From NCBI GenBank assembly GCA_963663235.2, contig CAXXNO010000005.1, positions 32,001-96,000 of the forward strand: 64,000 nucleotides of DNA, in the 5' to 3' direction. The position numbers and the translations under genes were made by a program. A model generated the notes under the pieces. The model worked only from the letters and a program-made list of their open reading frames with translations. It was not told where the DNA came from and did not search any database. Origin of the DNA: Dehalococcoidia bacterium. GTDB lineage: Bacteria > Chloroflexota > Dehalococcoidia > Bin125. Positions 1-64,000 of this stretch are shown here, piece by piece (the stretch's first letter is position 1; each line of letters begins with the position of its first letter).

Positions 1-1
1 C

Positions 2-184
2 GCGATCATCCTCGATGCCACGATCGTCCGGCTCGTCCTGGTCCCGGCCGCGATGGAGCTGCTGGGCGACCGCAACTGGTACTTCCCGAGCTGGCTCGAG
101 TGGCTGCCGCGGATCCAGATCGAGGGACGCGAAGCGTTCGCCGAGCCGTCGCCGGAGATACTGGCCGGGCCTGCAGGCGACTGA
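2..184 (+). CDS. MMPL/RND family transporter, C-terminal end (partial at window edge)
   Basis: Hand translation from nt 2 gives AIILDATIVRLVLVPAAMELLGDRNWYFPSWLEWLPR...*. DATIVR..LVPA.M.LLG..NW..P.WL is the typical MMPL C-terminus. Not in the ORF track. Confidence 0.85.
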   Translation, partial: AIILDATIVRLVLVPAAMELLGDRNWYFPSWLEWLPRIQIEGREAFAEPSPEILAGPAGD

Positions 185-284
185 CTTGCCGCGCCCCCTT
201 CGCTTGGTTTCGGCCGGGGGCGTTGCTGGCAGATCCAGCGGCCTGTGGGGCACGAAAAACCCAACCGCACTGAATTCTGCGACC

Positions 285-319
285 CTGATCCGCTGATCCG
301 ACCGCGATCGGCGGATCAG
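285..319. terminator. 14-bp stem-loop downstream of the MMPL gene (possible terminator or stabiliser)
   Basis: ctgatccgctgatc-cgaccgc-gatcggcggatcag inverted repeat with one G-U pair; no clear U-tract. Confidence 0.35.
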
Positions 320-569
320 AGCCAGGTGGATGGAATAGTGGGCCACTACAAGGTTCGGGGGCCGGTCGATCAAGACGGAAAACGATTTGACACGTAGCGA
401 CTGGCACTTGCCGTCCGGCGCGTCTACGATAACTACAGCGAAACGCAAAGACTTCGAGGCTTGAGAAGTCTCCCGCCAAGCCTCGCGCGACGTTGCCACT
501 AGCGAATCCATCGAACTTGGTTCGGGCTGGCCGGGTACGTCCAGCAACGGTTATCCGGAGAGATTCTTC

Positions 570-1901
570 ATGTCATTCGATACGCTTGGCCTGCGCGCCG
601 AGCTCCTACGAGCGATCCGCGATCAAGGCTATGCCACGCCCACTCCCGTGCAGGAACGCGCAATTCCGCCGATCCTTGCGGGCCGCGATCTCATGGGCGC
701 GGCCCAGACGGGAACGGGAAAGACGGCGGCCTTCACCCTGCCATTGTTGCAACGACTGATGATCAACGACCGTAGCGGGCGGCAGCCGGTGCGCGCTTTG
801 GTAGTGGTGCCAACGCGAGAACTCGCGATGCAGGTCATGGAGAGCATTCGTATCTATGGCAAGCACCTGCCGCTGAGGATCATCGCGATCTTCGGCGGCG
901 TCGGGATCCACCCGCAGATTTCGGCTCTGCACCGAGGGGTCGATATTGTGATCGCCACGCCGGGGCGCCTGCTCGATCATGCGCGTCAGGGCACCGTGGA
1001 TCTGGCGAACGTTGAGATCTGTGTGCTGGATGAAGCCGATCGCATGCTGGACATGGGGTTCCTTCCAGATGTCCGGCGCATTTTGGCGCTGATGCCTAAG
1101 CGCCGACAGAATTTGTTGTTTGGCGCGACCCTTTCCGGCGAGATCGCAACGCTGGCCGAAGGCCTGCTACACAACCCGGAATTCGTCAACCTGACGCCCC
1201 GCAGCGTCGCGGCCGATACCGTGGAGCAGTTGGTCTACCGCGTGGACACCAAGCGGAAATCCGCCCTGCTCGCCGAACTCTTCGGGACTGAGAGGTGGGC
1301 CCAAGTGCTGGTCTTCACTCGCACGAAACATCGCGCCAACCGAGTAGCCGCGGACCTGAGAGCCGTCGGCATCAAGGCGGAGGCGATCCACGGAAACAAG
1401 AGCCAAGGCGCCCGCACCCGCGCCCTTGCCGGCTTCAAGGCCGGCCGGATGCAGGCGTTGGTTGCCACGGATCTCGCATCGCGCGGACTCGACATCAGCG
1501 GCCTGCCGCAGGTGGTGAACTTTGAACTGCCGCTCGTGCCGGAGGATTACGTGCATCGCGTCGGCCGAACCGGCCGCGCGGGCGCGGGCGGTGTGGCGGT
1601 TTCCCTGGTGTGTGCAAGCGAAAACCAACAACTACGCGCGATCGAACGGGTGCTCGGACGGAAGTTACCCGCGGAGACCATCGCTGGATTCGAGCCCGAC
1701 CCCACAATTCACCACGAGCCGATCAGGCAAGGGCAGGGTCGGCCGCCGCGATCCGGCCGCCGCCGGCAGCCAGAGTCGCATCGGCCAGGCGGCCGGTCGG
1801 AAAGCAACGGCGGCCGCGCCGGCGCCCGACGCCACCGGCGGTCGAGTAACGGATCGGGTGCGCGCGCTGCCAGCGCTCCATCACGTCAGGGACGACACTA
1901 A
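570..1901 (+). CDS. rhlE: DEAD-box RNA helicase, RhlE-like
   Basis: Q motif GYATPTPVQ, AQTGTGKT, PTRELA, TPGRL, DEAD, HRVGRTGRAG, and an Arg/Gly-rich C-terminal tail. Confidence 0.93.
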   Translation: MSFDTLGLRAELLRAIRDQGYATPTPVQERAIPPILAGRDLMGAAQTGTGKTAAFTLPLLQRLMINDRSGRQPVRALVVVPTRELAMQVMESIRIYGKHLPLRIIAIFGGVGIHPQISALHRGVDIVIATPGRLLDHARQGTVDLANVEICVLDEADRMLDMGFLPDVRRILALMPKRRQNLLFGATLSGEIATLAEGLLHNPEFVNLTPRSVAADTVEQLVYRVDTKRKSALLAELFGTERWAQVLVFTRTKHRANRVAADLRAVGIKAEAIHGNKSQGARTRALAGFKAGRMQALVATDLASRGLDISGLPQVVNFELPLVPEDYVHRVGRTGRAGAGGVAVSLVCASENQQLRAIERVLGRKLPAETIAGFEPDPTIHHEPIRQGQGRPPRSGRRRQPESHRPGGRSESNGGRAGARRHRRSSNGSGARAASAPSRQGRH

Positions 1902-1939
1902 CCGGCCTCTCGATCACCCAGACAGGCATGACCTGCCCC

Positions 1940-1957
1940 CGATTGGTCTACCAATCG
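1940..1957. promoter_or_regulatory. Palindromic operator, GntR/FadR-like (TGGT-N2-ACCA core)
   Basis: Perfect inverted repeat cgattggt-ct-accaatcg in the intergenic region upstream of pyk. Confidence 0.5.
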
Positions 1958-2211
1958 TTAAGTTCGTCCGGGCAAGAAATCAGCAGGTTACGCCAAGGTG
2001 GAGCGGGATCGAGCTCTCCCGCTGGAAACCGCTGTGGGCGGGTACCCTTGATGTCAGTGCCGACGCTTCACCCTGGGCCCAAGCGGCAAACCTTTGCGCG
2101 TGAGCTGGCTCCGTGGAGCACAAGGGGCTAGAGATGGTGAAGACCGGCCCGCCGTAGGTGGTGGGCGCGGTCGTCGGCGGCCCTACCTTCGGCCGGGTGG
2201 GAGGCGCACAG

Positions 2212-3660
2212 GTGCAACAGGCAGCTACCCCCACGTTCTCCGCGCGCTGGGGCACGAAGATCGTTGCGACCTTGGGCCCGGCCTCCGCCGCGCCCGACAC
2301 GATCCGCGGCATGGTGGAAGCCGGCCTCGACGTCGTTCGGCTCAATTTCTCCCACGGCGACCACGCGACGATGGCGCGCTGGTACGCTGACGTCCGGGCC
2401 GCGCAGAACGCGGCCGGGAAACCGCTGGCGGTCATCGCCGACCTCCAAGGCCCCAAGATCCGGCTGGGCGATCTCCCCGCGCCGCGCCCACTTCTGGCGG
2501 GATCCTCGCTGCGCATCGTCACGGATCGCGACGGCGCGCGGGACGGTGCGGTGGTGTGTGACTACGACCAGCTGCCGGCAGAGGTGAGGCCCGGCGACCG
2601 GATCTTCGTGAAGGATGGAGAGATCGAGCTGGAGGTGCACGCCGTCGAGCCCGGCGTGATCGAGACCGTGGTCGTGACGGGGGGCACTCTGACCAGCCGG
2701 GCGGGCGTGAACGTGCCCGGCATCTCGCTCCGGGTGGAGGCGATCACCGCGAAAGATCGGGAGGATATCCGCTTCGCCTGCAAGCTCGGGGTGGACTACC
2801 TCGCCCTCTCGTTCGTGCGCAGCGCGGTGGATGTCGTGATGGCCCGGGAGATTGTCGAGGAGATAGGCGCGGACGTGGGAATCCTCGCCAAGATCGAGAC
2901 TGCGCTTGCGCTGGAGCGGCTCGACGCGATCGTAGAGGCGGCCGATGGAGTGATGGTCGCGCGCGGCGACTTGGGTGTCGAGGTCGGGCCGGAGAACGTG
3001 CCGATCTGGCAGCGCCGGATCATCCAGGCGGCCGGGCGGAAGTTGGTGCCCGTGATTACGGCGACGCAGATGCTGGAGAGCATGGTCGAGAACGCGCGGC
3101 CGACGCGCGCGGAGGCGAGCGACGTGGCCAACGCAGTCTGGGACGGCACCGACGCGGTGATGCTCTCGGCCGAGACGGCGGTCGGCGCCCATCCGGTGGA
3201 GAGCGTCGCCATGATGGCGCGCATCATCACCCGCGCGGAGGCCGAGGATGCGGGGCGTATGCCGCGCTTCATGGCGCCGGAGTGGGCGGCGGACCCGTCG
3301 CGCAACATCAGTCTGGCCACGCGCGATATCATCGACCGTAAGGCCGACGTGCGCGGAGTGATCGCGTTCACGATGGGCGGCTACACCGCTCGGCTGGTCG
3401 CGAAGGACCGCATGCCCGTTCCGGTGGTGGTGCTCGCGGCGGACGCCCGAGTGGAGCAGAGGGCCGCTCTCCTCTGGGGCGTGCGGCCGGTGCGCTGCCC
3501 TCCCCCGCAGACCTTTGAGGAGATGCTCGCTGCCGTGGAGCGGTCGGCGCGCGATGTGCTGGGCTGCGATACCGGCGACACCGTGGTGGTGGTCGCCGGG
3601 CTACCTCTGGGCCAAGGCGTGCCCACCAACTTCCTCAAGCTCCATACCCTGGCCGGCTAG
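2212..3660 (+). CDS. pyk: Pyruvate kinase
   Basis: TKIVATLGPAS, RLNFSHG, DLQGPKIR, AKIE, MVARGDLGVE, ATQMLESM, DAVMLSAETA. Start set at GTG 2212, downstream of GGAGG. Confidence 0.96.
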   Translation: MQQAATPTFSARWGTKIVATLGPASAAPDTIRGMVEAGLDVVRLNFSHGDHATMARWYADVRAAQNAAGKPLAVIADLQGPKIRLGDLPAPRPLLAGSSLRIVTDRDGARDGAVVCDYDQLPAEVRPGDRIFVKDGEIELEVHAVEPGVIETVVVTGGTLTSRAGVNVPGISLRVEAITAKDREDIRFACKLGVDYLALSFVRSAVDVVMAREIVEEIGADVGILAKIETALALERLDAIVEAADGVMVARGDLGVEVGPENVPIWQRRIIQAAGRKLVPVITATQMLESMVENARPTRAEASDVANAVWDGTDAVMLSAETAVGAHPVESVAMMARIITRAEAEDAGRMPRFMAPEWAADPSRNISLATRDIIDRKADVRGVIAFTMGGYTARLVAKDRMPVPVVVLAADARVEQRAALLWGVRPVRCPPPQTFEEMLAAVERSARDVLGCDTGDTVVVVAGLPLGQGVPTNFLKLHTLAG

Positions 3661-4020
3661 GGCACGCGGACGGACAAACTGGAATAGTCCGCCCCGCTCG
3701 GTGCCACTGCGGTCTACGCAGTGGCTGGCATCTACGTCGAGACGCCGATTCGCGGTCCGGCACGCCGCTTCTCCGACGCACCCCCATCCGTCCCATCCGC
3801 GATGGGTCGTCCGCCCCATGCCCTCGACACGCATCCCACCGATGCTCCGTTTCGAAGCACGCGCTGCGAAAGGGAGATGCGCGCCATGACTATGCGACAC
3901 AGCGCCCCGCAAGTTCGCACACTCACAATCTTCACAGGTGGAGGCGTGCGACCTGAGCCTGCTGCCGCGCACGACGGCGCGCGGCCGAATAGCGGCGGAT
4001 CTTCGTAACGGGAGATCGAG

Positions 4021-5436
4021 ATGGCAGCATCTTCAGACGATCCTGACCGTACCTGGTCCGATCTGGCGGACCTTGACGAGGCCGCGCGGGAAAGCGCGAT
4101 GCGGGAGCGTTTCCTCACGCTCCTTGTCCTGGCCCCGGAGGAGCGCCGGGACGCGCTGCGTCGCATGATCCTCGCGGAGTATCGGCTCGGCCCCCTGCGG
4201 CTCGTCCCCTTCATCCACAGCCGTCTTGGGGTCTGGCTCACCTTGAATGGCGACGCCGCCGGGACGCTAGCCGACGACTACGCCGCTCTCACCCGAGAGC
4301 TCCCGGAGTTGGTGGCCGAGCGACGGTCGAGCGCTGATGCGCTGGCCTGGCGCCGGCTCTCACCCGACCAGCGAGCCGCGCTGCAAACGCGGCTCCCGGC
4401 CGTGACCGCGCAGATGCAGCCGCAGCCAACAGCCGGCGCCTTCGAGACCGCGGCCTATCGACGCGATGAGGTTGCGACGGTCGCATCCGCAGGCGCCCGC
4501 GAGGCCGGTGCGCCTCAACCAGGCGCTCCGACGCGGAGACGTTGGCGGGCTGTCGCCCGCGTCGTCGAACTGTCCAACCGCATGACTGCGCGGGTATGGG
4601 ACGCACAGCTCTTGCTCGTCGAGCGGCTGCGTCTGTTCTGGAACAGGGCCATGCGCACGACGCGCTTTGTCACCTACGACGCTCCGCGCTGGCTCTTCGT
4701 CACACTGCCGCTCCAAGGCTGGGACGCCGTCCGCCAGTTCACGCGCTGGCTCTTCCTCACGCTGCCGCGCGAGGCCTGGGCCGCCGCGCGCTGGTTCGCC
4801 CGCTCGCTCTTCGTCACGCTGCCGCTCCAAGGCTGGGCCGCCGCGCGCTGGTTCGCCCGCTGGCTGTTCGTGACGCTGCCTCGGCGCGCCTGGGCCGCCG
4901 CCCGCCGGTTCCTGCGCTGGCTGTTCGTGACGCTGATCCAGCAGGCCTGGGCCGCCGCCCGGCGGTTCCTGAGCTGGCTGTTCGTGACGCTGCCTCGGCG
5001 CACCTGGGCCGCCGCCCGCCGGTTCCTGCGCTGGCTGTTCGTGACGCTGATCCAGCAGGCCTGGGCCGCCGCCCGGCGGTTCCTGCGCTGGCTCTTCGTG
5101 ACCCTGCCGCGGGAGATCGCGGACGAGATCGCCGGCTACCTGCGCTGGCTCTTGGTGACGCTGCCGCGGGAGGTCTGGAAGGCGGCCTGCCGGTTCCCGC
5201 GCTGGCTCTTCGTGACCCTGCAGCGCGAGGTCTGGGACGCTGTCCGCTCCTTCGTGCGCTGGCTGGGCGAACTCGTCCGCACGTTCAAAGAGGAAATCAT
5301 GAGAGTGCTGAAAGATTGGTGGGAGCGGCTCGGCGATCTGCTCACCTGGGCGCTTGCCCTGCTGATTACCCCCTTCACCGCCGCGTGGCTCTTGCTGCGG
5401 GGTGCCTCCCGCCGAATCATCGGCCCGCTCGACTAA
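4021..5436 (+). CDS. Hypothetical protein: helical N-domain, ten 19-aa Trp/Arg-rich repeats, C-terminal hydrophobic helix
   Basis: GGAG RBS before ATG; 471-aa ORF; repeat consensus RWLFVTLPRxAWAAARRFL; ends LLTWALALLITPFTAAWLLL. Confidence 0.75.
   Translation: MAASSDDPDRTWSDLADLDEAARESAMRERFLTLLVLAPEERRDALRRMILAEYRLGPLRLVPFIHSRLGVWLTLNGDAAGTLADDYAALTRELPELVAERRSSADALAWRRLSPDQRAALQTRLPAVTAQMQPQPTAGAFETAAYRRDEVATVASAGAREAGAPQPGAPTRRRWRAVARVVELSNRMTARVWDAQLLLVERLRLFWNRAMRTTRFVTYDAPRWLFVTLPLQGWDAVRQFTRWLFLTLPREAWAAARWFARSLFVTLPLQGWAAARWFARWLFVTLPRRAWAAARRFLRWLFVTLIQQAWAAARRFLSWLFVTLPRRTWAAARRFLRWLFVTLIQQAWAAARRFLRWLFVTLPREIADEIAGYLRWLLVTLPREVWKAACRFPRWLFVTLQREVWDAVRSFVRWLGELVRTFKEEIMRVLKDWWERLGDLLTWALALLITPFTAAWLLLRGASRRIIGPLD
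4687..5256 (+). repeat. Coding tandem repeat, 10 x 57 bp
   Basis: Units begin (c/a)gc tgg/tcg ct(c/g) tt. every 57 nt from 4687 to 5256. Central units alternate PRR/IQQ, giving a 114-bp higher-order repeat. Confidence 0.92.
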
Positions 5437-5607
5437 CCGGCGCCGCCGATGCTCCGACCGGCGAGGGCGCCTAACCGCCGACGTGCGTGAGACCGTGCGC
5501 ATCGACTTTGGAGTTGGCGGGCCGATGCCTGTAGACTTCTCGGCTGAGGAAGCGCGGCGCTCTCAGCACCGCGCTGGCGCGTTCTTGCTCACAAGGAGGA
5601 CGAGGTA

Positions 5608-7410
5608 ATGGCGGCGACTAGCAAAGCAACGGCCCGAGTTGACCCGATCACCATCGAGGTGCTGCGCAGCGCCTTCATCGCGACCTGCAACGAGATGGCT
5701 CTCACCGTCGCCAAGACCGCCTATTCCACCCCGGTCAACGAAGGTCACGACTTCGCCACCGGCCTGTACGACAGTCACGGCAACCTCGTCTCACAGGGCG
5801 AGTTCGACCTGCCTGCGTTCGTGGGCCTCACGTTGCTCACTGTGCCGGAGGTCATGCGGCAGATCGGACCGGAGAACATCGAGCCCGGCGATATCTACAT
5901 TATCAACGACCCCTACGTGGCGACGACCCACTGCAACGATATTCACTTCATCAAGCCGATCTTCCACGGCGGTGAGCTGGTGGCCTTCACTTCATCCACC
6001 GCGCACTGGTCCGACGTGGGCGGCGTGGCGCCGGGGACGCTGAACACCGCGGCGCGCAGCCACTACGAGGAGGGGATGCGCATCCCCGCCGTCTCGCTGT
6101 ACAAGCGTGGGGTGTTCAACGAAGACATCGTCGCCCTGTTGCTGGTCAACATGCGCCAATCGTGGGAGCGGATCGGCGATCTCAACGCCCAAATTGCGTC
6201 GGTCAAGGTCGGCGAGCAGCGGATCTTGAAACTGATCGACAAACACGGCGTGGAGGCGGTGCTGGCCACGATGGACGTGGTGCAGGACCACTCGGAGCGG
6301 CTGGCGCGCGCCGCCTTCGCCGGCCTGCCGGACGGGGTCTACGACGCCGAGGACAGCGTCGACCAGGATCAATACACCGGCCAACCCAAGACGATCCGGC
6401 TTACGCTGACGATCGAGGGCGATCACGCCATCTTCGATTACAGGAAGAGTGACGGCCCCGCGCTCTCCGGCATCAACGGGACGATCGCGGGGACAACGTC
6501 GGGCACCTTCATCGCCATCGCCTCCATCTTGCCGCCGATGCCGATGAACGCCGGAGTGATGCGTGCCATCGAGATCAAGGCGAAGCGAGGGTCGATCGTC
6601 TGGGCGGAGCCACCGGTCGCTGTCTCCGTGATGACGATTACGGTCATGGACTGTGTGATCGGGTCGGCCACGCTGGCGCTGGGGCAAGCATTGCCCGAGC
6701 GCGCGGTCGGGATGGCGTCGGCGATCCTCAACTCGACCTACGCGGGAAACGACGACCGGCCGGGCTTTCAGGCGCCCTTCATCAACTACAGCTGGTCCTT
6801 CGGCGGAATGGGCGGGGCGCCCACGCACGACGGCCCCAATTCCACGGCGCCCCCGTTCGGCGCCAGCGTGTCGAACATTCCCAGTGAACTGCAAGAGCGC
6901 CGCTACCCAGTCTTGTACCGGCGCTCCAACCTCCTGGCCGATTCCGGCGGGCCGGGAGAGTCTCGAGGCGGCGCGGCCCTCAATACCATCGTCGAGTTCC
7001 CGTTCAAGGAAGTGAGCGGGGCCGGACTTTCGACGCTGGGCAATCGCGAACTCTTTGGACCGCCCGGGATCTTCGGAGGAGGAGTCGGCCAGGTCGCGCG
7101 CTTGTCGCTCAACGACGGGACCGAGAACGAACGGCACTTGGGCACGACGTCCACGAACGCGCCGGTGCAGCATGGCGATGTCTTGACCTTCCGCACGAAC
7201 GGGGGCGGCGGCCACGGCGATCCGCTCCAGCGGTCGCCCGAGCGCGTCCTGGAGGACATCAAGGACGACTACGCCACGATCGCAGGAGCGCGCGAGCAGT
7301 ACGGCGTTGTGGTGAAAGAGATCGACCGCCGTGCGCTGGTCTACGAGGTAGACGAGGCGGCGACGGCGAAGATGCGCGCCGGGATGCGCGCCGTTCGCGG
7401 CGCACGCTGA
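5608..7410 (+). CDS. Hydantoinase B/oxoprolinase family protein (clade I)
   Basis: DPITIEV, NDPYxxxTHCND, AHWSDVGG, EEG, DSGGPGESRGG, GGGGHGDP; GAGG RBS. Confidence 0.92.
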   Translation: MAATSKATARVDPITIEVLRSAFIATCNEMALTVAKTAYSTPVNEGHDFATGLYDSHGNLVSQGEFDLPAFVGLTLLTVPEVMRQIGPENIEPGDIYIINDPYVATTHCNDIHFIKPIFHGGELVAFTSSTAHWSDVGGVAPGTLNTAARSHYEEGMRIPAVSLYKRGVFNEDIVALLLVNMRQSWERIGDLNAQIASVKVGEQRILKLIDKHGVEAVLATMDVVQDHSERLARAAFAGLPDGVYDAEDSVDQDQYTGQPKTIRLTLTIEGDHAIFDYRKSDGPALSGINGTIAGTTSGTFIAIASILPPMPMNAGVMRAIEIKAKRGSIVWAEPPVAVSVMTITVMDCVIGSATLALGQALPERAVGMASAILNSTYAGNDDRPGFQAPFINYSWSFGGMGGAPTHDGPNSTAPPFGASVSNIPSELQERRYPVLYRRSNLLADSGGPGESRGGAALNTIVEFPFKEVSGAGLSTLGNRELFGPPGIFGGGVGQVARLSLNDGTENERHLGTTSTNAPVQHGDVLTFRTNGGGGHGDPLQRSPERVLEDIKDDYATIAGAREQYGVVVKEIDRRALVYEVDEAATAKMRAGMRAVRGAR

Positions 7411-7444
7411 GGTGGGCTCTGAGATGATCGCTTCGCGAACCAGC

Positions 7445-9254
7445 CTAGCGGCCGCCTGATCCGGACAGCACTTCGATACGGACCGAAAGTCGTCCCTCCG
7501 TCAGGTCACCGATCTGCTCGAACGCGGCTTCGGAGAGATCTACATCGTTCGGCGGCAGCAAGCCTCCGTCTCGCACGACGACGTCGACGAACCGGTCGCC
7601 CCGCCACACCCTGAGGCGCGTGCCACATGGCCAACTCGTCGCGGCCGCGATGGCGGGATCGCGACGATCGTACGTCCCGCCGCAAAACATCGGGTCCCCG
7701 TGCAATGTCGGATGATAGAACGTCGCTTCGCCATCGACGGTGTCGCCGCCGGGGAAGACGGCGATAAAGTCCGCGCTCACCCAGCCCACCGCGCCGCCGA
7801 CACGGACGTGGAGCCACTCGCGGCCGATCGTATCGCGCGCGGTCTCTCCCGTGGGCTCCACGGGAGTCCCGACACGCAGGCACGCCAGCGGCGGAGCGTC
7901 CACGGTCGTGGGCGCCGGCCGGAGGTGCAGGCACCCGGGTCCCAGGACCCGAGCCTGCACCCCATCCGGGATGGGGCTCGATGCTGGCCGCGACTCCCAA
8001 ACGGTTGCCCGCTGTACCTGCACCCACACGGCTTGCCCGATCTCGAGTCTCGTCAGATCGTTGAGCAACCGTGGACCATCGGGGCGGTAGCTGCGGTAGC
8101 GTTGAGTCGGCGCGTCCAACGCGTAGACGCCGATCAACGTCTCAGCCAGCGCGACCGTCGCCTCCTCGATTGACGTCCCGGCTCCGGTCCACGTGACAAG
8201 GTTGAAGCCTTCGGCCAGTGGCGTTGCGCGCGGCTCCCCAAGCGGCGGGAGCGTCCAGCGCACACCATCCTCGGCTGTGACGTGGACGAGCAGACCGGTA
8301 GCGGGCTGAAGTGCGGGGAGTGTACTTACGATGGCGGGGGCGTCCGGCGCATGGCGCCGGAAGTCCTGCAGCGCGGCGTCGTAGCTCATGATGACGTCGA
8401 CGCCCTCGCCAATCTGTGCCATCAGCGCCTCTAGCGCCGTGCCGTCGGTCCACCCCACCGCGTTCCAGCCGGGATAGAGGTACTGGGACGTCGGGCGCAC
8501 CCGCTCGGCGTCGAGGTCGTCTCCGGCGTTGGTCTCGTCCGGGGTCGGAGTCACCCCCCCGGACTCGCCCGTAGGCGCCGTCGGACTCGCCGCGTGATTC
8601 GTCGATACGAATGTCTCCCCCGCGTAGGCGTTGAACGTGTCGGTCGGCAGCAGCTGGCGCCCGTCCAGCGCGTAGGCGCCTGTCAGCGGGATGGTAGCCC
8701 GCAACTGACCCGCGCCCTCGGTGCGATGGACGGGCCAAATGGAGGTGAGCGAGCCCGTTGTTCTCGGCCATGCCCGCGGGCGCCATCGTGCCGATTCGTT
8801 GGCCCTGTGCAACAGACGCTCCCACCTGAAGACCCGGTAATGGGAATAGGTGACAGAGCAAGACGGCCAAGCCATCGTCGCTGCCAATCGTGAGGCAGCT
8901 CGGCGATAACCAGGCGATGGCGCCGCCCTGAGGTGCGAGCACGGGCGTGCCGGCTGTGAGTGCATCGTCTCGAACGAGATCGATCGCGTAGGGATCTTCA
9001 TCAGTGTGTGTCGCAGTGTTGTAGCCGGCGACGATGCGCCACACGGACTCAGGAGGCGCGGGAAAAAGAAATCGACCGTGGTCTGCGCGCACCGGTGCGG
9101 CCCATTCGAAAGTCGCGAGGCACGTCAGGATCACGGCGACCATCAGCGCGTACCGAAACCGCCAGCCTGAGGCGCGAGCGCGGCTCGGAACGATTCGCCA
9201 CGTGCGCCATCGCACGCCCCGCGGTCGCGTTGGGACCGGAGTCGGAACGCGCAT
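7445..9254 (-). CDS. Secreted multidomain cell-wall protein: M23-like peptidase, two unknown beta-domains, SH3-like domain, RlpA-like DPBB; frameshift at about 8733
   Basis: Joins ORF 8142..9254 (signal peptide, H..D-like HTDEDPYAID, HLHL) to ORF 7445..9001 (LHLR..P/WLHV..GWVSADF, GEATFY..CG..AA..WPCGT..V.DGG..DLSEAAF) by removing one base at ggg 8732-8734. Start uncertain. Confidence 0.7.
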
Positions 9255-9559
9255 GGCTATAGTCGCCTACCGCTTGTCTGCCTTGAACTCTGCACGTTGC
9301 GCCATTCGTCCTGTCCTATACGACAAGGGACAGGGCCTCATGTGACGGGAGCACGGGGTTCGGGCTGCGGCAGACGGAGCGCAAGGCGGGGCGTCTCGAG
9401 GAGGGCGTGCACTGGCGCCGACCCCTGTGTGGATCATTCGGGCCTCCAGCGAGGCTGGTGCTGCCCTGGGACGCCGGCCCCGCGGACTATCTGCTCCAGG
9501 GCCGGTACGAGGTGAACCCTCTACCCCGACGATGACGCTGATGGAGTCACCGTCGATTT

Positions 9560-9730
9560 GTGTGCAGGCGTGCGCGACCTGGCGGACGTGGCGGAGTCAT
9601 TCAACATCATCGCGAATTCACGAGACGCTGTTGCGGCGACGGTCTACAGTCGGGAGGAGGAAGGGAAGATACTTACTTCCGAGACAAGAAGTGGCGAGTT
9701 CACGGATGTCGAGACCGGCACGACTCGGAT
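9560..9730 (+). pseudogene. Relic resembling the C-terminus of a DUF3179-family protein
   Basis: SRDAVAATVYSREEEGKILTSETRSGEFTDVETGTTR resembles the recalled 'VYSR.L.G..LTF......F.D.ETG..W' pattern; no intact start or N-terminus. Confidence 0.4.
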
Positions 9731-9952
9731 GAGCGCCGGCCGCGCAGCAATGGGTCCTCTGGGTGGCGCGCAGCCGCAGCAGTGCTTCGTGGCGCCTCGT
9801 TCTGCCTCGCCTGAGTCCCGTCCCAGCCTCGTTGATGGCGCTCCCCTGTCCGAATACCGAGGGCCTGCACGTTGGCCTCGCGAATGTTCGCGCGGCCTTG
9901 CGCAGGGCGTCCGGTCGGCCCGGCGCTCGATCGCCATGCGCGGGCTCTGGGC

Positions 9953-11074
9953 GTGACCGTCGTGGATCCGCTCGCCCCCACCTGGGCCGAGGTGGACCTT
10001 GCGGCGGTGCGTGACAACGTCGCCACGCTCTGTCGCCTCGCCGACGGCGCGGAACTCATGGCCGTCGTCAAGGCGGACGGCTACGGCCACGGTGCGCTCC
10101 CTGTGGCGCAGGCGGCGCTTGCGGCGGGCGCAAAGAGGCTCGGCGTCGCTCGTGTCACTGAAGGACTGGCACTGCGGGCCGGGGGCGTGACCGCCCCGAT
10201 CCTCGTCCTCAGCATCGCCTTGCCCGCTGAGATCCCGAAGGCGGTTCGGGCGGATCTCACACTCACGCCCCACAACGTCGAGACGCTGGCCACCGCCGCG
10301 GCCGCCGCCCGAGCGCGGGGGCGGCCCGCGCCCGTGCACATCAAGGTGGATACGGGAATGGGGCGCTTCGGCCTGAGCCCGCCGGATGCAATGCGCATCG
10401 CGGCTCAAGCCGCCGCCGACCCCAATATTGAGCTAGAAGGCCTCTACAGCCACCTGGCCGCCGCCGACGAGCCGGACTGTGCTGTCAGCCGCGCTCAATT
10501 TGCGCGCTTCCGCCGGTTCGCCCAGGCTGTCGATCCTCACCACCAACTCGTCTGGCACGTGTGCAATACCGCCGCACTGCTCCGCTTCCCCGAGATGCAC
10601 CTCGGTATGGTGCGGCCTGGTATCGGGATCTACGGCCTGTCTCCCGCCCCCGGGCTGACCGCGGGCGTCGACTTGCGCCCCGCCATGGCGCTCAAGTCGG
10701 TGATCGCTCGAGTGTTCCGCCTGGAAACCGGTGACACGGTTGGGTACGGCGGTGCCTTCACCGCGCCGGCGCCGATGCGCGTTGCCACTGTGCCCTGTGG
10801 CTACGGCGACGGCTTGCCCCGGCTGCTGTCGAATCGTGGCGCGGCCTTAGTGCGTGGCTGCCCCTGCCCCGTGGTGGGTCGCGTCTCCATGGATCACTGC
10901 ACGCTCGATGTGTCCCAGGCGGGACCGGTCGCGGAAGGCGACGAAGTGGTGTTTTTCGGTCGCCAGGGAGACGCCACGATTCACGTCGGCGACGTCGCCG
11001 CGCTCGCCGAGACCATCCACTACGAAGTGGTCTCGGGAATCCTCGCCCGTGTGCCTCGCCGCTACCGCTCCTGA
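9953..11074 (+). CDS. alr: Alanine racemase
   Basis: TWAEVDL, AVVKADGYGHG (PLP lysine), HIKVDTGMGR, VRPGIGIYG, GYGDG, GRVSMD, TIHYEV. Confidence 0.96.
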   Translation: MTVVDPLAPTWAEVDLAAVRDNVATLCRLADGAELMAVVKADGYGHGALPVAQAALAAGAKRLGVARVTEGLALRAGGVTAPILVLSIALPAEIPKAVRADLTLTPHNVETLATAAAAARARGRPAPVHIKVDTGMGRFGLSPPDAMRIAAQAAADPNIELEGLYSHLAAADEPDCAVSRAQFARFRRFAQAVDPHHQLVWHVCNTAALLRFPEMHLGMVRPGIGIYGLSPAPGLTAGVDLRPAMALKSVIARVFRLETGDTVGYGGAFTAPAPMRVATVPCGYGDGLPRLLSNRGAALVRGCPCPVVGRVSMDHCTLDVSQAGPVAEGDEVVFFGRQGDATIHVGDVAALAETIHYEVVSGILARVPRRYRS

Positions 11075-11503
11075 CCAGGTCGATCCGTGAGCGCAGAAGG
11101 ATCCTGGCGGGCGCCAGGCTCCATCCGCTGGAGTCTCGCACGCTGATCCCACTCGGATTCGCGTCGGGATCCGCCAAGTGCAGGACGGATGGGCGCTCCG
11201 TGCTTGTCGGCCGCCAACCTCCCCTCCGCGCGAGACTCGAGCACGGAGCGCGGGCTGCACGTACCGTCTGACCGAGGGAACTCGTCGTCCGTTCTCGCAG
11301 GGACGGCCATTCTTCCGTCGCTCCTTCGCCGCACACGCGCACGGTGGTTGTCGCGAGCCCGGCTCCACCTCGGCGCCTCTCGTGCGGTCGTGCGGCGGCG
11401 AGGGGGCGCCGTATAATCGTCTGCGCTCTCCGGGACCGGGCGACGCCCTCGCGCCGATGTCGGGCGCCAGCAAAGGAGCGTCGCGCTGTCTCCCGTCGCC
11501 GAC

Positions 11504-12799
11504 ATGCGCCCATTCGCCTCGGTCCTACGCGGCCGCCGTCGGATCTACTACGGCTGGTGGCTGATCCTCGGCTCCATGGTGGCGGTGGGCATCCTCAGCG
11601 GCATCGCGATCTGGTCATTCACCCTGTTCGTGGAGCCGCTGGAGGTGGAGTTTGGCTGGTCGCGCGCGCAGGTAGTGTTGGGGGCGTCGCTCGCGGCGCT
11701 GACGGGTGGGGTGTCGTCGCCGTTCGTAGGGCGGTGGGTCGACGCGCAAGGACCGCGACGCGTAATTCTTGTCGGCGTCGTGTTGAGCGTCCTCAGCCTG
11801 ATCCTGCTGAGCACGACCAGCGCCCTCTGGCAGTGGTACCTGTACAACGGCGTGTTCGGCGTGGGGATCGCCGCCTCCTACTTCATCCCTTTTCAAGCGC
11901 TGGCATCTCGCTGGTTCGACCGGCGGCGCGGGATGGCGATCGGATTGCTTGGGGTGGGCATCGCCCTCGGCGGTCTGGGGATCGTCCTGGCCATGCGCGT
12001 GGTCATCGATGCGTTTGACTGGCGGGGTGGCTTCCTCTTCGGCGCCGCGCTGATGGGCGCCTACATGGTGCCGCTGACGCTGTGGTTGTTGCGCGACCGG
12101 CCCAGCGACGTGGGAGCGCGGATCGACGGGCAGCAGGTCCGAACCGACGAGGCCAGACGGGCCGTGCCGCTCACCGGCGTGGCGCTCTCACATGCGCTGC
12201 GCACGCCCCTGTTCTGGACGCTGACGCTGGCCATCGGGCTGTTCTTCTTCGGAGCGTTCGGCTGGGTGGTGCACGCCGTGCCCTACTACGAGTCCCGGGG
12301 AATCGGCACTGGACTGGCGGCGGGCCTGGTGGCCATCAGTCTTGCGGTCGGGGCCGGAGCGCGGTTGGCCGGGGGATGGATCGTCGACCGGAGCCAGAGC
12401 TTCGAGCGGCTAGCCATGGGCATGGCCGTGCTGGGCGGGCTGGCCATGCTGTCGCTACTGACGCTGCCCGGCTTCGTCGGCGTCGGCTTGTTCATCTTCC
12501 TCTGGGCATGCTCCAACGTGGGGCCATTCATGCTGGAGCCCGTGGCGATGAGCCGGGCGTTCGGCGTGCGGCACTTCGCCACCATCATCGGCGTGGTGAC
12601 CGTTCTGCGCACCGCGCTGCAACTCCTCGGCCCGCTGGTCGCCGGGATCATCTTCGATTCCACGGGGAAGTACGACTGGGCGCTGATCACGTTCATCGCC
12701 ATCTTCGGCGTCGCGGCCGCGCTCTTCTACGTCGCCGCGCGGCTCCGGCGGCCCGACTTCCCGCCTGCGCTCGGGGAGGGCGCACCCCAACATCGCTGA
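11504..12799 (+). CDS. MFS transporter (oxalate:formate/monocarboxylate-like)
   Basis: About 12 hydrophobic helices; YYGW, GRWVDAQGPRR motif A, RWFDRRRGMAIG. Confidence 0.9.
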   Translation: MRPFASVLRGRRRIYYGWWLILGSMVAVGILSGIAIWSFTLFVEPLEVEFGWSRAQVVLGASLAALTGGVSSPFVGRWVDAQGPRRVILVGVVLSVLSLILLSTTSALWQWYLYNGVFGVGIAASYFIPFQALASRWFDRRRGMAIGLLGVGIALGGLGIVLAMRVVIDAFDWRGGFLFGAALMGAYMVPLTLWLLRDRPSDVGARIDGQQVRTDEARRAVPLTGVALSHALRTPLFWTLTLAIGLFFFGAFGWVVHAVPYYESRGIGTGLAAGLVAISLAVGAGARLAGGWIVDRSQSFERLAMGMAVLGGLAMLSLLTLPGFVGVGLFIFLWACSNVGPFMLEPVAMSRAFGVRHFATIIGVVTVLRTALQLLGPLVAGIIFDSTGKYDWALITFIAIFGVAAALFYVAARLRRPDFPPALGEGAPQHR

Positions 12800-13025
12800 G
12801 CAGCAACGAACGGCCGCGACGCTAGACCAGCGGATGGGGCGTCGTGCCCCCTGAAGATGGACGGCGCGCTGCCAGCGCCCCTCCCCCCACCCAACGGCAC
12901 ATCGCACAGGAGCGTCCGCCATCCGCCATTCATTTGCGCGCTCCGGCGCACAACGCCCTTCGGATCACCACAGGCGCGCTCGTGTACGATTGAAGATGAG
13001 CAATCGGTGATGGAGGAGGTGGAGT

Positions 13026-13687
13026 GTGGCGGAAGCGGAATCCCTGGAAGCGAAGCTCGCGCAGATCCGCGCCGACGCGGAGAAGAATCTGCCGCGCGAA
13101 TATCAGGAAGGGGCCACGCGCCTGGTCCATGAGCTCGACGAGGCGGTCATCGCTGAGGCCGTCAACGTCGGCGACGAGGCGCCGGACTTCACCCTCGCCA
13201 GCGCACAAGGCCAACGCCACACGCTGACGGATGCGCTCCATCGCGGCCCGGTGGTGCTCAACTTCTACCGCGGCTTCTGGTGACCGTACTGCCGTACGGA
13301 GCTGCAAGGTTTGCAGCAAGTCTACGACGAGATCCAGGCGCTCGATGGCGTGATCTTCTCCATCGGGCCGGAGACGTTGAAGAACGCCGGCAAAATGCAA
13401 AAAGCACGGGCGCAACCAGCCCCGTGCTCCTCGATACTGACGGCGCCGTGATCCGGGCCTACAAGATCGGCTACGACGTCCCCGACTATCTCCGCTCCTT
13501 CTTCGAGGGCTGGAAGATCTCCTTACCGCAGTTGAACCCGGACACTGGCTGGCTCCTGCCCATCCCGGCGACGTATGTGATCGATCAGCAGAGCGTTGTC
13601 CAGATGCGGTACGCCAATTCGGACTACACGCGCCGGGTCGAGCCGGCCGAGGTGATCGCTACCTTGCGCCGCATTCAAGGCCGCTGA
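13026..13687 (+). CDS. Peroxiredoxin-like (AhpC/TSA) selenoprotein with UxxC; 1-nt frameshift at A-run 13399-13403
   Basis: VGDEAPDFTL...VVLNFYRGFW-TGA(13281)-PYCRTELQGLQ continues in frame, matching the family FYRGxWCPYC. The second ORF supplies LPIPATYVID...R.EP. Hairpin at 13301-13317. Confidence 0.85.
13301..13317 (+). promoter_or_regulatory. Putative bacterial SECIS element
   Basis: gctgcaa-ggt-ttgcagc, a 7-bp stem with a G-rich apical loop, starting 17 nt after the TGA. Confidence 0.7.
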
Positions 13688-13788
13688 GAACACCCCCGAC
13701 CGGACGGCAATGAGCCTGCTTGCGTGCCGCATTAGGTCGCCATCCGGCGACCATCGTGGTGCGTCGGCGAGGGGGCGCCGACCCGGAC

Positions 13789-15207
13789 TCAGGCCACGAT
13801 GGCAGGGCGGATCGCGCCGACCTGGGTGGCGGCCTCAAAGGCGTGGGCGAGTTGCAGGACCGCGAAGTCTGCCTGGTGCCGCCCGACGATCTGGAGGCCG
13901 ACCGGCAGCCCGTCCGCAGTGAACCCGGCGGGGACGGAGATGGCGGGGAGGCCGGTCACGGTGATGGCGTAGGTGAGCCCCAGCCAGTCGATGTAGGTCC
14001 CGAGCGGCTGCCCGTTGATTTCGCTGACGTAGCGCTGCCCAATCGGGAACGGCGGGACGCTGACAGCCGGAAGGACCAGGAACTCGTAACGCTCGAAGAA
14101 GCGCCGCACACGGTCGTAGAGCTGTGAGCGCTTGATTTCGGCCTGGGCCACCGTCAAGGCGTCGAGGGACAGCCCTTGCTCGATATTCCAGACCACGGTG
14201 TCTTTCAACAGGTCGCGGTGCTCCCGATAGGCCTGCTCGTACTGGCCGGCGAACGCCCAGGCGCGCAGCACCTGGAAGATCTCGTCGACATCGCTGAGGT
14301 CGGGCGCGGCCTCGTCGAGCAGGCAACCGAGTTCCTCAAAGACGGGGCGCTGGCGGTCGCAAACGGCTGTGACGGCCGAGTCGACGGGGTAACGGCTGAG
14401 GTCGCGGCTCCAGGCGATGCGGGCGCCCCGGAAGTCGCGTTCCAGGGGGGCGGCGAAGAGGCTGCCGGCTTCGCGGATGGCGATTGGAGAGCGCGGGTCG
14501 GGGCCGGCGAGGACGGAGAGTTGGAGAGCGACGTCTTCCACGACGCGCGCCATGGGACCTTGGACGCTGAGTGAACTCCAGGCCGTGGAGACTGGCCAGG
14601 TGGGGACCCTCCCGAGTGAGGGGCGGAAGCCGACGACGTTGCAGAAGCTCGCCGGGTTGCGCAGCGAGCCGCCCAGGTCGGAGCCGGATGCGAGGGGGAC
14701 CATGCCGCAGGCGAGCGCGACGGCAGAGCCGCCGCTGCTGCCACCGCAAGTCTTCGCGAGGTCGTACGGGTTGTGCGTCTCGCCGAAGAGGGTGTTGAAG
14801 GTCTGAGCGCCGGCGCCGAACTCGGGCGTATTGGTCTTGCCGACGACGATCGCTCCCGCGCTCCTGTAGCGCTCGACGATGAGGGCGTCCTGCTCGGGGA
14901 CATGGTCCCGATAGATGGGGGAGCCGTAGGTGGTGCGGATTCCGCGGGTGTCGACGAGATCCTTGATGCCCACGGGTAGGCCGTGGAGCGGCCCCGCTAT
15001 GCCGCCGCGCGCGAGGGACGTATCGGCCGCTTCGGCGGCGCAGAGCGCTTGCTCCGGGATCAGGGTGCAGAACGCGTTGACCTGGGCGTTAAGGCGTTCG
15101 ATCTGCGTGAGATGCGCCTCCATGACCTCGACGGCCGACAGTTCGCGTGCCTTCAGACGTCGCCCCAGTTCGGCCGCGGTGAGAAAGCAGAGATCTGGTG
15201 CAGTCAC
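13789..15207 (-). CDS. Amidase signature family protein
   Basis: GPLHGLPVGIKD, GKTNTPEF, GGSSGGSA, GSDLGGSLRNPAS, GLPVGLQ. Start probably GTG 15207. Confidence 0.93.
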   Translation of the reverse strand: MTAPDLCFLTAAELGRRLKARELSAVEVMEAHLTQIERLNAQVNAFCTLIPEQALCAAEAADTSLARGGIAGPLHGLPVGIKDLVDTRGIRTTYGSPIYRDHVPEQDALIVERYRSAGAIVVGKTNTPEFGAGAQTFNTLFGETHNPYDLAKTCGGSSGGSAVALACGMVPLASGSDLGGSLRNPASFCNVVGFRPSLGRVPTWPVSTAWSSLSVQGPMARVVEDVALQLSVLAGPDPRSPIAIREAGSLFAAPLERDFRGARIAWSRDLSRYPVDSAVTAVCDRQRPVFEELGCLLDEAAPDLSDVDEIFQVLRAWAFAGQYEQAYREHRDLLKDTVVWNIEQGLSLDALTVAQAEIKRSQLYDRVRRFFERYEFLVLPAVSVPPFPIGQRYVSEINGQPLGTYIDWLGLTYAITVTGLPAISVPAGFTADGLPVGLQIVGRHQADFAVLQLAHAFEAATQVGAIRPAIVA

Positions 15208-15412
15208 GTGGTTGATCCTGTTCCGTCCGGTCGGCGGCGATGTTAGCAGCCGACGAGACAATTGATAGCGCAAGGCATACCCACCTGATCGGGCCGTAGG
15301 GCCAAGCGGCGGCGCGACTCGCAGGCGACGTCTGTCACCCCCCACCTCGCTGCGGCGGGCGGTCCGTTCTGTTCTCGGCTCCGATGCGGAAGGAGTGCTC
15401 GTGCCCGATGGG

Positions 15413-15997
15413 CTATTCGATGGACAGGAGCTCGATCTCGAACGTCAGCGTTTCGCCTGCCAAGGGATGGTTGGCATCGACGCGGACGATGTCGTCCGTG
15501 ATCTCCACCACGGTACCCGCCGCGCCCCCGCCGAAGCTCACAGGGCCACCGACCTGCACGCCCGGCGGGGCCTGATCGAGTGGAACGTCGATGATGAGCG
15601 CGGGGTCGGGATCGCCATAGGCGTCGACGGGAGGAATCGCGACCGTAACGACGTCGCCGACACTCAGTCCAATCACGGCGGCATCGAAGCCGGCGATCAC
15701 CTGCCCAAGCCCGACGACGAAGGAGAACGGCGCGCCACGGTCGCGGCTGGAATCGAAGACATCACCGCCGTCGAGAGTGCCGTGGTAGAAGACGCTGTCG
15801 CCGGACTCGGCGCGCCGCCCGTTCGTCTCCTCGGGCGGCCCCTCTGCGGCGGGGGCTAGCTGGGCCGCGGGCGTCTCGGAGGGCAGTGCCGCTTGTGCAT
15901 CGGGGGCCGAGTCGGAAGATCCGCCGCAAGCCGCAGCGAAGACGACAACCACGGGGACTGCACTCAGCCCCCAACGCTTGCTGCTTAGTCGGAGCAT
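15413..15997 (-). CDS. Lipoprotein FKBP-type peptidyl-prolyl isomerase (SlyD/SlpA-like with insert-in-flap domain)
   Basis: Lipobox FAAAC; YHGTLDGGDVFDSS, GQVIAGFD, AYG, VDANHPLAGETLTF. Confidence 0.88.
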   Translation of the reverse strand: MLRLSSKRWGLSAVPVVVVFAAACGGSSDSAPDAQAALPSETPAAQLAPAAEGPPEETNGRRAESGDSVFYHGTLDGGDVFDSSRDRGAPFSFVVGLGQVIAGFDAAVIGLSVGDVVTVAIPPVDAYGDPDPALIIDVPLDQAPPGVQVGGPVSFGGGAAGTVVEITDDIVRVDANHPLAGETLTFEIELLSIE

Positions 15998-16291
15998 GAC
16001 GTTCCCTCTCCTGGCGCCCTCGGCGCGCTCTTCACCATCGTGACACGGTCGCCGCTGTCTGTCGTCCTCGCGGCCGCCGTTGAGAGAGAGGTCGTTTGGA
16101 CTGCGCCGGCGCGGGACGGCTGGCTGACGGTCGTGGCCGTGGGCTGGCCCGGGCGGGCAGAGCGCGCCACTCCCGTGTACGCTTCGTGACGGCGATGAGC
16201 GGGCGCCTTGGCCTGCGAGATCGCCGTCCAGCGGCCCCCGGCCGGATCGACGGCCGCTGTTGCCGCGACGACACCTGGGAGAGGAACATCG

Positions 16292-17308
16292 ATGGCTGGC
16301 CTGGGCATCAAATTTCCGGACACCGACTCGCTGCAAACCGAAGACGTGTTGGAGTGCGCCAAGGCGGCGGACGCCGCGGGCTTCGAGTCGCTGTGGATGT
16401 CGGACTACGCGTCGGGGGACGTCTTCGCCGTGCTCTCCGCCTGCGCCGTGGTCACCGAGCGGATCCAGCTCGGCACCGGCATCGCGGTGATCTTCAACCG
16501 CTCCCCCATCGCCATGGCGATGGGGGCGGCGTCGCTGGACACGATCTCGAAAGGGCGCACCATCCTGGGGCTGGGGCAAGGCCATCGCGCCATCGTCGAG
16601 GAGCAGATGGGTCTCACGTACGACCGGCCGCTGCGGCGGCTGCGCGAGTACACGGAGATCATCCGGGCGCTGCTCCGAGACGGGGAGGTCTCGTATCGGG
16701 GCGAGATCTTTTCGCTGGACTACAAGCCCTGGGTGCAGTTCTATCGGCAACGCATCCCCATCGTGCATCCGCCGCTGGTGCAGAAGAGCGCGCGGCGCGC
16801 GGGCGGCATCGCCGACGGCACCCTCTCGACTCTGGTGACGCCCGATCGCCTGCGCAACCTCATCCGCTGGATCGCGGACGGAGCACGGGAAGCCGGCCGC
16901 GATCCGGCCGAGGTGGAGATCGGCGCTTATCTATGGACGGTTGTGGCCCCCGACGCTGAGTCCCGTGACCGAGGCCGCCGGCTCATCAGGCAGCAGATCG
17001 CCTGGTACGCGGGCAACCTCCCCCTGTACGCGAACCTGGTGCGTGAGAGCGGCTTCAGCGAGAACGTGGACCGGGTCGCGGACCTGTGGCAGAGCGGCGA
17101 CCAGGACGCGGCCGTCGACGCTGTCGCGGACGGCCTCGTGGACGCCGTGGGCGTCGTGGGGGACCTGGATTACTGCCGCGCCCGCATCGATGAGTACCGC
17201 GCCGCCGGCCTGCAGCGACCGGTCATCTACCCGTTGCCGCTGAGCCCGCGCGAGACCAAGCACGCCTTCCTCAGCGCCGTCGAGATCCTGGACGGCGCGA
17301 GCGCCTGA
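16292..17308 (+). CDS. LLM-class flavin/F420-dependent oxidoreductase
   Basis: GFESLW, TERIQLGTGI, RSP, SLDTISKGRTILGLG; RBS GAGGA. Confidence 0.9.
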   Translation: MAGLGIKFPDTDSLQTEDVLECAKAADAAGFESLWMSDYASGDVFAVLSACAVVTERIQLGTGIAVIFNRSPIAMAMGAASLDTISKGRTILGLGQGHRAIVEEQMGLTYDRPLRRLREYTEIIRALLRDGEVSYRGEIFSLDYKPWVQFYRQRIPIVHPPLVQKSARRAGGIADGTLSTLVTPDRLRNLIRWIADGAREAGRDPAEVEIGAYLWTVVAPDAESRDRGRRLIRQQIAWYAGNLPLYANLVRESGFSENVDRVADLWQSGDQDAAVDAVADGLVDAVGVVGDLDYCRARIDEYRAAGLQRPVIYPLPLSPRETKHAFLSAVEILDGASA

Positions 17309-17395
17309 ACCTCAGTCGAGCCGATCACGCTCAGCCATCGTTGAGCGCGTTGGGCTCGCCGGGGTGCGCGTGAGAGACGCACGGCCGGAAGGGTG

Positions 17396-17869
17396 CTATG
17401 GCACCTCGGGTGGGGGGTCGATGTTGCTCTTGTCCGATGGCTCCTCACCATCCGTGACCCGATTGAACGTGACCATGAACTGCGAGGATTGCTTCACCCG
17501 CTCCACGGCCATCCGCGCAACGAGGGTGGTCAGCCCGCCCAGCGCCTTCCGCTGAGGCACGTCGGCGATGCTCACGACGGTCCATCCGTGCTCCGCCGCC
17601 GCCTCGATGCCGCGTCGCATCGACTCCTCGTCGGGGAACCCCTGCGTGTGCGTCGGTGCGCTGGCCTGCTCGAACCAACGCTCACGGCGCTCCCCCTCCC
17701 GGCGCCGCTCTTCGAGTTTGGCGTCCAGCCGAGCGCGGCCCTGCTTGCTTTGCTCCCTCGCGGCGGTGCGTGCTCGCTCCGCCATCTCTTCCGCCCGCGC
17801 CCGCGCCTCCGGTGCCCTCTCCTGTGCGATCTGCTTCGCCCGCTCCAGACGTTCGCGCCAGCTCGGCAT
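17396..17869 (-). CDS. Hypothetical protein, charged coiled-coil N-terminus
   Basis: GGAGG RBS upstream of ATG; 157 aa; no recognised family. Confidence 0.6.
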   Translation of the reverse strand: MPSWRERLERAKQIAQERAPEARARAEEMAERARTAAREQSKQGRARLDAKLEERRREGERRERWFEQASAPTHTQGFPDEESMRRGIEAAAEHGWTVVSIADVPQRKALGGLTTLVARMAVERVKQSSQFMVTFNRVTDGEEPSDKSNIDPPPEVP

Positions 17870-18144
17870 CGTTCTGTACCTCCACCGGGCGCTCCCGGCC
17901 TAACGGCCCGGATGATCCCCATCTGCGGATATGCAAGCGACCGCCGTAGGAAGACCGGCTTTGCATGCTACCACCGCCATTGCGGATCGACCTCCCCGCA
18001 CAGAAGGAGCGCCCCCGAAGTCGATGCTCGGCGCCGGGATCGTGCCGAGTGAGCGACGCCGCCGATCACGGATCACCGTCGAGAAGACGTAGCAGTCGCT
18101 GAGTTGGACGGAGGGCGGTAGAATGACCCGCACTGGAGGAGGAG

Positions 18145-18408
18145 ATGACGCCAATGAAAACCGATGGACTGGAGATCCGCGTCGAGTACTGCGCCACCTG
18201 AAACTACTTACCGCGAGCCCTCTGGATGATGGGCGAGATCATGACAGACATTCAGAACGACGTGAGAAGCGTGGTGCTCAACCCTGGCAGCGGCGGCGTC
18301 TTCGAATGGTCGGTGAATGGGGATCTGGTCTTTAGTAAGGCTTCGACCGGCCGCTACCCCGAGATGAAGGAGCTCAAAGAGCTCATCTACGCCAAGCTGG
18401 ATGCGTGA
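18145..18408 (+). CDS. Rdx (SelT/SelW/SelH) family selenoprotein, CxxU
   Basis: GGAGGAGG RBS; MTPMKTDGLEIRVEYCAT-TGA(18199)-NYLPRALW...PGSGGVFEWSVNGDLVFSK..GRYP, in frame with ORF 18226..18408. Confidence 0.9.
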
Positions 18409-18417
18409 GGGTGCGAC

Positions 18418-18951
18418 ATGAAATCGATGGTCCGAGTCCTCAACCCGGTGGGGCATGTCCGCGTCAAAGAAGTGCAGGCGGCCCTGCGGCCGCGGTCCTT
18501 GGCCAACCTTCGCCCGGGGATCCTGGAGAATCGCAAGGCCAACGCCCGCCTGCTGATGGAGACGATGGTTGATCGCCTGCGCCAGCGCATGCCGCTCGGG
18601 GAGCTCACCGTCGGGAGCAAGCCCGTCGCCGCGCCGCCGAGTCGCGCCACCCTCGATCGCCTCGTCGCCAACTGTGACTTCGTCCTCGTGGGGTCGAGTG
18701 ATTGAGGCTCCTGCACGGCGTGGAGTGTCCACGCCGCCATCCTGCTTGAGAGCCAAGGAATCCCGACCGTAACCGTCGGTACGGACGCCTTCGCAGAGTT
18801 GCTGCGGATGGAAGCGGAACAGCGCGGCATGCCCGATCTGCCGCACGTCCTCGTGCCGCATCCGCTCGGCGGCGTGAAAGAAGACGCGGTCCGCGCCAAG
18901 ACCGTGCCGGTGGTGGACGACCTCATCGACGCACTGACGAGCGCCGGGTGA
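18418..18951 (+). CDS. UGSC-family selenoprotein
   Basis: LVGSSD-TGA(18703)-GSCTAWSVHAAILLESQGIPTVTVGTDAF...VPHPLGG reads on to the stop at 18951, which overlaps the next GTG start. Confidence 0.9.
18716..18736 (+). promoter_or_regulatory. Putative bacterial SECIS element
   Basis: cggcgtgga-gtg-tccacgccg, a perfect 9-bp stem beginning 10 nt after the TGA. Confidence 0.7.
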
Positions 18952-20036
18952 GCGATCCCCCGACGGCGCCGGGCGGCTCGCTCGGCGACGGCCGGGCCGC
19001 GGACGTTCTCGATCTGCCCGCTGACCCGGTCGCGTTCGCGGCGGAGTGCATACGGCGCAACTGGTCCAACGGACTGCCGCTCATCCCGCCGACGGAAGAG
19101 CGCGTCGCAGCCATGCTCGCCGAGGCGGGTCGGGACGCCCTGCAAGTGATCGCGGTGCTCGCGCCTCGCCAAGGGGAGGCGACCGTGCAAGCGATCGCCA
19201 CGAACGCGGTCATGGCCGGCTGCGAGCCGAAGCATCTGCCCATCGTCGTGGCAGCCGTACAGGGAATCGGCAGCGCGCGGTTCAACGTCGACGCCATCAA
19301 CGCGACGACGCACCCGTGCGCCGTCTTGGTGCTGGTCAACGGACCGATCGCGCGAGAGGCCGGCATCCATGGCGGCAGCGGTTGCTTCGGGCCCGGGTAT
19401 CCCGCCAACGCAACCATTGGTCGGGCCGTGCGACTCGTGCTGCTGAACGTTGCCGGGGCTCTCCCCGGTCACGGGGACAACGCCACGCAGGGCACGCCCG
19501 CCAAGTTCGCCTTCTGTGCCGCGGAGCGGGAAGATGCCAGCCCGTGGCCGCCATTTCACACCACGCGTGGCCTCGCGCCGGCAGAAAGCGCCGTGACCGT
19601 CTTCGCCTGTGAGGGACCGCACAACATTCAGGACCACGGCAGCAACACGGCGGACGGTGTTCTCAAGACGATCGCCGGCGCGATGGGTCAGGCCGGCAGC
19701 AACAACATCCTTGCCCGCGGCGAGCCCCTCCTGGTCTTGGGTCCGGAGCACGCCGCCACGATCGCGGCCGAAGGCTGGGGGCGCGAGGAGATCCAGGAGT
19801 TCCTCTTCAAGCACGCTCGCTACCCCAACGACCGGCTTTCCCCTGAGTTCTTGGATGTCGTCCAGCAACGACTGCAGGGCGACGAAGGCGGCACGCCCAT
19901 CGACATCACAGCCCCGTTACCGATCTCCGACCGGGCTGAGGAGATCCACATCATCGTCGCCGGCGGGCCCGGCAAGCACTCGGCCTGGATGCCGTCGTTC
20001 GGCGGCATGACCCGTCCTATAACTGTGCCGCTCTGA
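18948..20036 (+). CDS. Conserved hypothetical protein, UGSC-partner family
   Basis: WSNGLPLIPPTEERV, NAVMAGCEP, VNGP, ANATIGRA.RL, E....PW, V.GGPG; translationally coupled to the UGSC gene (GTGA overlap). Confidence 0.85.
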   Translation: MSDPPTAPGGSLGDGRAADVLDLPADPVAFAAECIRRNWSNGLPLIPPTEERVAAMLAEAGRDALQVIAVLAPRQGEATVQAIATNAVMAGCEPKHLPIVVAAVQGIGSARFNVDAINATTHPCAVLVLVNGPIAREAGIHGGSGCFGPGYPANATIGRAVRLVLLNVAGALPGHGDNATQGTPAKFAFCAAEREDASPWPPFHTTRGLAPAESAVTVFACEGPHNIQDHGSNTADGVLKTIAGAMGQAGSNNILARGEPLLVLGPEHAATIAAEGWGREEIQEFLFKHARYPNDRLSPEFLDVVQQRLQGDEGGTPIDITAPLPISDRAEEIHIIVAGGPGKHSAWMPSFGGMTRPITVPL

Positions 20037-20233
20037 CTCTCGCCCGCCCCGCTGGAGCGTGCCGCCGTGTCGCGTCCGAATCCTCCACGAGCGGTCCATC
20101 GTGGCAAGACCGCTGCTAGACTCCCGCCTGGGCGGTGTCGGAGAAGCGGGACGAGCGCCGTCGCTCTCCGCTCGCATCGATGGCCCGCGGGCCCTCGGAG
20201 GCCCGCTTTTGCATCTGACGAGGAGATCGCCCG

Positions 20234-22048
20234 GTGACACCGAGTGACGGTAGCGCGACGGCATCCGCCATCGATCCGATCCAGCTTCTCATCATGGCCA
20301 ACCGCCTCGACGGCGTCGTCCGCGAGATGACCAATACGCTCGTGCGCACCGCCCAGTCCGCCACCCTCGCCGCCCGTGATCTCTCCACCTCTATCTCCAG
20401 CGCAGACCACGAGCTCTTCGCCGCCCCCGAAGGCATCCCCGTCCACGTCTACGGCTCCGGCCTCCTCTGCGAGGCCATGGCCGAGATCCATCCCGACTTC
20501 AAGGAGGGCGACGCCTTTCTCCACAACGATCCCTACCTGGGCAACACCCACGCCGCCGACCACACCGTCTTGGTACCCGCCTTCTGCGAGGGCGAGCACG
20601 TCTTCACCATGTGCGTCAAAGCGCACCAGGCGGACATCGGCGATTCTCTCCCGACCACCTACATGCCCAAAGCGGTCGACGTGTACGCCGAGGGTGCCCT
20701 CATCTTCCCCTGCGTCCGCATCCAGGAGCACTACAAAGACGTGGCGGACATCATCCGCATGTGCGAGAAGCGCATCCGCGTTCCTGAGGTCTGGTACGGC
20801 GACTATGTGGCCATGATCGCGGCGGCCCGGGTAGGCGAGCAGGGCGTCAAGGAGTTCTGCGCCAAGTTTGGCCTGGAGACCGTGAAGGCCTTCGTGCGCG
20901 AATGGCTCGACTACTCTGAGCGCCTCGCCGACGCCGCGATCCGACGCCTCCCTGCCGGCCGCCTCCACGCCAGCTCGACCTTCGATCCCTTCCCGTACCT
21001 CCCGGAGGGTCTAAAACTCCAAGCCAACATCGACGTCGATCCGGACGCGGGCCACGTCACCGTGGACCTGCGCGATAACCCCGACTGCATCCCCACCGGG
21101 CTCAACCTCAGCCGCGCCACCGCCACGAACGGCGGCATCTCCGGCGTCCTCATGGTCCTCAACTCCATGCGCGATGTGCAGACCCAAGTCCCCAACAACG
21201 CCGGGACTTTCCGCCGCATCCACGTCCTGCTCCGCGAGAACTGCGTCGTCGGAATCCCTGTCCATCCCACCTCCTGCTCCATGGCCACCACCGGCATTGC
21301 TTGTCACCTCGAGAGCATGGTCGAATCTGCCTTCGCCCGTCTGCGGGACGGCATCGGTCTAGCGGAGCCCGCTCGGGGACAGGGGCCGTACATGGCGGTC
21401 GTGTCCGGCTTCGACCGGCGCCGCAACGAGCCCTACACGCTTTCGTTGTTCACCGGCAGCGCCGGCGGCCCGGGCGGTCCCGACGTCGACGGCTGGCTCA
21501 CGTTCCTGATGCCTGGCTCGGCCGGCGTGCAATATATCGACGCGACCGAGCTGCTCGAGCAGAAATATCCCTTCCTCGTCTTCGAGATGCGAGTCCGGCC
21601 CGACTCCGAAGGCGCGGGTCGTCAGCGCGGCGCGCCCGGCGGCATCACCGTCTATGGCCCCCTGGACGACCCCCAGGAGGTCCACTACTCCATGGATGGC
21701 ATGATCAACGCTCCGAAAGGCGTGCAGGGAGGCGGCCCCTCCCGCGGACCGGCGGCGCAGCTGATCGACCGCCAGGGCGCGACCCACGATCTGCCGAGCA
21801 TCGTTGGCGAACAGACGCTGCACGCCGGAGAGCGGATCGTCTCGCTCTCGTCCGGCGGTGGTGGCTACGGTGACCCCTTCACCCGTGATCTGGACGCAGT
21901 CCTTCGTGACGTCGTCGACGGCTACGTCAGCGTCGACCGCGCCAGTGAGACCTACGGTGTCGTCGTCACCGGCGACCCCACCCGTGTCGAAACCCTCGCC
22001 GTCGACCGTCAAGCCACCGCAGCATCCCGGGCGCGCGGGCGCCCGTAG
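20234..22048 (+). CDS. Hydantoinase B/oxoprolinase family protein (clade II)
   Basis: DPIQLL, PVHVYG, HNDPYLGNTHAAD, KAHQAD, DSEGAGRQRG, GGGGYGDP. Confidence 0.92.
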   Translation: MTPSDGSATASAIDPIQLLIMANRLDGVVREMTNTLVRTAQSATLAARDLSTSISSADHELFAAPEGIPVHVYGSGLLCEAMAEIHPDFKEGDAFLHNDPYLGNTHAADHTVLVPAFCEGEHVFTMCVKAHQADIGDSLPTTYMPKAVDVYAEGALIFPCVRIQEHYKDVADIIRMCEKRIRVPEVWYGDYVAMIAAARVGEQGVKEFCAKFGLETVKAFVREWLDYSERLADAAIRRLPAGRLHASSTFDPFPYLPEGLKLQANIDVDPDAGHVTVDLRDNPDCIPTGLNLSRATATNGGISGVLMVLNSMRDVQTQVPNNAGTFRRIHVLLRENCVVGIPVHPTSCSMATTGIACHLESMVESAFARLRDGIGLAEPARGQGPYMAVVSGFDRRRNEPYTLSLFTGSAGGPGGPDVDGWLTFLMPGSAGVQYIDATELLEQKYPFLVFEMRVRPDSEGAGRQRGAPGGITVYGPLDDPQEVHYSMDGMINAPKGVQGGGPSRGPAAQLIDRQGATHDLPSIVGEQTLHAGERIVSLSSGGGGYGDPFTRDLDAVLRDVVDGYVSVDRASETYGVVVTGDPTRVETLAVDRQATAASRARGRP

Positions 22049-22347
22049 GGCCTCGGCCGCGCCGAGGCAGGGATCTCGCTTGCGAGCCGTCCCGCGACTC
22101 CGGAGAATGCCGAAAGAGGAAGATCAGGGCCACGCTCAACGAACAGATCAGTGGGGGGCAGGGATTCCGCATCGTCATGTCGTTGCCGGAACGTTCCACG
22201 CGGAGCCTTGAGGAGGGCCGTCGTCTGGTGGGCCCGTGATGAGGCTGGAGTAGAAGCCGGTCGAACACCCGCGTCCGCCATGCCGTCTCTCCTAGAGGAC
22301 GTGTGTGCCATGGTCGGCCGCGGGCGAATTGGAAAGAGGGAACGCAC

Positions 22348-22878
22348 GTGAAAAGCGAGTTCACAACCCAGCAGGAGCTCGACGCGGGGCTCTCGCACGT
22401 CCTCGAGTCGCCTCAGGACGGCGGAAGGTTGGAGGCCATCTTCGTCCGGCCGGCAGTGGACAAGCGCGAGTCTCCGGAGACGGCCTCGCTTTCGCCTGCC
22501 GGCGGCGTTCACGGCGACAAGTGGGCGTCCTCCGGGGCAGATCCCCGCGCGCAAGTGACGCTCATGAACGCTCGGATTCTCAACCTGGTCGCGGGAAGTC
22601 GCGACCGTTGGGCTCTTGCCGGTGACCAACTCATCGTCGACTTGGATCTGAGCCAAGAGAACCTCCCTGCCGGTCAGCGGCTGGCCATCGACGATGCGGT
22701 GCTGGAAGTGAGCGAGCTCCCCCACACCGGGTGCCAGAAGTTCTCGCAGCGCTACGGAACGACGGCGGCTCGATACATCAACGCGCCCGCGCGGGCGAGC
22801 CTCAACCTGCGCGGCGTCAACGCCATCGTGGTCAAAGCCGGGACCGTGCGACGCGGGAGCGAAGTGCGCAAGGTTTGA
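22348..22878 (+). CDS. MOSC-domain protein
   Basis: GVHGD, QVTLM, GDQLIVD, PHTGCQKF, RGVNAIVVKAGTV; start GTG 22348. Confidence 0.85.
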   Translation: MKSEFTTQQELDAGLSHVLESPQDGGRLEAIFVRPAVDKRESPETASLSPAGGVHGDKWASSGADPRAQVTLMNARILNLVAGSRDRWALAGDQLIVDLDLSQENLPAGQRLAIDDAVLEVSELPHTGCQKFSQRYGTTAARYINAPARASLNLRGVNAIVVKAGTVRRGSEVRKV

Positions 22879-23155
22879 GCTCCCAAGACCTCGGCGCTCA
22901 GACGGGGTCCGATTCCGCCGGAACGCCCCACGTGACTCTCACGGATCGGGACACGGTAATCCGGCGTCGAATTCGTCGTGAGAGGACCAACGGCGCTCCG
23001 CCGCGCGCGGCACGCCGACTCTCGCATTGAACCGACCGGAGGCGCGAACCGATGCGGGTCATGCGCAGCCTCGCCGCGCCGGCCCCGCCGGTGACGGCGG
23101 CGAGCGCTAGCATCGGACTCGGAGGCAGCCGCCTACCGCAAGAAAGGTCGGACGC

Positions 23156-23938
23156 ATGGGCATCCTCGACGGAAAAGTCGCGGTGATCACGGGCGGAGCC
23201 TCCGGCATCGGCGCCGAGACCGCCCGCCTCTTCGCACGGGAAGGCGCGCAACTCGTAATCGGCGACTTGCAGGCGGAGCGCGGACGGGCGCTGGTCGAGG
23301 AGATCGGCCGGGAAGGAGGCGACGCCACCTTCGCCCGCACTGACGTGACCCGGACGGAGGACGTGGCGGCGCTGATCGCCGCTGCCGTCGATCGCTGGGG
23401 CGGTCTCGACGTCCTGTTCAACAATGCGGGCATTCACGTGCATCAGGGCCTGCTCGTACAGAACTCGGTCGAGGAGTTCGATGAAGTCCTCGCCGTCAAC
23501 CTGCGCGGCCCGTTCTTGGGTATGCAACACGCCATTCCCCACATGATCGCACGCGGTGGCGGCTCCATTATCTGCACGTCGTCCACGGGCGCGCGGGTCG
23601 GGCACATGCGCAATGCCGGGTACTGCGCCAGCAAAGCGGGTGTGCTGGGTCTGGTGCGAGTCGCCGCGATTGAGTACGCGGACCAGAACATCCGCGTCAA
23701 CGCGATCCTGCCGGGGATCATCGCCACACCAATGGGGTTGGCGGATCCCTGGCTGCATGCGGCGAGCCCAGAGGAGCGAATGGCGACGCTGGCACGGTCC
23801 CAGCCGATCCCACGGGCGGGTTTGCCGGAGGACATCGCGCGGGTCGCGCTCTGGCTCGCCGGCGACCTCTCCGCCTGGGTCACCGGGCAGGAAATCGTCG
23901 CCGACGGCGGCTATCTCGCGGATTCGCAGCGAGGCTAG
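23156..23938 (+). CDS. Short-chain dehydrogenase/reductase
   Basis: TGGASGIG, NNAG, YCASK, IRVNAILPG, VTGQ..ADGG. Confidence 0.93.
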   Translation: MGILDGKVAVITGGASGIGAETARLFAREGAQLVIGDLQAERGRALVEEIGREGGDATFARTDVTRTEDVAALIAAAVDRWGGLDVLFNNAGIHVHQGLLVQNSVEEFDEVLAVNLRGPFLGMQHAIPHMIARGGGSIICTSSTGARVGHMRNAGYCASKAGVLGLVRVAAIEYADQNIRVNAILPGIIATPMGLADPWLHAASPEERMATLARSQPIPRAGLPEDIARVALWLAGDLSAWVTGQEIVADGGYLADSQRG

Positions 23939-24130
23939 ATCCGCGAAGTCGCACAGTCCTTCACTGCGAGGCCACCGAAAACACACGCTGAGCCGTCCCG
24001 GGCTCGGCGGCGTGCTGGTAAGTAGTGCTGCCCTTAGGCTCGGTGCTCGCGACGGACCAGTCCGGCACGATGGGCGCCCGATCAGACGTTCGGCGGGTCG
24101 TCCCGCTTGGGACCGGCGGATTCGGGAGTA

Positions 24131-25667
24131 TCAGGAGTCCGCGCGGAGCCGGAACCGCTGGATCTTGCCCGTCATCGTCTTCGGCAGGCTCGTCGCGAAC
24201 TCGACGACGTGAGGGTATTGGAACCGTTGCAGTCGCGTTTTGCACCAGGTTTGGAGCTCGCTGGTTAGATCGTCGTTCGGGCTCCCCTCATCACCCAGCA
24301 CGATGACGGCCTTGATCCGCATGATCCCATCAACCCGCACGCCGATCACGGCAGCTTCGTCCACGGCGGAGTGCTCCAGGAGCACGTTCTCAATCTCGAT
24401 CGGCGAGACCCATTCGCCGGCCTACCTTGATCATGTCATCCGCGCGCCCCTCGTACCAGTAGAACCCCTCCGCGTCGACCCTGTAACGGTCGCCGGTGAA
24501 CACCCACTCGCCTTGCATCGTCTCCCGGCTCTTCTCGCGACGGTGCCAATAGAACGGCGCCGCGCTTCCGCCCTTCACCAGGAGGTTCCCCGTCTCGCCG
24601 GGGGCCACGGGGCGGTCATAGTCTCCAATGATCCGCAGCTCGTAGCCCGGCACGGGCTTGCCGCTTGAACCGGGCTTTACGGCGTCCGCCGTGTTGGAGC
24701 AGAAGATGTGCAGCAGCTCCGTCGATCCGATCCCGTCGAGGATCGTCAAGCCGAACTGCTCCTTCCGCCGTCTCCAGGTTTCCGGCGGCAGCGGCTCCGC
24801 GGCGGAGATGCAGAGCCGGACGGACGACAGGTCGAACGATGCAGAGGCCGGGTCGTTGAAGATGGCGTTGTAGAGCGTCGGCACAATGCAGAAAACCGTG
24901 GGGCGGTAGCGCTGCACGGCCTCCAGGACACCCTGAGGAGTCGGACGCCCGGGACTGAAGATGCTTGACGCCCCCACCCAGAAGGGAAAGGTGATGGCGT
25001 TGCCCAGCCCGTAGGCATGGAAGAGGACGCGTCCGAAGACGATGTCGTCTTCGCGGATCTGCAGGACGTGACGAGCATATGTCTCGCAGGTGTACGGGAT
25101 GTCTCTGTGGAGGTGGACCACCGCTTTCGGGTTCCCGGTGAAACCGGAGCTGTAGAGCCAAAAGGCCATGTCATCGCGATGGGTGTTTGCCGGCGCCAGC
25201 ACCCCGGGCCGATCGTCGAGCAGGTCTTGCATTCGATGCGCGTCCGGTCGTTTCTCCCCAGTGTTGATGATCGTCACTCGCCCTCGTCGATCCTTGAGAG
25301 CCTCGCTCAGCGGATCGAGGAACTCGTCGTCAACGACGACGACGCGGGCGTCGCTGTCCTCGACGAAAAAGCGGTAGTCCTCCGCCCGGTAGCGTGGGTT
25401 CACGGGCACAGGCACCGCCCCGATCCGCGTCGCCCCGAAGAAGGCCACCGGGAAAGCGGGCGAGTCGTCGAGCACCAGCAGGATCCGCTCCTCCGGGCGG
25501 ACGCCCAACTCCGTCAGCGCGTTCCCCATACGGCACACGCGGTCGAAGAGCTCCTCGTAGGTCACCCGCTCATCGCCGCAATAGATCGCCACCTTGTCGC
25601 CGCGACCGGCATCAAGGTTGGCATCGAGGATCTCGCTGACGTTGTACCGTTCGGGTGGAACGAGCAT
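24131..25667 (-). pseudogene. Benzoate-CoA ligase family gene, frameshifted at about 24420
   Basis: FWLYSSG(F)TGNPK, FHAYGLGN, DGIGSTE, TGD, GRADDMIKV. A +1 base splits KVAGEWVSPIEIENVLLEH; the gene continues to LPKTMTGKIQRF. Confidence 0.85.
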
Positions 25668-25816
25668 GGTTTGCCCCGGCGCCACTCTCGGTTGCCGGCT
25701 CCGGTCACGAGAAAATCGACCGGCGCCGCCCCGTCCGCTCCCTGGGGCCAAGCGGCCGACGCCTCCGCGGAAGCCTATAATAGCGTCCGACGAACCGCCG
25801 GCTGGGAGGTGTGGCG

Positions 25817-27499
25817 ATGTCCCAGGATCCGCCGGCTGCATCGCACCCCCCGATCGACTTCGTGACGAACCCCGAGCAGTACCGGCACTGGGGTCTCTCC
25901 TTCCTCGGTTCAGTCGCCGTCCTCGAAATGCGCGTGCAGCCGGACCAACCGCTCCGGCCCGGCTACACGCTCAAGCGCAACTCCTACGACCTCGGCGTTG
26001 ACATCGAGCTGGCTGATGCGGTCCAACGCCTCCGGTTCGAGCACCCGGAGGTGGGCTGCGTCGTGATGACGTCCGCAGACGCGCAGGTCTTCTGTGCCGG
26101 CGCGAATATTCAGATGCTGAGCAGTTCCAGTCACGCGCACAAGGTGAACTTTTGCAAGTTCACCAACGAGACGCGGAACGCCATGGAGGACGCCTCGGCG
26201 CACTCCGGCCAGACCTACCTGTGCGCCCTGGCGGGCCCGGCGAGCGGGGGCGGCTACGAGCTGGCGCTGGGCTGCGACTACATCATGCTCATCGACGACG
26301 GCAGCTCCGCCGTCTCTTTGCCGGAGCTCCCGCTGCTCGGCGTGCTGCCCGGCACCGGCGGCCTCACGCGACTCGTCGATAAGCGCCGCGTCCGACGGGA
26401 CCGTGCGGACTACTTCTGCACCCTCCCGGAGGGCATTCGCGGTAAACGCGCGCTCCAATGGGGCCTCGTGGACGAACTAGTCCTCCGCTCGCGGTTCATG
26501 GACCTCGTGATGGAGCGGGCACGCGAGTTCGCCGGCCGATCGGACCGCCCGCGCGACGCCGAGGGAATCATCCTCAATCCAGTACCGCGCACGGTGGAAG
26601 CGGACGGCGTCCGCTACCCGCACCTGACGCTCGACATCGACCGCGAGAAGCGGGTCGCCGCCTTGTCGATCATGGGCCCGGCCGAGCCCCAACCGCAGAC
26701 GCCGGCGGAGATCAGAGCGGCCGACGCCGAGTTCTGGCCGCTCGCCTTCGCCCGGCAGCTTGATGACGCGCTGCTACACCTACGCCTAAACGAGGAGGAG
26801 ATCGGTACGTGGCTCTTCACGACGGAGGGCGACAACGGCCGACTGGCGGCGGTCGATGACGTCCTCGTTCGGCACGCCGACGATTGGCTGGTCCGCGAGA
26901 TCACGCTCCTGCTCCGACGCACCCTCAAACGTCTCGATCTCAGCGCCCGGAGCAGCGTCGCCCAGATTGAGCCGGGGAGTTGCTTTACGGGCACGCTGCT
27001 GGAAGTAGCGCTCGCCGCGGACCGCAGCTACATGCTGGACGGGACAGATGATGACGGCGCCCGCCCCGCGCCGGCGCTCCGGCTCACGCCGATGAATTTC
27101 GGACCGCTCACCATGAGCAACGGGCTGACCCGCCTGGCCACGCGCTTCCTTAACGATCCGGAACACATCGAGCGTCTTGAGGCGCGCGCTGGTATCGACC
27201 TCGACGCGCAAGCCGCGGATTCGCTCGGCCTCGTTACCTTTATCCCGGATGAGATCGATTGGGAAGACGAGGTGCGCCTCGCCCTCGAGGAGCGCGCGAG
27301 CTTCTCGCCGGACGCGCTGACGGGGCTCGAGGCAAACCTCCGCTTCCCCGGTCCTGAGACGCTTGAGACCAAGATCTTCGGCCGGCTCAGCGCCTGGCAG
27401 AACTGGATCTTCCAGCGCGACAATGCGGCAGGAGACGATGGCGCCTTGCGACGGTACGGGACGGGCCGGCCGCCCAAGTTCGACTGGAAGCGGACCTGA
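25817..27499 (+). CDS. boxC: 2,3-epoxybenzoyl-CoA dihydrolase BoxC
   Basis: NSYDLGVDIELADA, FCAGANI, KVNFCKFTNETR, LPELPLLGVLPGTGGL, SPDALTGLEANLRF.GPET.ETKIFGRLSAWQNWIF. Confidence 0.93.
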   Translation: MSQDPPAASHPPIDFVTNPEQYRHWGLSFLGSVAVLEMRVQPDQPLRPGYTLKRNSYDLGVDIELADAVQRLRFEHPEVGCVVMTSADAQVFCAGANIQMLSSSSHAHKVNFCKFTNETRNAMEDASAHSGQTYLCALAGPASGGGYELALGCDYIMLIDDGSSAVSLPELPLLGVLPGTGGLTRLVDKRRVRRDRADYFCTLPEGIRGKRALQWGLVDELVLRSRFMDLVMERAREFAGRSDRPRDAEGIILNPVPRTVEADGVRYPHLTLDIDREKRVAALSIMGPAEPQPQTPAEIRAADAEFWPLAFARQLDDALLHLRLNEEEIGTWLFTTEGDNGRLAAVDDVLVRHADDWLVREITLLLRRTLKRLDLSARSSVAQIEPGSCFTGTLLEVALAADRSYMLDGTDDDGARPAPALRLTPMNFGPLTMSNGLTRLATRFLNDPEHIERLEARAGIDLDAQAADSLGLVTFIPDEIDWEDEVRLALEERASFSPDALTGLEANLRFPGPETLETKIFGRLSAWQNWIFQRDNAAGDDGALRRYGTGRPPKFDWKRT

Positions 27500-27502
27500 G
27501 CA

Positions 27503-28876
27503 ATGGCGATCAACTATGGCGACCGGATCCCTAACAATGTCGACCTCAACGACGACCGGCGGCTACGGCGCGCCTTGGAGGTGTGGCAGCCCAGCTACCT
27601 GAAGTGGTGGCGGGATCTCGGTCCGCACGACTCGCAAGAGTTCAATGTGTACCTCCGCACCGCTACGCACGTAGGAGCGCGCGGGTGGGCGCACTTCGAC
27701 TACGTGAAGATGCCGGACTACCGTTGGGGCATCTTCCTCGCGGAGCCCGAGCCCGGCCGGACGATCCCTTTTGGAGACCATAAAGGGAAGCCGGTTTGGC
27801 AGGACGTTCCCGGCGAGTACCGCCCGCAGCTCCGTCGGCTCATCGTGACGCAAGGGGACACCGAGCCTGCCTCCGTGGAGCAACAGCGCTTCCTGGGATC
27901 GACCTGCCCGTCCATGTACGACCTTCGCAACCTGCTCCAGGTGAACGTGGAGGAGGGGCGCCACCTCTGGGCGATGGTCTACCTCCTGCAGGCGCACTTC
28001 GGCCGCGACGGCCGCGAGGAGGCCGAGGCGCTGCTGCAGCGGCACTCGGGTGACGCCGACCACCCGCGCATGCTGGGCGCGTTCAACGAACCGACGCCGG
28101 ACTGGCTCGCGTTCTTGGCCGAATCCGGCTTCGATCCGCTCGCCCGGACCTGCCAGTTCATGCTGACGGAGGAGGCCTACCACATGTTCGTGGGTGAGAC
28201 GGGCGGCCTCCGCGTCGCACAGCGGACCGCCGAGGTGATGCGCGACCTTCGCACCGACGATCCGGGGCGGCTCCGGCTCGCCGGAGTCATCGACCTCCCG
28301 ACCATCCAGCGCTACCTCAACTTCCATTACTGCGTATCGCTCGACCTGTTCGGGAGCGAGATCTCGACAAACGTGGCCACGTACTTCGGCGCCGGGCTCA
28401 AAGGTCGCTACCAAGAGGCCAAGATCACCGACGACCACCTTCTGACCGATATCACTTGGCCTGTCGACGTCGTGCGCGGCGATCGGATCGTGAGCGAACA
28501 GCATCCCGCGAGAACCGCGCTCAACGATCGCCTGCGCAAGGACTACATCGACGACTGCCAGCGCGGGGTGGAGCGCTGGAATCACGCGATCCATGACGCC
28601 GGCGTGGACGCCGCGCTCCGGCTCCCGCACCTTGGCTTCAACCGGCGGGTTGGGCAGTTCGCGGATGCCCGCGTCGCGCCGGACGGGCGGTTGCTCACCG
28701 AATCCGAATGGGAGGCGCAACGCTCGGCCTGGCTGCCGACCGACGACGACAAGGAGTTTGTGGCGTCGCTGATGGGACGGGTGGTCCAGCCGGGCGTCAT
28801 GGCGAGCTGGATCGCGCCGCCCGCGCGAGGAATCAACGGCCGGCCGCTTGATTTCGAGTACGTGCGCTTCAGCTGA
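27503..28876 (+). CDS. boxB: Benzoyl-CoA 2,3-epoxidase BoxB with an apparent internal in-frame deletion
   Basis: IPNNVDL, YVKMPDYRWGIF, QGDTEPASVEQQR, QVNVEEGRHLWAM, MLTEEAYHM, FEYVR. Confidence 0.9.
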   Translation: MAINYGDRIPNNVDLNDDRRLRRALEVWQPSYLKWWRDLGPHDSQEFNVYLRTATHVGARGWAHFDYVKMPDYRWGIFLAEPEPGRTIPFGDHKGKPVWQDVPGEYRPQLRRLIVTQGDTEPASVEQQRFLGSTCPSMYDLRNLLQVNVEEGRHLWAMVYLLQAHFGRDGREEAEALLQRHSGDADHPRMLGAFNEPTPDWLAFLAESGFDPLARTCQFMLTEEAYHMFVGETGGLRVAQRTAEVMRDLRTDDPGRLRLAGVIDLPTIQRYLNFHYCVSLDLFGSEISTNVATYFGAGLKGRYQEAKITDDHLLTDITWPVDVVRGDRIVSEQHPARTALNDRLRKDYIDDCQRGVERWNHAIHDAGVDAALRLPHLGFNRRVGQFADARVAPDGRLLTESEWEAQRSAWLPTDDDKEFVASLMGRVVQPGVMASWIAPPARGINGRPLDFEYVRFS

Positions 28877-28942
28877 CGGCGGCCTGAAGCAGCGGCGGCA
28901 GAATTCGGGAGGCGCCCGCCATGGCAGGCCGCGAGAAGTTCG

Positions 28943-29868
28943 TTACGCCTGAGCCAGCTCCCAGAACCGTTCCATCTGCGACACGATCTCCTCAACAGTA
29001 TCCACCCCGGTCGTCTGGCAAGGGTCGAACAGGAGATCCGCCGGCTCAATGGCGCGCATCGCCGCAACGTCGGCCGCGATCTGCTCCGCCGAGCCGCTGA
29101 ACATCGGGCGGTCGTCTCCCTGTGGCGCATCGCTGATGCGGCCGTTCGCCCGCACCACCAGCTCCAGCTCCGCCGGATCCCGACCAGCCTCCTCCGCCAT
29201 CGTCTTGATGGTCCCGAACATCTCCGTCATCACCTCCGGCGGGAAGAACACCGGGTTCCAGCCATTACAGAGCGTCGCAATGCGCGGGAACGCACGTCTC
29301 TCGAAAGCGCCCATGTAGATCGGCGGGTGGGGTTGCTGCACTGGCTTCGGGAAGATGTGGGATTTAGGCACGTGGTAGAACTCGCCATGGAACTCCACGG
29401 GATCGCTGGGCCAGATCGCCTTGAGGACCTGAAGGAACTCGTCGGCCCGCCGGCCCCGCTCGCGCATTAGGACGCCGAAGACGTCGCACTCGTCTTCCGA
29501 CCAGGCGATGCCGAAGGCGACGCGCAGCCGCCCCGCTGAGAGGACGTCCAACGTGGTCAGCCGCCGCGCCAGCATCACGGGGTTGTAGTACGGAATGTTG
29601 ATCGTGCTCGTACCCAGGGCGACGCGGCTCGTGTGGGCCGCGTCGAACGTCAAGGTCTCTAGCGGATCGAGCACGATCTTGTAATGGTCCGGCAGCATCC
29701 CGTTTGCCGAACCGGGGTACGGGGGGTCTTGGGTTCGAGCGGGTAGAGGAGGCGCTCCGTCACCCAGACCGACTCGTAGCCCAGCGCCTCCGCCCGTTGG
29801 GCCACTGCGATGAGCGCTTCCGGACTCGCGGCCGGGCCGATGTGCGGGAGTCCGAATCCAAGACGCAT
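28943..29868 (-). CDS. LLM-class F420-dependent oxidoreductase (TIGR03619-like); frameshift at G6 29721-29726
   Basis: MRLGFGLPHIG...AEALGYESVWVTERLLYP joined to PYPG...DPLETL, TLDVLSAGRL, PKPVQQPHPPI. Confidence 0.85.
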
Positions 29869-30043
29869 CACTTCCTCCGATCGTCCGAGCTACCGCTCCG
29901 TCGTTGTGTGCCCGTTCGCCGCGGCCCCGCTGATCGTCGGCCTCCCCCACGAAGACCAGTGGGCTGCATGAGTTGTGCCCCTGTCCCCTATGAAAGATGC
30001 ACCCCAGCCGGCCTGCTTCAGACGAGGCTCCAGAAAGACGCGC

Positions 30044-30511
30044 TCATTGCTCCGGCGGGAACGGTGTCTTGACCCAGCCATCCTCGTACGGGGTCATGAA
30101 GGCCGGGTTCACCTTGACGCGCGAAAACTTCCACACACCGTCCTCTTTACGATATCGGTCCTCGTACGTCGCGGCGACGAACATCGCCACGCCGGCAATC
30201 GTGGCCGTCTCCCATATGTACCAGGTGCCGCTCGCCTCGGTGCCCGACGGATCGAGATCGATGACGGGGCCACACATATAGTGCAGCGCAAAGGTGAATC
30301 GCTTCGACACGTCGGCGAAGAAGTCGTGGATCGCCTGCCGCCCCTCGAATCGCCCAAGCGGTCCCATCTCCCACACCGCGTCTTCAGTGAACAGCGGCGC
30401 GAGCGCCTCCGGATCGTAGTTATTGTCGCAATGCTGCGCGTAGACGATCTTGAGCTTGCGGATTGCCTCGATCTCTTCCAGTCGCTGGATCCGTTCGTCG
30501 AGCGTCGGCAT
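30044..30511 (-). CDS. SnoaL/NTF2-like protein (LinA/BaiE-type)
   Basis: RIQRLEEIEAIRKLK..YAQHCD, LFTEDAVW, H, YEDRYRKEDGVWKF; GAGGA RBS. Confidence 0.88.
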   Translation of the reverse strand: MPTLDERIQRLEEIEAIRKLKIVYAQHCDNNYDPEALAPLFTEDAVWEMGPLGRFEGRQAIHDFFADVSKRFTFALHYMCGPVIDLDPSGTEASGTWYIWETATIAGVAMFVAATYEDRYRKEDGVWKFSRVKVNPAFMTPYEDGWVKTPFPPEQ

Positions 30512-30705
30512 GGCTCAGTCCTCCTCTGTAACCGTTCGCGCTTTGCAGCCTACCGAGCGGAGCGCGATCCCACAACGAGCGGCGCTCGGTGTCGTCCTCG
30601 CCCAGCAGGCATCGACGAGCGCTGTGGTGTCCGCGCTGCTGCGGCGCGCCGTCTCTGGCATACTGTCGCCGCGCGGGCACTTCCGCCCCAGCTGAGGAGG
30701 ACGTG

Positions 30706-31814
30706 ATGGAACTGGGCTACTTCGCCATGCCGCTCCACCCGCCGGGGTCGGACTTCACCCAGACCATCCGCGAGGATATGGAGCAGATCGTCCTGCTCGA
30801 CAGCCTCGGCTACCGGGAGGCGTGGATCGGCGAGCACTTCACCAGCGCCTGGGAGAATATCCCCTCGCCGGAACTCTTCATCGCGGAAGCGCTGGCGCGG
30901 ACCGAGCACATCGTCTTGGGCACGGGCGTCACCTGCTTGCCCAACCACAACCCGTTTCACATCGCTCACCGCATCGCTCAGCTCGACCACCAGGCCCAAG
31001 GTCGCTTTCGCTGGGGGATCGGCTCTGGCGCGACGCCGCTCGACTTCGCCGTCTTCGGCGTCGACGACGAGGCAGGCGAGCATCGCCCGCTGACTCTTGA
31101 GACGCTCGACATGGTGCTGAGGATCTGGGAGGGGCTTCCGCCGGGGACCTACGAGAACAAGTTCTGGCGCTTCACCATACCCCCGCCAATGGAGGAGCTC
31201 GGGTTCTGGGTGCATTTAAAGCCCTATCAGCAGCCCCACCCGCCCATCGCCGTCGCTGGTCTCACGTCGCGCTCCGAGACCCTCATCCTCGCCGGGGAAC
31301 GTGGCTGGATCCCGATGAGCATTAACTATGTGCCGCCCTGGGTGCTGAAAACACACTGGGAGGCGGTAATCGAAGGTGCGAGCCGCAGCGGCCGGGCGCC
31401 GAGCCGCTCTTCCTGGAGAATTGCGCGGGAGGTCTTCGTCGCCGAGACCACGGAGGAGGCGCGCGAGGAGGCGCTGAATGGCACCATAGCCCGCGACTTC
31501 CTCGGCTACTTCAGGCCGATCCTGGAGAGATACGGCTTCCTCGAGATCGTGAAGCACGACGCGAACATGACCGACGACGACGTGACGGCGGCGTACATGG
31601 TCGACAACGCTACCTCGTTGGCAGTCCAGCGGATGTCGCGGGCCAGATCCGCACGCTCTACGACGAGGTCGGCGGCTTCGGCGTGCTCCTCGCGATGGCC
31701 CACGAGTGGCAGCCGCGCGACAAGTGGGAGCGGTCGATGCGGCTGCTCGTCGAGGAGGTCTTGCCGCGCCTCGCAGACCTGACGCCGGCCGAGCCGGCCG
31801 TCGCGTCGCCCTGA
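30706..31814 (+). CDS. LLM-class flavin monooxygenase (LimB-like); frameshift at about 31610
   Basis: MELGYFAMPLHPP, EAWIGEHF, KPYQQPHPPI; the shifted frame continues YLVGSPADVAGQI...GGFG...SMRLLVEEVLP to TGA 31814. Confidence 0.85.
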
Positions 31815-31963
31815 GGGCTGATCACGATGAGTGCTGGGAGGCCGCCGCCGGACGGGTCCCGGCTACGCGCTTGACGGGCGCACGCTCGCCGACAATCCTG
31901 GCGCTCTGCAACGCTCGCGCCGCGCCCCGCAACGGCCGGCGCTCAACTCGCAAAGGAGTCCCG

Positions 31964-32383
31964 GTGCCACAGATTTATGATGAGATGCCCCTTGGTCACG
32001 TCGATCCCGCCGAGCTGGCTGGCGACGCACACAAGTTCGTGTGCCGGTTTGGCACCGGCTACTTGAAGCCGATGATCAACTCCGATGATTGCTGGTCGTG
32101 CTACGAGGAGTTCCGCAAGGAGGACGGCCCCTTCGAGTGGCCCGCCTGGTACCCCGAGATGCATTACGTGGTGCGTGGCAGCGCACAGGTCGAATATTCA
32201 CTGCCGCCACTACACCCGGAGGTGAAGACCATCGAGGTCAAGCCTGGCGACGTCTATCTGATGCCACGCGGATCGTATTTCCGCTGGACGGTGACCAGCG
32301 ACGAGCCCTTCGGCCACGTGGTCACCGCAAGTCCGAGCCCCTTCACGGAGGGCGAGGTCTACCGGATGCGGTACAACCCGTAA
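31964..32383 (+). CDS. Cupin-domain protein (EutQ/cupin_3-like)
   Basis: AAGGAG RBS; EMHYVVRGS...VKPGDVYLMPRG...W. Confidence 0.75.
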   Translation: MPQIYDEMPLGHVDPAELAGDAHKFVCRFGTGYLKPMINSDDCWSCYEEFRKEDGPFEWPAWYPEMHYVVRGSAQVEYSLPPLHPEVKTIEVKPGDVYLMPRGSYFRWTVTSDEPFGHVVTASPSPFTEGEVYRMRYNP

Positions 32384-32426
32384 GCCGGGCCAGCCGCGGA
32401 TCGTCACGGCGAGAGCGGGGACGCCT

Positions 32427-33510
32427 ATGCACGAGCCGATGATGCCAACAAGTGACGCGGGCAAGCGCTATGTGGCGCTGGCTGAGGAACACGCGAAGGA
32501 CTTCGCGACGCGCGCGGCGGAGCACGACCGCCAAGGTAGCTTCCCCTTCGAAAACTTCCGGGCGATGCAGCAGAGCGGCGTCATGGCCGCCATGGTGCCG
32601 GAACAATTCGGCGGCCTCGGGGTGGAGTCCGTCCACGATATGGTCGTGGGCGTCTCGCGCCTCGGCCGCGGCGACGGCTCGACCGCCCTCGCCGCCAACA
32701 TGCACATCGTCGCCGGCCGCCTCATCTCGGATGCCTGGAAGGCGGCCAATGCCGCGCAAGATCTCCGCGCCGCATCTGCATGCGAGGGATTGCTGCAGCA
32801 GATCAGCGCGGGCGAAGTGATCGTCACTTTGCTGGGCACCGAGTCGGGCACCGACCAGCTGCATCCGCAGGTCACCGCTACCCCGACGCAGGGGGCTACC
32901 GCGGACGCAAGCTGTTTGGGCTCTCACCGATCGCCAACCTCTTCTGGACCGTCGTGGCCTCGAGACTCGCGGCCCGAGAGACCCCATTCTCGCTGGGACG
33001 CTGGGGATGCGCGCCTCCGGCAGCCGATATCGTCTTCGACGACTGCTTCCTGTCCGAGGAGCAGTTGCAACCTGCGGGTTCCCTACGAGTGGAGCCCCCC
33101 TTGGTTCAACACCATCCTGGGCAATTTGGGGTTGGTCGGAGCCTTCTTCGGGATGGCACGACGAGGCGAACCATCGCGGACTGGCACCAGCTCAACACTG
33201 GGTCGCGGAGATGGAGATCAACCTGATCGCGGCCCGGACCATGCTGGACCACTGCGCCTGCAAGGTGGATGAGTTCTACGAGGTCCACCCGTTCCAGGTG
33301 ACGAAGAACTTCGTCTGTGACCGCGCCGTGGCCATCGTCGACAGGGCGATGACGGCCTCGGGCGGCTCCGGCTACCTGAGCGGGAGCCCACTCTCACGCT
33401 GGTACCGTGACGTGCGGGCCGGGCCAATTATGCAGACCTACTCGCTCAATGAGCAGCACGAATACATCGCCAAGGTCACGCTCGGGTTGCCGATGGAGAT
33501 GACCGACTAG
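32427..33510 (+). pseudogene. Acyl-CoA dehydrogenase family gene with multiple deletions and frameshifts
   Basis: RAAEHDRQGSFP, VPEQFGGLG, STALAANMH, TESG; fragments GRKLFG, GMRASGS, DIVFDDC lie in different frames; ends SGGSGY...LSRWYRDVRAG. Confidence 0.85.
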
Positions 33511-33570
33511 GTCCACGGGAGTGCCCGCACGTTCAGGCCGGCGGCGCGGCTCGCGGTCGTCGACGGCCGC

Positions 33571-33957
33571 TTACTCCCAGGCGGACGAACCCGACAGCGT
33601 GGACGCCATTCCGACGATGAACCCCAGGCCCCCACCCAGCGCGATCCAGATCCCGAGCACCGGCATGTCACTGGCGAAGGCGCCACCGCCCACTCCGATC
33701 GCGGCCGCCGGGATGGCCCACAGCCCGATCGACGTCAAGCGTTGGCTGCCCCCGCGCATCTTCGCCACGGCCGCAGTCTCCCTAAGCGTCTCGATACTCT
33801 CGCCGTCTCTGCCTGCATGACGTCCGGCGTGACCGCCTAGTTCCTGGTAGCGGCCCGCAATTCGACCTCCCCCCACGCTGGCCGCCGCCGAGCCAGGTGT
33901 TCGCTTCCTTGGGGGCCTGCATGGAACGTCCACCCCAATGCCCGAAGGACGGCCCAT
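33571..33957 (-). CDS. Small putative membrane protein (start uncertain)
   Basis: Two hydrophobic segments at the C-terminus; N-terminal part unconvincing. Confidence 0.35.
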   Translation of the reverse strand: MGRPSGIGVDVPCRPPRKRTPGSAAASVGGGRIAGRYQELGGHAGRHAGRDGESIETLRETAAVAKMRGGSQRLTSIGLWAIPAAAIGVGGGAFASDMPVLGIWIALGGGLGFIVGMASTLSGSSAWE

Positions 33958-34150
33958 GACCAGAAAGCGGGCGTCGCGCTGCTTGGCAGCCGCTCGCGTC
34001 CGCTGCCCGAACGACGCCGTTCAACCTGCTGGGAGAGCGCGGGCGGCAGGTGCCGCCCGGCGCCGCGGCTCGCAGGCTTGCATCAGCCACTCTCCGTCGC
34101 CTGGTTGGCATGGCCGCGTGACACTGGCGAGAGAATCAAGGCCGCAGACC

Positions 34151-34159
34151 TGCTACGCT
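34151..34159 (+). promoter_or_regulatory. Extended -10 promoter candidate for the RRM gene
   Basis: TG-c-TACGCT about 155 nt upstream of the start codon. Confidence 0.4.
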
Positions 34160-34312
34160 GAACGCACGCCCGCTGATGGGCGAGACCCCAGCCTCCTCCG
34201 CGGTCGTCCTTCCCTCCCGCACGCGCCGCAGCGGACTCTGCGGTTGCAACACCCGGCTGCGTGACCCGCAGCCATAGCGACCGGGATGACCCGGCAGGAA
34301 AGTTCGAAGTTC

Positions 34313-34582
34313 GTGCAAAAGATCTATGTTGGAAATCTCCCTTTCTCCTCCACGGAGGAGGATGTTCGTGCACTGTTCGCGGCGCACGGCGAAGTGCTGT
34401 CGTGCGTGCTCCCCACAGACCGGGACACTGGACGGCCGCGGGGCTTCGGCTTCGTGGAAATGCAAGCGGCGGACGCCGCCCAAGCGATCCAGGCTCTGAA
34501 CGGCCACGAATTGGGCGGGCGGGCGCTCAAAGTCAACGAGGCTCGGCCGCGCGAGGAACGCGACAACCGCGGGCGCTGGTAA
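34313..34582 (+). CDS. RRM RNA-binding protein
   Basis: RNP2 IYVGNL, DRDTGRPRGFGFVEM (RNP1), GRALKVNEARPR. Confidence 0.95.
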   Translation: MQKIYVGNLPFSSTEEDVRALFAAHGEVLSCVLPTDRDTGRPRGFGFVEMQAADAAQAIQALNGHELGGRALKVNEARPREERDNRGRW

Positions 34583-34890
34583 GCCGCACTCGGCGCGGCC
34601 GCGGGCTAGGAGCCCACGCCGCGCGATGAACGGTGCCGGCCGGCCTGGCGGGAGTTCAGAGCAGGCCGTGCGGCGCCGATTCGGCCACCACCCAATGCGT
34701 GCGGCATCGGCGGCGCGCCCGTAGCGGCTACTGTCCTCGCACTCCTCGACCACCTGGGTACCGATACCGAACGCTTGCCCTGGGATGCCTCCCGGGGGCG
34801 TACATCCGCGGTCCCGCGGCTGGAGATGCGATTTTGACCGGCCCGGCCTCGGGTTCCGGCGATGGCGAACATGCGGCCGCAGGCTCAGCG

Positions 34891-35721
34891 CTAGAGCGAC
34901 TGTGGTCTGTGGATGCCGGCGCGGGCCTTGACGTCACGCTTGCGCGCGCGCTCGAGGAGTAAGAGTCCGGGTATTACGATGATCAGCCCCCCCACAAGCC
35001 CGCCCAGCGCGTCGGACGGCCAGTGCACCCCGCCGGTGACCGCCACCCACGGATTGAGCAGCACGACACCCAGCGCCCACACGGCCGGCACACCTCGCAG
35101 CCAAACCGGCGCCGCAATGCGGACGGACAGGTACAGGACCAGGCCGCCGGCCAGCACGTCGCTCATGGCATGGCCGCTGGGATAGCTCTCGTCGCCGAAC
35201 CCAGTCCGCTGCTCCAGAAAGAAAACAGACGTCCGCGGCCGGTCCACCACGTCCTTCAGGACGACCTGGAGCACGAATCCCAGCAGAAAGCTCGCCGCCG
35301 CCACAGCCATCCAAGGCTGCCGCCGAACGCCGAGAACTGCAACCACCAGCAGGATCGCCACGAATCCGGCGAGGGGCGATCCGAACTCCCGCACAACGTC
35401 GATCACTTCCTGTCCCGCGACATCCTTCTCTTGGATCCAGCGGCCCACGGCGATATCGGCGGGAAAGTGATCGGCCGTCGACGCCCAGATCGCCATCGCG
35501 ACGCCGCCCAGCAGCAGCCCCACCCAAAACATCCAGATCCAACGGCGGTCTCGGGGTAGCCAGCGCGCGACGATTCGGTTTCGCGCCGGAGTTGGAGGCG
35601 CCGAAGTTGACGAGTCGCGCATGCGTGGGGGTGGCACTCCCGTACCTTGGCTGGCTGCGACGGTTGGAATGGCTCGTTGCGCTGTCGATGGAGCGAGCGA
35701 TTCCGAACTGCTGCGGCTCAC
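34891..35721 (-). CDS. PAP2-family membrane phosphatase (start uncertain)
   Basis: K..V.RPR, SYPSGH, GVHWPSD; transmembrane helices. Confidence 0.88.
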   Translation of the reverse strand: MSRSSSESLAPSTAQRAIPTVAASQGTGVPPPRMRDSSTSAPPTPARNRIVARWLPRDRRWIWMFWVGLLLGGVAMAIWASTADHFPADIAVGRWIQEKDVAGQEVIDVVREFGSPLAGFVAILLVVAVLGVRRQPWMAVAAASFLLGFVLQVVLKDVVDRPRTSVFFLEQRTGFGDESYPSGHAMSDVLAGGLVLYLSVRIAAPVWLRGVPAVWALGVVLLNPWVAVTGGVHWPSDALGGLVGGLIIVIPGLLLLERARKRDVKARAGIHRPQSL

Positions 35722-35917
35722 CGCCAGGATAGCCGAGCGCAGGCACTTTCCCGTGACGCCCTACCACGCCCTTCAACTCGTGCGCCGCCAAACGCACTAG
35801 CCGTCCCCCGTTGGCAGATGGCTGCCGGTCGCGCCGGCTAACTAGACTGGACCTCGGACAGGATGGCCCTCCTCGCCCAACCCGGCGCTGTCACTGCTCG
35901 CAGGTTTGGAGATCCAC

Positions 35918-36412
35918 GTGGCGACACTTGAAGAGCGCTTGCAACGTCTGGAAGAGATCGACGCGATTCGTCGGCTCAAGCAGGTGTACGCCCGAACGTT
36001 GGACCGCTTCGCGCCCGGCGATGAGTTCGCCGCGCTCTTCACGGATGACAGGGTGCTCGACCTCGGTCCGATGGGACTGTTCGAGGGCCGCCCGGCCATC
36101 GCCGAGTTTTTCAATGGCGCACGGGAGACCTTCAGCTTTTTCCTCCATTACACCGACGGCGACATCATCGACGTCCTGCCCTCCGGCACGGAGGCCACCG
36201 GCACCTGGTACATGTGGGAGCCGGCGACCCGCAAGGGGCAGGCCGTCTTGATCGCGATCACGTACGACGAGAAATATCGAAAGGTCGAGGAGCGCTGGCT
36301 GTTCGCGTACTCGCGATCCACCTACCATTTCGTCACACCCTACGAGTCCGGGTGGGTCCGACAACCGTTTCCGGCCGACATGGATGCTGCACATGGTGAC
36401 CGCGAACGGTAG
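35918..36412 (+). CDS. SnoaL/NTF2-like protein
   Basis: RLQRLEEIDAIRRLK..YA..LD, LFTDD, YDEKYRKVEERWLF. Confidence 0.88.
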   Translation: MATLEERLQRLEEIDAIRRLKQVYARTLDRFAPGDEFAALFTDDRVLDLGPMGLFEGRPAIAEFFNGARETFSFFLHYTDGDIIDVLPSGTEATGTWYMWEPATRKGQAVLIAITYDEKYRKVEERWLFAYSRSTYHFVTPYESGWVRQPFPADMDAAHGDRER

Positions 36413-36427
36413 ACGGAGAGCGCGACC

Positions 36428-36889
36428 ATGGAGTCCATCGAGACACGGCTGGCGCGGTTGGAAGAGATCGAGGCGATCAGGTCGCTCAAGATTCGCTACG
36501 CGCAAGCCTGCGACGCAGACTACGAGCCCGATGCGCTCGCCGCGATGTTCACCGAGGATGGTGAGTTTGACGTCGGCATCTTCGGCGTCCACCGTGGCCG
36601 ACGCGCGATCCGCGACTACTTCGCCGGGGCCTCGGCCCGGATCACGTTCGCTCTACACATGATGATCGGTCCGACGATTGACATCGCGCCATCCGGTGTC
36701 CGGGCGACAGGCCACTGGTACGTGTGGCAACCGATGACGCTGGACGGTCGCGCCTATCTCTCGGCCGTGACCTACGACGACGAATACCGCAAGATCGACG
36801 GGCGCTGGCTGTTCCACCGGGTCAAGGTCCACCGTCACTTCACCACCCCCTACGATCAGGGCTGGGTCCGCCAACGCCTGCCTGAGTAG
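36428..36889 (+). CDS. SnoaL/NTF2-like protein
   Basis: RLARLEEIEAIRSLK..YAQACD, MFTEDG, YDDEYRKIDGRWLF. Confidence 0.88.
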   Translation: MESIETRLARLEEIEAIRSLKIRYAQACDADYEPDALAAMFTEDGEFDVGIFGVHRGRRAIRDYFAGASARITFALHMMIGPTIDIAPSGVRATGHWYVWQPMTLDGRAYLSAVTYDDEYRKIDGRWLFHRVKVHRHFTTPYDQGWVRQRLPE

Positions 36890-36945
36890 CAGCCAACCCC
36901 CCGCCGACCGCTGACAGAGGAGCCGCAACGGCGGGGCGCGGCGAC

Positions 36946-37953
36946 CTAGACGAAGCGCGGCAGCACCCGCTCCGTGAACAGCGTGAAGGAGCTGTGGCTC
37001 AGCGGCGCGCACATCAGATAATCCAGGAACATCTCGTCACCGAGCCGCTCGATCTCATCGACGACCTCATCCGGCGTGCCGTAGATGATGACGTGATCGA
37101 CGTAGCGCTGCACGGGGTCCACGCGCGCTCCGTCGTCGGTGGCCGTGGACGGCGCAGGAAAGGCCCACGTCCCGGAGCTCGGGTTGGCGTACGCGCCCAC
37201 CAGCCATTGAGCGCCCTGTGTCGCGATCTCCTTCGCCTCATCGTGTGTCTGGCCGACGGCAAGGAGCCGCGCCATCGGAATCGTTCGCCCGGCCATCGTC
37301 CGCCCGCTGGCCTCCAAGGCGCAGCGGTACAACTCGCGCTTCTCGGCGATCTCCTCGTGTGACGCATGCGGGTCCATCATGATGGTGTATCCCTGCTGCG
37401 CCGACCATTCGATCGCGTCGGGCGATGTGGCTGCCAGCCAGATCGGAGGGTGGGGCTGCTGCACCGGCTTGGGCAGCACCTCCACGTCGTCGAAGTCCCA
37501 GTACTCGCCGTGATAGGTCACCCGCTCCTGGCGCCACGCCTGCTGCACCACGTCGACCGCTTCACGGAAGCGCGGGTAGCTGTCTTCCCGTGTCACGCCG
37601 AACGCCCCGAACTCCGTGGGGTCGAAACCGCGTCCCGCGCCCCAGTTCACGCGCCCGCCCGAGAGCACGTCCAGCAGCGCCACCTCCTCGGCCAGGCGCA
37701 GCGGGTGATAGAAAGCCGCCAACGACACCGCGGTGCCGATGCGCAGGTTGCGCGTTCGCGCCGCGACCTCCACGCCCATCATGTGGACGGAAGGGCAGAC
37801 GCTAAACGAGTTGAAGTGATGCTCAGCCAGCCAGACGGCGTCATAGCCCGTCTCGTCCATGATCTCGATACGCCGTAGCGCGCGCTGATAGACCGTGCTC
37901 AGGGGGACGCGCCGCTCCGGCCAGCTGAAGAACTGGAGCCCCCCGAACTTCAT
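36946..37953 (-). CDS. LLM-class flavin-dependent oxidoreductase
   Basis: MKFG, VWLAEHHF, HPLRLAEE.A.LD.LSGGR, PKPVQQPHPPIW. Confidence 0.92.
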   Translation of the reverse strand: MKFGGLQFFSWPERRVPLSTVYQRALRRIEIMDETGYDAVWLAEHHFNSFSVCPSVHMMGVEVAARTRNLRIGTAVSLAAFYHPLRLAEEVALLDVLSGGRVNWGAGRGFDPTEFGAFGVTREDSYPRFREAVDVVQQAWRQERVTYHGEYWDFDDVEVLPKPVQQPHPPIWLAATSPDAIEWSAQQGYTIMMDPHASHEEIAEKRELYRCALEASGRTMAGRTIPMARLLAVGQTHDEAKEIATQGAQWLVGAYANPSSGTWAFPAPSTATDDGARVDPVQRYVDHVIIYGTPDEVVDEIERLGDEMFLDYLMCAPLSHSSFTLFTERVLPRFV

Positions 37954-38266
37954 GCCGCCCGTCCTTCCGTCGTCGATCGTTGCAGCGGCCACCGCGGGCC
38001 CACCCCTGTCGCGAGCCACAGGATAGCGCCCATCGGTCCGGGTAGCCTGAGCGCCGCCGTTCCCGCCGCTGCTCTCCGCGTGTATCACACCGGTGCGGCC
38101 GGCTGACTCCCAAACGTCCCGCGATGGCGCCCCGAACAAGCGCCGTCCCCAACTCGCCCGGCGCCGCTGGGAGCAATGGGTCATCTATCCCATTGCGGAT
38201 GGGCCACCTGCACCTCCGCGCTGACCCGGCGACGGCCGACCATGACATAGGGAATGGAGGTTGGCG

Positions 38267-38737
38267 ATGCCTGATCTACACGATGAGAATCCCGCCGCAC
38301 CGGGCTCCGTAAGTGAAGCGGGGCGGGCGTGCGCGCAATGCGGAGCCGATGTTCCGCGGGAGGCGGGCTTCTGCGCAGCCTGCGGCGCGGCCCGCTCCGG
38401 GGCGATGGCGCAGCGCCCAGACCACCCCTTCGGAACGGTCAGTCCCTTCGGGGCCCTCGGCGTCGCCGGGGCGCTCGCCCTCATCGGCTCCGCGCTCATC
38501 GCAAGCGCGGTGGCGGTCTGGGATGGAGTGATCACGGGGGCCGGCGGCGCGGCCCCGGTCCTGGCCGCGATCGTGCTCACGCTGTTCGCGGTCGGCGCAA
38601 TCGTCGCGGAGATCACGTTCGCCCGTCACCTGCGGGCGTCTGGCGCCCGCGAGTGGTACCGGAACACGCGGGCGCTGATCGGCGCGATTTGGATCATGAC
38701 GTTCCTGGCCACGTTGGTCGCGCTCATCGAGAACTAG
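38267..38737 (+). CDS. Zinc-ribbon membrane protein
   Basis: CAQCG...FCAACG followed by three hydrophobic helices; GGAGG RBS. Confidence 0.7.
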   Translation: MPDLHDENPAAPGSVSEAGRACAQCGADVPREAGFCAACGAARSGAMAQRPDHPFGTVSPFGALGVAGALALIGSALIASAVAVWDGVITGAGGAAPVLAAIVLTLFAVGAIVAEITFARHLRASGAREWYRNTRALIGAIWIMTFLATLVALIEN

Positions 38738-38959
38738 GCCCAAGACGCCATCCGCGCCACGCTCGACGGTGCTCCTGCCACAAGTCCTGCGACCCTGGCT
38801 GCGGACGATTCGCGACTGCGCATCGTGCGGGTCAACCGGCGGCCGCCGATCCGTGCACGTTCCACCTCACAGCGTCGGTGCGCAGCGCCGAAACCGCATG
38901 GCGTGCCTTCGGGCCCTTAGAATGCGCCAAGCGAAACCGTCTGTGATCGGGGGACGTGT

Positions 38960-39811
38960 ATGGCTCATCTGTTCAAGACGACAGTCGCTGGCGCCGAGCT
39001 CATCGCCTTGCGCGACAGCTGGTTCGCGGTGCCGCCCACGGAGTTCTACCCCGCCACGACGGACGCCGATTGGGAACCGTACCGCGAGGTTCTGGACGGG
39101 GACGGGAACCTGCGCTTCCCCATCGGCTGCTGCCTGATCCGCAGCGCTGGCAAGACCGTGCTCGTCGACACCGGCTTGGGCGGGCGCGAGAAACAGCAGA
39201 AGAATCTCCCCATCCGGGAGCCCACCCGGCTGCCGGCCGTGATGGAGGAGGCCGGCGTCCGGCCCGAGGAGATCGATATCGTCCTCTTCTCGCACCTGCA
39301 TCTGGATCACACGGGCTGGAACACGATTGATCGAGACGGGGTGCGCGTGCCGCTCTTTGCCAACGCGCGCCATGTGGTCCAGCGAACGGAATGGGCGTAT
39401 TGGACGGCGGCCGACGAGCGCAAGCGCTTTGCGCTCTTCAATATGGTGTGGGTGCCGGTCGTGGAAGCGGGCTTGCTGGACCTTGTTGAGGGCGAACACG
39501 CCCCGACGCCGACCATCGTGACGCTTCCCACGCCGGGACATACTCCGGGTCACGTCTCGTTCGTGGTGGGTGCGGGCGCCGATCGTGTCTATGTCCTCGG
39601 CGACGCTGCACACCATCCGGTCCAGCTGACGGAAACCGATTGGAACTGCACCGGGGACGTCGATCCCGACACCGCCGCCCGCACACGCCGGATGCTTCTC
39701 GACCGCATCGAGAGCGAAGGCGCGCTGATGGTCGGCGGACACTTTCCCTTCCCCGGTCTCGGGTACGCTGCACGCGAGGGCACGAAGCGCGTCTTCCGGC
39801 CGGTCGCCTGA
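38960..39811 (+). CDS. MBL-fold metallo-hydrolase
   Basis: LVDTG, SHLHLDHTGW, GHTPGH, GDAAH, GHFP. Confidence 0.92.
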   Translation: MAHLFKTTVAGAELIALRDSWFAVPPTEFYPATTDADWEPYREVLDGDGNLRFPIGCCLIRSAGKTVLVDTGLGGREKQQKNLPIREPTRLPAVMEEAGVRPEEIDIVLFSHLHLDHTGWNTIDRDGVRVPLFANARHVVQRTEWAYWTAADERKRFALFNMVWVPVVEAGLLDLVEGEHAPTPTIVTLPTPGHTPGHVSFVVGAGADRVYVLGDAAHHPVQLTETDWNCTGDVDPDTAARTRRMLLDRIESEGALMVGGHFPFPGLGYAAREGTKRVFRPVA

Positions 39812-39862
39812 CAGACTCGGCCGCGGGCCTACCGAGCCCGGCGCGTACGAGGATGCGAGACG

Positions 39863-40240
39863 ATGAGCAACTCGTTGCCCGATGACGCAGTCGATCGTCT
39901 CGCGCCCTTCCTGCACCGCGAAGACCTCCGGCGCATGCGCGTCGTGACGGGCGCGCCGGGGAACTGGCTTCCGGCGTTGCTTCGCACCGGCGCGGTCACG
40001 CTGGGAAGCCACGTCTTCTTTCGGCGCGGCCGGTTCGATCTCAACACCCCCCGCGGACTCGCGCTGATCGGCCACGAGGCAGGGCACATCCATCAGTACC
40101 GAAGTCTCGGCACGGCGAGGTTCCTCCTCCGCTACCTGCGGGGGGCCGTGACGGCGCGTTTCTCGCACGCCCGGCATCCCATGGAGCGGGATCTCATCAT
40201 GATGCAGCGTCGGATCCGCGAGGCGCTCGAAGGGAGCTGA
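39863..40240 (+). CDS. DUF4157-like HExxH domain protein
   Basis: AVTLGSHVFF, LIGHEAGHIHQY, P.E. Confidence 0.75.
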   Translation: MSNSLPDDAVDRLAPFLHREDLRRMRVVTGAPGNWLPALLRTGAVTLGSHVFFRRGRFDLNTPRGLALIGHEAGHIHQYRSLGTARFLLRYLRGAVTARFSHARHPMERDLIMMQRRIREALEGS

Positions 40241-40340
40241 TGCCCCTCAAGACTCGCGGCCAAGATCGCGTGAACCGGTGCAACCGTGCCACGCCGGCCC
40301 GCACGTATGCCGCCCCGTGTCGTGCCGATCGTGACGCGGG

Positions 40341-41519
40341 TTAGATGACCTCGGCGGCCCTTAGCTCGCCGATCTCGCCCTGGCTGTAGCCCAGATCGAG
40401 CAGCACCCCTTCCGTGTGCTGGCCGAGCTCTGGCGCGGAAGATTTCGGGCCGGCGGGCGTGCGTGAGAGCTTGATCGGCGTTCCGACCACGCCCACCTTC
40501 CCGAACGTCGGGTGCTCCATCGATGTGATGTATCCGTTGGCGAGAATCTGTGGATCGCTGACCACGCCCGCGTGGTCGTGCACCGGCCCGCAGGGGATGT
40601 CGGCGGCGACAAGGAGATCCAGCCACTCGGCGAGAGGCCGCTTTTCGAACGTGGCATCCAGCTCGGCGAGCAGCGCCGGACGGTTCTCCTGCCGCCTGTC
40701 CAGATCGACGAACCGTTCATCGGCGATCAAGTCCTCCCGCTCCAGCGTGCGGCAGAGCGGCTCCCACCACTTCGGATCGTAGGCGCCCACCGAGATCCAG
40801 CGGCCGTCGGCGCAAGGATAATGAGTGAAGGTCGGCAACCAGCGGCGTGGCGTGGCGTCCTGGACGCCGGTCCGCATCATGCCAGTTAACTGAAACGCCT
40901 GCAGCGCCACCTGCGAGCCCAGCAGGGAGACGTCCACGTGCTGGCCGATCCCTTGTCGCTCCCGCGCGATGACCGCCGAGGCGATTCCCAGCGCGAACAC
41001 CATCGCCCCGACCTGATCCGCCAGGCCGCCCATCAGGTCCATCGGCGGCTCGTCGGGCCCTCCACCCTGCACGCTCATCAGGCCGCCCATCGCTTGCCCG
41101 ATCGAGTCGAACGACGGTCGCCCCGTATACGGCCCAACCGCACCGAACCCAGACGCGCTCCCCGTGATCACCTGCGGTTCCACCTTGCGGAGCGACTCGT
41201 AGTCCAGCCCCAAGCGCGCCATCACTCCCGTCCGGAAATTGTCGGTCACCACGTTGTAGCGCGGCAGCAGCTTCAGGATGATCTCCCGGCCCTCCGGCTT
41301 GCGCAGATCAACCGTGATCGATCGTTTGTTCCGGTTGTGCGCCTCAAAGTAGGCGCACCACCCGTCTGGCGACCGCCAGAGGAGGCGGCCCGGGTCGCCG
41401 TCGCGCGACTCCACCTTCAGCACGTCGGCCCCCAGGTCGGACAGCATGGCGGTGGCGTAGGCGCCCTGCTGGTAGCGGGTGAAGTCCAATATTCGGATGC
41501 CATCGAGCGGACCGGGCAT
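40341..41519 (-). CDS. CoA-transferase family III (CaiB/BaiF)
   Basis: GPLDGIRILD, DLGADVLKVE, NRNKRS, NFRTGV, LAD, APELGQHT. Confidence 0.93.
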   Translation of the reverse strand: MPGPLDGIRILDFTRYQQGAYATAMLSDLGADVLKVESRDGDPGRLLWRSPDGWCAYFEAHNRNKRSITVDLRKPEGREIILKLLPRYNVVTDNFRTGVMARLGLDYESLRKVEPQVITGSASGFGAVGPYTGRPSFDSIGQAMGGLMSVQGGGPDEPPMDLMGGLADQVGAMVFALGIASAVIARERQGIGQHVDVSLLGSQVALQAFQLTGMMRTGVQDATPRRWLPTFTHYPCADGRWISVGAYDPKWWEPLCRTLEREDLIADERFVDLDRRQENRPALLAELDATFEKRPLAEWLDLLVAADIPCGPVHDHAGVVSDPQILANGYITSMEHPTFGKVGVVGTPIKLSRTPAGPKSSAPELGQHTEGVLLDLGYSQGEIGELRAAEVI

Positions 41520-41691
41520 GCGGCGCCTCCAAATCTCACTAGTAGGGCGGCGCAAGCGTAGCCGATCTCACCGCGCGTCGATGCCGGGACGACGAGCGCC
41601 CTCGCTTCGCGCTGCCTCCTCCTCGCCCGCTGGAGTTGGACGCGGTAGAAAGAGGGGACCAAGTCGGAGCGGACCGAGGAAAGGGACGGGG

Positions 41692-42036
41692 ATGCAGAAC
41701 ATTCAGCTCAGGGCGATCTGCAAGATCCATGACGGCAAGCTCGACGAGTTCCAGGCGGCGGCCCGCAAGCCCCTCGCCGCGGTTCAAGAGAAGGACTCCG
41801 GCACGCTCCAGTACGATTGGTTCTTCAGCTCTGATCGAAGCGTCTGCGTCGTACATGAGACCTACGCCGACTCCGATGCGGTCATGCAGCACATGGCCAA
41901 CGTGGGCGAGTTGCTTGCAGACCTGGTCAAGCTGTCGGATCTGTCGCTGGAACTCTTCGGAGACCCCTCGCCCGAGTTGGCCGCCGCGGCGGCCGCTTTC
42001 AGCCCTACCGTGTACGGCTACTTCCAAGGGCTGTAG
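41692..42036 (+). CDS. ABM/putative quinol monooxygenase
   Basis: GKLDEF, GTLQYDWF, HETYADSDA..H. Confidence 0.8.
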   Translation: MQNIQLRAICKIHDGKLDEFQAAARKPLAAVQEKDSGTLQYDWFFSSDRSVCVVHETYADSDAVMQHMANVGELLADLVKLSDLSLELFGDPSPELAAAAAAFSPTVYGYFQGL

Positions 42037-42178
42037 ACGGGACGCCTGCGGCCTCGTTGCGGTGCCGGAATCTTACGCTGGCGTAACGGCTGCGTTACCA
42101 ACGCTCGCTAACGTTTGGGCAGCCGGGAGCGTAACGCGTCCGTAGGCACGCGCAGCGCGTGCGGCCGGCGCAAGATCG

Positions 42179-43405
42179 TTGAGGTGGTACGCCGTGACTC
42201 ACTGGCGTCGATGTCGGCCGGGAAGCCGCACGGTCTCCGTGTTGCTCGCGGGGCTGGTGCTGGGGGCGCTGGCGGCCGCCGCGTGCGGCGGGAACGGCGC
42301 CGCGCCGGTATCCGATCCCGCAACTCTGCCCCCGGCGCTCGATGATCCCGATCCTTCTACCGCCCAGCCGGAGCCGGGGCGCGACACGCCGGTCGAGGCG
42401 CCCGAGAGCGACGCGTCGGCGGAAGCGAATGCCCCTCCGAGCGACGCGGAACCGCCCGCGACGGACGCTGAACCCGACGAAACACCCTCCGCGGCCGAAC
42501 CGGCCCCACTGCAAGAATTGACTCTCGAAGCCTTTCCCGTTCCGGCGGGCTCGCGGCCGCACGATGTCGCTCCGGCCCTCGACGGCGGCGTCTGGTACAC
42601 GGCACAGGCCGCCGGCGCGCTCGGCTGGCTCGACCCCGCGACGGGCGAGACGCGCCACGTCCTCCTCGGCCCCGGCTCTCGGCCCCACGGCGTCATCGTT
42701 GGCCCCGATGGCGCCCCCTGGATCACCGATGGTGGTCTCAACGCCATCGTCCGCGTCGATCCGGAGACCGATGCCGTCTCCCTCTTCCCGTTGCCCCCCG
42801 ATCGGCCCAACGCGAACCTCAACACGGCCACCTTCGATCTCCAAGGACGCCTCTGGTTCACCGGCCAGAACGGCATCGTCGGCCGCCTCGACCCGGCCAC
42901 CGGCGAGATCGATGTCTTCGACGCTCCGCGAGGCGCCGGTCCCTACGGCATTACGACGACGTCTGCCGGCGACGTCTATTTCGCGTCCCTGGCGGGCAGC
43001 TACGTCGGCCGCATCGATGTGGACTCCGGCGCAATCACCGTGCTGGAGCCGCCGACGCCCGGCCAGGGGGCGCGGCGCGTGTGGTCGGATTCACAGGGGC
43101 GGATCTGGGTCAGCGAGTGGAACGCCGGCCGGCTCGCCCTCTTCGACCCTGCCACCGGCGCATGGCGTGAGTGGTCGCTGCCGGGGCCGGAGCCGCGCGC
43201 CTACGCGGTCTTCGTAGACACGCAGGACATCGTCTGGGTGAGCGACTTCGGCGGCAACGCGCTCCTGCGCTTTGATCCGGCCACCGAAGCGTTCACCACA
43301 TTCGCCTTGCCGAGCAGTCCAGGCAACGTGCGCCAGATCCTCGGACGCCCCGGCGAAGTCTGGGCACCCGAGTCGGCGGCCGACCAACTTGTCGTGATCC
43401 GCTGA
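42179..43405 (+). CDS. Vgb-lyase-like beta-propeller lipoprotein
   Basis: Lipobox AAAC, P/A/E/D-rich linker, repeated PH(D/G)V...DG..W.T blades. Confidence 0.85.
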   Translation: MRWYAVTHWRRCRPGSRTVSVLLAGLVLGALAAAACGGNGAAPVSDPATLPPALDDPDPSTAQPEPGRDTPVEAPESDASAEANAPPSDAEPPATDAEPDETPSAAEPAPLQELTLEAFPVPAGSRPHDVAPALDGGVWYTAQAAGALGWLDPATGETRHVLLGPGSRPHGVIVGPDGAPWITDGGLNAIVRVDPETDAVSLFPLPPDRPNANLNTATFDLQGRLWFTGQNGIVGRLDPATGEIDVFDAPRGAGPYGITTTSAGDVYFASLAGSYVGRIDVDSGAITVLEPPTPGQGARRVWSDSQGRIWVSEWNAGRLALFDPATGAWREWSLPGPEPRAYAVFVDTQDIVWVSDFGGNALLRFDPATEAFTTFALPSSPGNVRQILGRPGEVWAPESAADQLVVIR

Positions 43406-43447
43406 CGGCCACGCCCTCGACGCGTCGGCCTCCCCGTGTCTCCGACC

Positions 43448-43822
43448 CTACGCGGGAGGTGCGCCCCTGGCTCCCCAATAGTCGTTGAGCGTGCCCTGCA
43501 TCTTCACAAACCAGATAGCCCACCCGATCACCGGCAGGAGGAACCAGAGCCCCCACTGCCAGTTGACGGGCGACGCTTCCCCGGCTTGCCTGTACATCCG
43601 CTCGAGTTCCACGGGGACCAGGAAGAAAGTCACGGGCGAGAGCAGCCAGTTGATGATCACGCCGACCCAGCCGCCCACGCCTTGTCCACTGTGTATCTGG
43701 ATCTCTTCGTGCGTCTTGAAGGTCCAGACGAGCCCCGCGATTCCGGCTGTAATTATGTACAAGACGATCCAAAGGCCGATGGAACGTTGCGAGCCGATCG
43801 GCCCGCTGCTGGATTGAGTCAA
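43448..43822 (-). CDS. DUF4234-like small membrane protein
   Basis: RS...IVL.IIT.GI...W.FK...E, Q..LN.YW; AGGAGG RBS. Confidence 0.75.
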   Translation of the reverse strand: MTQSSSGPIGSQRSIGLWIVLYIITAGIAGLVWTFKTHEEIQIHSGQGVGGWVGVIINWLLSPVTFFLVPVELERMYRQAGEASPVNWQWGLWFLLPVIGWAIWFVKMQGTLNDYWGARGAPPA

Positions 43823-44000
43823 GGCTCACCTCCTAGGCGATCCACGCGCAGGCAAAGCGCTGAGCGTCTACCGCAATCGACGCGCATGACGGAAGGAGGT
43901 TGGGGGCGCCATCAACGTCCGGTGTCCTGTCCTCTGTGGACTCCATAACGCAGCGCTTCGAGATCTGCGCCGGAGCCCGCCGCGACGGATTCTGCTGGCC

Positions 44001-45518
44001 TCATTGCAGGCCCGCCGCGTCCCGCGCGAACGTGACGATCACGGTGGTGCCCGCGCCCAGGGTGCTCTCAATCGCCACCTCGCCGCCATGGGCCGTGACC
44101 AGCTGCTGCACGATCGCGAGGCCCAGGCCGCTGCCGCCGGTCGCGCGGCTCCGCGAGCTGTCGGGACGGTAGAAGCGATCGAATAGGTGTGGCAGGTGAT
44201 CGGGAGCGATGCCCTCGCCGGTGTCCGCAACCGAGACGCCGACATGCCCGTCCACGGCGAAGACCGTCACCGTGACCGACCCACCTCGCGGGGTATACCG
44301 GATCGCGTTGTCGATGAGGTTGCCGATGACCTGTCGCACTCGAACCGGGTCGAGGGAGACGGATGGGACGGCCGCGCTCACGGCCGTAAGTCGCACGCCG
44401 CTCGCCTCGGCTTTCGCTTGGTGGCTGGTGACAGCCTGTTCGATCAGCGCAGCCAGATCGGTTGGCTCACGGTGCAGGCGTAGCTCTCCAGCGTCGGCCA
44501 GGGCGAGCACCTGGAGATCGTCCACCAGTTGTTGCAGCAGCAACGCCTCCTCGTGGACCGCCGCGATCACGTCGGGTGAGGCCTCCACCACGCCGTCCTG
44601 GATCGCCTCCAGGTAGCCGCGGATGTTGGACAACGGCGTGCGCAGTTCGTGCGCGATATCGCTGGTCAGCATGCGGCGTTCCCTGTCGCTGCGCTCCAAC
44701 GCGTCGGCCATCGAGTTGAAGGCCTGCGCTAGCTGTCCAATCTCGTCGCCGCCTGTCGCACTCACGCGCGCGGTGAGCCGCCCTTGCTCCATGCGCTCGG
44801 CTGCCCCCGTGAGCTCGGCGATCGGGTTCAGGATCCGACGCCCCCCCAGCACGGTGACCACGCCCGCCGCGGCGAGCACCACGATCACCGCCACGATGAT
44901 CCGCAGGCTCGTGCCGCTCGGGAGGTTGAGGCCGCTGCTCGTTTCGCCGAAGCCGAGGAAGAGCAGCGCGGGCTCGGCCGGACTCGCCACGCACGTGAAC
45001 TCCTCGATCGTCTCGGAGGAGACCTCGCCGAACTCGTCGACCTCGACAACCTCGATGGTGATCAACTCATCGTCGGTGGGTCTGCCGGATTCCCCAATAA
45101 ATTCGGCGGCAAACGGGTCGAAACAGGGGTTGAATTCGTTCAGCGGGTTCGTCGCATCGATAAGAGCCGTCGCTGACTTGGGCAGGTCCACCGGGCCCCC
45201 GCCGTCGAGCGGCTCGGAGTCGGCGATCAACGCCCCACTCGGCGTGGTGAGGGCGATCCGCTCGTCGAACTCGAAGGCGAGCGAGGCGAGGAGCGCCTCG
45301 CTACCACGCCAGGTCGTGTGCGTCGCGGCGTAAAACGTCATCTCATCAAGGACGATCTCCTCGATCAGTTCTTGCTCTTCGATCACGTCGCGGAATCGAT
45401 CGGATGTCGCCTGGTTCGTGACCCACGCGGTCGCGACTACGGCGATCACGGCAACCGAGAGGCTGAGCAGGAGCAGGCGGACCCGCAGACTCAGGCGGCT
45501 CCGGACGCTAGCCGGCAT
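44001..45518 (-). CDS. Sensor histidine kinase with HAMP domain (BaeS-like)
   Basis: DEIGQLA.AFN.M, AHELRTPL, NLIDNA, DTGEGI, FDRFYR, GSGLGL. Confidence 0.94.
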   Translation of the reverse strand: MPASVRSRLSLRVRLLLLSLSVAVIAVVATAWVTNQATSDRFRDVIEEQELIEEIVLDEMTFYAATHTTWRGSEALLASLAFEFDERIALTTPSGALIADSEPLDGGGPVDLPKSATALIDATNPLNEFNPCFDPFAAEFIGESGRPTDDELITIEVVEVDEFGEVSSETIEEFTCVASPAEPALLFLGFGETSSGLNLPSGTSLRIIVAVIVVLAAAGVVTVLGGRRILNPIAELTGAAERMEQGRLTARVSATGGDEIGQLAQAFNSMADALERSDRERRMLTSDIAHELRTPLSNIRGYLEAIQDGVVEASPDVIAAVHEEALLLQQLVDDLQVLALADAGELRLHREPTDLAALIEQAVTSHQAKAEASGVRLTAVSAAVPSVSLDPVRVRQVIGNLIDNAIRYTPRGGSVTVTVFAVDGHVGVSVADTGEGIAPDHLPHLFDRFYRPDSSRSRATGGSGLGLAIVQQLVTAHGGEVAIESTLGAGTTVIVTFARDAAGLQ

Positions 45519-46203
45519 CGTGCTCGTCGCGCATCCGGTAGCCCACGCCGTACACCGTCTGGACGTAGGTCGGGACCGCGGCGTCCGGCTCGATTTTCCG
45601 GCGGAGGTTCATCACGTGCACATCCACCGTGCGCTCGAGACCCTCGTACTCGAACCCAAACGCTTCCTGAAGCAGATCGGTCCGGCTGAATGCGCGGCCG
45701 GGTTCACGGATGAGCGCCTCGAGGATCGGGAATTCTTTGGGCGTAAGTTCCACCAGTTGCCCGTCGAGGCGGGCCTCGTGCCGCGCTGAGTCGACTGTGA
45801 GACCGCCGGTTGTGAACAGGGCTCCGGTGGTGGTGGCGGATCGCGGTGCGCGCCGGAGATGCGTCCGCACGCGCGCCACCAGTTCGCGAGGGCTGAAGGG
45901 TTTCGTGATGTAGTCATCCGCGCCCAGATCAAGGCCCAGCAGAAGGTCGTCCTCCGTGGAGCGGGCGGTAACCATGATGATCGGCACATCGGACTCGTGC
46001 CGGAGGACACGGCACACGTCCAGCCCATCCACACTGGGCATCATCACGTCCAGGAGCATCAGATCGGGGCTGCGCTGGCGGGCAAGCTCGATGGCGGTGC
46101 GGCCATCGTGAGCGACGAGGACAGCGTAGCCCGCCTGCTCCAAGTACATCCGGATCAACTCGGCCTGCTTGTGGTCGTCCTCGGCGACGAGGATGCGCTG
46201 CAC
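45508..46203 (-). CDS. OmpR-family response regulator
   Basis: ILVAEDD, LLDVMMP, GADDYITKPF, RTVDVHV.NLRRKIE, TVYGVGY. Confidence 0.95.
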   Translation of the reverse strand: MQRILVAEDDHKQAELIRMYLEQAGYAVLVAHDGRTAIELARQRSPDLMLLDVMMPSVDGLDVCRVLRHESDVPIIMVTARSTEDDLLLGLDLGADDYITKPFSPRELVARVRTHLRRAPRSATTTGALFTTGGLTVDSARHEARLDGQLVELTPKEFPILEALIREPGRAFSRTDLLQEAFGFEYEGLERTVDVHVMNLRRKIEPDAAVPTYVQTVYGVGYRMRDEHDAG

Positions 46204-46301
46204 GGGGACCTCCGGGGCGGCGCCCCGCCCTCTGCGCGGGGTGCCGCATCTCCACAAGTGTAAGCGACGTAATGATCCCGGCGCGGGCCGGCGTCCGTCC
46301 A

Positions 46302-47561
46302 CTAGAGCTGCGCACGGATCTCGGCGCGCAACTCCACCAACTCCGGATAGTCGTAGAAGAATCGCACCTTCTGCTCGGCGATGCTGGCGCCCGTCGGCCG
46401 CTCGTGCAGCACGAAGATGACGAAACTCTCTGCAATATCCTCGGCCGGCCCCGACATGGCATAGTCCGTGTCGAACTGGTCGCGGTACGTGCGCCCGAAC
46501 TCGTCCACTGCGTCCCAGTACTCCTCGTCGCTGCCGGAGTTCTCTTCGATCGCGTTGAATTCAGCCAGGAGATCCAGCCAGTAGTTCGTGACGAACGCGT
46601 TGATGTACGACTCCGGGAGACTGCAGCCTTCTCCGGGGAAGTACGTGCGACAGGCGCCGCCGGCCCGGTCGTATGCGAACTCGCTGATGTCCCACGGGAG
46701 GGCGGGGACCTGCGTATTGTTCAGCGTCAACAGATGCGCGAACTCGTGGATCAGGGTGTGGTTGAGCTCTGCTAGATCATGGGAATCCACCGGATCCACG
46801 GCCAACAGCCACGTTGTAACGTCGGACTCGTTCACGGAGACGGCGGCGACGTTCCCGTCCAGGCCATCCGTGAAGATCTCGAACGTCGTCAACATCTGGC
46901 GGGCCTCGGCCGGAATGAGCTGAGTGAACCGCTCCCAGATCGCCTCATGCGTGGCGCGGTCGTTCTGCAGGTCGGTGAGGCCGGCCGCCACGGCGGGGAG
47001 TTCAGCAGCGCCCAGAATCCCGCTGCTGACGTCGTAGCGGACCAAGATCACTTCTGGATCGCCGGACCCGACATCGAAGTCACCGAAATCGCCGCACTCG
47101 TCGAAGCCGCTGACCTGGCGGTAGACATCGAACTCGTCGAACTCATCGAACTCATCGAAGCCGTCGAACTCGTCGAACTCATCAAACTCGCCCAATTCGT
47201 CGTAGTAGCCGCAGTCATCGAAGTCATCGAATCCGTCGTACAGGGCATCGTCGAGGTCCCAGAGCAGGGCATCGACGGCGTCCCACACGCAGTCCGTCGC
47301 GCCGTCGCCTTCGGAGAGACATCCCAAAGCGGCGGCGTCGAACTCCTCGATCGCGGCGCGTGCCGCCTCGAGATCAGCGGCTTCGTCGGCAGCCGCCACC
47401 GCTGCCCCCGCGTCGCCCGTATCGCCCTGGGACTGGTGCGCCCCGGTCGCGACGCTCGCGGCCGGCGGGGGCTGCCCCTCGGCTCCCACGGTGGCGATCA
47501 ACGTCAGCGCAACGAGCGCGAACGCCACCACTGCGATCAAGATCGTCCTGGGCATCTTCAT
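46302..47561 (-). CDS. Secreted acidic zinc-metallopeptidase-like protein
   Basis: Signal peptide; TLIHEFAH, YA..GPAEDIAESF, K..FF; DEF low-complexity tract. Confidence 0.8.
   Translation of the reverse strand: MKMPRTILIAVVAFALVALTLIATVGAEGQPPPAASVATGAHQSQGDTGDAGAAVAAADEAADLEAARAAIEEFDAAALGCLSEGDGATDCVWDAVDALLWDLDDALYDGFDDFDDCGYYDELGEFDEFDEFDGFDEFDEFDEFDVYRQVSGFDECGDFGDFDVGSGDPEVILVRYDVSSGILGAAELPAVAAGLTDLQNDRATHEAIWERFTQLIPAEARQMLTTFEIFTDGLDGNVAAVSVNESDVTTWLLAVDPVDSHDLAELNHTLIHEFAHLLTLNNTQVPALPWDISEFAYDRAGGACRTYFPGEGCSLPESYINAFVTNYWLDLLAEFNAIEENSGSDEEYWDAVDEFGRTYRDQFDTDYAMSGPAEDIAESFVIFVLHERPTGASIAEQKVRFFYDYPELVELRAEIRAQL
47126..47190 (-). repeat. 9-bp coding microsatellite encoding (D-E-F)n
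   Basis: c(a/g)tcgaact units on the + strand; protein EFDEFDEFDGFDEFDEFDEFD. Confidence 0.85.
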
Positions 47562-47630
47562 GCTGTTCCTCTCATCATCGGGTCGTCGTAATGAGCATCG
47601 ACGTGTCGTAGTGAGCATGCCAACGACGCC

Positions 47631-47657
47631 GTGAAGAACTGATGAAGGAGTTGCAAG
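47631..47657 (-). promoter_or_regulatory. OmpR-type tandem direct-repeat site upstream of the peptidase-RR-HK operon
   Basis: Minus strand CTTGCA-actc-CTTCAT-cagtt-CTTCAC, 10-11 bp period. Confidence 0.45.
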
Positions 47658-48091
47658 GTTGCTGCTCGATTTCTCTTGCGGGTTTCCGACGCCCGAGTTG
47701 CTCCCCGATGCCGGATAGGAGCGCTGCCTGATCTCGACCGGCACACCGGCCCGGACTTTTCCGCTGAAATGCGTGGTCGAGGGGGCGCGTCCGCGACCGG
47801 CAAAGGGCGCCCATGACCGGGCGCACGGCGCGGCGGCGAGACGCGCACAGGCGCAGCGCCGGCCGGTGTCGGGGCGCTACCCGTCCGAGCGGAGACGCGC
47901 GCGACCAGTCAGCGAGCCGCGCGAGTCGGCGCTCACTGGGGCAGTCGGCGCCAAGGTGGGGTTTTTGCTGGGCGCAGAAAAGCGGGGAGCCATGTCCGTG
48001 CCGCTGAGGTGGAGTTGGCGCCCCTTAGGGTGCCGTTCCTCACGGCGCGTCGGCGAGGCCGTTGCCTGCGGGTTGTCGCCCGCGTCGGCGG

Positions 48092-49864
48092 CTAGGAGGC
48101 GGTCTGCCGGCGTTTGCCGCGCATCTCCTGTCGCAGCGTGTTCGTGGCCTTGGCGTCGACTTCGTACTCCAGCGCGCGACGGTCTATCTCTCGGACGACG
48201 ACGCCGTACTGCTCGCGCGCCGCACCCAGGCTGAGGTATTCGTCTCGAATGTCGTCCACTACCTTCTCGACCGGCCGGTCCAAGGCGTCGCCGTAGCCGC
48301 CTCCGCCCGCCGACCAGTAGTGCAGCGACTCGCCCACAGCCACGGGGACGTTGATGGCCACGAGGCCGACGCGCCGCTCGTTTTCGGTCGCCTCATTCAT
48401 GATCAGGCCCGCCGTCGCTCCACGCTCGCCGGCGAAGATGCCCGGTGGCCCGATCAGGGCGCGGTTCCCGAAGTTCGTCAACGAACCGCCCACGAACGGA
48501 AACTCGCACACCTGGTCCAGGCCCAGTCCGCCGCGCATCTCTCCGGGCCCGCCGGTGTCCTGGCGGATGGAGTAGCGCCGCCAGAACAGGGGATAGCGCC
48601 GCTCCTGCATCTCGGCGGGGATATTCTGGATGGTCGCCGTAAAGGCCGTGCCCACCACGCTGGGGCCATCCTTGTACTTCGTGCCCCCCATGCCACCCAC
48701 CGCCCAGACGTACTCCAGGAACGGCTCCTCAAAGCCAAGCCGGTCGTCTTTGCCGGTGAAGATCGTGTTGAGAATCGTGGAGCAGGTTCCGGCTCCGCGC
48801 TCCGGCAGCGCCTGGCTCAGCACCTGCATGCCGCAGCCCACCAGGATCTCCATGCTGCAGGCCTGCAGTGACACCGCCGTCGGCGGCAGCGCGTGGCAGA
48901 TCGAGCCCCGTCGCGTCTTGATCTCGATCGCGCGCATGACCCCGGCGTTCATCGGCATTGGCGGCAGGATCGCCCCGATCGAGTTGAAGAGGGACGATGT
49001 GGTGGAGACAATCGTAGTGTTGATGCTCCCGGGGACGCAGTCATCGCTCTCGGTGAGGTCGAAGATCGCGTGGTCGTCTTCGATCGTCAGCTTGAGCCGG
49101 AATGTCGCCGGCTTGCCGCTATCGAAGACTTGGTCGTTGTAGTCCTCGGTCTCGTACGTCCCATCGGGGAGGCTGCGGAGCGCGGCCCGAATCATCCGCT
49201 CGGAGTAATCCTGCAGGTCGGCCATGCAGCCCCAGACCACTTCCAGCCCGTGCTTGCTGAAGAGCTCCTGGAGGCGGGCGTCGCCCGTGCGCAGGGCGGA
49301 GCACTGGGCGTTGAGGTCTCCCATCCGCTCCCATGAGTCGCGGACGTTTGTCATCACCAGCGATACGACGTCCCGCTGGAGCTCTCCGCGGTTGTAGACG
49401 CGGACCGCCGGCAGCCGGACGCCCTCGTCGAAGTACGTCAGCGCGCGCGAGTTCAGCGACCCCGGGACCGCGCCGCCGACGTCGCTCCAGTGTGCGGTCG
49501 ACTCAACGAAGGCGGCTATCTTCCCCTCGAAGAAGACTGGCCGGACGAAATGCATGTCGTTGCAGTGCGTGCTGGCGACATAGGGATCATTGATCCAGTA
49601 GATGTCGTCCGGCTGCATGGTCTCCAACCCGATCTGCTTCACGACCTCCTTGGTCGAGTACATGCTGAGCCCGACGAAAGCGGGGAGGTCGTACTCGCTC
49701 TGCGTCACCAGGCTTCCCTGCGCGTCGCTCACGGTCCCAGCGAAGTCCTTGCCCTCGTTGATCGCCACCGAATACGCGGTCTTGGACACCACCAGCGCCA
49801 TCTCGGCGCACGCCGCCTTCAGCGAGTTCCGCACGATTTCGAACGTTACGGGATCGACACTCAA
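48092..49864 (-). CDS. Hydantoinase B/oxoprolinase family protein (clade I)
   Basis: DPVTFEI, DLPAFVG, NDPYVASTHCND, AHWSDVGG, DTGGPGEMRGG, GGGGYGD. Confidence 0.92.
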   Translation of the reverse strand: MSVDPVTFEIVRNSLKAACAEMALVVSKTAYSVAINEGKDFAGTVSDAQGSLVTQSEYDLPAFVGLSMYSTKEVVKQIGLETMQPDDIYWINDPYVASTHCNDMHFVRPVFFEGKIAAFVESTAHWSDVGGAVPGSLNSRALTYFDEGVRLPAVRVYNRGELQRDVVSLVMTNVRDSWERMGDLNAQCSALRTGDARLQELFSKHGLEVVWGCMADLQDYSERMIRAALRSLPDGTYETEDYNDQVFDSGKPATFRLKLTIEDDHAIFDLTESDDCVPGSINTTIVSTTSSLFNSIGAILPPMPMNAGVMRAIEIKTRRGSICHALPPTAVSLQACSMEILVGCGMQVLSQALPERGAGTCSTILNTIFTGKDDRLGFEEPFLEYVWAVGGMGGTKYKDGPSVVGTAFTATIQNIPAEMQERRYPLFWRRYSIRQDTGGPGEMRGGLGLDQVCEFPFVGGSLTNFGNRALIGPPGIFAGERGATAGLIMNEATENERRVGLVAINVPVAVGESLHYWSAGGGGYGDALDRPVEKVVDDIRDEYLSLGAAREQYGVVVREIDRRALEYEVDAKATNTLRQEMRGKRRQTAS

Positions 49865-50049
49865 TTGCGGTCTCCCTGCTGCTTCAGCACTCCTGGACGG
49901 CCTGCCGTTTCGCCGTCCTTTCCCATGATGAACGTCGGCTCACGAGGTGCGCGCCGAACCGGGACAGTCTACCGCACAGCGGCCGAGTGTCGAATCAGGA
50001 GCGCCCCGGCGGCTGACGCCGCTCGCGGGGCGCGGGCGCGAACGCCCGC

Positions 50050-50439
50050 CTAGACACGCAGGACGCGACTCACGAGCGAGCGATGCGCAGCCACGAAGGC
50101 GTATCCCGCTTCACGCAGCCACGTGAAGCCGGGCAGGTCAAGAGGGGCGATCAGTCGGCCCCCGCGAACCAGGCGGAGGGCACGTGTCACACTCTCGCCG
50201 CCGTGGTACTCGCGACCTTCGGGCGTGATGAAGTGAGAAGACGCCCGGATCTGCGCGTCGGAGAGCTCCGTCAGCCATTTGCCGGCGGGCAGCTCCGCGA
50301 AGGAGGCGATGTGCAGCGGCTCGCGGGCGCGGCGTTGCAGGCGGCGCGCAAGCCGGGTGCAAAAGTCGCACGCATCGTCATAGACCAAGACATACTGCCC
50401 TGGAGGGTCCGCCGCCTGTGTTGGTGCGTGGTGTCGCAT
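50050..50439 (-). CDS. DCC1-like thiol-disulfide oxidoreductase (DUF393)
   Basis: LVYDDACDFC (DxxCxxC), Y.FVA.HR. Confidence 0.85.
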   Translation of the reverse strand: MRHHAPTQAADPPGQYVLVYDDACDFCTRLARRLQRRAREPLHIASFAELPAGKWLTELSDAQIRASSHFITPEGREYHGGESVTRALRLVRGGRLIAPLDLPGFTWLREAGYAFVAAHRSLVSRVLRV

Positions 50440-50532
50440 GGCACACTACGGGTGTTCGCTCGGGCGCTTCGATCAACTCCGGATGTAAGCGACCATGCTC
50501 TATAGAGTGCCAAGCGCTAGCCGAGAACGTCA

Positions 50533-51778
50533 ATGCCGGTGCTTCGGATAAGCGCGATCGTGCGCGAGATCGATCGGCGCACGTGGGTGTCGACGGCCGT
50601 TCACGACGGGTCCCTGCGCTCTAACCGGCTCGTTGCGCTGCAGGTCGCCCTGCCACTCGCCCTCCTGAGCGCGATTCTGCTCTCGCCGAAGCTGTGGCTA
50701 TCGAGCCGCGACTATCCGCTCATTCCCGTGTTCGACTTCCTGCCCCCGCTCGACGCCCCATTCGACGCCCTGGTCTTCGCGATCCTCGTTGCGGCGATCG
50801 TTCTTGCGGCTCTCGCCGTAAATCCTCGGCGCTACATCGCGGTGCTGCTGGCCGCACTCGTGCTCTTGATCCTCTTCGATCAAACCAGGCTCCAGCCGTG
50901 GACGTACCAGTACCTGTTCATGTTCGGGGCCTTGGCGGCGCTTTCCTGGTCCACCGCACACGCCGGGACGCGGGCGACGGCGCTGAACAGCGTCCGTTTC
51001 ATCATCGCCATCACGTACGTTTGGAGCGGCGCGCAGAAGCTGAACGTGACCTTCGCCGATGAGGTGCTTCCTTGGTTTGCCGAGCCGATCACGGACTTTC
51101 TGCCGGTTCTGTCGAACGACTTCCCGACCGCCGTCGGGTTCATGGCGGCGGCTCTGGAAATCGCGCTCGGGATGGGGCTCTTGTTCCGCAAGACCCGCTC
51201 GGTCGCGGTCATCGGGCTGATCGCGATGCACGTGCTCATCCTCATCTCTCTTGGGCCCCTGGGTCACAACTGGAACAGTGTGATCTGGCCCTGGAATGTC
51301 GCCATGGCGGTGTTCCTCGTGATCCTTTTCTGGAGGGGAAAAGGGCGCCGGCGCGCGCGATGTGCTCGTGGGTCGGCGCTGGCGCTTTCACACTCTCGCC
51401 GTACTCTTGCTCGGCGTGATGCCGCTCCTCAGTTTCTTCGACCGGTGGGATTCGTACCTGTCGTCCAGCCTCTATTCGGGAAACATTCGCACTGCGGCGA
51501 TCTTCGTCGATGAATCCGTCGGCGCCCGTCTACCCGCCGCGGTGCAGGAAAACGCGCGCCCTCAGTCCGATGGTCGGTTTCTCATCACGGTCTCGGATTG
51601 GGCGCTAAACGAGCTGAATGTCACTCCATACCCGGAAAACCGCGCCTTCCGGGCCGTCGCGGAGCACCTCTGCACGTACGCGGATGATCCGTCGGACGTG
51701 GAGCTGATCGTCCTCGGGAAGCCCGCTCTCTTCAACGGCGATCGTTCGATCACCGGATTCGAATGCTCCGACCTCTAG
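50533..51778 (+). CDS. Multi-pass membrane protein (HTTM/MauE-DoxX-like); frameshift at about 51340
   Basis: DQTRLQPW.Y, Y.WSG.QKLN, E...G.GL, MH..I, NWNSVIWPWN; ORF 51362..51778 continues WDSYLS.SLYSGN. Confidence 0.7.
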
Positions 51779-52061
51779 GGCAGAGACACGCCCAGGCCGT
51801 GGGTGTCCATGAACAGGTCGATCGCCACCCGAACACCACCGGGCCGGTTATCGCCAAGCAGACCACGCACCGCAAGCGTGCGCGGGGACCGTCCGGGACG
51901 GCGCCTTCGCCGTGGGCGGTGGTTGTGTGCCTTGGCATCGGCCGGGGTTGCGGCTGGCTGGCGAGGCCAACTACCCTTCCCCCGGTTACGATGTCTGTCG
52001 CGACAACGCGCGCCTGACGCACGGCCGATCAGCGGGCGCATCCGTAGCCTCTGGAGCCTTG

Positions 52062-53846
52062 ATGACTACCCTCGACCCCGTCCAGCTCATCGTCATGGCC
52101 AACCGGGTGGATGGCATTACCCGTGAGATGACCAACACCCTGGTCCGCACCGCCCGGTCGGGGACGCTCGCCGCGCGTGATCTCTCCTGCTCCCTCTCCA
52201 CCGCCGGGCATGAGCTCTTCGCGGCGCCCGAGGGCTGCCCGGTGCACGTCTACGGATCGGGCCTCCTCTGCGAGGCCATGCAGGAGATGCACCCCGACTT
52301 CAAAGAGGGCGACGCCTTTTTGCACAATGATCCCTACCTCGGCAACACCCACGCGGCCGACTGGACGATCCTGGTGCCGGTCTTCTATGCCGGCGAGCAC
52401 ATCTTCACGACCTGTGTGAAGGCGCACCAAGCCGACACCGGAAACGCCATCCGCACGACCTACTCGCCCGAGGCCGTCGACGTGTACGCCGAGGGAGCGT
52501 TGATCTTCCCGTGCGTGCGCATTCAGGAGCACTACGCAGACGTCGGCGACATCATCCGCATGTGCCAGAAGCGCATCCGCATCCCCGAGATCTGGTACGG
52601 CGACTACCTGGCCATGATCGCGGCCGCCCGGGTGGGCGAGCAGGGGATCCAGGCCTTCTGCCGCAAGTTCGGGCTGGAGACGGTGAAGACCTTCGTCCGC
52701 GAGTGGCTGGACTACTCCGAGCGCATGACCATGGCGGCGATTCGCGAACTGCCGGCCGGCGAGGCCGAGGCGTGGAGCACGGTGGATCCGTTCCCCAGCC
52801 TCCCCGATGGCATCCCGCTGCACGCCAAGATCGCGGTCGACCCCGCCGCCGCGCGCGTCACGGTCGACTTCCGCGACAACCCGGACTGCACGCCCACCGG
52901 CTTGAATCAGAGCCGCGCCACCGCCACGACCGCCGCCGTCTCCGGCATCCTGCACATCCTCAACGCGCGCCCGGAAGCCAAAGTGGAGGTCGCGCCCAAC
53001 AACGGTGGCAGCTTCCGTCGCTTCGATGTGCTGTTACGCGAGAACTGCGTGCTGGGGATCCCGGTCCATCCCTACTCCTGCTCCATGGCTACCACCACGG
53101 TCTTGGAGCGCGGCATGGGCATGGTCTTCGCCGCCTTCGCTCAGCTGGCCGACGGCGTGGGCCTGGGCGAGCCGGCCTGGGGCCTGGCGCCCTACGACGG
53201 CGTGGTGTCCGGCTTCGACCGGCGGCGCGGCGAGCCCTACATGTTGCAGGTCTTCAGTGGCACCGCCGGCGGCCCCGCCGGGCCGCAATCCGACGGCTGG
53301 CTCACGCTGGTCGGCGCGGGAGCCGGTGGCGTCATGTACATCGATTCCGCCGAGGTGATCGAGCAGAAATACCCCTACGTGCTCTGGGACAAAAGGCTCC
53401 GCGTCGATTCCGAAGGCGCCGGCCGCCAACGGGGGGCGCCGGGCAATATTTGCAGCTACGGTCCGCTCGTGGACCCGATGGACGTCTACTACTCGCTCGA
53501 CGGGATGTTCAACCCGCCGCAAGGCGTGCGCGGGGGCGGCCCCACGCAAGGGCCCGGCGCGCACCTGCGAGAGGCAAGCGGCTCGACGCGCGTCCTTCCG
53601 GAACTCGTCGGTGAACAGCGGCTGGAGCCCGGGGAGCGGATCGTGGGCCTCTCCTCCGGTGGCGGCGGCTACGGCGATCCCCTGACTCGTGACGCAGAGG
53701 CCGTCCTGCGCGACGTCGTCGAGGGCTTCATCACCGTCGGCCGCGCGCGCGCCGTCTACGCCGTCGTCCTCACCGGCGACCCCGCCCGCGTCGAGACCCT
53801 CGCCGTCGATCAGAAGGCCACCGCCGCCATCCGCACCAGCGGCTGA
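52062..53846 (+). CDS. Hydantoinase B/oxoprolinase family protein (clade II)
   Basis: DPVQL, PVHVYG, HNDPYLGNTHAAD, KAHQAD, DSEGAGRQRG, GGGGYGDP. Confidence 0.92.
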   Translation: MTTLDPVQLIVMANRVDGITREMTNTLVRTARSGTLAARDLSCSLSTAGHELFAAPEGCPVHVYGSGLLCEAMQEMHPDFKEGDAFLHNDPYLGNTHAADWTILVPVFYAGEHIFTTCVKAHQADTGNAIRTTYSPEAVDVYAEGALIFPCVRIQEHYADVGDIIRMCQKRIRIPEIWYGDYLAMIAAARVGEQGIQAFCRKFGLETVKTFVREWLDYSERMTMAAIRELPAGEAEAWSTVDPFPSLPDGIPLHAKIAVDPAAARVTVDFRDNPDCTPTGLNQSRATATTAAVSGILHILNARPEAKVEVAPNNGGSFRRFDVLLRENCVLGIPVHPYSCSMATTTVLERGMGMVFAAFAQLADGVGLGEPAWGLAPYDGVVSGFDRRRGEPYMLQVFSGTAGGPAGPQSDGWLTLVGAGAGGVMYIDSAEVIEQKYPYVLWDKRLRVDSEGAGRQRGAPGNICSYGPLVDPMDVYYSLDGMFNPPQGVRGGGPTQGPGAHLREASGSTRVLPELVGEQRLEPGERIVGLSSGGGGYGDPLTRDAEAVLRDVVEGFITVGRARAVYAVVLTGDPARVETLAVDQKATAAIRTSG

Positions 53847-53881
53847 TCTGCCGCCCAAGGCGGCACGACTCCCCGCGATGG

Positions 53882-54757
53882 TCAGACGCGGATGTTGTGC
53901 GCGTACAGGTCGCTGAGTGCTGCCGCCCATTCGGGGTCGGGCAGGCGGTACGTGGGGAGCGGCAACTCGCGCCGTTCGACGCCGAGACGTTGGAAGATCC
54001 GCTCCGCGTTGGGTCCGGCCGGGTTCCGTAGCTTCCACGTCTCCCCGTCGAGGATGTCGAGCACGACCTCGGCGACACGCTCGGGCGCCGTCGCGTCGGG
54101 GATCCCTGAGCGGAAAAACGCACCGCCCCGGCGGATCGCGACGGCATAGGGGCTGCCGGGCTCCGGAGGTGGAGGGTTCGGCAGATCATCCAGAATCGGC
54201 GTGGCGATCAGGCCCGACTCGATCAGCGCCACGCGCACGTCGGTGTCCACGAGCTCCAGCGCGACGCTCTCCGTCACCCCTTCCAGCGCGAATTTCGACG
54301 CCGTGTACGGAGACTCCAGCGGCCCGACCGACACCGCCCCGATTGATGAGACGTTGATGATCGCGCCCCGGCCGCGCTCCCGCATGTGGCCCAGCAACGC
54401 CTGCATGCACCGCAGGGGCCCGTAGAAGTTCGTCTCCATGACGTCGCGATAGGCCTGCAGCGGCAGGAACTCCACTGGGCCGCTCTCGCCGATGATCCCG
54501 GCGTTGTTTACCAGCACGTCGATCTGCCCCGCCTCCTCCAGGACGAACGCTACGCCCCCCCGCACCGACGCGTCGTCCCGCACGTCGAGCGGCACGACAC
54601 GCACTTCCACTCCGGCAGCTTTGGCCGCCTCCCGCAGCCCGTTCGCCCGGCCGGTGTCCCGCATCGACGCATACACTCGGTGCCCCGCCTTGGCGAGGTG
54701 CACCGCCATCGTCAAGCCGATGCCCTTGCTTGTTCCCGTGATGAGGCTGACGGTCAT
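53882..54757 (-). CDS. Short-chain dehydrogenase/reductase
   Basis: ITGTSKGIG, NNAG, NVSS, YTASK. Confidence 0.92.
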   Translation of the reverse strand: MTVSLITGTSKGIGLTMAVHLAKAGHRVYASMRDTGRANGLREAAKAAGVEVRVVPLDVRDDASVRGGVAFVLEEAGQIDVLVNNAGIIGESGPVEFLPLQAYRDVMETNFYGPLRCMQALLGHMRERGRGAIINVSSIGAVSVGPLESPYTASKFALEGVTESVALELVDTDVRVALIESGLIATPILDDLPNPPPPEPGSPYAVAIRRGGAFFRSGIPDATAPERVAEVVLDILDGETWKLRNPAGPNAERIFQRLGVERRELPLPTYRLPDPEWAAALSDLYAHNIRV

Positions 54758-54940
54758 GAGAGGCCCTCCAGGGGCGCGGTGTCGAGATGGACGGGATCAC
54801 GGTGCAGGGTACCGAGGCCTGGACGGCGCGTCGTGATCTCCTCCGTGGCCTCTAGAGCCTGACGTCCGGCCGTATACTCGGCGCGCGGCACGACGGATAA
54901 TCCACCTCACCCTCTTCTCGACGCAGGAGATGACGTCACC

Positions 54941-55110
54941 GTGCAAAGCATCAAGCTGGACTACGACAAACGCTGCGCCGCAGAGCCCGCCAAGTGACAT
55001 AACCGCTAGCACGCGGAGATCCCACCTGCGCTGGAGGTGAGCCTGGGTGAAGCGGTGGAAGCCGACACGCGGGATGCCTTCGACGGACAGATCACGCCGC
55101 AGACCGTGGC
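54941..55110 (+). pseudogene. Acetamidase/formamidase N-terminal relic
   Basis: AGGAG RBS; MQSIKLDYDKRCAAEPAK*HNR*HAEIPPALEVSLGEAVEADTRDAFDGQI matches the recalled family GHNRWHPDIPP..V..GE.V..ETRDAFDGQ, with two nonsense codons and truncation. Confidence 0.75.
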
Positions 55111-55337
55111 CGTGCCGAACATAGTCGTCTCAGCCTTCTTGCCTCTCGACATCTTTGACTCCTAGCCACTTGAGGGGCGGCCCGGTCATAGCGTCTAAGA
55201 TGTGCCCGATGCGCGATTGTGATTCTCTCGACCGTGCGATGGACCGCGCTTTCCGATCTCGAACTCGGCGGTGGAACCGTGCGAGTCGGCGATTTTGGCG
55301 CCATCCACCAGGCGCCGCGTTGCTCTCTCACAGAGAC

Positions 55338-56510
55338 GTGCGCTCTCGAAGATCGGCGCCGCGAGCATGGCCAAGCGTTTCCTGGCGCCGACGCCTCGCG
55401 CCGCTGGCCGCCCTTGCCGTCGCTGCGATCTTGCTCGCCGCCTGCGGCGACGACGGCGACAACGGCGACGGCGACGATGCCAGCGCGCAAGAGGCGAGGC
55501 TGCGGGGTCGGGAGATCAACGTCGCGGCGGGCGTGCCGGTGTACTCGGCGGCGCCCTCGCTCGAGCACTTCGCGACCGACGCATCGCCCTTCACCGGCGG
55601 TCGCATATTTCGCGACGCGAGCCTTTTCAATACCCCCATCCCGCCCGCTGCGCCGCTGCACCCCGACTCCGAAGATCTCGTGGCGGCGTTGCTCGATCGC
55701 GCCGCCGAGGGCCTCGTGATCGCGACGACGGAATGGACCATCCCGGCCTTTCGCGCCGGCGCCACCACGCCTCGCGTCGACGTGCGGCTGACCGCCGACT
55801 GGGCGCCCTTTCGCGTCCTGCGCCAGGTCCCCATCCCGGACGGGGCCATCCCCGATCCGCAGGACGACGGTCATTTAACGATCATCGATTTCGACGGCGG
55901 CTGGGTCTACGACCTCTGGCAGGCGCAGCGCACGGACGATGGTTGGGAAGCCTCGTGGGGGAATCGCATCGCCCTCGACTCCGATGGCATCTATCCGCTC
56001 GGACTGTCGGCCCGCGGGAGCGGCTTCTCGTCGTTGATGGGCCTGATCTGGCCGCACGAGTTTGCCCAAGGCTCGATCAATCACGTGCTGGTCTTCTCGA
56101 CGCTGCCGAACCGCGCCGGGCTCCTCGTACCGCCGGCGACCGAATCGGACGGTCGTTCGGATGACCCGCTCACCTTGCCCGAGGGGGCGCGCCTCCGCCT
56201 CGACCCGGCTCTCGACCTTGATCTTCTGGACCTCGCCCCGTGGGAGCGCGTAATCGCACGGGCGATGCAGGAGTACGGCATCATCCTTGCCGACAACGGC
56301 AGCGAGAGCATTTCGCTGTACGCCGTGCACCCCGCCTCATTTGGCGGCTACGCTGCTCCCTACGATCTCGAAGAGGGCATTGGCTACGCCACGAACATCC
56401 CTCTGGATCGGCTACAACTCCTCGATTGGGACGAGCTCATCGACATTGAGGATCTCCCCAACGAAGTGATCGACGCCACGATCTACGCGGAACCGGCCGA
56501 TGTCGACTAG
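55338..56510 (+). CDS. Conserved hypothetical lipoprotein (start uncertain)
   Basis: Lipobox LAAC; globular domain with DGHL, GLI..E, INHVL, SDG, EG.RLRL, QEYG..LAD. Confidence 0.75.
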   Translation: MRSRRSAPRAWPSVSWRRRLAPLAALAVAAILLAACGDDGDNGDGDDASAQEARLRGREINVAAGVPVYSAAPSLEHFATDASPFTGGRIFRDASLFNTPIPPAAPLHPDSEDLVAALLDRAAEGLVIATTEWTIPAFRAGATTPRVDVRLTADWAPFRVLRQVPIPDGAIPDPQDDGHLTIIDFDGGWVYDLWQAQRTDDGWEASWGNRIALDSDGIYPLGLSARGSGFSSLMGLIWPHEFAQGSINHVLVFSTLPNRAGLLVPPATESDGRSDDPLTLPEGARLRLDPALDLDLLDLAPWERVIARAMQEYGIILADNGSESISLYAVHPASFGGYAAPYDLEEGIGYATNIPLDRLQLLDWDELIDIEDLPNEVIDATIYAEPADVD

Positions 56511-56528
56511 TACACCGCCGCACAGCGC

Positions 56529-58373
56529 TTATCCGCGCAGCATCGCCGTTGCTTCCTCGTCGATCGAGAGTGTCTCGACCTTCGTCGGGTCACCGCTAAT
56601 GACAACGCCATAGGCGTCACGCGCTCGCCCAATGCTGACGTACCCTTCGGTCACGTCCCGGAGCACGGCCTCCGGCTCACGCGTGAGTGGATCGCCGTAA
56701 CCGCCACCGCCGTCCGACAGAGACACGATCCGCTCGCCGACGTCCAGGCCCTGCTCGCCGACCACGTCGCGAAGCTGCCGCAGCGACCCGTCCCGGAGGG
56801 CGAGGTGCGCCTCCGATCCCTTGGCGGGACCGCCACCTTGTACGCCCTGCGGGACGTTGTGCATGCCGTCCAGCGTGTAGTGAGCCTCCATCGGATCCCA
56901 GAGCGGTCCGTAGCTACATATGTTGCCCGGCGCTCCGCGCTGACGGCCGGCGCCTTCCGAGTCCGGGCGCGCCCGCTTCTCAAAGATGACGAACGGGTAC
57001 TTCTGCTCGACCACTTCGGTTTCGTCGATGTACATGAGCCCTGCGGCGGCGGCGGCGAGCAAAGATAGCCATCCGTCGGATTCCGCGCTCGCAGGCCCGC
57101 CGGCAGTGCCGCTGAACAGCTGGAACACGTAGGGCTCGTCGCGCCGACGGTTGTAGCCTGAGACCACCGCCATGAACGGTCCCTGCCCGCAACACGGCTC
57201 TGCCAGCCCGATCCCGTCTATCAACCGCCCAAAGGCCGAGAAGATCATCCCCTGCGTCCGGCTAGCAACTGTCGTCGTCGCCATGGAGCAGGAGGTGGGA
57301 TGGATCGGGATCCCCACGGCACAGTTCTCGCGCAGGAGGACGGTGAAGCGCCGGAAGGCCCCGGCGTTGTGCGGGACCAGCTCGGCCCGCGCTGCCCGCT
57401 TGGAGTTGAGCACCACCAGGATCCCGGTGATCGCCGCGTTCATGGCCGTCGAGCGGCTGAGGTTCAGGCCCGTGGGCGTGCAGTCCGGGTTGTCACGCAG
57501 ATCGACCGTGACGCGACCGGCGTCCGGATCGACCTCGATTGCTGCTTTAATCGGCAGGCCGTCCGGGATCCCCGGAAACGGGTCCACGGTGCTCTGCGCC
57601 TTCACGCGGCCCGCCGGCAATTGACGGATCGCGGCCACGCTCAGCCGCTCGCTGTAATCCAGCCACTCCCGAGTGAAGCGCCTGACGGTTTCCAGACCGA
57701 ACTTTGCACAGAACTCCTTGATCCGTTCCTCGCCCACGCGAGCGGCGGCGAGCATCGCCAAGTAATCGCCGTACCAGACCTCGGGTACTCGGATCCGCTT
57801 CTCGCACATGCGAATGATGTCGTCCACGTCCTGATAGGCCCGCTGGATTCGGACGCACGGGAAGATCAACGCCCCTTCGGCGTAGACGTCTACGGCCTTG
57901 GGCACGTACGTGCTGGGGATCGCGTTGCCGATGTCCGACAGATGGGCTTTCACGCAGGTCGTGAACACGTGCGCGCCGTCGAAAAACACCGGCACGAGGA
58001 TCGTGTGGTCGGCCGGGTGCGAGTTGCCGAGGTAGGGGTCATTGTGGAGAAACGCATCGCCCACCTCGCGATCCGGGTGCAGCTCCGCCATCGCCTCGCA
58101 CAGGAGCCCCGATCCGTACACGTGCACGGGCAATCCCTCGGGAGCGGCGAACAGATTGTTCTCAGCGTCGACGATGGAGCAGGAGAAGTCCCGCGCCACC
58201 AGCGTCGCCGAGCGCGCGGTCCGGACTAGGATGTTCGTCATTTCGCGGGTGATGCCGTCCATCCGGTTCGCCATCACCAGCAGTTGGACGGGGTCGAACG
58301 ATGTCTCCGTGGTCCCAAAGGCGCTGACGGGCACGAACCGGTTCACCGATCTACGCGATGCTTCACTTGCCAT
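56529..58373 (-). CDS. Hydantoinase B/oxoprolinase family protein (clade II)
   Basis: DPVQLL, PVHVYG, HNDPYLGNSHPAD, KAHLSD, DSEGAGRQRG, GGGGYGDP. Confidence 0.92.
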   Translation of the reverse strand: MASEASRRSVNRFVPVSAFGTTETSFDPVQLLVMANRMDGITREMTNILVRTARSATLVARDFSCSIVDAENNLFAAPEGLPVHVYGSGLLCEAMAELHPDREVGDAFLHNDPYLGNSHPADHTILVPVFFDGAHVFTTCVKAHLSDIGNAIPSTYVPKAVDVYAEGALIFPCVRIQRAYQDVDDIIRMCEKRIRVPEVWYGDYLAMLAAARVGEERIKEFCAKFGLETVRRFTREWLDYSERLSVAAIRQLPAGRVKAQSTVDPFPGIPDGLPIKAAIEVDPDAGRVTVDLRDNPDCTPTGLNLSRSTAMNAAITGILVVLNSKRAARAELVPHNAGAFRRFTVLLRENCAVGIPIHPTSCSMATTTVASRTQGMIFSAFGRLIDGIGLAEPCCGQGPFMAVVSGYNRRRDEPYVFQLFSGTAGGPASAESDGWLSLLAAAAAGLMYIDETEVVEQKYPFVIFEKRARPDSEGAGRQRGAPGNICSYGPLWDPMEAHYTLDGMHNVPQGVQGGGPAKGSEAHLALRDGSLRQLRDVVGEQGLDVGERIVSLSDGGGGYGDPLTREPEAVLRDVTEGYVSIGRARDAYGVVISGDPTKVETLSIDEEATAMLRG

Positions 58374-58459
58374 GACCGATGACGTCGCGACTCCGCGATC
58401 ACATCATCGAGCCGTCCCTCGACCGTTCGATGGCGACTCGCCGCCGGTCGTGCTCACGG

Positions 58460-59326
58460 CTACGCCAGCTTCCGCACGAACTCTGCGTAGCGATCGAGCA
58501 AGGGCAGCACGGATCCGGCCGGCTCCGGCGGCAGGTGGAACACCAGCCGTCCGAACCCCAGGTCCATAAGCTCGCGGGCTTCCACCTCACCCCGTGCCGG
58601 ATCGATCAGGGGCTGGAGGTAGTAGGCCGTGAGATCGATCGTGTCCATCGAGCGACCGGCCTTGCTGGCTGTCGCCCGTAGCTCCTGCACCGCCCCGGCG
58701 ATGTCGCTGCGTCCGGGCAACGGCATCCAACCATCGCAGTACTCGATCACTCGCTCAAACGCCCACTTGGTCGCGTTCGACCCCAGAAGGACCGGCGGTC
58801 CCCCGGGGCGCACCGGCTTCGGGTACGACCAGATGGGATCGAAGTCGACAAAGGCCCCGTGAAACTCCGCCGCCTCCTCGGTCCAGATGGCGCGCATCGC
58901 CAGCACGCACTCCCGGGCCACCCGCCAGCGGTCCGCGAAGGCGACGCCGTGGTTCGCCATCTCCTCGGCGTTCCATCCCGCCCCGATCCCGAAGATGACT
59001 CGGCCTCCCGAGAGCTGGTCCAGCGAGGCCACCTGCTTCGCCGTCACGATCGGGTCGCGCTGCGCGATCAGGCACACCCCCAGAGCAAGCTTGATACGGC
59101 TCGTCGCCGTCGCGGCGGCGGCGAGAGCGACGAACGGGTCGTGCGTGTGCGAGTACTCGTTTGGGAGATCGCCCCCGCCGGGGAACGGCGACCGCCGGCT
59201 CGTTGGAATGTGCGTGTGCTCCGGCAGAAACAGCGACTCGAAGCCCCGTTCCTCCGCGGCCTGCGCCAGCTCCACCGGGGAGATCGCGTAGTCCGTGGGA
59301 AACATCATCACGCCAAAGTCGGTCAT
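58460..59326 (-). CDS. LLM-class F420-dependent oxidoreductase (Rv2161c-like)
   Basis: FPTDY, AEERGFESLFLPEHTHIP, RDPIVTAKQVASLD.LSGGR, GWNAEEM.NHG. Confidence 0.92.
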   Translation of the reverse strand: MTDFGVMMFPTDYAISPVELAQAAEERGFESLFLPEHTHIPTSRRSPFPGGGDLPNEYSHTHDPFVALAAAATATSRIKLALGVCLIAQRDPIVTAKQVASLDQLSGGRVIFGIGAGWNAEEMANHGVAFADRWRVARECVLAMRAIWTEEAAEFHGAFVDFDPIWSYPKPVRPGGPPVLLGSNATKWAFERVIEYCDGWMPLPGRSDIAGAVQELRATASKAGRSMDTIDLTAYYLQPLIDPARGEVEARELMDLGFGRLVFHLPPEPAGSVLPLLDRYAEFVRKLA

Positions 59327-59619
59327 AGCCATCCCCCACCGCTGGTGCGCTCCGACGCTTACCGCCGCCACGCCGCTCGCGATCATACCCGCGAACCCCT
59401 GCGACGCCTAGCGCGCGCGCTGCGATCGCCTCGCGGCGGTGCTGACCCGGCTTCTGCCCCGTGGCGACGCGCTTCCCCCGACCCCCATGAGCGCGTCCGA
59501 GTCGGTCCGCGTCGTGAGAGACCGTGACCAAGCCGCCGCGAGAAGTGATCGCGTCCGCTCGCATCGCCGCTGGACGCGCTTCATGCCCACACCCGCGATC
59601 GGCCTTGTAGACTGGCCGC

Positions 59620-60444
59620 GTGTCTACAGCCTCTCTCTTCGTTCGCAGCGATAATCGCTTCGTCCCCACGGAGGTGGCCCGCGGTCCCTGGAGCCTCGAC
59701 TTCCTCCACGGCGGCCCGGTCGCCGCCCTCCTTGCCTGGGCGATCGAGCAGCGCGAGACGGATCCGGCCTTCCAGCCCGCGCGACTGACGGTCGATCTCT
59801 TCCGGCCCGTCCCCTACTCGCCGCTGGAAGTCACGAGTCGCGTCGTCCGCGCGGGCAAGCGGGTCCGCGTGATCGATGCCGGCCTCACCGCCAATGGCGT
59901 CGAGGTGAGCCGCGCCTCGGCGCTCCTCTTACGGCACGTGGACGTGGACTCGCCGGCGGCGCTGGACGCTCCCTCGGTCACGCCGCCGCCACCGGACGCT
60001 CTTCCGCCCTATGAGCAGCCCTTCTCGAGCGAGGGCGTCGCCTATCACACGGCAGTCGAGTACCGCCGCGCCGATCCGGAGAGCCCGCGCGGAGCCGTGG
60101 TCTGGGTGCGCCTGCCCTTCGCGCTGCTGCCGGAAGCGGACATGAGTCCGCTGGTCCACGCCGCCGCGATAGCGGACTTCGTCAATCCCTTCGCCAACCT
60201 GCCGGCCGGAACCCGGATCGGCTTCATCAACGCGGACGTCAACGTCTTCTTGCACCGGCCGCCCCTCGGCGACTGGCTCTGCCTCGCCGTTAGCAGCCGC
60301 CGGAGCGCCCGCGGGGTCGCCGTGGCCGACGCCGCACTCTTGGACACGTCCGGACCGGCCGGTCGATGCTTGGTCACTTCGATCGCGAACCCAGGAGCCA
60401 TGTTTGCGGGCCAAGCCGCCGATGGGTCCGTCGCCGCCCGCTGA
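59620..60444 (+). CDS. Thioesterase family protein (double hotdog)
   Basis: ARGPW...LHGGPV, RLTVDLFRPVP, AD, FINAD. Confidence 0.88.
   Translation: MSTASLFVRSDNRFVPTEVARGPWSLDFLHGGPVAALLAWAIEQRETDPAFQPARLTVDLFRPVPYSPLEVTSRVVRAGKRVRVIDAGLTANGVEVSRASALLLRHVDVDSPAALDAPSVTPPPPDALPPYEQPFSSEGVAYHTAVEYRRADPESPRGAVVWVRLPFALLPEADMSPLVHAAAIADFVNPFANLPAGTRIGFINADVNVFLHRPPLGDWLCLAVSSRRSARGVAVADAALLDTSGPAGRCLVTSIANPGAMFAGQAADGSVAAR
60108..60228 (+). repeat. Direct repeat, copy 1 (inside the thioesterase gene)
   Basis: 121 bp matching 63874..63994 with 5 mismatches by manual comparison. Confidence 0.92.
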
Positions 60445-60670
60445 TGGCGCGCTCCCTTGCCGGCCCCCGCTCGGGCTGAACGCCTCTCGGTTCACCGACA
60501 CGTGGCTCCCTACCAGATGGCCAACTGGCCGTCTACCAGATAAGGGTGCCCTGCGAGCCACAAAGATCGAGTGACCACGCCTCCTCGCGGGCGCTGTGAT
60601 ACAGCGCCGCGGCGGCCGGTGGCTCTGGTGGCGGTGTGTGCCGCTCACCCAGAGGTGAGATGCGCGTGCA

Positions 60671-62326
60671 ATGCGGATCGTAAAGCGCTTCGCTGGCCCG
60701 GCACTGATCGCGTCGGTGCTCGTAACGGCGGCCTGCGTCGCTGCTGCCGGCGATGACGTCAGGACGCCCGAACCGGCGCCCGATGCCACTAGCGCCGTAA
60801 CGGCTGGCGGCTCCTACGACGTCCATCACTACTCGATACCGACGGACGCAGCCGCTCTCTCGCTGTCTGACGGAACCGACTTGCCGGCGGTCGATGATCA
60901 ACACCCCGTCCCCTGGCCTGCGATGCTGGCGATCCGCGCTCCCGTTGAAAACATCGACCGTCCCGCAATTCACGATGTCCTCCCTGATGACGGAGGAATC
61001 CGGGAGGAGTCGCGCCGCCCGCAAGACCAGCCCGAGAACGCAAGATCACCGGTGCGCTCACCGATCAGCCGCCAGTTGCACTGCATCCCAATCATTGAGC
61101 AAGCGCCTCTCTGCATTTTAGTGAACCCTCCGACCCTCATCGTCACCAAGATCGTGCAAGGCGGGGAGCTGGGCGTGGCCGACTTTCCGCTCTTCATCGA
61201 CGGTATCCCCACCACCAGCGGCACGCCGGTTCTCGTGAGCCCCGGGAGCCACGTCGTGACAGAGCAGACCGCTCCCGGCTACCAGGCGAGCTTTTCGGGT
61301 CGTTGTGACGCGAACGGCAACGTCTTCATGGGGACGTATGGAACGGCCACTTGCGTGATCACGAACACCTTCCCGGGGACCATCGGCCCGGACACCACCG
61401 GCCCGGACACCACCGGCCCGGACGTGCTCCCGACCCCCAGTCTCGACGTGGAGCTTGAGACGAACGGCATGGATGCTGACTCAATGGAGGCGTCTGTGCC
61501 GGTCCACGTTGGCGGCACCCTGACCTGGACCTACACGGTGACGAACACCGGCAACGTCGGCCTCACCGGCGTCATCGTGACAGATGATAACGGCACGCCC
61601 GAGGACCCCAGTGATGACTTCGTGGTCGCCGCCGGTATCTCCCTGAGCGCAGGCGGATCGTCGAATGGCGCCGACGGCAACGAAGGGGGGACCGGTGGCG
61701 AAGACATCCCGCTCCGTTCGTCCCAACTAGGCCTCGGCGAGACGCAATCCTTTACGGTCGTTGGAATCGCGGAGGAGGGTCACTTCCTCAAGGCGGCGAC
61801 CGCCACATCGGAGCAAGGCGCCGGTGACTTGGATGCGAGCCACTACACGGGGGTCCTCGTTCCCATCATTCCGCCTCCCGCTGCGCTGCCGGACGCCGGG
61901 AGCGGCGGCCTCGCCGTCGACGTACCCGACCTCGGGGATGCCGACTACAGCTGGACCCTCGTCACCGCGACCGGCGTAACGGCGGCATTTCTCGTCATCG
62001 TGCTCGTCCGTCGCCGGTACGTGGTCACGCTCCAGCGCCGCGTGTTCAACGCGGCCGCCACCACAGCCGGGACCAGGACCAGAACCGCGGAGCAAGTCGT
62101 CCCCAGTTTGAACTTGAGCTCCCAGGCCGGCGCGTCTGTCCGGACGGATACCTCTCCCCCTGCTCTCCCGGACGCCGATGGTGGTGGCCACGCGCACGCT
62201 GCGCCGGCTGGCCGGCCTGTCGACCACCGCTGGGCGCTCTTCACCGCGACCGGTGTAGCGGCGGCACTCCTCGGCATCGCATTCTTCTCTCACTGGTACG
62301 GAAGCCGGCGCTGGCGCCGCCGGTAA
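60671..62326 (+). CDS. Surface protein with Ig/prealbumin-like and DUF11/DUF7507-like domains and two LPDA(G/D)-TM-basic tails
   Basis: Signal peptide; TLIVTK..GY.ASFSG.C..TCVITN; WTYTVTNTGNV.LT.V.VTDD; (GPDTT) repeat; LPDAGSGG. Confidence 0.75.
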   Translation: MRIVKRFAGPALIASVLVTAACVAAAGDDVRTPEPAPDATSAVTAGGSYDVHHYSIPTDAAALSLSDGTDLPAVDDQHPVPWPAMLAIRAPVENIDRPAIHDVLPDDGGIREESRRPQDQPENARSPVRSPISRQLHCIPIIEQAPLCILVNPPTLIVTKIVQGGELGVADFPLFIDGIPTTSGTPVLVSPGSHVVTEQTAPGYQASFSGRCDANGNVFMGTYGTATCVITNTFPGTIGPDTTGPDTTGPDVLPTPSLDVELETNGMDADSMEASVPVHVGGTLTWTYTVTNTGNVGLTGVIVTDDNGTPEDPSDDFVVAAGISLSAGGSSNGADGNEGGTGGEDIPLRSSQLGLGETQSFTVVGIAEEGHFLKAATATSEQGAGDLDASHYTGVLVPIIPPPAALPDAGSGGLAVDVPDLGDADYSWTLVTATGVTAAFLVIVLVRRRYVVTLQRRVFNAAATTAGTRTRTAEQVVPSLNLSSQAGASVRTDTSPPALPDADGGGHAHAAPAGRPVDHRWALFTATGVAAALLGIAFFSHWYGSRRWRRR

Positions 62327-62394
62327 CGGGGGGCCACCGACGGCGCGTTGACGAGACGCATCCCGACGACTAGGCTCTCGCGCCGAAGGAGGCT

Positions 62395-63873
62395 GTGTCG
62401 ATGCTGCTGACACTCCAGCGAGGTGTTGTCTGCGCCGCCCTGATCCTCGTCGCCTTCCTGCTGCTCCCGGCGGCGCCTGGGAGAGTCGCGCACGCCACTC
62501 CAGAAGTGAGCGCGCAAGGAGCCGCGGCCTCCGACAGCGTGCTGACCCTCGACGACGGCGGTCAGTTCGTCTTCTGGACTTTCGGTTCCTTCGACGCGGC
62601 CGGCGTTTTCGCCACCGTCAAGATCGCTTGGCTCTTTGACCCCGCCGCGGTCACCTGGATCGCCTTCATCCCCGCTCTCGGCACGGTCAACTTCCCCGTC
62701 GCGGACGGCGACGTGCTCTGGATCGTCTCCAGCGGCCGGCAGGACATTCCCCTTCCCTCCGGCGATACCGAGAACGGCGGCCCACCTCCGATAATGCTTC
62801 GCATCGTTCGCGTCGCCGACGGCTTCGAGCCGTCCCTGCCGGTGGTGTGGGGTCCGCACAGCTGGTCACCGGACAGCGAGTCGATCGCCGTCGTCTCGAA
62901 CTTCGAAGAAGTGAACGTCCTCGACATCGTGACCTTGGACGTGCGGCGGATCTTCGAGGGCGCGGTGCAGGAGGTCGCCTGGTCGCCGGACGGAGACCGC
63001 ATCGCCGTGGCGGGGCAGTCGGGCGTGGTCGTGCTCAGCGTGGGCGGTGTTGCCTCGCAACGGCTCACCTCCGGCCCGTCGTTCTTCCTCGCCTGGTCCC
63101 CCGACGGAACCATGCTGGCCTTCGAGAATCCGTCGACCGGACAGCTACAAGTCTGGGATGGGGCGGAGACACGGCCGTTCGATGGCTCCCTCCTCCGGTG
63201 GCTGGACGACGGCAGACTCGCGATCACGCTTGACGCAGCCGCCGAGCCTGGCGCTCCCGTCATCGACGACGCGGAGGAGTTCGCGGAGAACTACCCGGAC
63301 GGCGTTCCCCAGGTGCTCCTCCGGCTCATCGACCCCGCCGATGGCTCAGGGACAGAGGTGAGTTGGGTCGTGCCCGGGGAACGCGGATCCTTGACTGTCT
63401 CACCTGACGCACGCTTCCTCGCCTACGCGCTCCGCACCGAACCGCCACCAGCGAAGTTTTTTCCGGACACCTCTCTCTCCAGGCGAGTGCGCGTGCGCCG
63501 CCTAGACACCGGTGAACTCGTTGCAACATTCGAGAATGCACGGACTTTCGGCGGTGCCTTCCTCCCCGACGGCGAGCGGCTCCTGCTGAACTTGGACTTC
63601 TGCGGGACGGAGGACGCCATCGGCATCGGCGCTGTCGATGGCTCCCTGATCCGCGTCGCGGACGGCCTCCATCTCAGCACGGCCGTGTCGGCCGACGGGA
63701 CGCAGGTCGCCTTCACGGATCCTACGAACATCGTGGTCGCCCCCACCGATGCCGGCAGCCCCCAGCGTGTGGTCGCGAGCGATGTGCATGGCTCCGCGCC
63801 CATCACCTGGTCCCCCGATGGGACCTGGATCGCCTTCGCGCCCTTCTTTGGCGGGTTCGACGCCTGCCTTTAG
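62395..63873 (+). CDS. Secreted TolB/PD40-like beta-propeller protein
   Basis: Signal peptide; several WSPDG..IA repeats; AAGGAGG RBS. Confidence 0.85.
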   Translation: MSMLLTLQRGVVCAALILVAFLLLPAAPGRVAHATPEVSAQGAAASDSVLTLDDGGQFVFWTFGSFDAAGVFATVKIAWLFDPAAVTWIAFIPALGTVNFPVADGDVLWIVSSGRQDIPLPSGDTENGGPPPIMLRIVRVADGFEPSLPVVWGPHSWSPDSESIAVVSNFEEVNVLDIVTLDVRRIFEGAVQEVAWSPDGDRIAVAGQSGVVVLSVGGVASQRLTSGPSFFLAWSPDGTMLAFENPSTGQLQVWDGAETRPFDGSLLRWLDDGRLAITLDAAAEPGAPVIDDAEEFAENYPDGVPQVLLRLIDPADGSGTEVSWVVPGERGSLTVSPDARFLAYALRTEPPPAKFFPDTSLSRRVRVRRLDTGELVATFENARTFGGAFLPDGERLLLNLDFCGTEDAIGIGAVDGSLIRVADGLHLSTAVSADGTQVAFTDPTNIVVAPTDAGSPQRVVASDVHGSAPITWSPDGTWIAFAPFFGGFDACL

Positions 63874-63994
63874 GCGCCTGCCCTTCGCGCTGCTGCCGGA
63901 GGAGGACATGAGTCCGCTGGTCCACGCCGCCGCGATAGCGGACTTCGTCAATCCGTTCGCCAACCTACCGGCTGGAACCCGGATCGGCTTCATC
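63874..63994 (+). repeat. Direct repeat, copy 2 (internal thioesterase gene fragment)
   Basis: Begins immediately after the TAG of the propeller gene; encodes RLPFALLPEEDMSPLVHAAAIADFVNPFANLPAGTRIGFI. Confidence 0.92.
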
Positions 63995-64000
63995 TATTCA

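What the first reader, a model, noticed from the sequence alone, without database searches (positions are those of the whole stretch)
18145..20036. Hidden two-selenoprotein operon (Rdx CxxU + UGSC + conserved partner): candidate novel Prd/Grd-like reductase
Seen in sequence: three tightly packed genes (9-nt gap, then a GTGA overlap). Two are split in the ORF track by in-frame TGA codons inside redox motifs, CAT-U and D-U-GSC, each followed by a hairpin. Established knowledge, from recall: D-proline and glycine reductase selenoprotein B (PrdB/GrdB) carry U-G-T-C followed by a helix and 'E..GIP(T/V)'. The UGSC protein here reads LVGSSD-U-GSCTAWSVHAAILLESQGIPTV, the same layout. Inference: UGSC is a minimal Sec-nucleophile subunit, the 362-aa partner (GLPLIPPTEERV/NAVMAGC) is the substrate-binding subunit in place of the pyruvoyl PrdA/GrdE, and Rdx recycles the Se-S bond. 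Together they could form an uncharacterised reductive C-heteroatom cleavage enzyme.
Basis: partly seen in the sequence, partly recalled or inferred. Interest (0 to 1): 0.88.

Follow-up and report, generated by a model that had tools for sequence, protein, structure and literature searches.

The report
Selenoprotein UGSC with its conserved partner
Three co-directional genes encode two already-known selenoproteins (a SelW/Rdx-like one and a UGSC-family one) plus an unnamed 362-residue protein that almost always accompanies or is fused to UGSC, and together UGSC and this partner look like an uncharacterised two-part selenium enzyme distantly related to the glycine/proline reductase selenoprotein B.

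Summary
Three packed genes lie at 18145-20036. Two have in-frame TGA codons inside CATU and DUGSC motifs, and the genome has selA, selB, selD and tRNA-Sec.

Neither selenoprotein is new. They match Pfam Rdx (PF10262) and UGSC (PF24696), a family described since 2007-2008 with unknown function.

- The family-less 362-aa partner sits beside UGSC on the same strand in 76 of 80 related loci from many bacterial and archaeal phyla. It does so at all three UGSC loci of this genome.
- It is fused to UGSC, in either order, in 57 of 150 partner-family representatives.
- A profile-profile comparison aligns UGSC residues 76-151 with the Sec-bearing core of GrdB/PrdB-like proteins, Sec on Sec (Prob 95.4%, controls under 1%).
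- UGSC models as a flavodoxin-like alpha/beta fold, not the thioredoxin-like fold suggested in print.
- A complex model of a natural Cys-type pair scores 0.78 against 0.00 for controls, with the Sec-position residue in the interface.

Rdx is not a core part: it occurs in 1 of 80 related loci and at 1 of 3 loci in this genome. The substrate and reaction remain unknown. I read it as a new variant of a known kind, of moderate-to-high interest.

The parts
18135..18144 (+). Shine-Dalgarno-like GGAGGAGGAG directly before the Rdx ATG
   Evidence: Read from the sequence.
18145..18408 (+). SelW/SelT/SelH (Rdx) family selenoprotein gene, 87 aa, motif C-A-T-U
   Evidence: PF10262 E 8.3e-22, 77.6 bits against cut-off 22.6. 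TIGR02174 65.4 bits against cut-off 34.2. It is the only Rdx gene found in the genome.
18199..18201 (+). In-frame TGA read as Sec-19 of Rdx
   Evidence: Translation. The homolog in L023 has Cys here, motif CADC. No differing letter in contigs of runs X4, X7 and X20.
18214..18237 (+). Small hairpin with apical loop UGGAU, 15 nt after the Rdx TGA; a possible weak SECIS
   Evidence: -9.7 kcal/mol, z -0.1. It is not distinguishable from shuffles, so it is unproven.
18418..18951 (+). UGSC-family selenoprotein gene, 177 aa, motif D-U-G-S-C
   Evidence: PF24696 E 2.3e-46, 158.5 bits against cut-off 25. NF041046 121.5 bits, just under its cut-off of 125. Model pLDDT 92.3, five beta-alpha units.
18703..18705 (+). 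In-frame TGA read as Sec-96 of UGSC
   Evidence: Translation. Cys in 16 of 16 full-length homologs. TGA at the same column in 69 of 76 neighbouring UGSC genes of other genomes. No differing letter in runs X4 and X7.
18706..18754 (+). SECIS-like hairpin after the UGSC TGA; the conserved core stem-loop is 18719-18733
   Evidence: -26.9 kcal/mol, z -2.5; consensus stem at positions 17-21 and 27-31 after the TGA in 73 distinct sequences, with the pair 21-27 switching GC (52) to CG (16).
18948..20036 (+). Gene for the 362-aa UGSC partner protein, which has no Pfam or NCBIfam family. Invariant residues in window numbering: G42, A84, V88, A90, G91, C92, T121, G132, G148, N154, G158, R159, A160, P184, E193, H268, G338
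   Evidence: No family matched. 5022 50%-identity clusters match at E<=1e-3. Model pLDDT 93.4. Invariants come from the 47-sequence alignment A3, converted from L100 numbering by -21; this offset was checked for G42, C92, T121, R159, E193 and H268 against A2.
20187..20216 (+). Terminator-like GC hairpin followed by TTTTGCATCT, between the partner gene and the next gene (hyuB-like, 20234-22048)
   Evidence: 7 GC pairs. 4 such sites in 5 kb against 1.8 expected, so it is only a hint that the three genes form one unit.

Best explanation
UGSC and the 362-aa protein are the two subunits of one selenoenzyme; in other organisms they are the two domains of one chain. UGSC is a small flavodoxin-like alpha/beta protein. 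It is homologous to the Sec-bearing core of the selenoprotein B of glycine, betaine, sarcosine and proline reductases.

UGSC presents Sec-96 and the resolving Cys-99 (U-G-S-C) at the N-terminus of a helix. Its unstructured N-terminal arm and this Sec loop dock onto the partner, next to the partner's most conserved motifs (DGLPxxPPT, NAVMAGC, ATTHP). The active site is therefore composite.

By analogy with GrdB/PrdB, which is inference and not shown, a substrate held by the partner is attacked by the selenolate. The adduct is resolved by Cys-99 to a Se-S bond, which is then re-reduced by a thiol system. Here that system may be the adjacent Rdx (CxxU) protein. In 8 of 80 other loci it may be an adjacent thioredoxin-reductase-like flavoprotein.

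Variable neighbours suggest a small organic or amino acid substrate. These neighbours are TctC and TRAP transporters, CoA-transferases, enoyl-CoA hydratases, MmgE/PrpD, F420/LLM oxidoreductases, and an amidase and hydantoinase B here. The substrate and the reaction are not identified.
For: 1. Sec decoding: see the observation check.
2. Pairing. A UGSC HMM hit lies on the same strand in 76 of 80 partner loci from different species. These include Chloroflexota, Methylomirabilota, Alpha-, Beta-, Gamma- and Deltaproteobacteria, Acidobacteriota, Actinomycetota, a Bacillota isolate, Nitrosocosmicus and Methanobacteriaceae. Gaps are 219 nt or less in 69 of the 76. Order is UGSC-partner in 58 and partner-UGSC in 18.
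3. This genome has three pairs, in both orders.
4. In 151 sampled genomes of the phylum, UGSC is found in 13 and the partner in 15, and all 13 UGSC genomes have the partner. One of the 13 is the unpublished G038.
5. Fusions. 57 of 150 partner-family representatives carry UGSC in the same chain. Of these, 18 are whole N-terminal fusions. 35 start just after the Sec codon. 4 have UGSC at the C-terminus and end exactly at '...GD' or '...AD', just before the Sec codon.
6. Homology to the GrdB/PrdB core. hhalign of the 17-row UGSC alignment against 29 GRDB-like rows gives Prob 95.4%, E 1.7e-8 over 67 columns. Sec aligns on Sec, Cys on Cys, 'LE..G(I/V)PT' and 'HPLG/FPLG' match.
7. NCBIfam scan of 17 UGSC proteins: 10 hit GrdB, 7 hit PrdB and 4 hit GrdF weakly. 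No other family recurs.
8. Complex model of the natural Cys-type pair of L100. ipSAE is 0.78, 0.77 and 0.79 against a best control of 0.00. That mark was reached by 58 of 80 solved complexes and 2 of 110 mismatched pairs, and these counts hold only roughly because my own alignments were used. The runs agree in at least 73% of contacts and the partner-chain pLDDT is at least 85. The interface includes UGSC 102-104 (the Sec-position Cys, Gly, Ser) and partner 68-71, 106-110 and 140-142, which lie in invariant motifs.
9. Redox neighbours. A TrxR-like gene (TIGR01292 E 7.8e-46, below cut-off) abuts UGSC upstream in 8 of 80 loci. Rdx does so here and in L023.
Against: - No substrate, product or activity is known.
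- The partner has no detectable relation to the pyruvoyl subunits PrdA/GrdE: 0 of 47 partner proteins hit PF09338 at E<=1.
- The homology with GrdB-like proteins covers only about 67 columns, and UGSC fails every GrdB/PrdB curated cut-off (16.3 bits against 602.2).
- The system occurs in many aerobes, unlike the Stickland reductases.
- Six of 19 full-length fusion proteins have L, I, S, G or Q at the Sec position, so some members cannot use this chemistry.
- Neighbours are variable: the most frequent, TctC, is in only 19 of 80 loci.
- Rdx is absent from 79 of 80 related loci.
- The complex model is a prediction made on a homologous Cys-type pair, not on the window's own proteins.
Confidence: 0.5

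Rival explanations
1. The partner is the real enzyme and uses its invariant Cys-92 in a non-reductive reaction. UGSC is only its dedicated selenol/thiol oxidoreductase. It keeps or regenerates that cysteine, as thioredoxin-type proteins do for peroxiredoxins or methionine sulfoxide reductases.
For: - UxxC is a classic redox motif.
- The partner has one invariant Cys in NAVMAGC close to interface residues.
- The published view of UGSC is of a thiol-oxidoreductase-like protein (passages of PMC2398784).
- The Atlas auto-names one partner cluster 'Thiol-disulfide oxidoreductase family protein'; this is an automatic label only.
- TrxR-like or Rdx neighbours fit a redox relay.
Against: - UGSC's only detectable relatives are the substrate-attacking GrdB/PrdB selenoproteins, not thioredoxins.
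- Its model is flavodoxin-like.
- Obligate 1:1 pairing and frequent fusion fit a catalytic subunit better than a general reductant.
Confidence: 0.25
2. Sec-96 and Cys-99 of UGSC, with Cys-92 and His-122 of the partner, bind a metal or an iron-sulfur-type cofactor at the interface. The pair would then be a metalloenzyme, for example a hydro-lyase, or a metal handler, rather than a GrdB-like reductase.
For: - The only Foldseek matches with probability near 0.9 for the partner are class I (Fe-S) fumarate hydratases.
- Cys and His are conserved near the predicted interface.
Against: - The partner has only one invariant Cys.
- No metal or cluster could be modelled.
- Homology of UGSC to GrdB/PrdB points to nucleophilic Sec chemistry.
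Confidence: 0.1
3. Rdx, UGSC and the partner act as a fixed three-protein system, with Rdx as the obligatory recycler of the Se-S bond.
For: - The gap is 9 nt and a shared strong Shine-Dalgarno sequence lies upstream.
- The same order, LLM oxidoreductase then Rdx, UGSC and partner, occurs in the closest relative L023.
- An RNA-library contig of 270 nt spans Rdx into the start of UGSC (18184-18453). The tool warns that this does not show a single transcript or transcription.
Against: - Rdx is found in 1 of 80 related loci by phmmer with a single query.
- This genome has one Rdx against three UGSC-partner pairs.
- The Rdx SECIS-like hairpin is not better than shuffles.
Confidence: 0.12
4. The TGA codons are real stops or errors, and the pieces are fragments or pseudogenes.
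For: None beyond the default reading of TGA.
Against: - HMM alignments are continuous across both TGAs.
- Cys-aligned homologs exist.
- The SECIS-like hairpin is conserved and covaries.
- TGA stands at the same column in 69 of 76 loci.
- The Sec machinery is complete.
- The same letters are read in other public runs.
Confidence: 0.02

Closest known systems
UGSC family (seleno)protein (Pfam PF24696, NCBIfam NF041046), the 'UGSC-containing protein' of Zhang and Gladyshev
   Same: Gene 2 is a member. The HMM match is full-length, the D-U-G-S-C motif is present, and Sec and Cys forms exist. The family is described as a major aquatic selenoprotein family of unknown function. A fusion to a conserved domain 'Unknown_1' is reported (passages of PMC2398784 and PMC1976440).
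   Different: The gene itself is nothing new. New relative to the passages I read are the near-obligate pairing with one partner family, a flavodoxin-like rather than 'likely Trx-like' fold, and the homology to the GrdB/PrdB core. I could not check whether 'Unknown_1' is this partner, because Figure S1A is a supplement and supplements are closed.
Selenoprotein B of glycine, sarcosine, betaine and D-proline reductases (GrdB, GrdF, GrdH, PrdB; PF07355, TIGR01917, TIGR01918, TIGR04483)
   Same: The layout is beta-strand, U-x-x-C, helix ending in E..G(I/V)PT, next strand, then (H/F)PLG. Profile-profile homology covers 67 columns with Sec on Sec. There are weak recurrent HMM hits. The protein works together with a second, larger subunit; for PrdA/PrdB this is from passages of PMC11229817.
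   Different: UGSC is far below every curated cut-off and lacks the N-terminal part of GrdB-type proteins. Its partner is unrelated in sequence to the pyruvoyl proproteins GrdE/PrdA. No GrdA, GrdE or PrdA was found in this genome, although those searches had no positive control. Carriers include aerobes and archaea.
SelW/SelT/SelH (Rdx) family, bacterial SelW-like proteins (PF10262, TIGR02174)
   Same: Gene 1 is a member with the CxxU motif.
   Different: It lies next to a UGSC-partner pair only here and in the closest relative, where it is a Cys form.
GRDB-family 'PrdB-like' selenoproteins of the same genome (contig C8)
   Same: Two further Sec proteins read 'LLVPV-U-PVC...ELEAAGVPT' and 'LLAPV-U-PAC...'. 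They are the closest sequence relatives of the UGSC core that I could align.
   Different: They are 307 and 421 aa long, have an N-terminal GRDB domain, and are not next to a partner-family gene.

Membership tests
UGSC family (PF24696 / NF041046) | Full-length match to the family HMM above the curated cut-off | tested here: met
   PF24696 scores 158.5 bits against cut-off 25, over residues 7-174. NF041046 scores 121.5 bits against cut-off 125, which is just under it.
UGSC family (PF24696 / NF041046) | U-G-S-C motif, with Cys in the non-Sec homologs | tested here: met
   The motif is D-U-G-S-C at residues 95-99. 16 of 16 aligned homologs have DCGSC or DCGSG.
Rdx / SelW-like (PF10262, TIGR02174) | HMM match above the cut-off and a CxxU/CxxC motif near the N-terminus | tested here: met
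   77.6 bits against cut-off 22.6, and 65.4 against 34.2. C16-A-T-U19. The L023 homolog reads CADC.
Bacterial selenoprotein (Sec decoding) | selA, selB, selD and tRNA-Sec in the genome | tested here: met
   All are above their cut-offs, and tRNA-Sec (tca) lies on C4.
Bacterial selenoprotein (Sec decoding) | SECIS hairpin shortly after the UGA | tested here: met
   This applies to UGSC: a strong, conserved, covarying hairpin. For Rdx the result is inconclusive, because its small hairpin is no better than shuffles.
Bacterial selenoprotein (Sec decoding) | Selenium actually incorporated | not testable with these tools
   This needs 75Se labelling or mass spectrometry.
GrdB/PrdB selenoprotein B (PF07355, TIGR01917, TIGR04483) | Match to a family HMM above the curated cut-off | tested here: not met
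   TIGR01917 scores 16.3 bits against cut-off 602.2. No PF07355 hit was reported at E<=0.1.
GrdB/PrdB selenoprotein B (PF07355, TIGR01917, TIGR04483) | Homologous Sec-bearing core with UxxC | tested here: met
   hhalign gives Prob 95.4%, E 1.7e-8. Controls give 0.3-0.6%, and masking the Sec/Cys columns still gives 91.8%.
GrdB/PrdB selenoprotein B (PF07355, TIGR01917, TIGR04483) | Works with a pyruvoyl proprotein subunit (GrdE/PrdA, PF09338) | tested here: not met
   0 of 47 partner proteins hit PF09338 at E<=1. PF09338 was not found in the genome, which is 91.9% complete, but the control genomes did not ring either. Whether the partner carries a pyruvoyl group is not testable here.
GrdB/PrdB selenoprotein B (PF07355, TIGR01917, TIGR04483) | Same three-dimensional fold | not testable with these tools
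   A GRDB-like query found no solved structure by sequence.
Thioredoxin-fold oxidoreductases (the published suggestion for UGSC) | Thioredoxin-like fold | tested here: inconclusive

The most novel reading that the evidence does not exclude
UGSC plus its partner is a widespread, previously unrecognised class of two-subunit or fused selenoenzyme, found in bacteria and archaea and including aerobes. In it a minimal GrdB/PrdB-type Sec subunit works with a catalytic subunit of a fold not seen in solved structures. The enzyme would carry out a reductive or Sec-nucleophilic bond cleavage on a small organic or amino acid. This would extend Stickland-type selenium chemistry well beyond anaerobic fermenters.
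Probability: 0.35. Interest if true: 0.8.

Novelty: new variant of a known kind. Interest (0 to 1): 0.6.

Why it matters
UGSC-containing proteins are among the most abundant selenoproteins in aquatic metagenomes. Passages of PMC2398784 give 255 Sec forms in the GOS data. The 2026 review passages I read still list them as uncharacterised (PMC13188914).

Tying UGSC to one obligate partner family gives a concrete, testable model for a large orphan family. That family has 5022 clusters at 50% identity. Tying UGSC to the GrdB/PrdB catalytic core adds a mechanistic lead.

The work also points to tractable material. Natural Cys-type pairs occur in a cultured Parapusillimonas strain and in Methanobacteriaceae genomes. 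A fused Sec form occurs in a Robertmurraya isolate. It also corrects the expected fold.

Tried and rejected
- Sequence searches of the PDB with the partner, with UGSC (single sequence and profile) and with a GRDB-like protein gave only chance-level hits, E 0.1 or above.
- Fold searches for the partner gave no convincing relative. I do not claim that the fold is new.
- The ESM Atlas gave only unnamed or automatically named clusters.
- Rfam at gathering thresholds found nothing in the window.
- BLASTP of UGSC against the genome's GRDB-like protein matched only 13 residues around 'LE..GIPT', E 0.23. The profile comparison was needed.
- hhalign of the partner against GRDB-like proteins gave Prob 0.6%, so I dropped the idea that the partner is the missing N-terminal part of GrdB.
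- A fixed conserved neighbourhood beyond the pair was sought and not found.
- The N-terminal extensions of the two paralogous partner ORFs (656 and 520 aa) matched no Pfam family and may be over-long ORF calls.
- The promoter scan found no sigma-70-like site.
- RNA runs: X19 and X20 hold only small parts of the stretch (5 and 7 of 30 bins). The tool states that this does not show transcription. Parts of the stretch without RNA cover say nothing.
- I considered a pyruvoyl-forming self-cleavage at the invariant Gly91-Cys92 of the partner. I left it as an untested idea.
- I could not see Figure S1A of PMC2398784, because supplements are closed. It may already show this partner as 'Unknown_1'.
- Papers: PMC2398784, PMC13188914, PMC9312934, PMC1976440 and PMC11229817 were read as passages only. 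All other titles were seen only in search listings.
- My statement that no functional study of UGSC is in print rests on search alone (terms 'UGSC' and 'selenoprotein', 9 papers).
Full report
**What is there**

On the + strand of the window lie three genes.
- Gene 1 runs 18145-18408 (87 aa). It is preceded by GGAGGAGGAG and has an in-frame TGA at 18199-18201 in the motif C-A-T-U.
- Gene 2 runs 18418-18951 (177 aa), starts 9 nt after gene 1, and has an in-frame TGA at 18703-18705 in D-U-G-S-C.
- Gene 3 runs 18948-20036 (362 aa). Its GTG start overlaps the stop of gene 2 as GTGA.

A terminator-like GC hairpin with a T run lies at 20187-20216, before the next gene. That gene is a hydantoinase-B/caprolactamase-beta-like gene at 20234-22048.

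**Are the TGAs selenocysteine codons?**

Yes, as far as sequence evidence can show.
- Read through, gene 1 matches Pfam Rdx (PF10262, E 8e-22). Gene 2 matches Pfam UGSC (PF24696, E 2e-46). Both alignments cross the TGA.
- NCBIfam agrees: TIGR02174 is above its cut-off, and NF041046 scores 121.5 bits, just under its cut-off of 125.
- All 16 full-length UGSC homologs that I aligned carry Cys at the Sec column.
- The Rdx gene of the closest relative (L023) reads CADC where the window reads CATU.
- The genome, 2.75 Mb and 91.9% complete, has selA, selB, selD (itself with one TGA) and a tRNA-Sec.
- The 62 nt after the UGSC TGA fold into a strong hairpin (-26.9 kcal/mol, z -2.5).
- In 73 distinct Sec-type UGSC genes the consensus keeps a 5-bp stem at positions 17-21 and 27-31 after the TGA. 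One pair switches between G-C (52) and C-G (16).
- The hairpin after the Rdx TGA is small and no better than shuffles (z -0.1).
- Contigs of two other public runs from different studies cover both TGAs without a differing letter.

**What is already known**

Both families are established selenoprotein families.
- Passages of PMC1976440 (2007) call UGSC a selenoprotein of unknown function.
- Passages of PMC2398784 (2008) list it among the most abundant selenoproteins of the GOS data (255 Sec forms, 21 Cys forms). [quoted passage not shown]
- The figure showing that fusion is a supplement, which I could not open.
- Reviews of 2022 and 2026 still list the family without a function.

**The partner**

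The 362-aa protein matches no Pfam or NCBIfam family. None of 47 diverse members gives a recurrent weak hit. Yet it is a very large family: 5022 clusters at 50% identity match at E<=1e-3, and 1223 at E<=1e-30.

Three independent lines tie it to UGSC.

- Gene neighbourhood:
  - Among the best 80 of 548 related loci from different species, 76 have a UGSC-HMM hit on the same strand. The 80 span nine or more phyla, including Archaea.
  - 69 of those 76 lie within 219 nt. UGSC comes before the partner in 58 and after it in 18.
  - Two of the four loci without UGSC (L038, L096) have the partner within about 130 nt of the contig end on the upstream side.
  - At the Sec column the neighbouring UGSC has TGA in 69, Cys in 5, Gly in 1, and is cut off in 1.
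- Paralogy and phyletic pattern:
  - This genome has three UGSC genes, each with one TGA and each next to a partner paralog, in both orders.
  - In 151 sampled genomes of the phylum, UGSC was found in 13 and the partner in 15. All 13 UGSC genomes have the partner, mostly on the same contig.
  - One of the 13, G038, is unpublished.
- Fusion:
  - 57 of 150 partner-family representatives carry UGSC in the same polypeptide. In 18 a whole UGSC lies at the N-terminus.
  - In 35 the chain starts just after the Sec codon. This is what a gene caller makes of a fused Sec gene.
  - In 4 UGSC lies at the C-terminus and the chain ends exactly at '...GD' or '...AD', just before the Sec codon.

Of 19 full-length fusions, 13 have Cys at the Sec column and 6 have L, I, S, G or Q.

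**Relation to GrdB/PrdB**

- The window's UGSC gives a weak hit to the glycine reductase selenoprotein B model across its Sec region (TIGR01917, E 0.0036).
- Across 17 UGSC proteins the only recurrent foreign families are GrdB (10 of 17), PrdB (7), GrdF (4) and the general selenoprotein B model (1).
- The genome itself encodes two GRDB-family selenoproteins. One reads 'LLVPV-U-PVC-HQSVGLIARELEAAGVPT'.
- I collected 28 further relatives from the phylum.
- I then compared the resulting 29-row alignment with the UGSC alignment by hhalign. It gave Prob 95.4%, E 1.7e-8 over 67 columns. UGSC 76-151 aligns on GRDB-like 149-216, with Sec on Sec, Cys on Cys, 'LE..G(I/V)PT' and '(H/F)PLG' aligned.
- Controls: UGSC against the partner alignment gave 0.6%, and against the reversed GRDB alignment 0.3%. 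With the Sec and Cys columns masked the match still gave 91.8%.
- So UGSC is a remote homolog of the catalytic core of selenoprotein B, not a member of that family.

**Structures**

- UGSC models with pLDDT 92.3 as five beta-alpha units. Sec sits at the N-terminus of the third helix and the first 30 residues are unstructured.

**Complex**

I then sent a natural Cys-type pair, with alignments built only from locus translations. The pair comes from L100, a Parapusillimonas granuli strain: partner 401 aa, UGSC 198 aa.
- The model supports binding but does not show it. ipSAE was 0.78, 0.77 and 0.79 against 0.00 for the best of three controls.
- That mark was reached by 58 of 80 solved complexes and 2 of 110 mismatched pairs. 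These counts hold only roughly, because my own alignments were used.
- The runs agree in at least 73% of their contacts, and the partner-chain pLDDT is at least 85.
- The interface holds the UGSC N-terminal arm (residues 7-21) and residues 102-104, that is the Sec-position Cys, Gly and Ser.
- On the partner it holds residues 68-71 (the PPT motif), 106-110 (within NAVMAGC) and 140-142 (ATT of ATTHP). These are among the family's most conserved residues.

**Rdx and other redox neighbours**

- Rdx stands next to the pair only here and in the closest relative, 1 of 80 loci. In that relative the whole order, LLM oxidoreductase then Rdx, UGSC and partner, is kept.
- The genome has only one Rdx gene.
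- In 8 of 80 loci, a thioredoxin-reductase-like flavoprotein gene abuts UGSC upstream on the same strand. Six of these are alphaproteobacterial, one is from Acidobacteriota and one from Dehalococcoidales.
- Different lineages thus place different thiol-redox genes beside the pair. This fits a UxxC motif that must be re-reduced, but it does not make Rdx a core component.

**Other neighbours**

The remaining neighbours vary:

| Neighbour | Loci of 80 |
|---|---|
| TctC receptors | 19 |
| CoA-transferase III | 10 |
| LLM oxidoreductases | 9 |
| SDR | 9 |
| Enoyl-CoA hydratase | 7 |
| MmgE/PrpD | 6 |
| DUF6282 | 4 |

In the window itself the neighbours are an amidase, an F420-type LLM oxidoreductase and a hydantoinase-B-like gene. 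This suggests catabolism of small organic or amino acids but names no substrate.

**Verdict**

- The selenoproteins are known families, and a UGSC fusion was noted in 2008.
- The session adds four things: the near-obligate UGSC-partner module, its homology to the GrdB/PrdB core, a corrected fold, and a predicted composite active site.
- I read the module as a two-part selenoenzyme that works like selenoprotein B with a different catalytic partner (confidence 0.5). The main rival is that UGSC is merely the partner's dedicated reductant (0.25).
- Function and substrate are unknown.

Noticed in passing
G000 contig C8: L021 1075-1998 (-) and L022 721-1986 (-): There are two further selenoproteins of the GRDB (PF07355) family, 307 and 421 aa, with motifs U-P-V-C and U-P-A-C. 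No GrdA or GrdE/PrdA was found in the genome. The first lies next to a 421-aa ORF (L021 2091-3356, -) that I did not identify.
   Followed up: partly
G000 C4:15937-17471 (-) and C12:214174-215746 (+); loci L019 and L020: There are two paralogous partner-UGSC pairs, both in the order partner then UGSC and both with TGA. One lies beside an aldehyde:ferredoxin oxidoreductase gene and a TPP enzyme gene. The other lies beside a thioredoxin-TPR gene and another LLM oxidoreductase gene. The partner ORFs run 656 and 520 aa, with N-terminal extensions that match no family.
   Followed up: partly
G000 C4:103776-104699: The selD gene itself contains one in-frame TGA, so it is probably a Sec-type SelD.
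   Followed up: no
window 5608-7410 (+) and 20234-22048 (+): There are two hydantoinase B/oxoprolinase (caprolactamase-beta-like) genes in the window. I did not notice an obvious hydantoinase A gene among the ORFs I scanned.
   Followed up: no
L041, L042, L043, L045, L049, L054, L065, L079 (downstream of the partner gene): Seven alphaproteobacterial-type loci, and L079 (labelled only 'bacterium'), carry a second partner paralog directly after the first. It is shorter in seven of them (HMM positions about 10-277). This gives the order TrxR-like, UGSC, partner, partner-like.
   Followed up: partly
P0102, P0188, P0238, P0262, P0297, P0315: Six full-length UGSC-partner fusion proteins have L, I, S, G or Q instead of Sec or Cys at the active-site column. 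They may be degenerate or differently working members.
   Followed up: no
window 18700-18737, in runs X4, X7 and X19: Contig depth at the DUGSCTAWS-coding stretch is tens to hundreds of times the flanks, up to about 3000 in an RNA library. Many contigs here diverge on both sides. Many other organisms in those samples therefore carry, and perhaps express, UGSC genes.
   Followed up: no
L035, L039, L063, L072: A DUF6282 gene lies between or just after UGSC and the partner in four loci. In L097 an AIM24-family gene sits between them, and in L061 an AstE/AspA-like gene does.
   Followed up: partly
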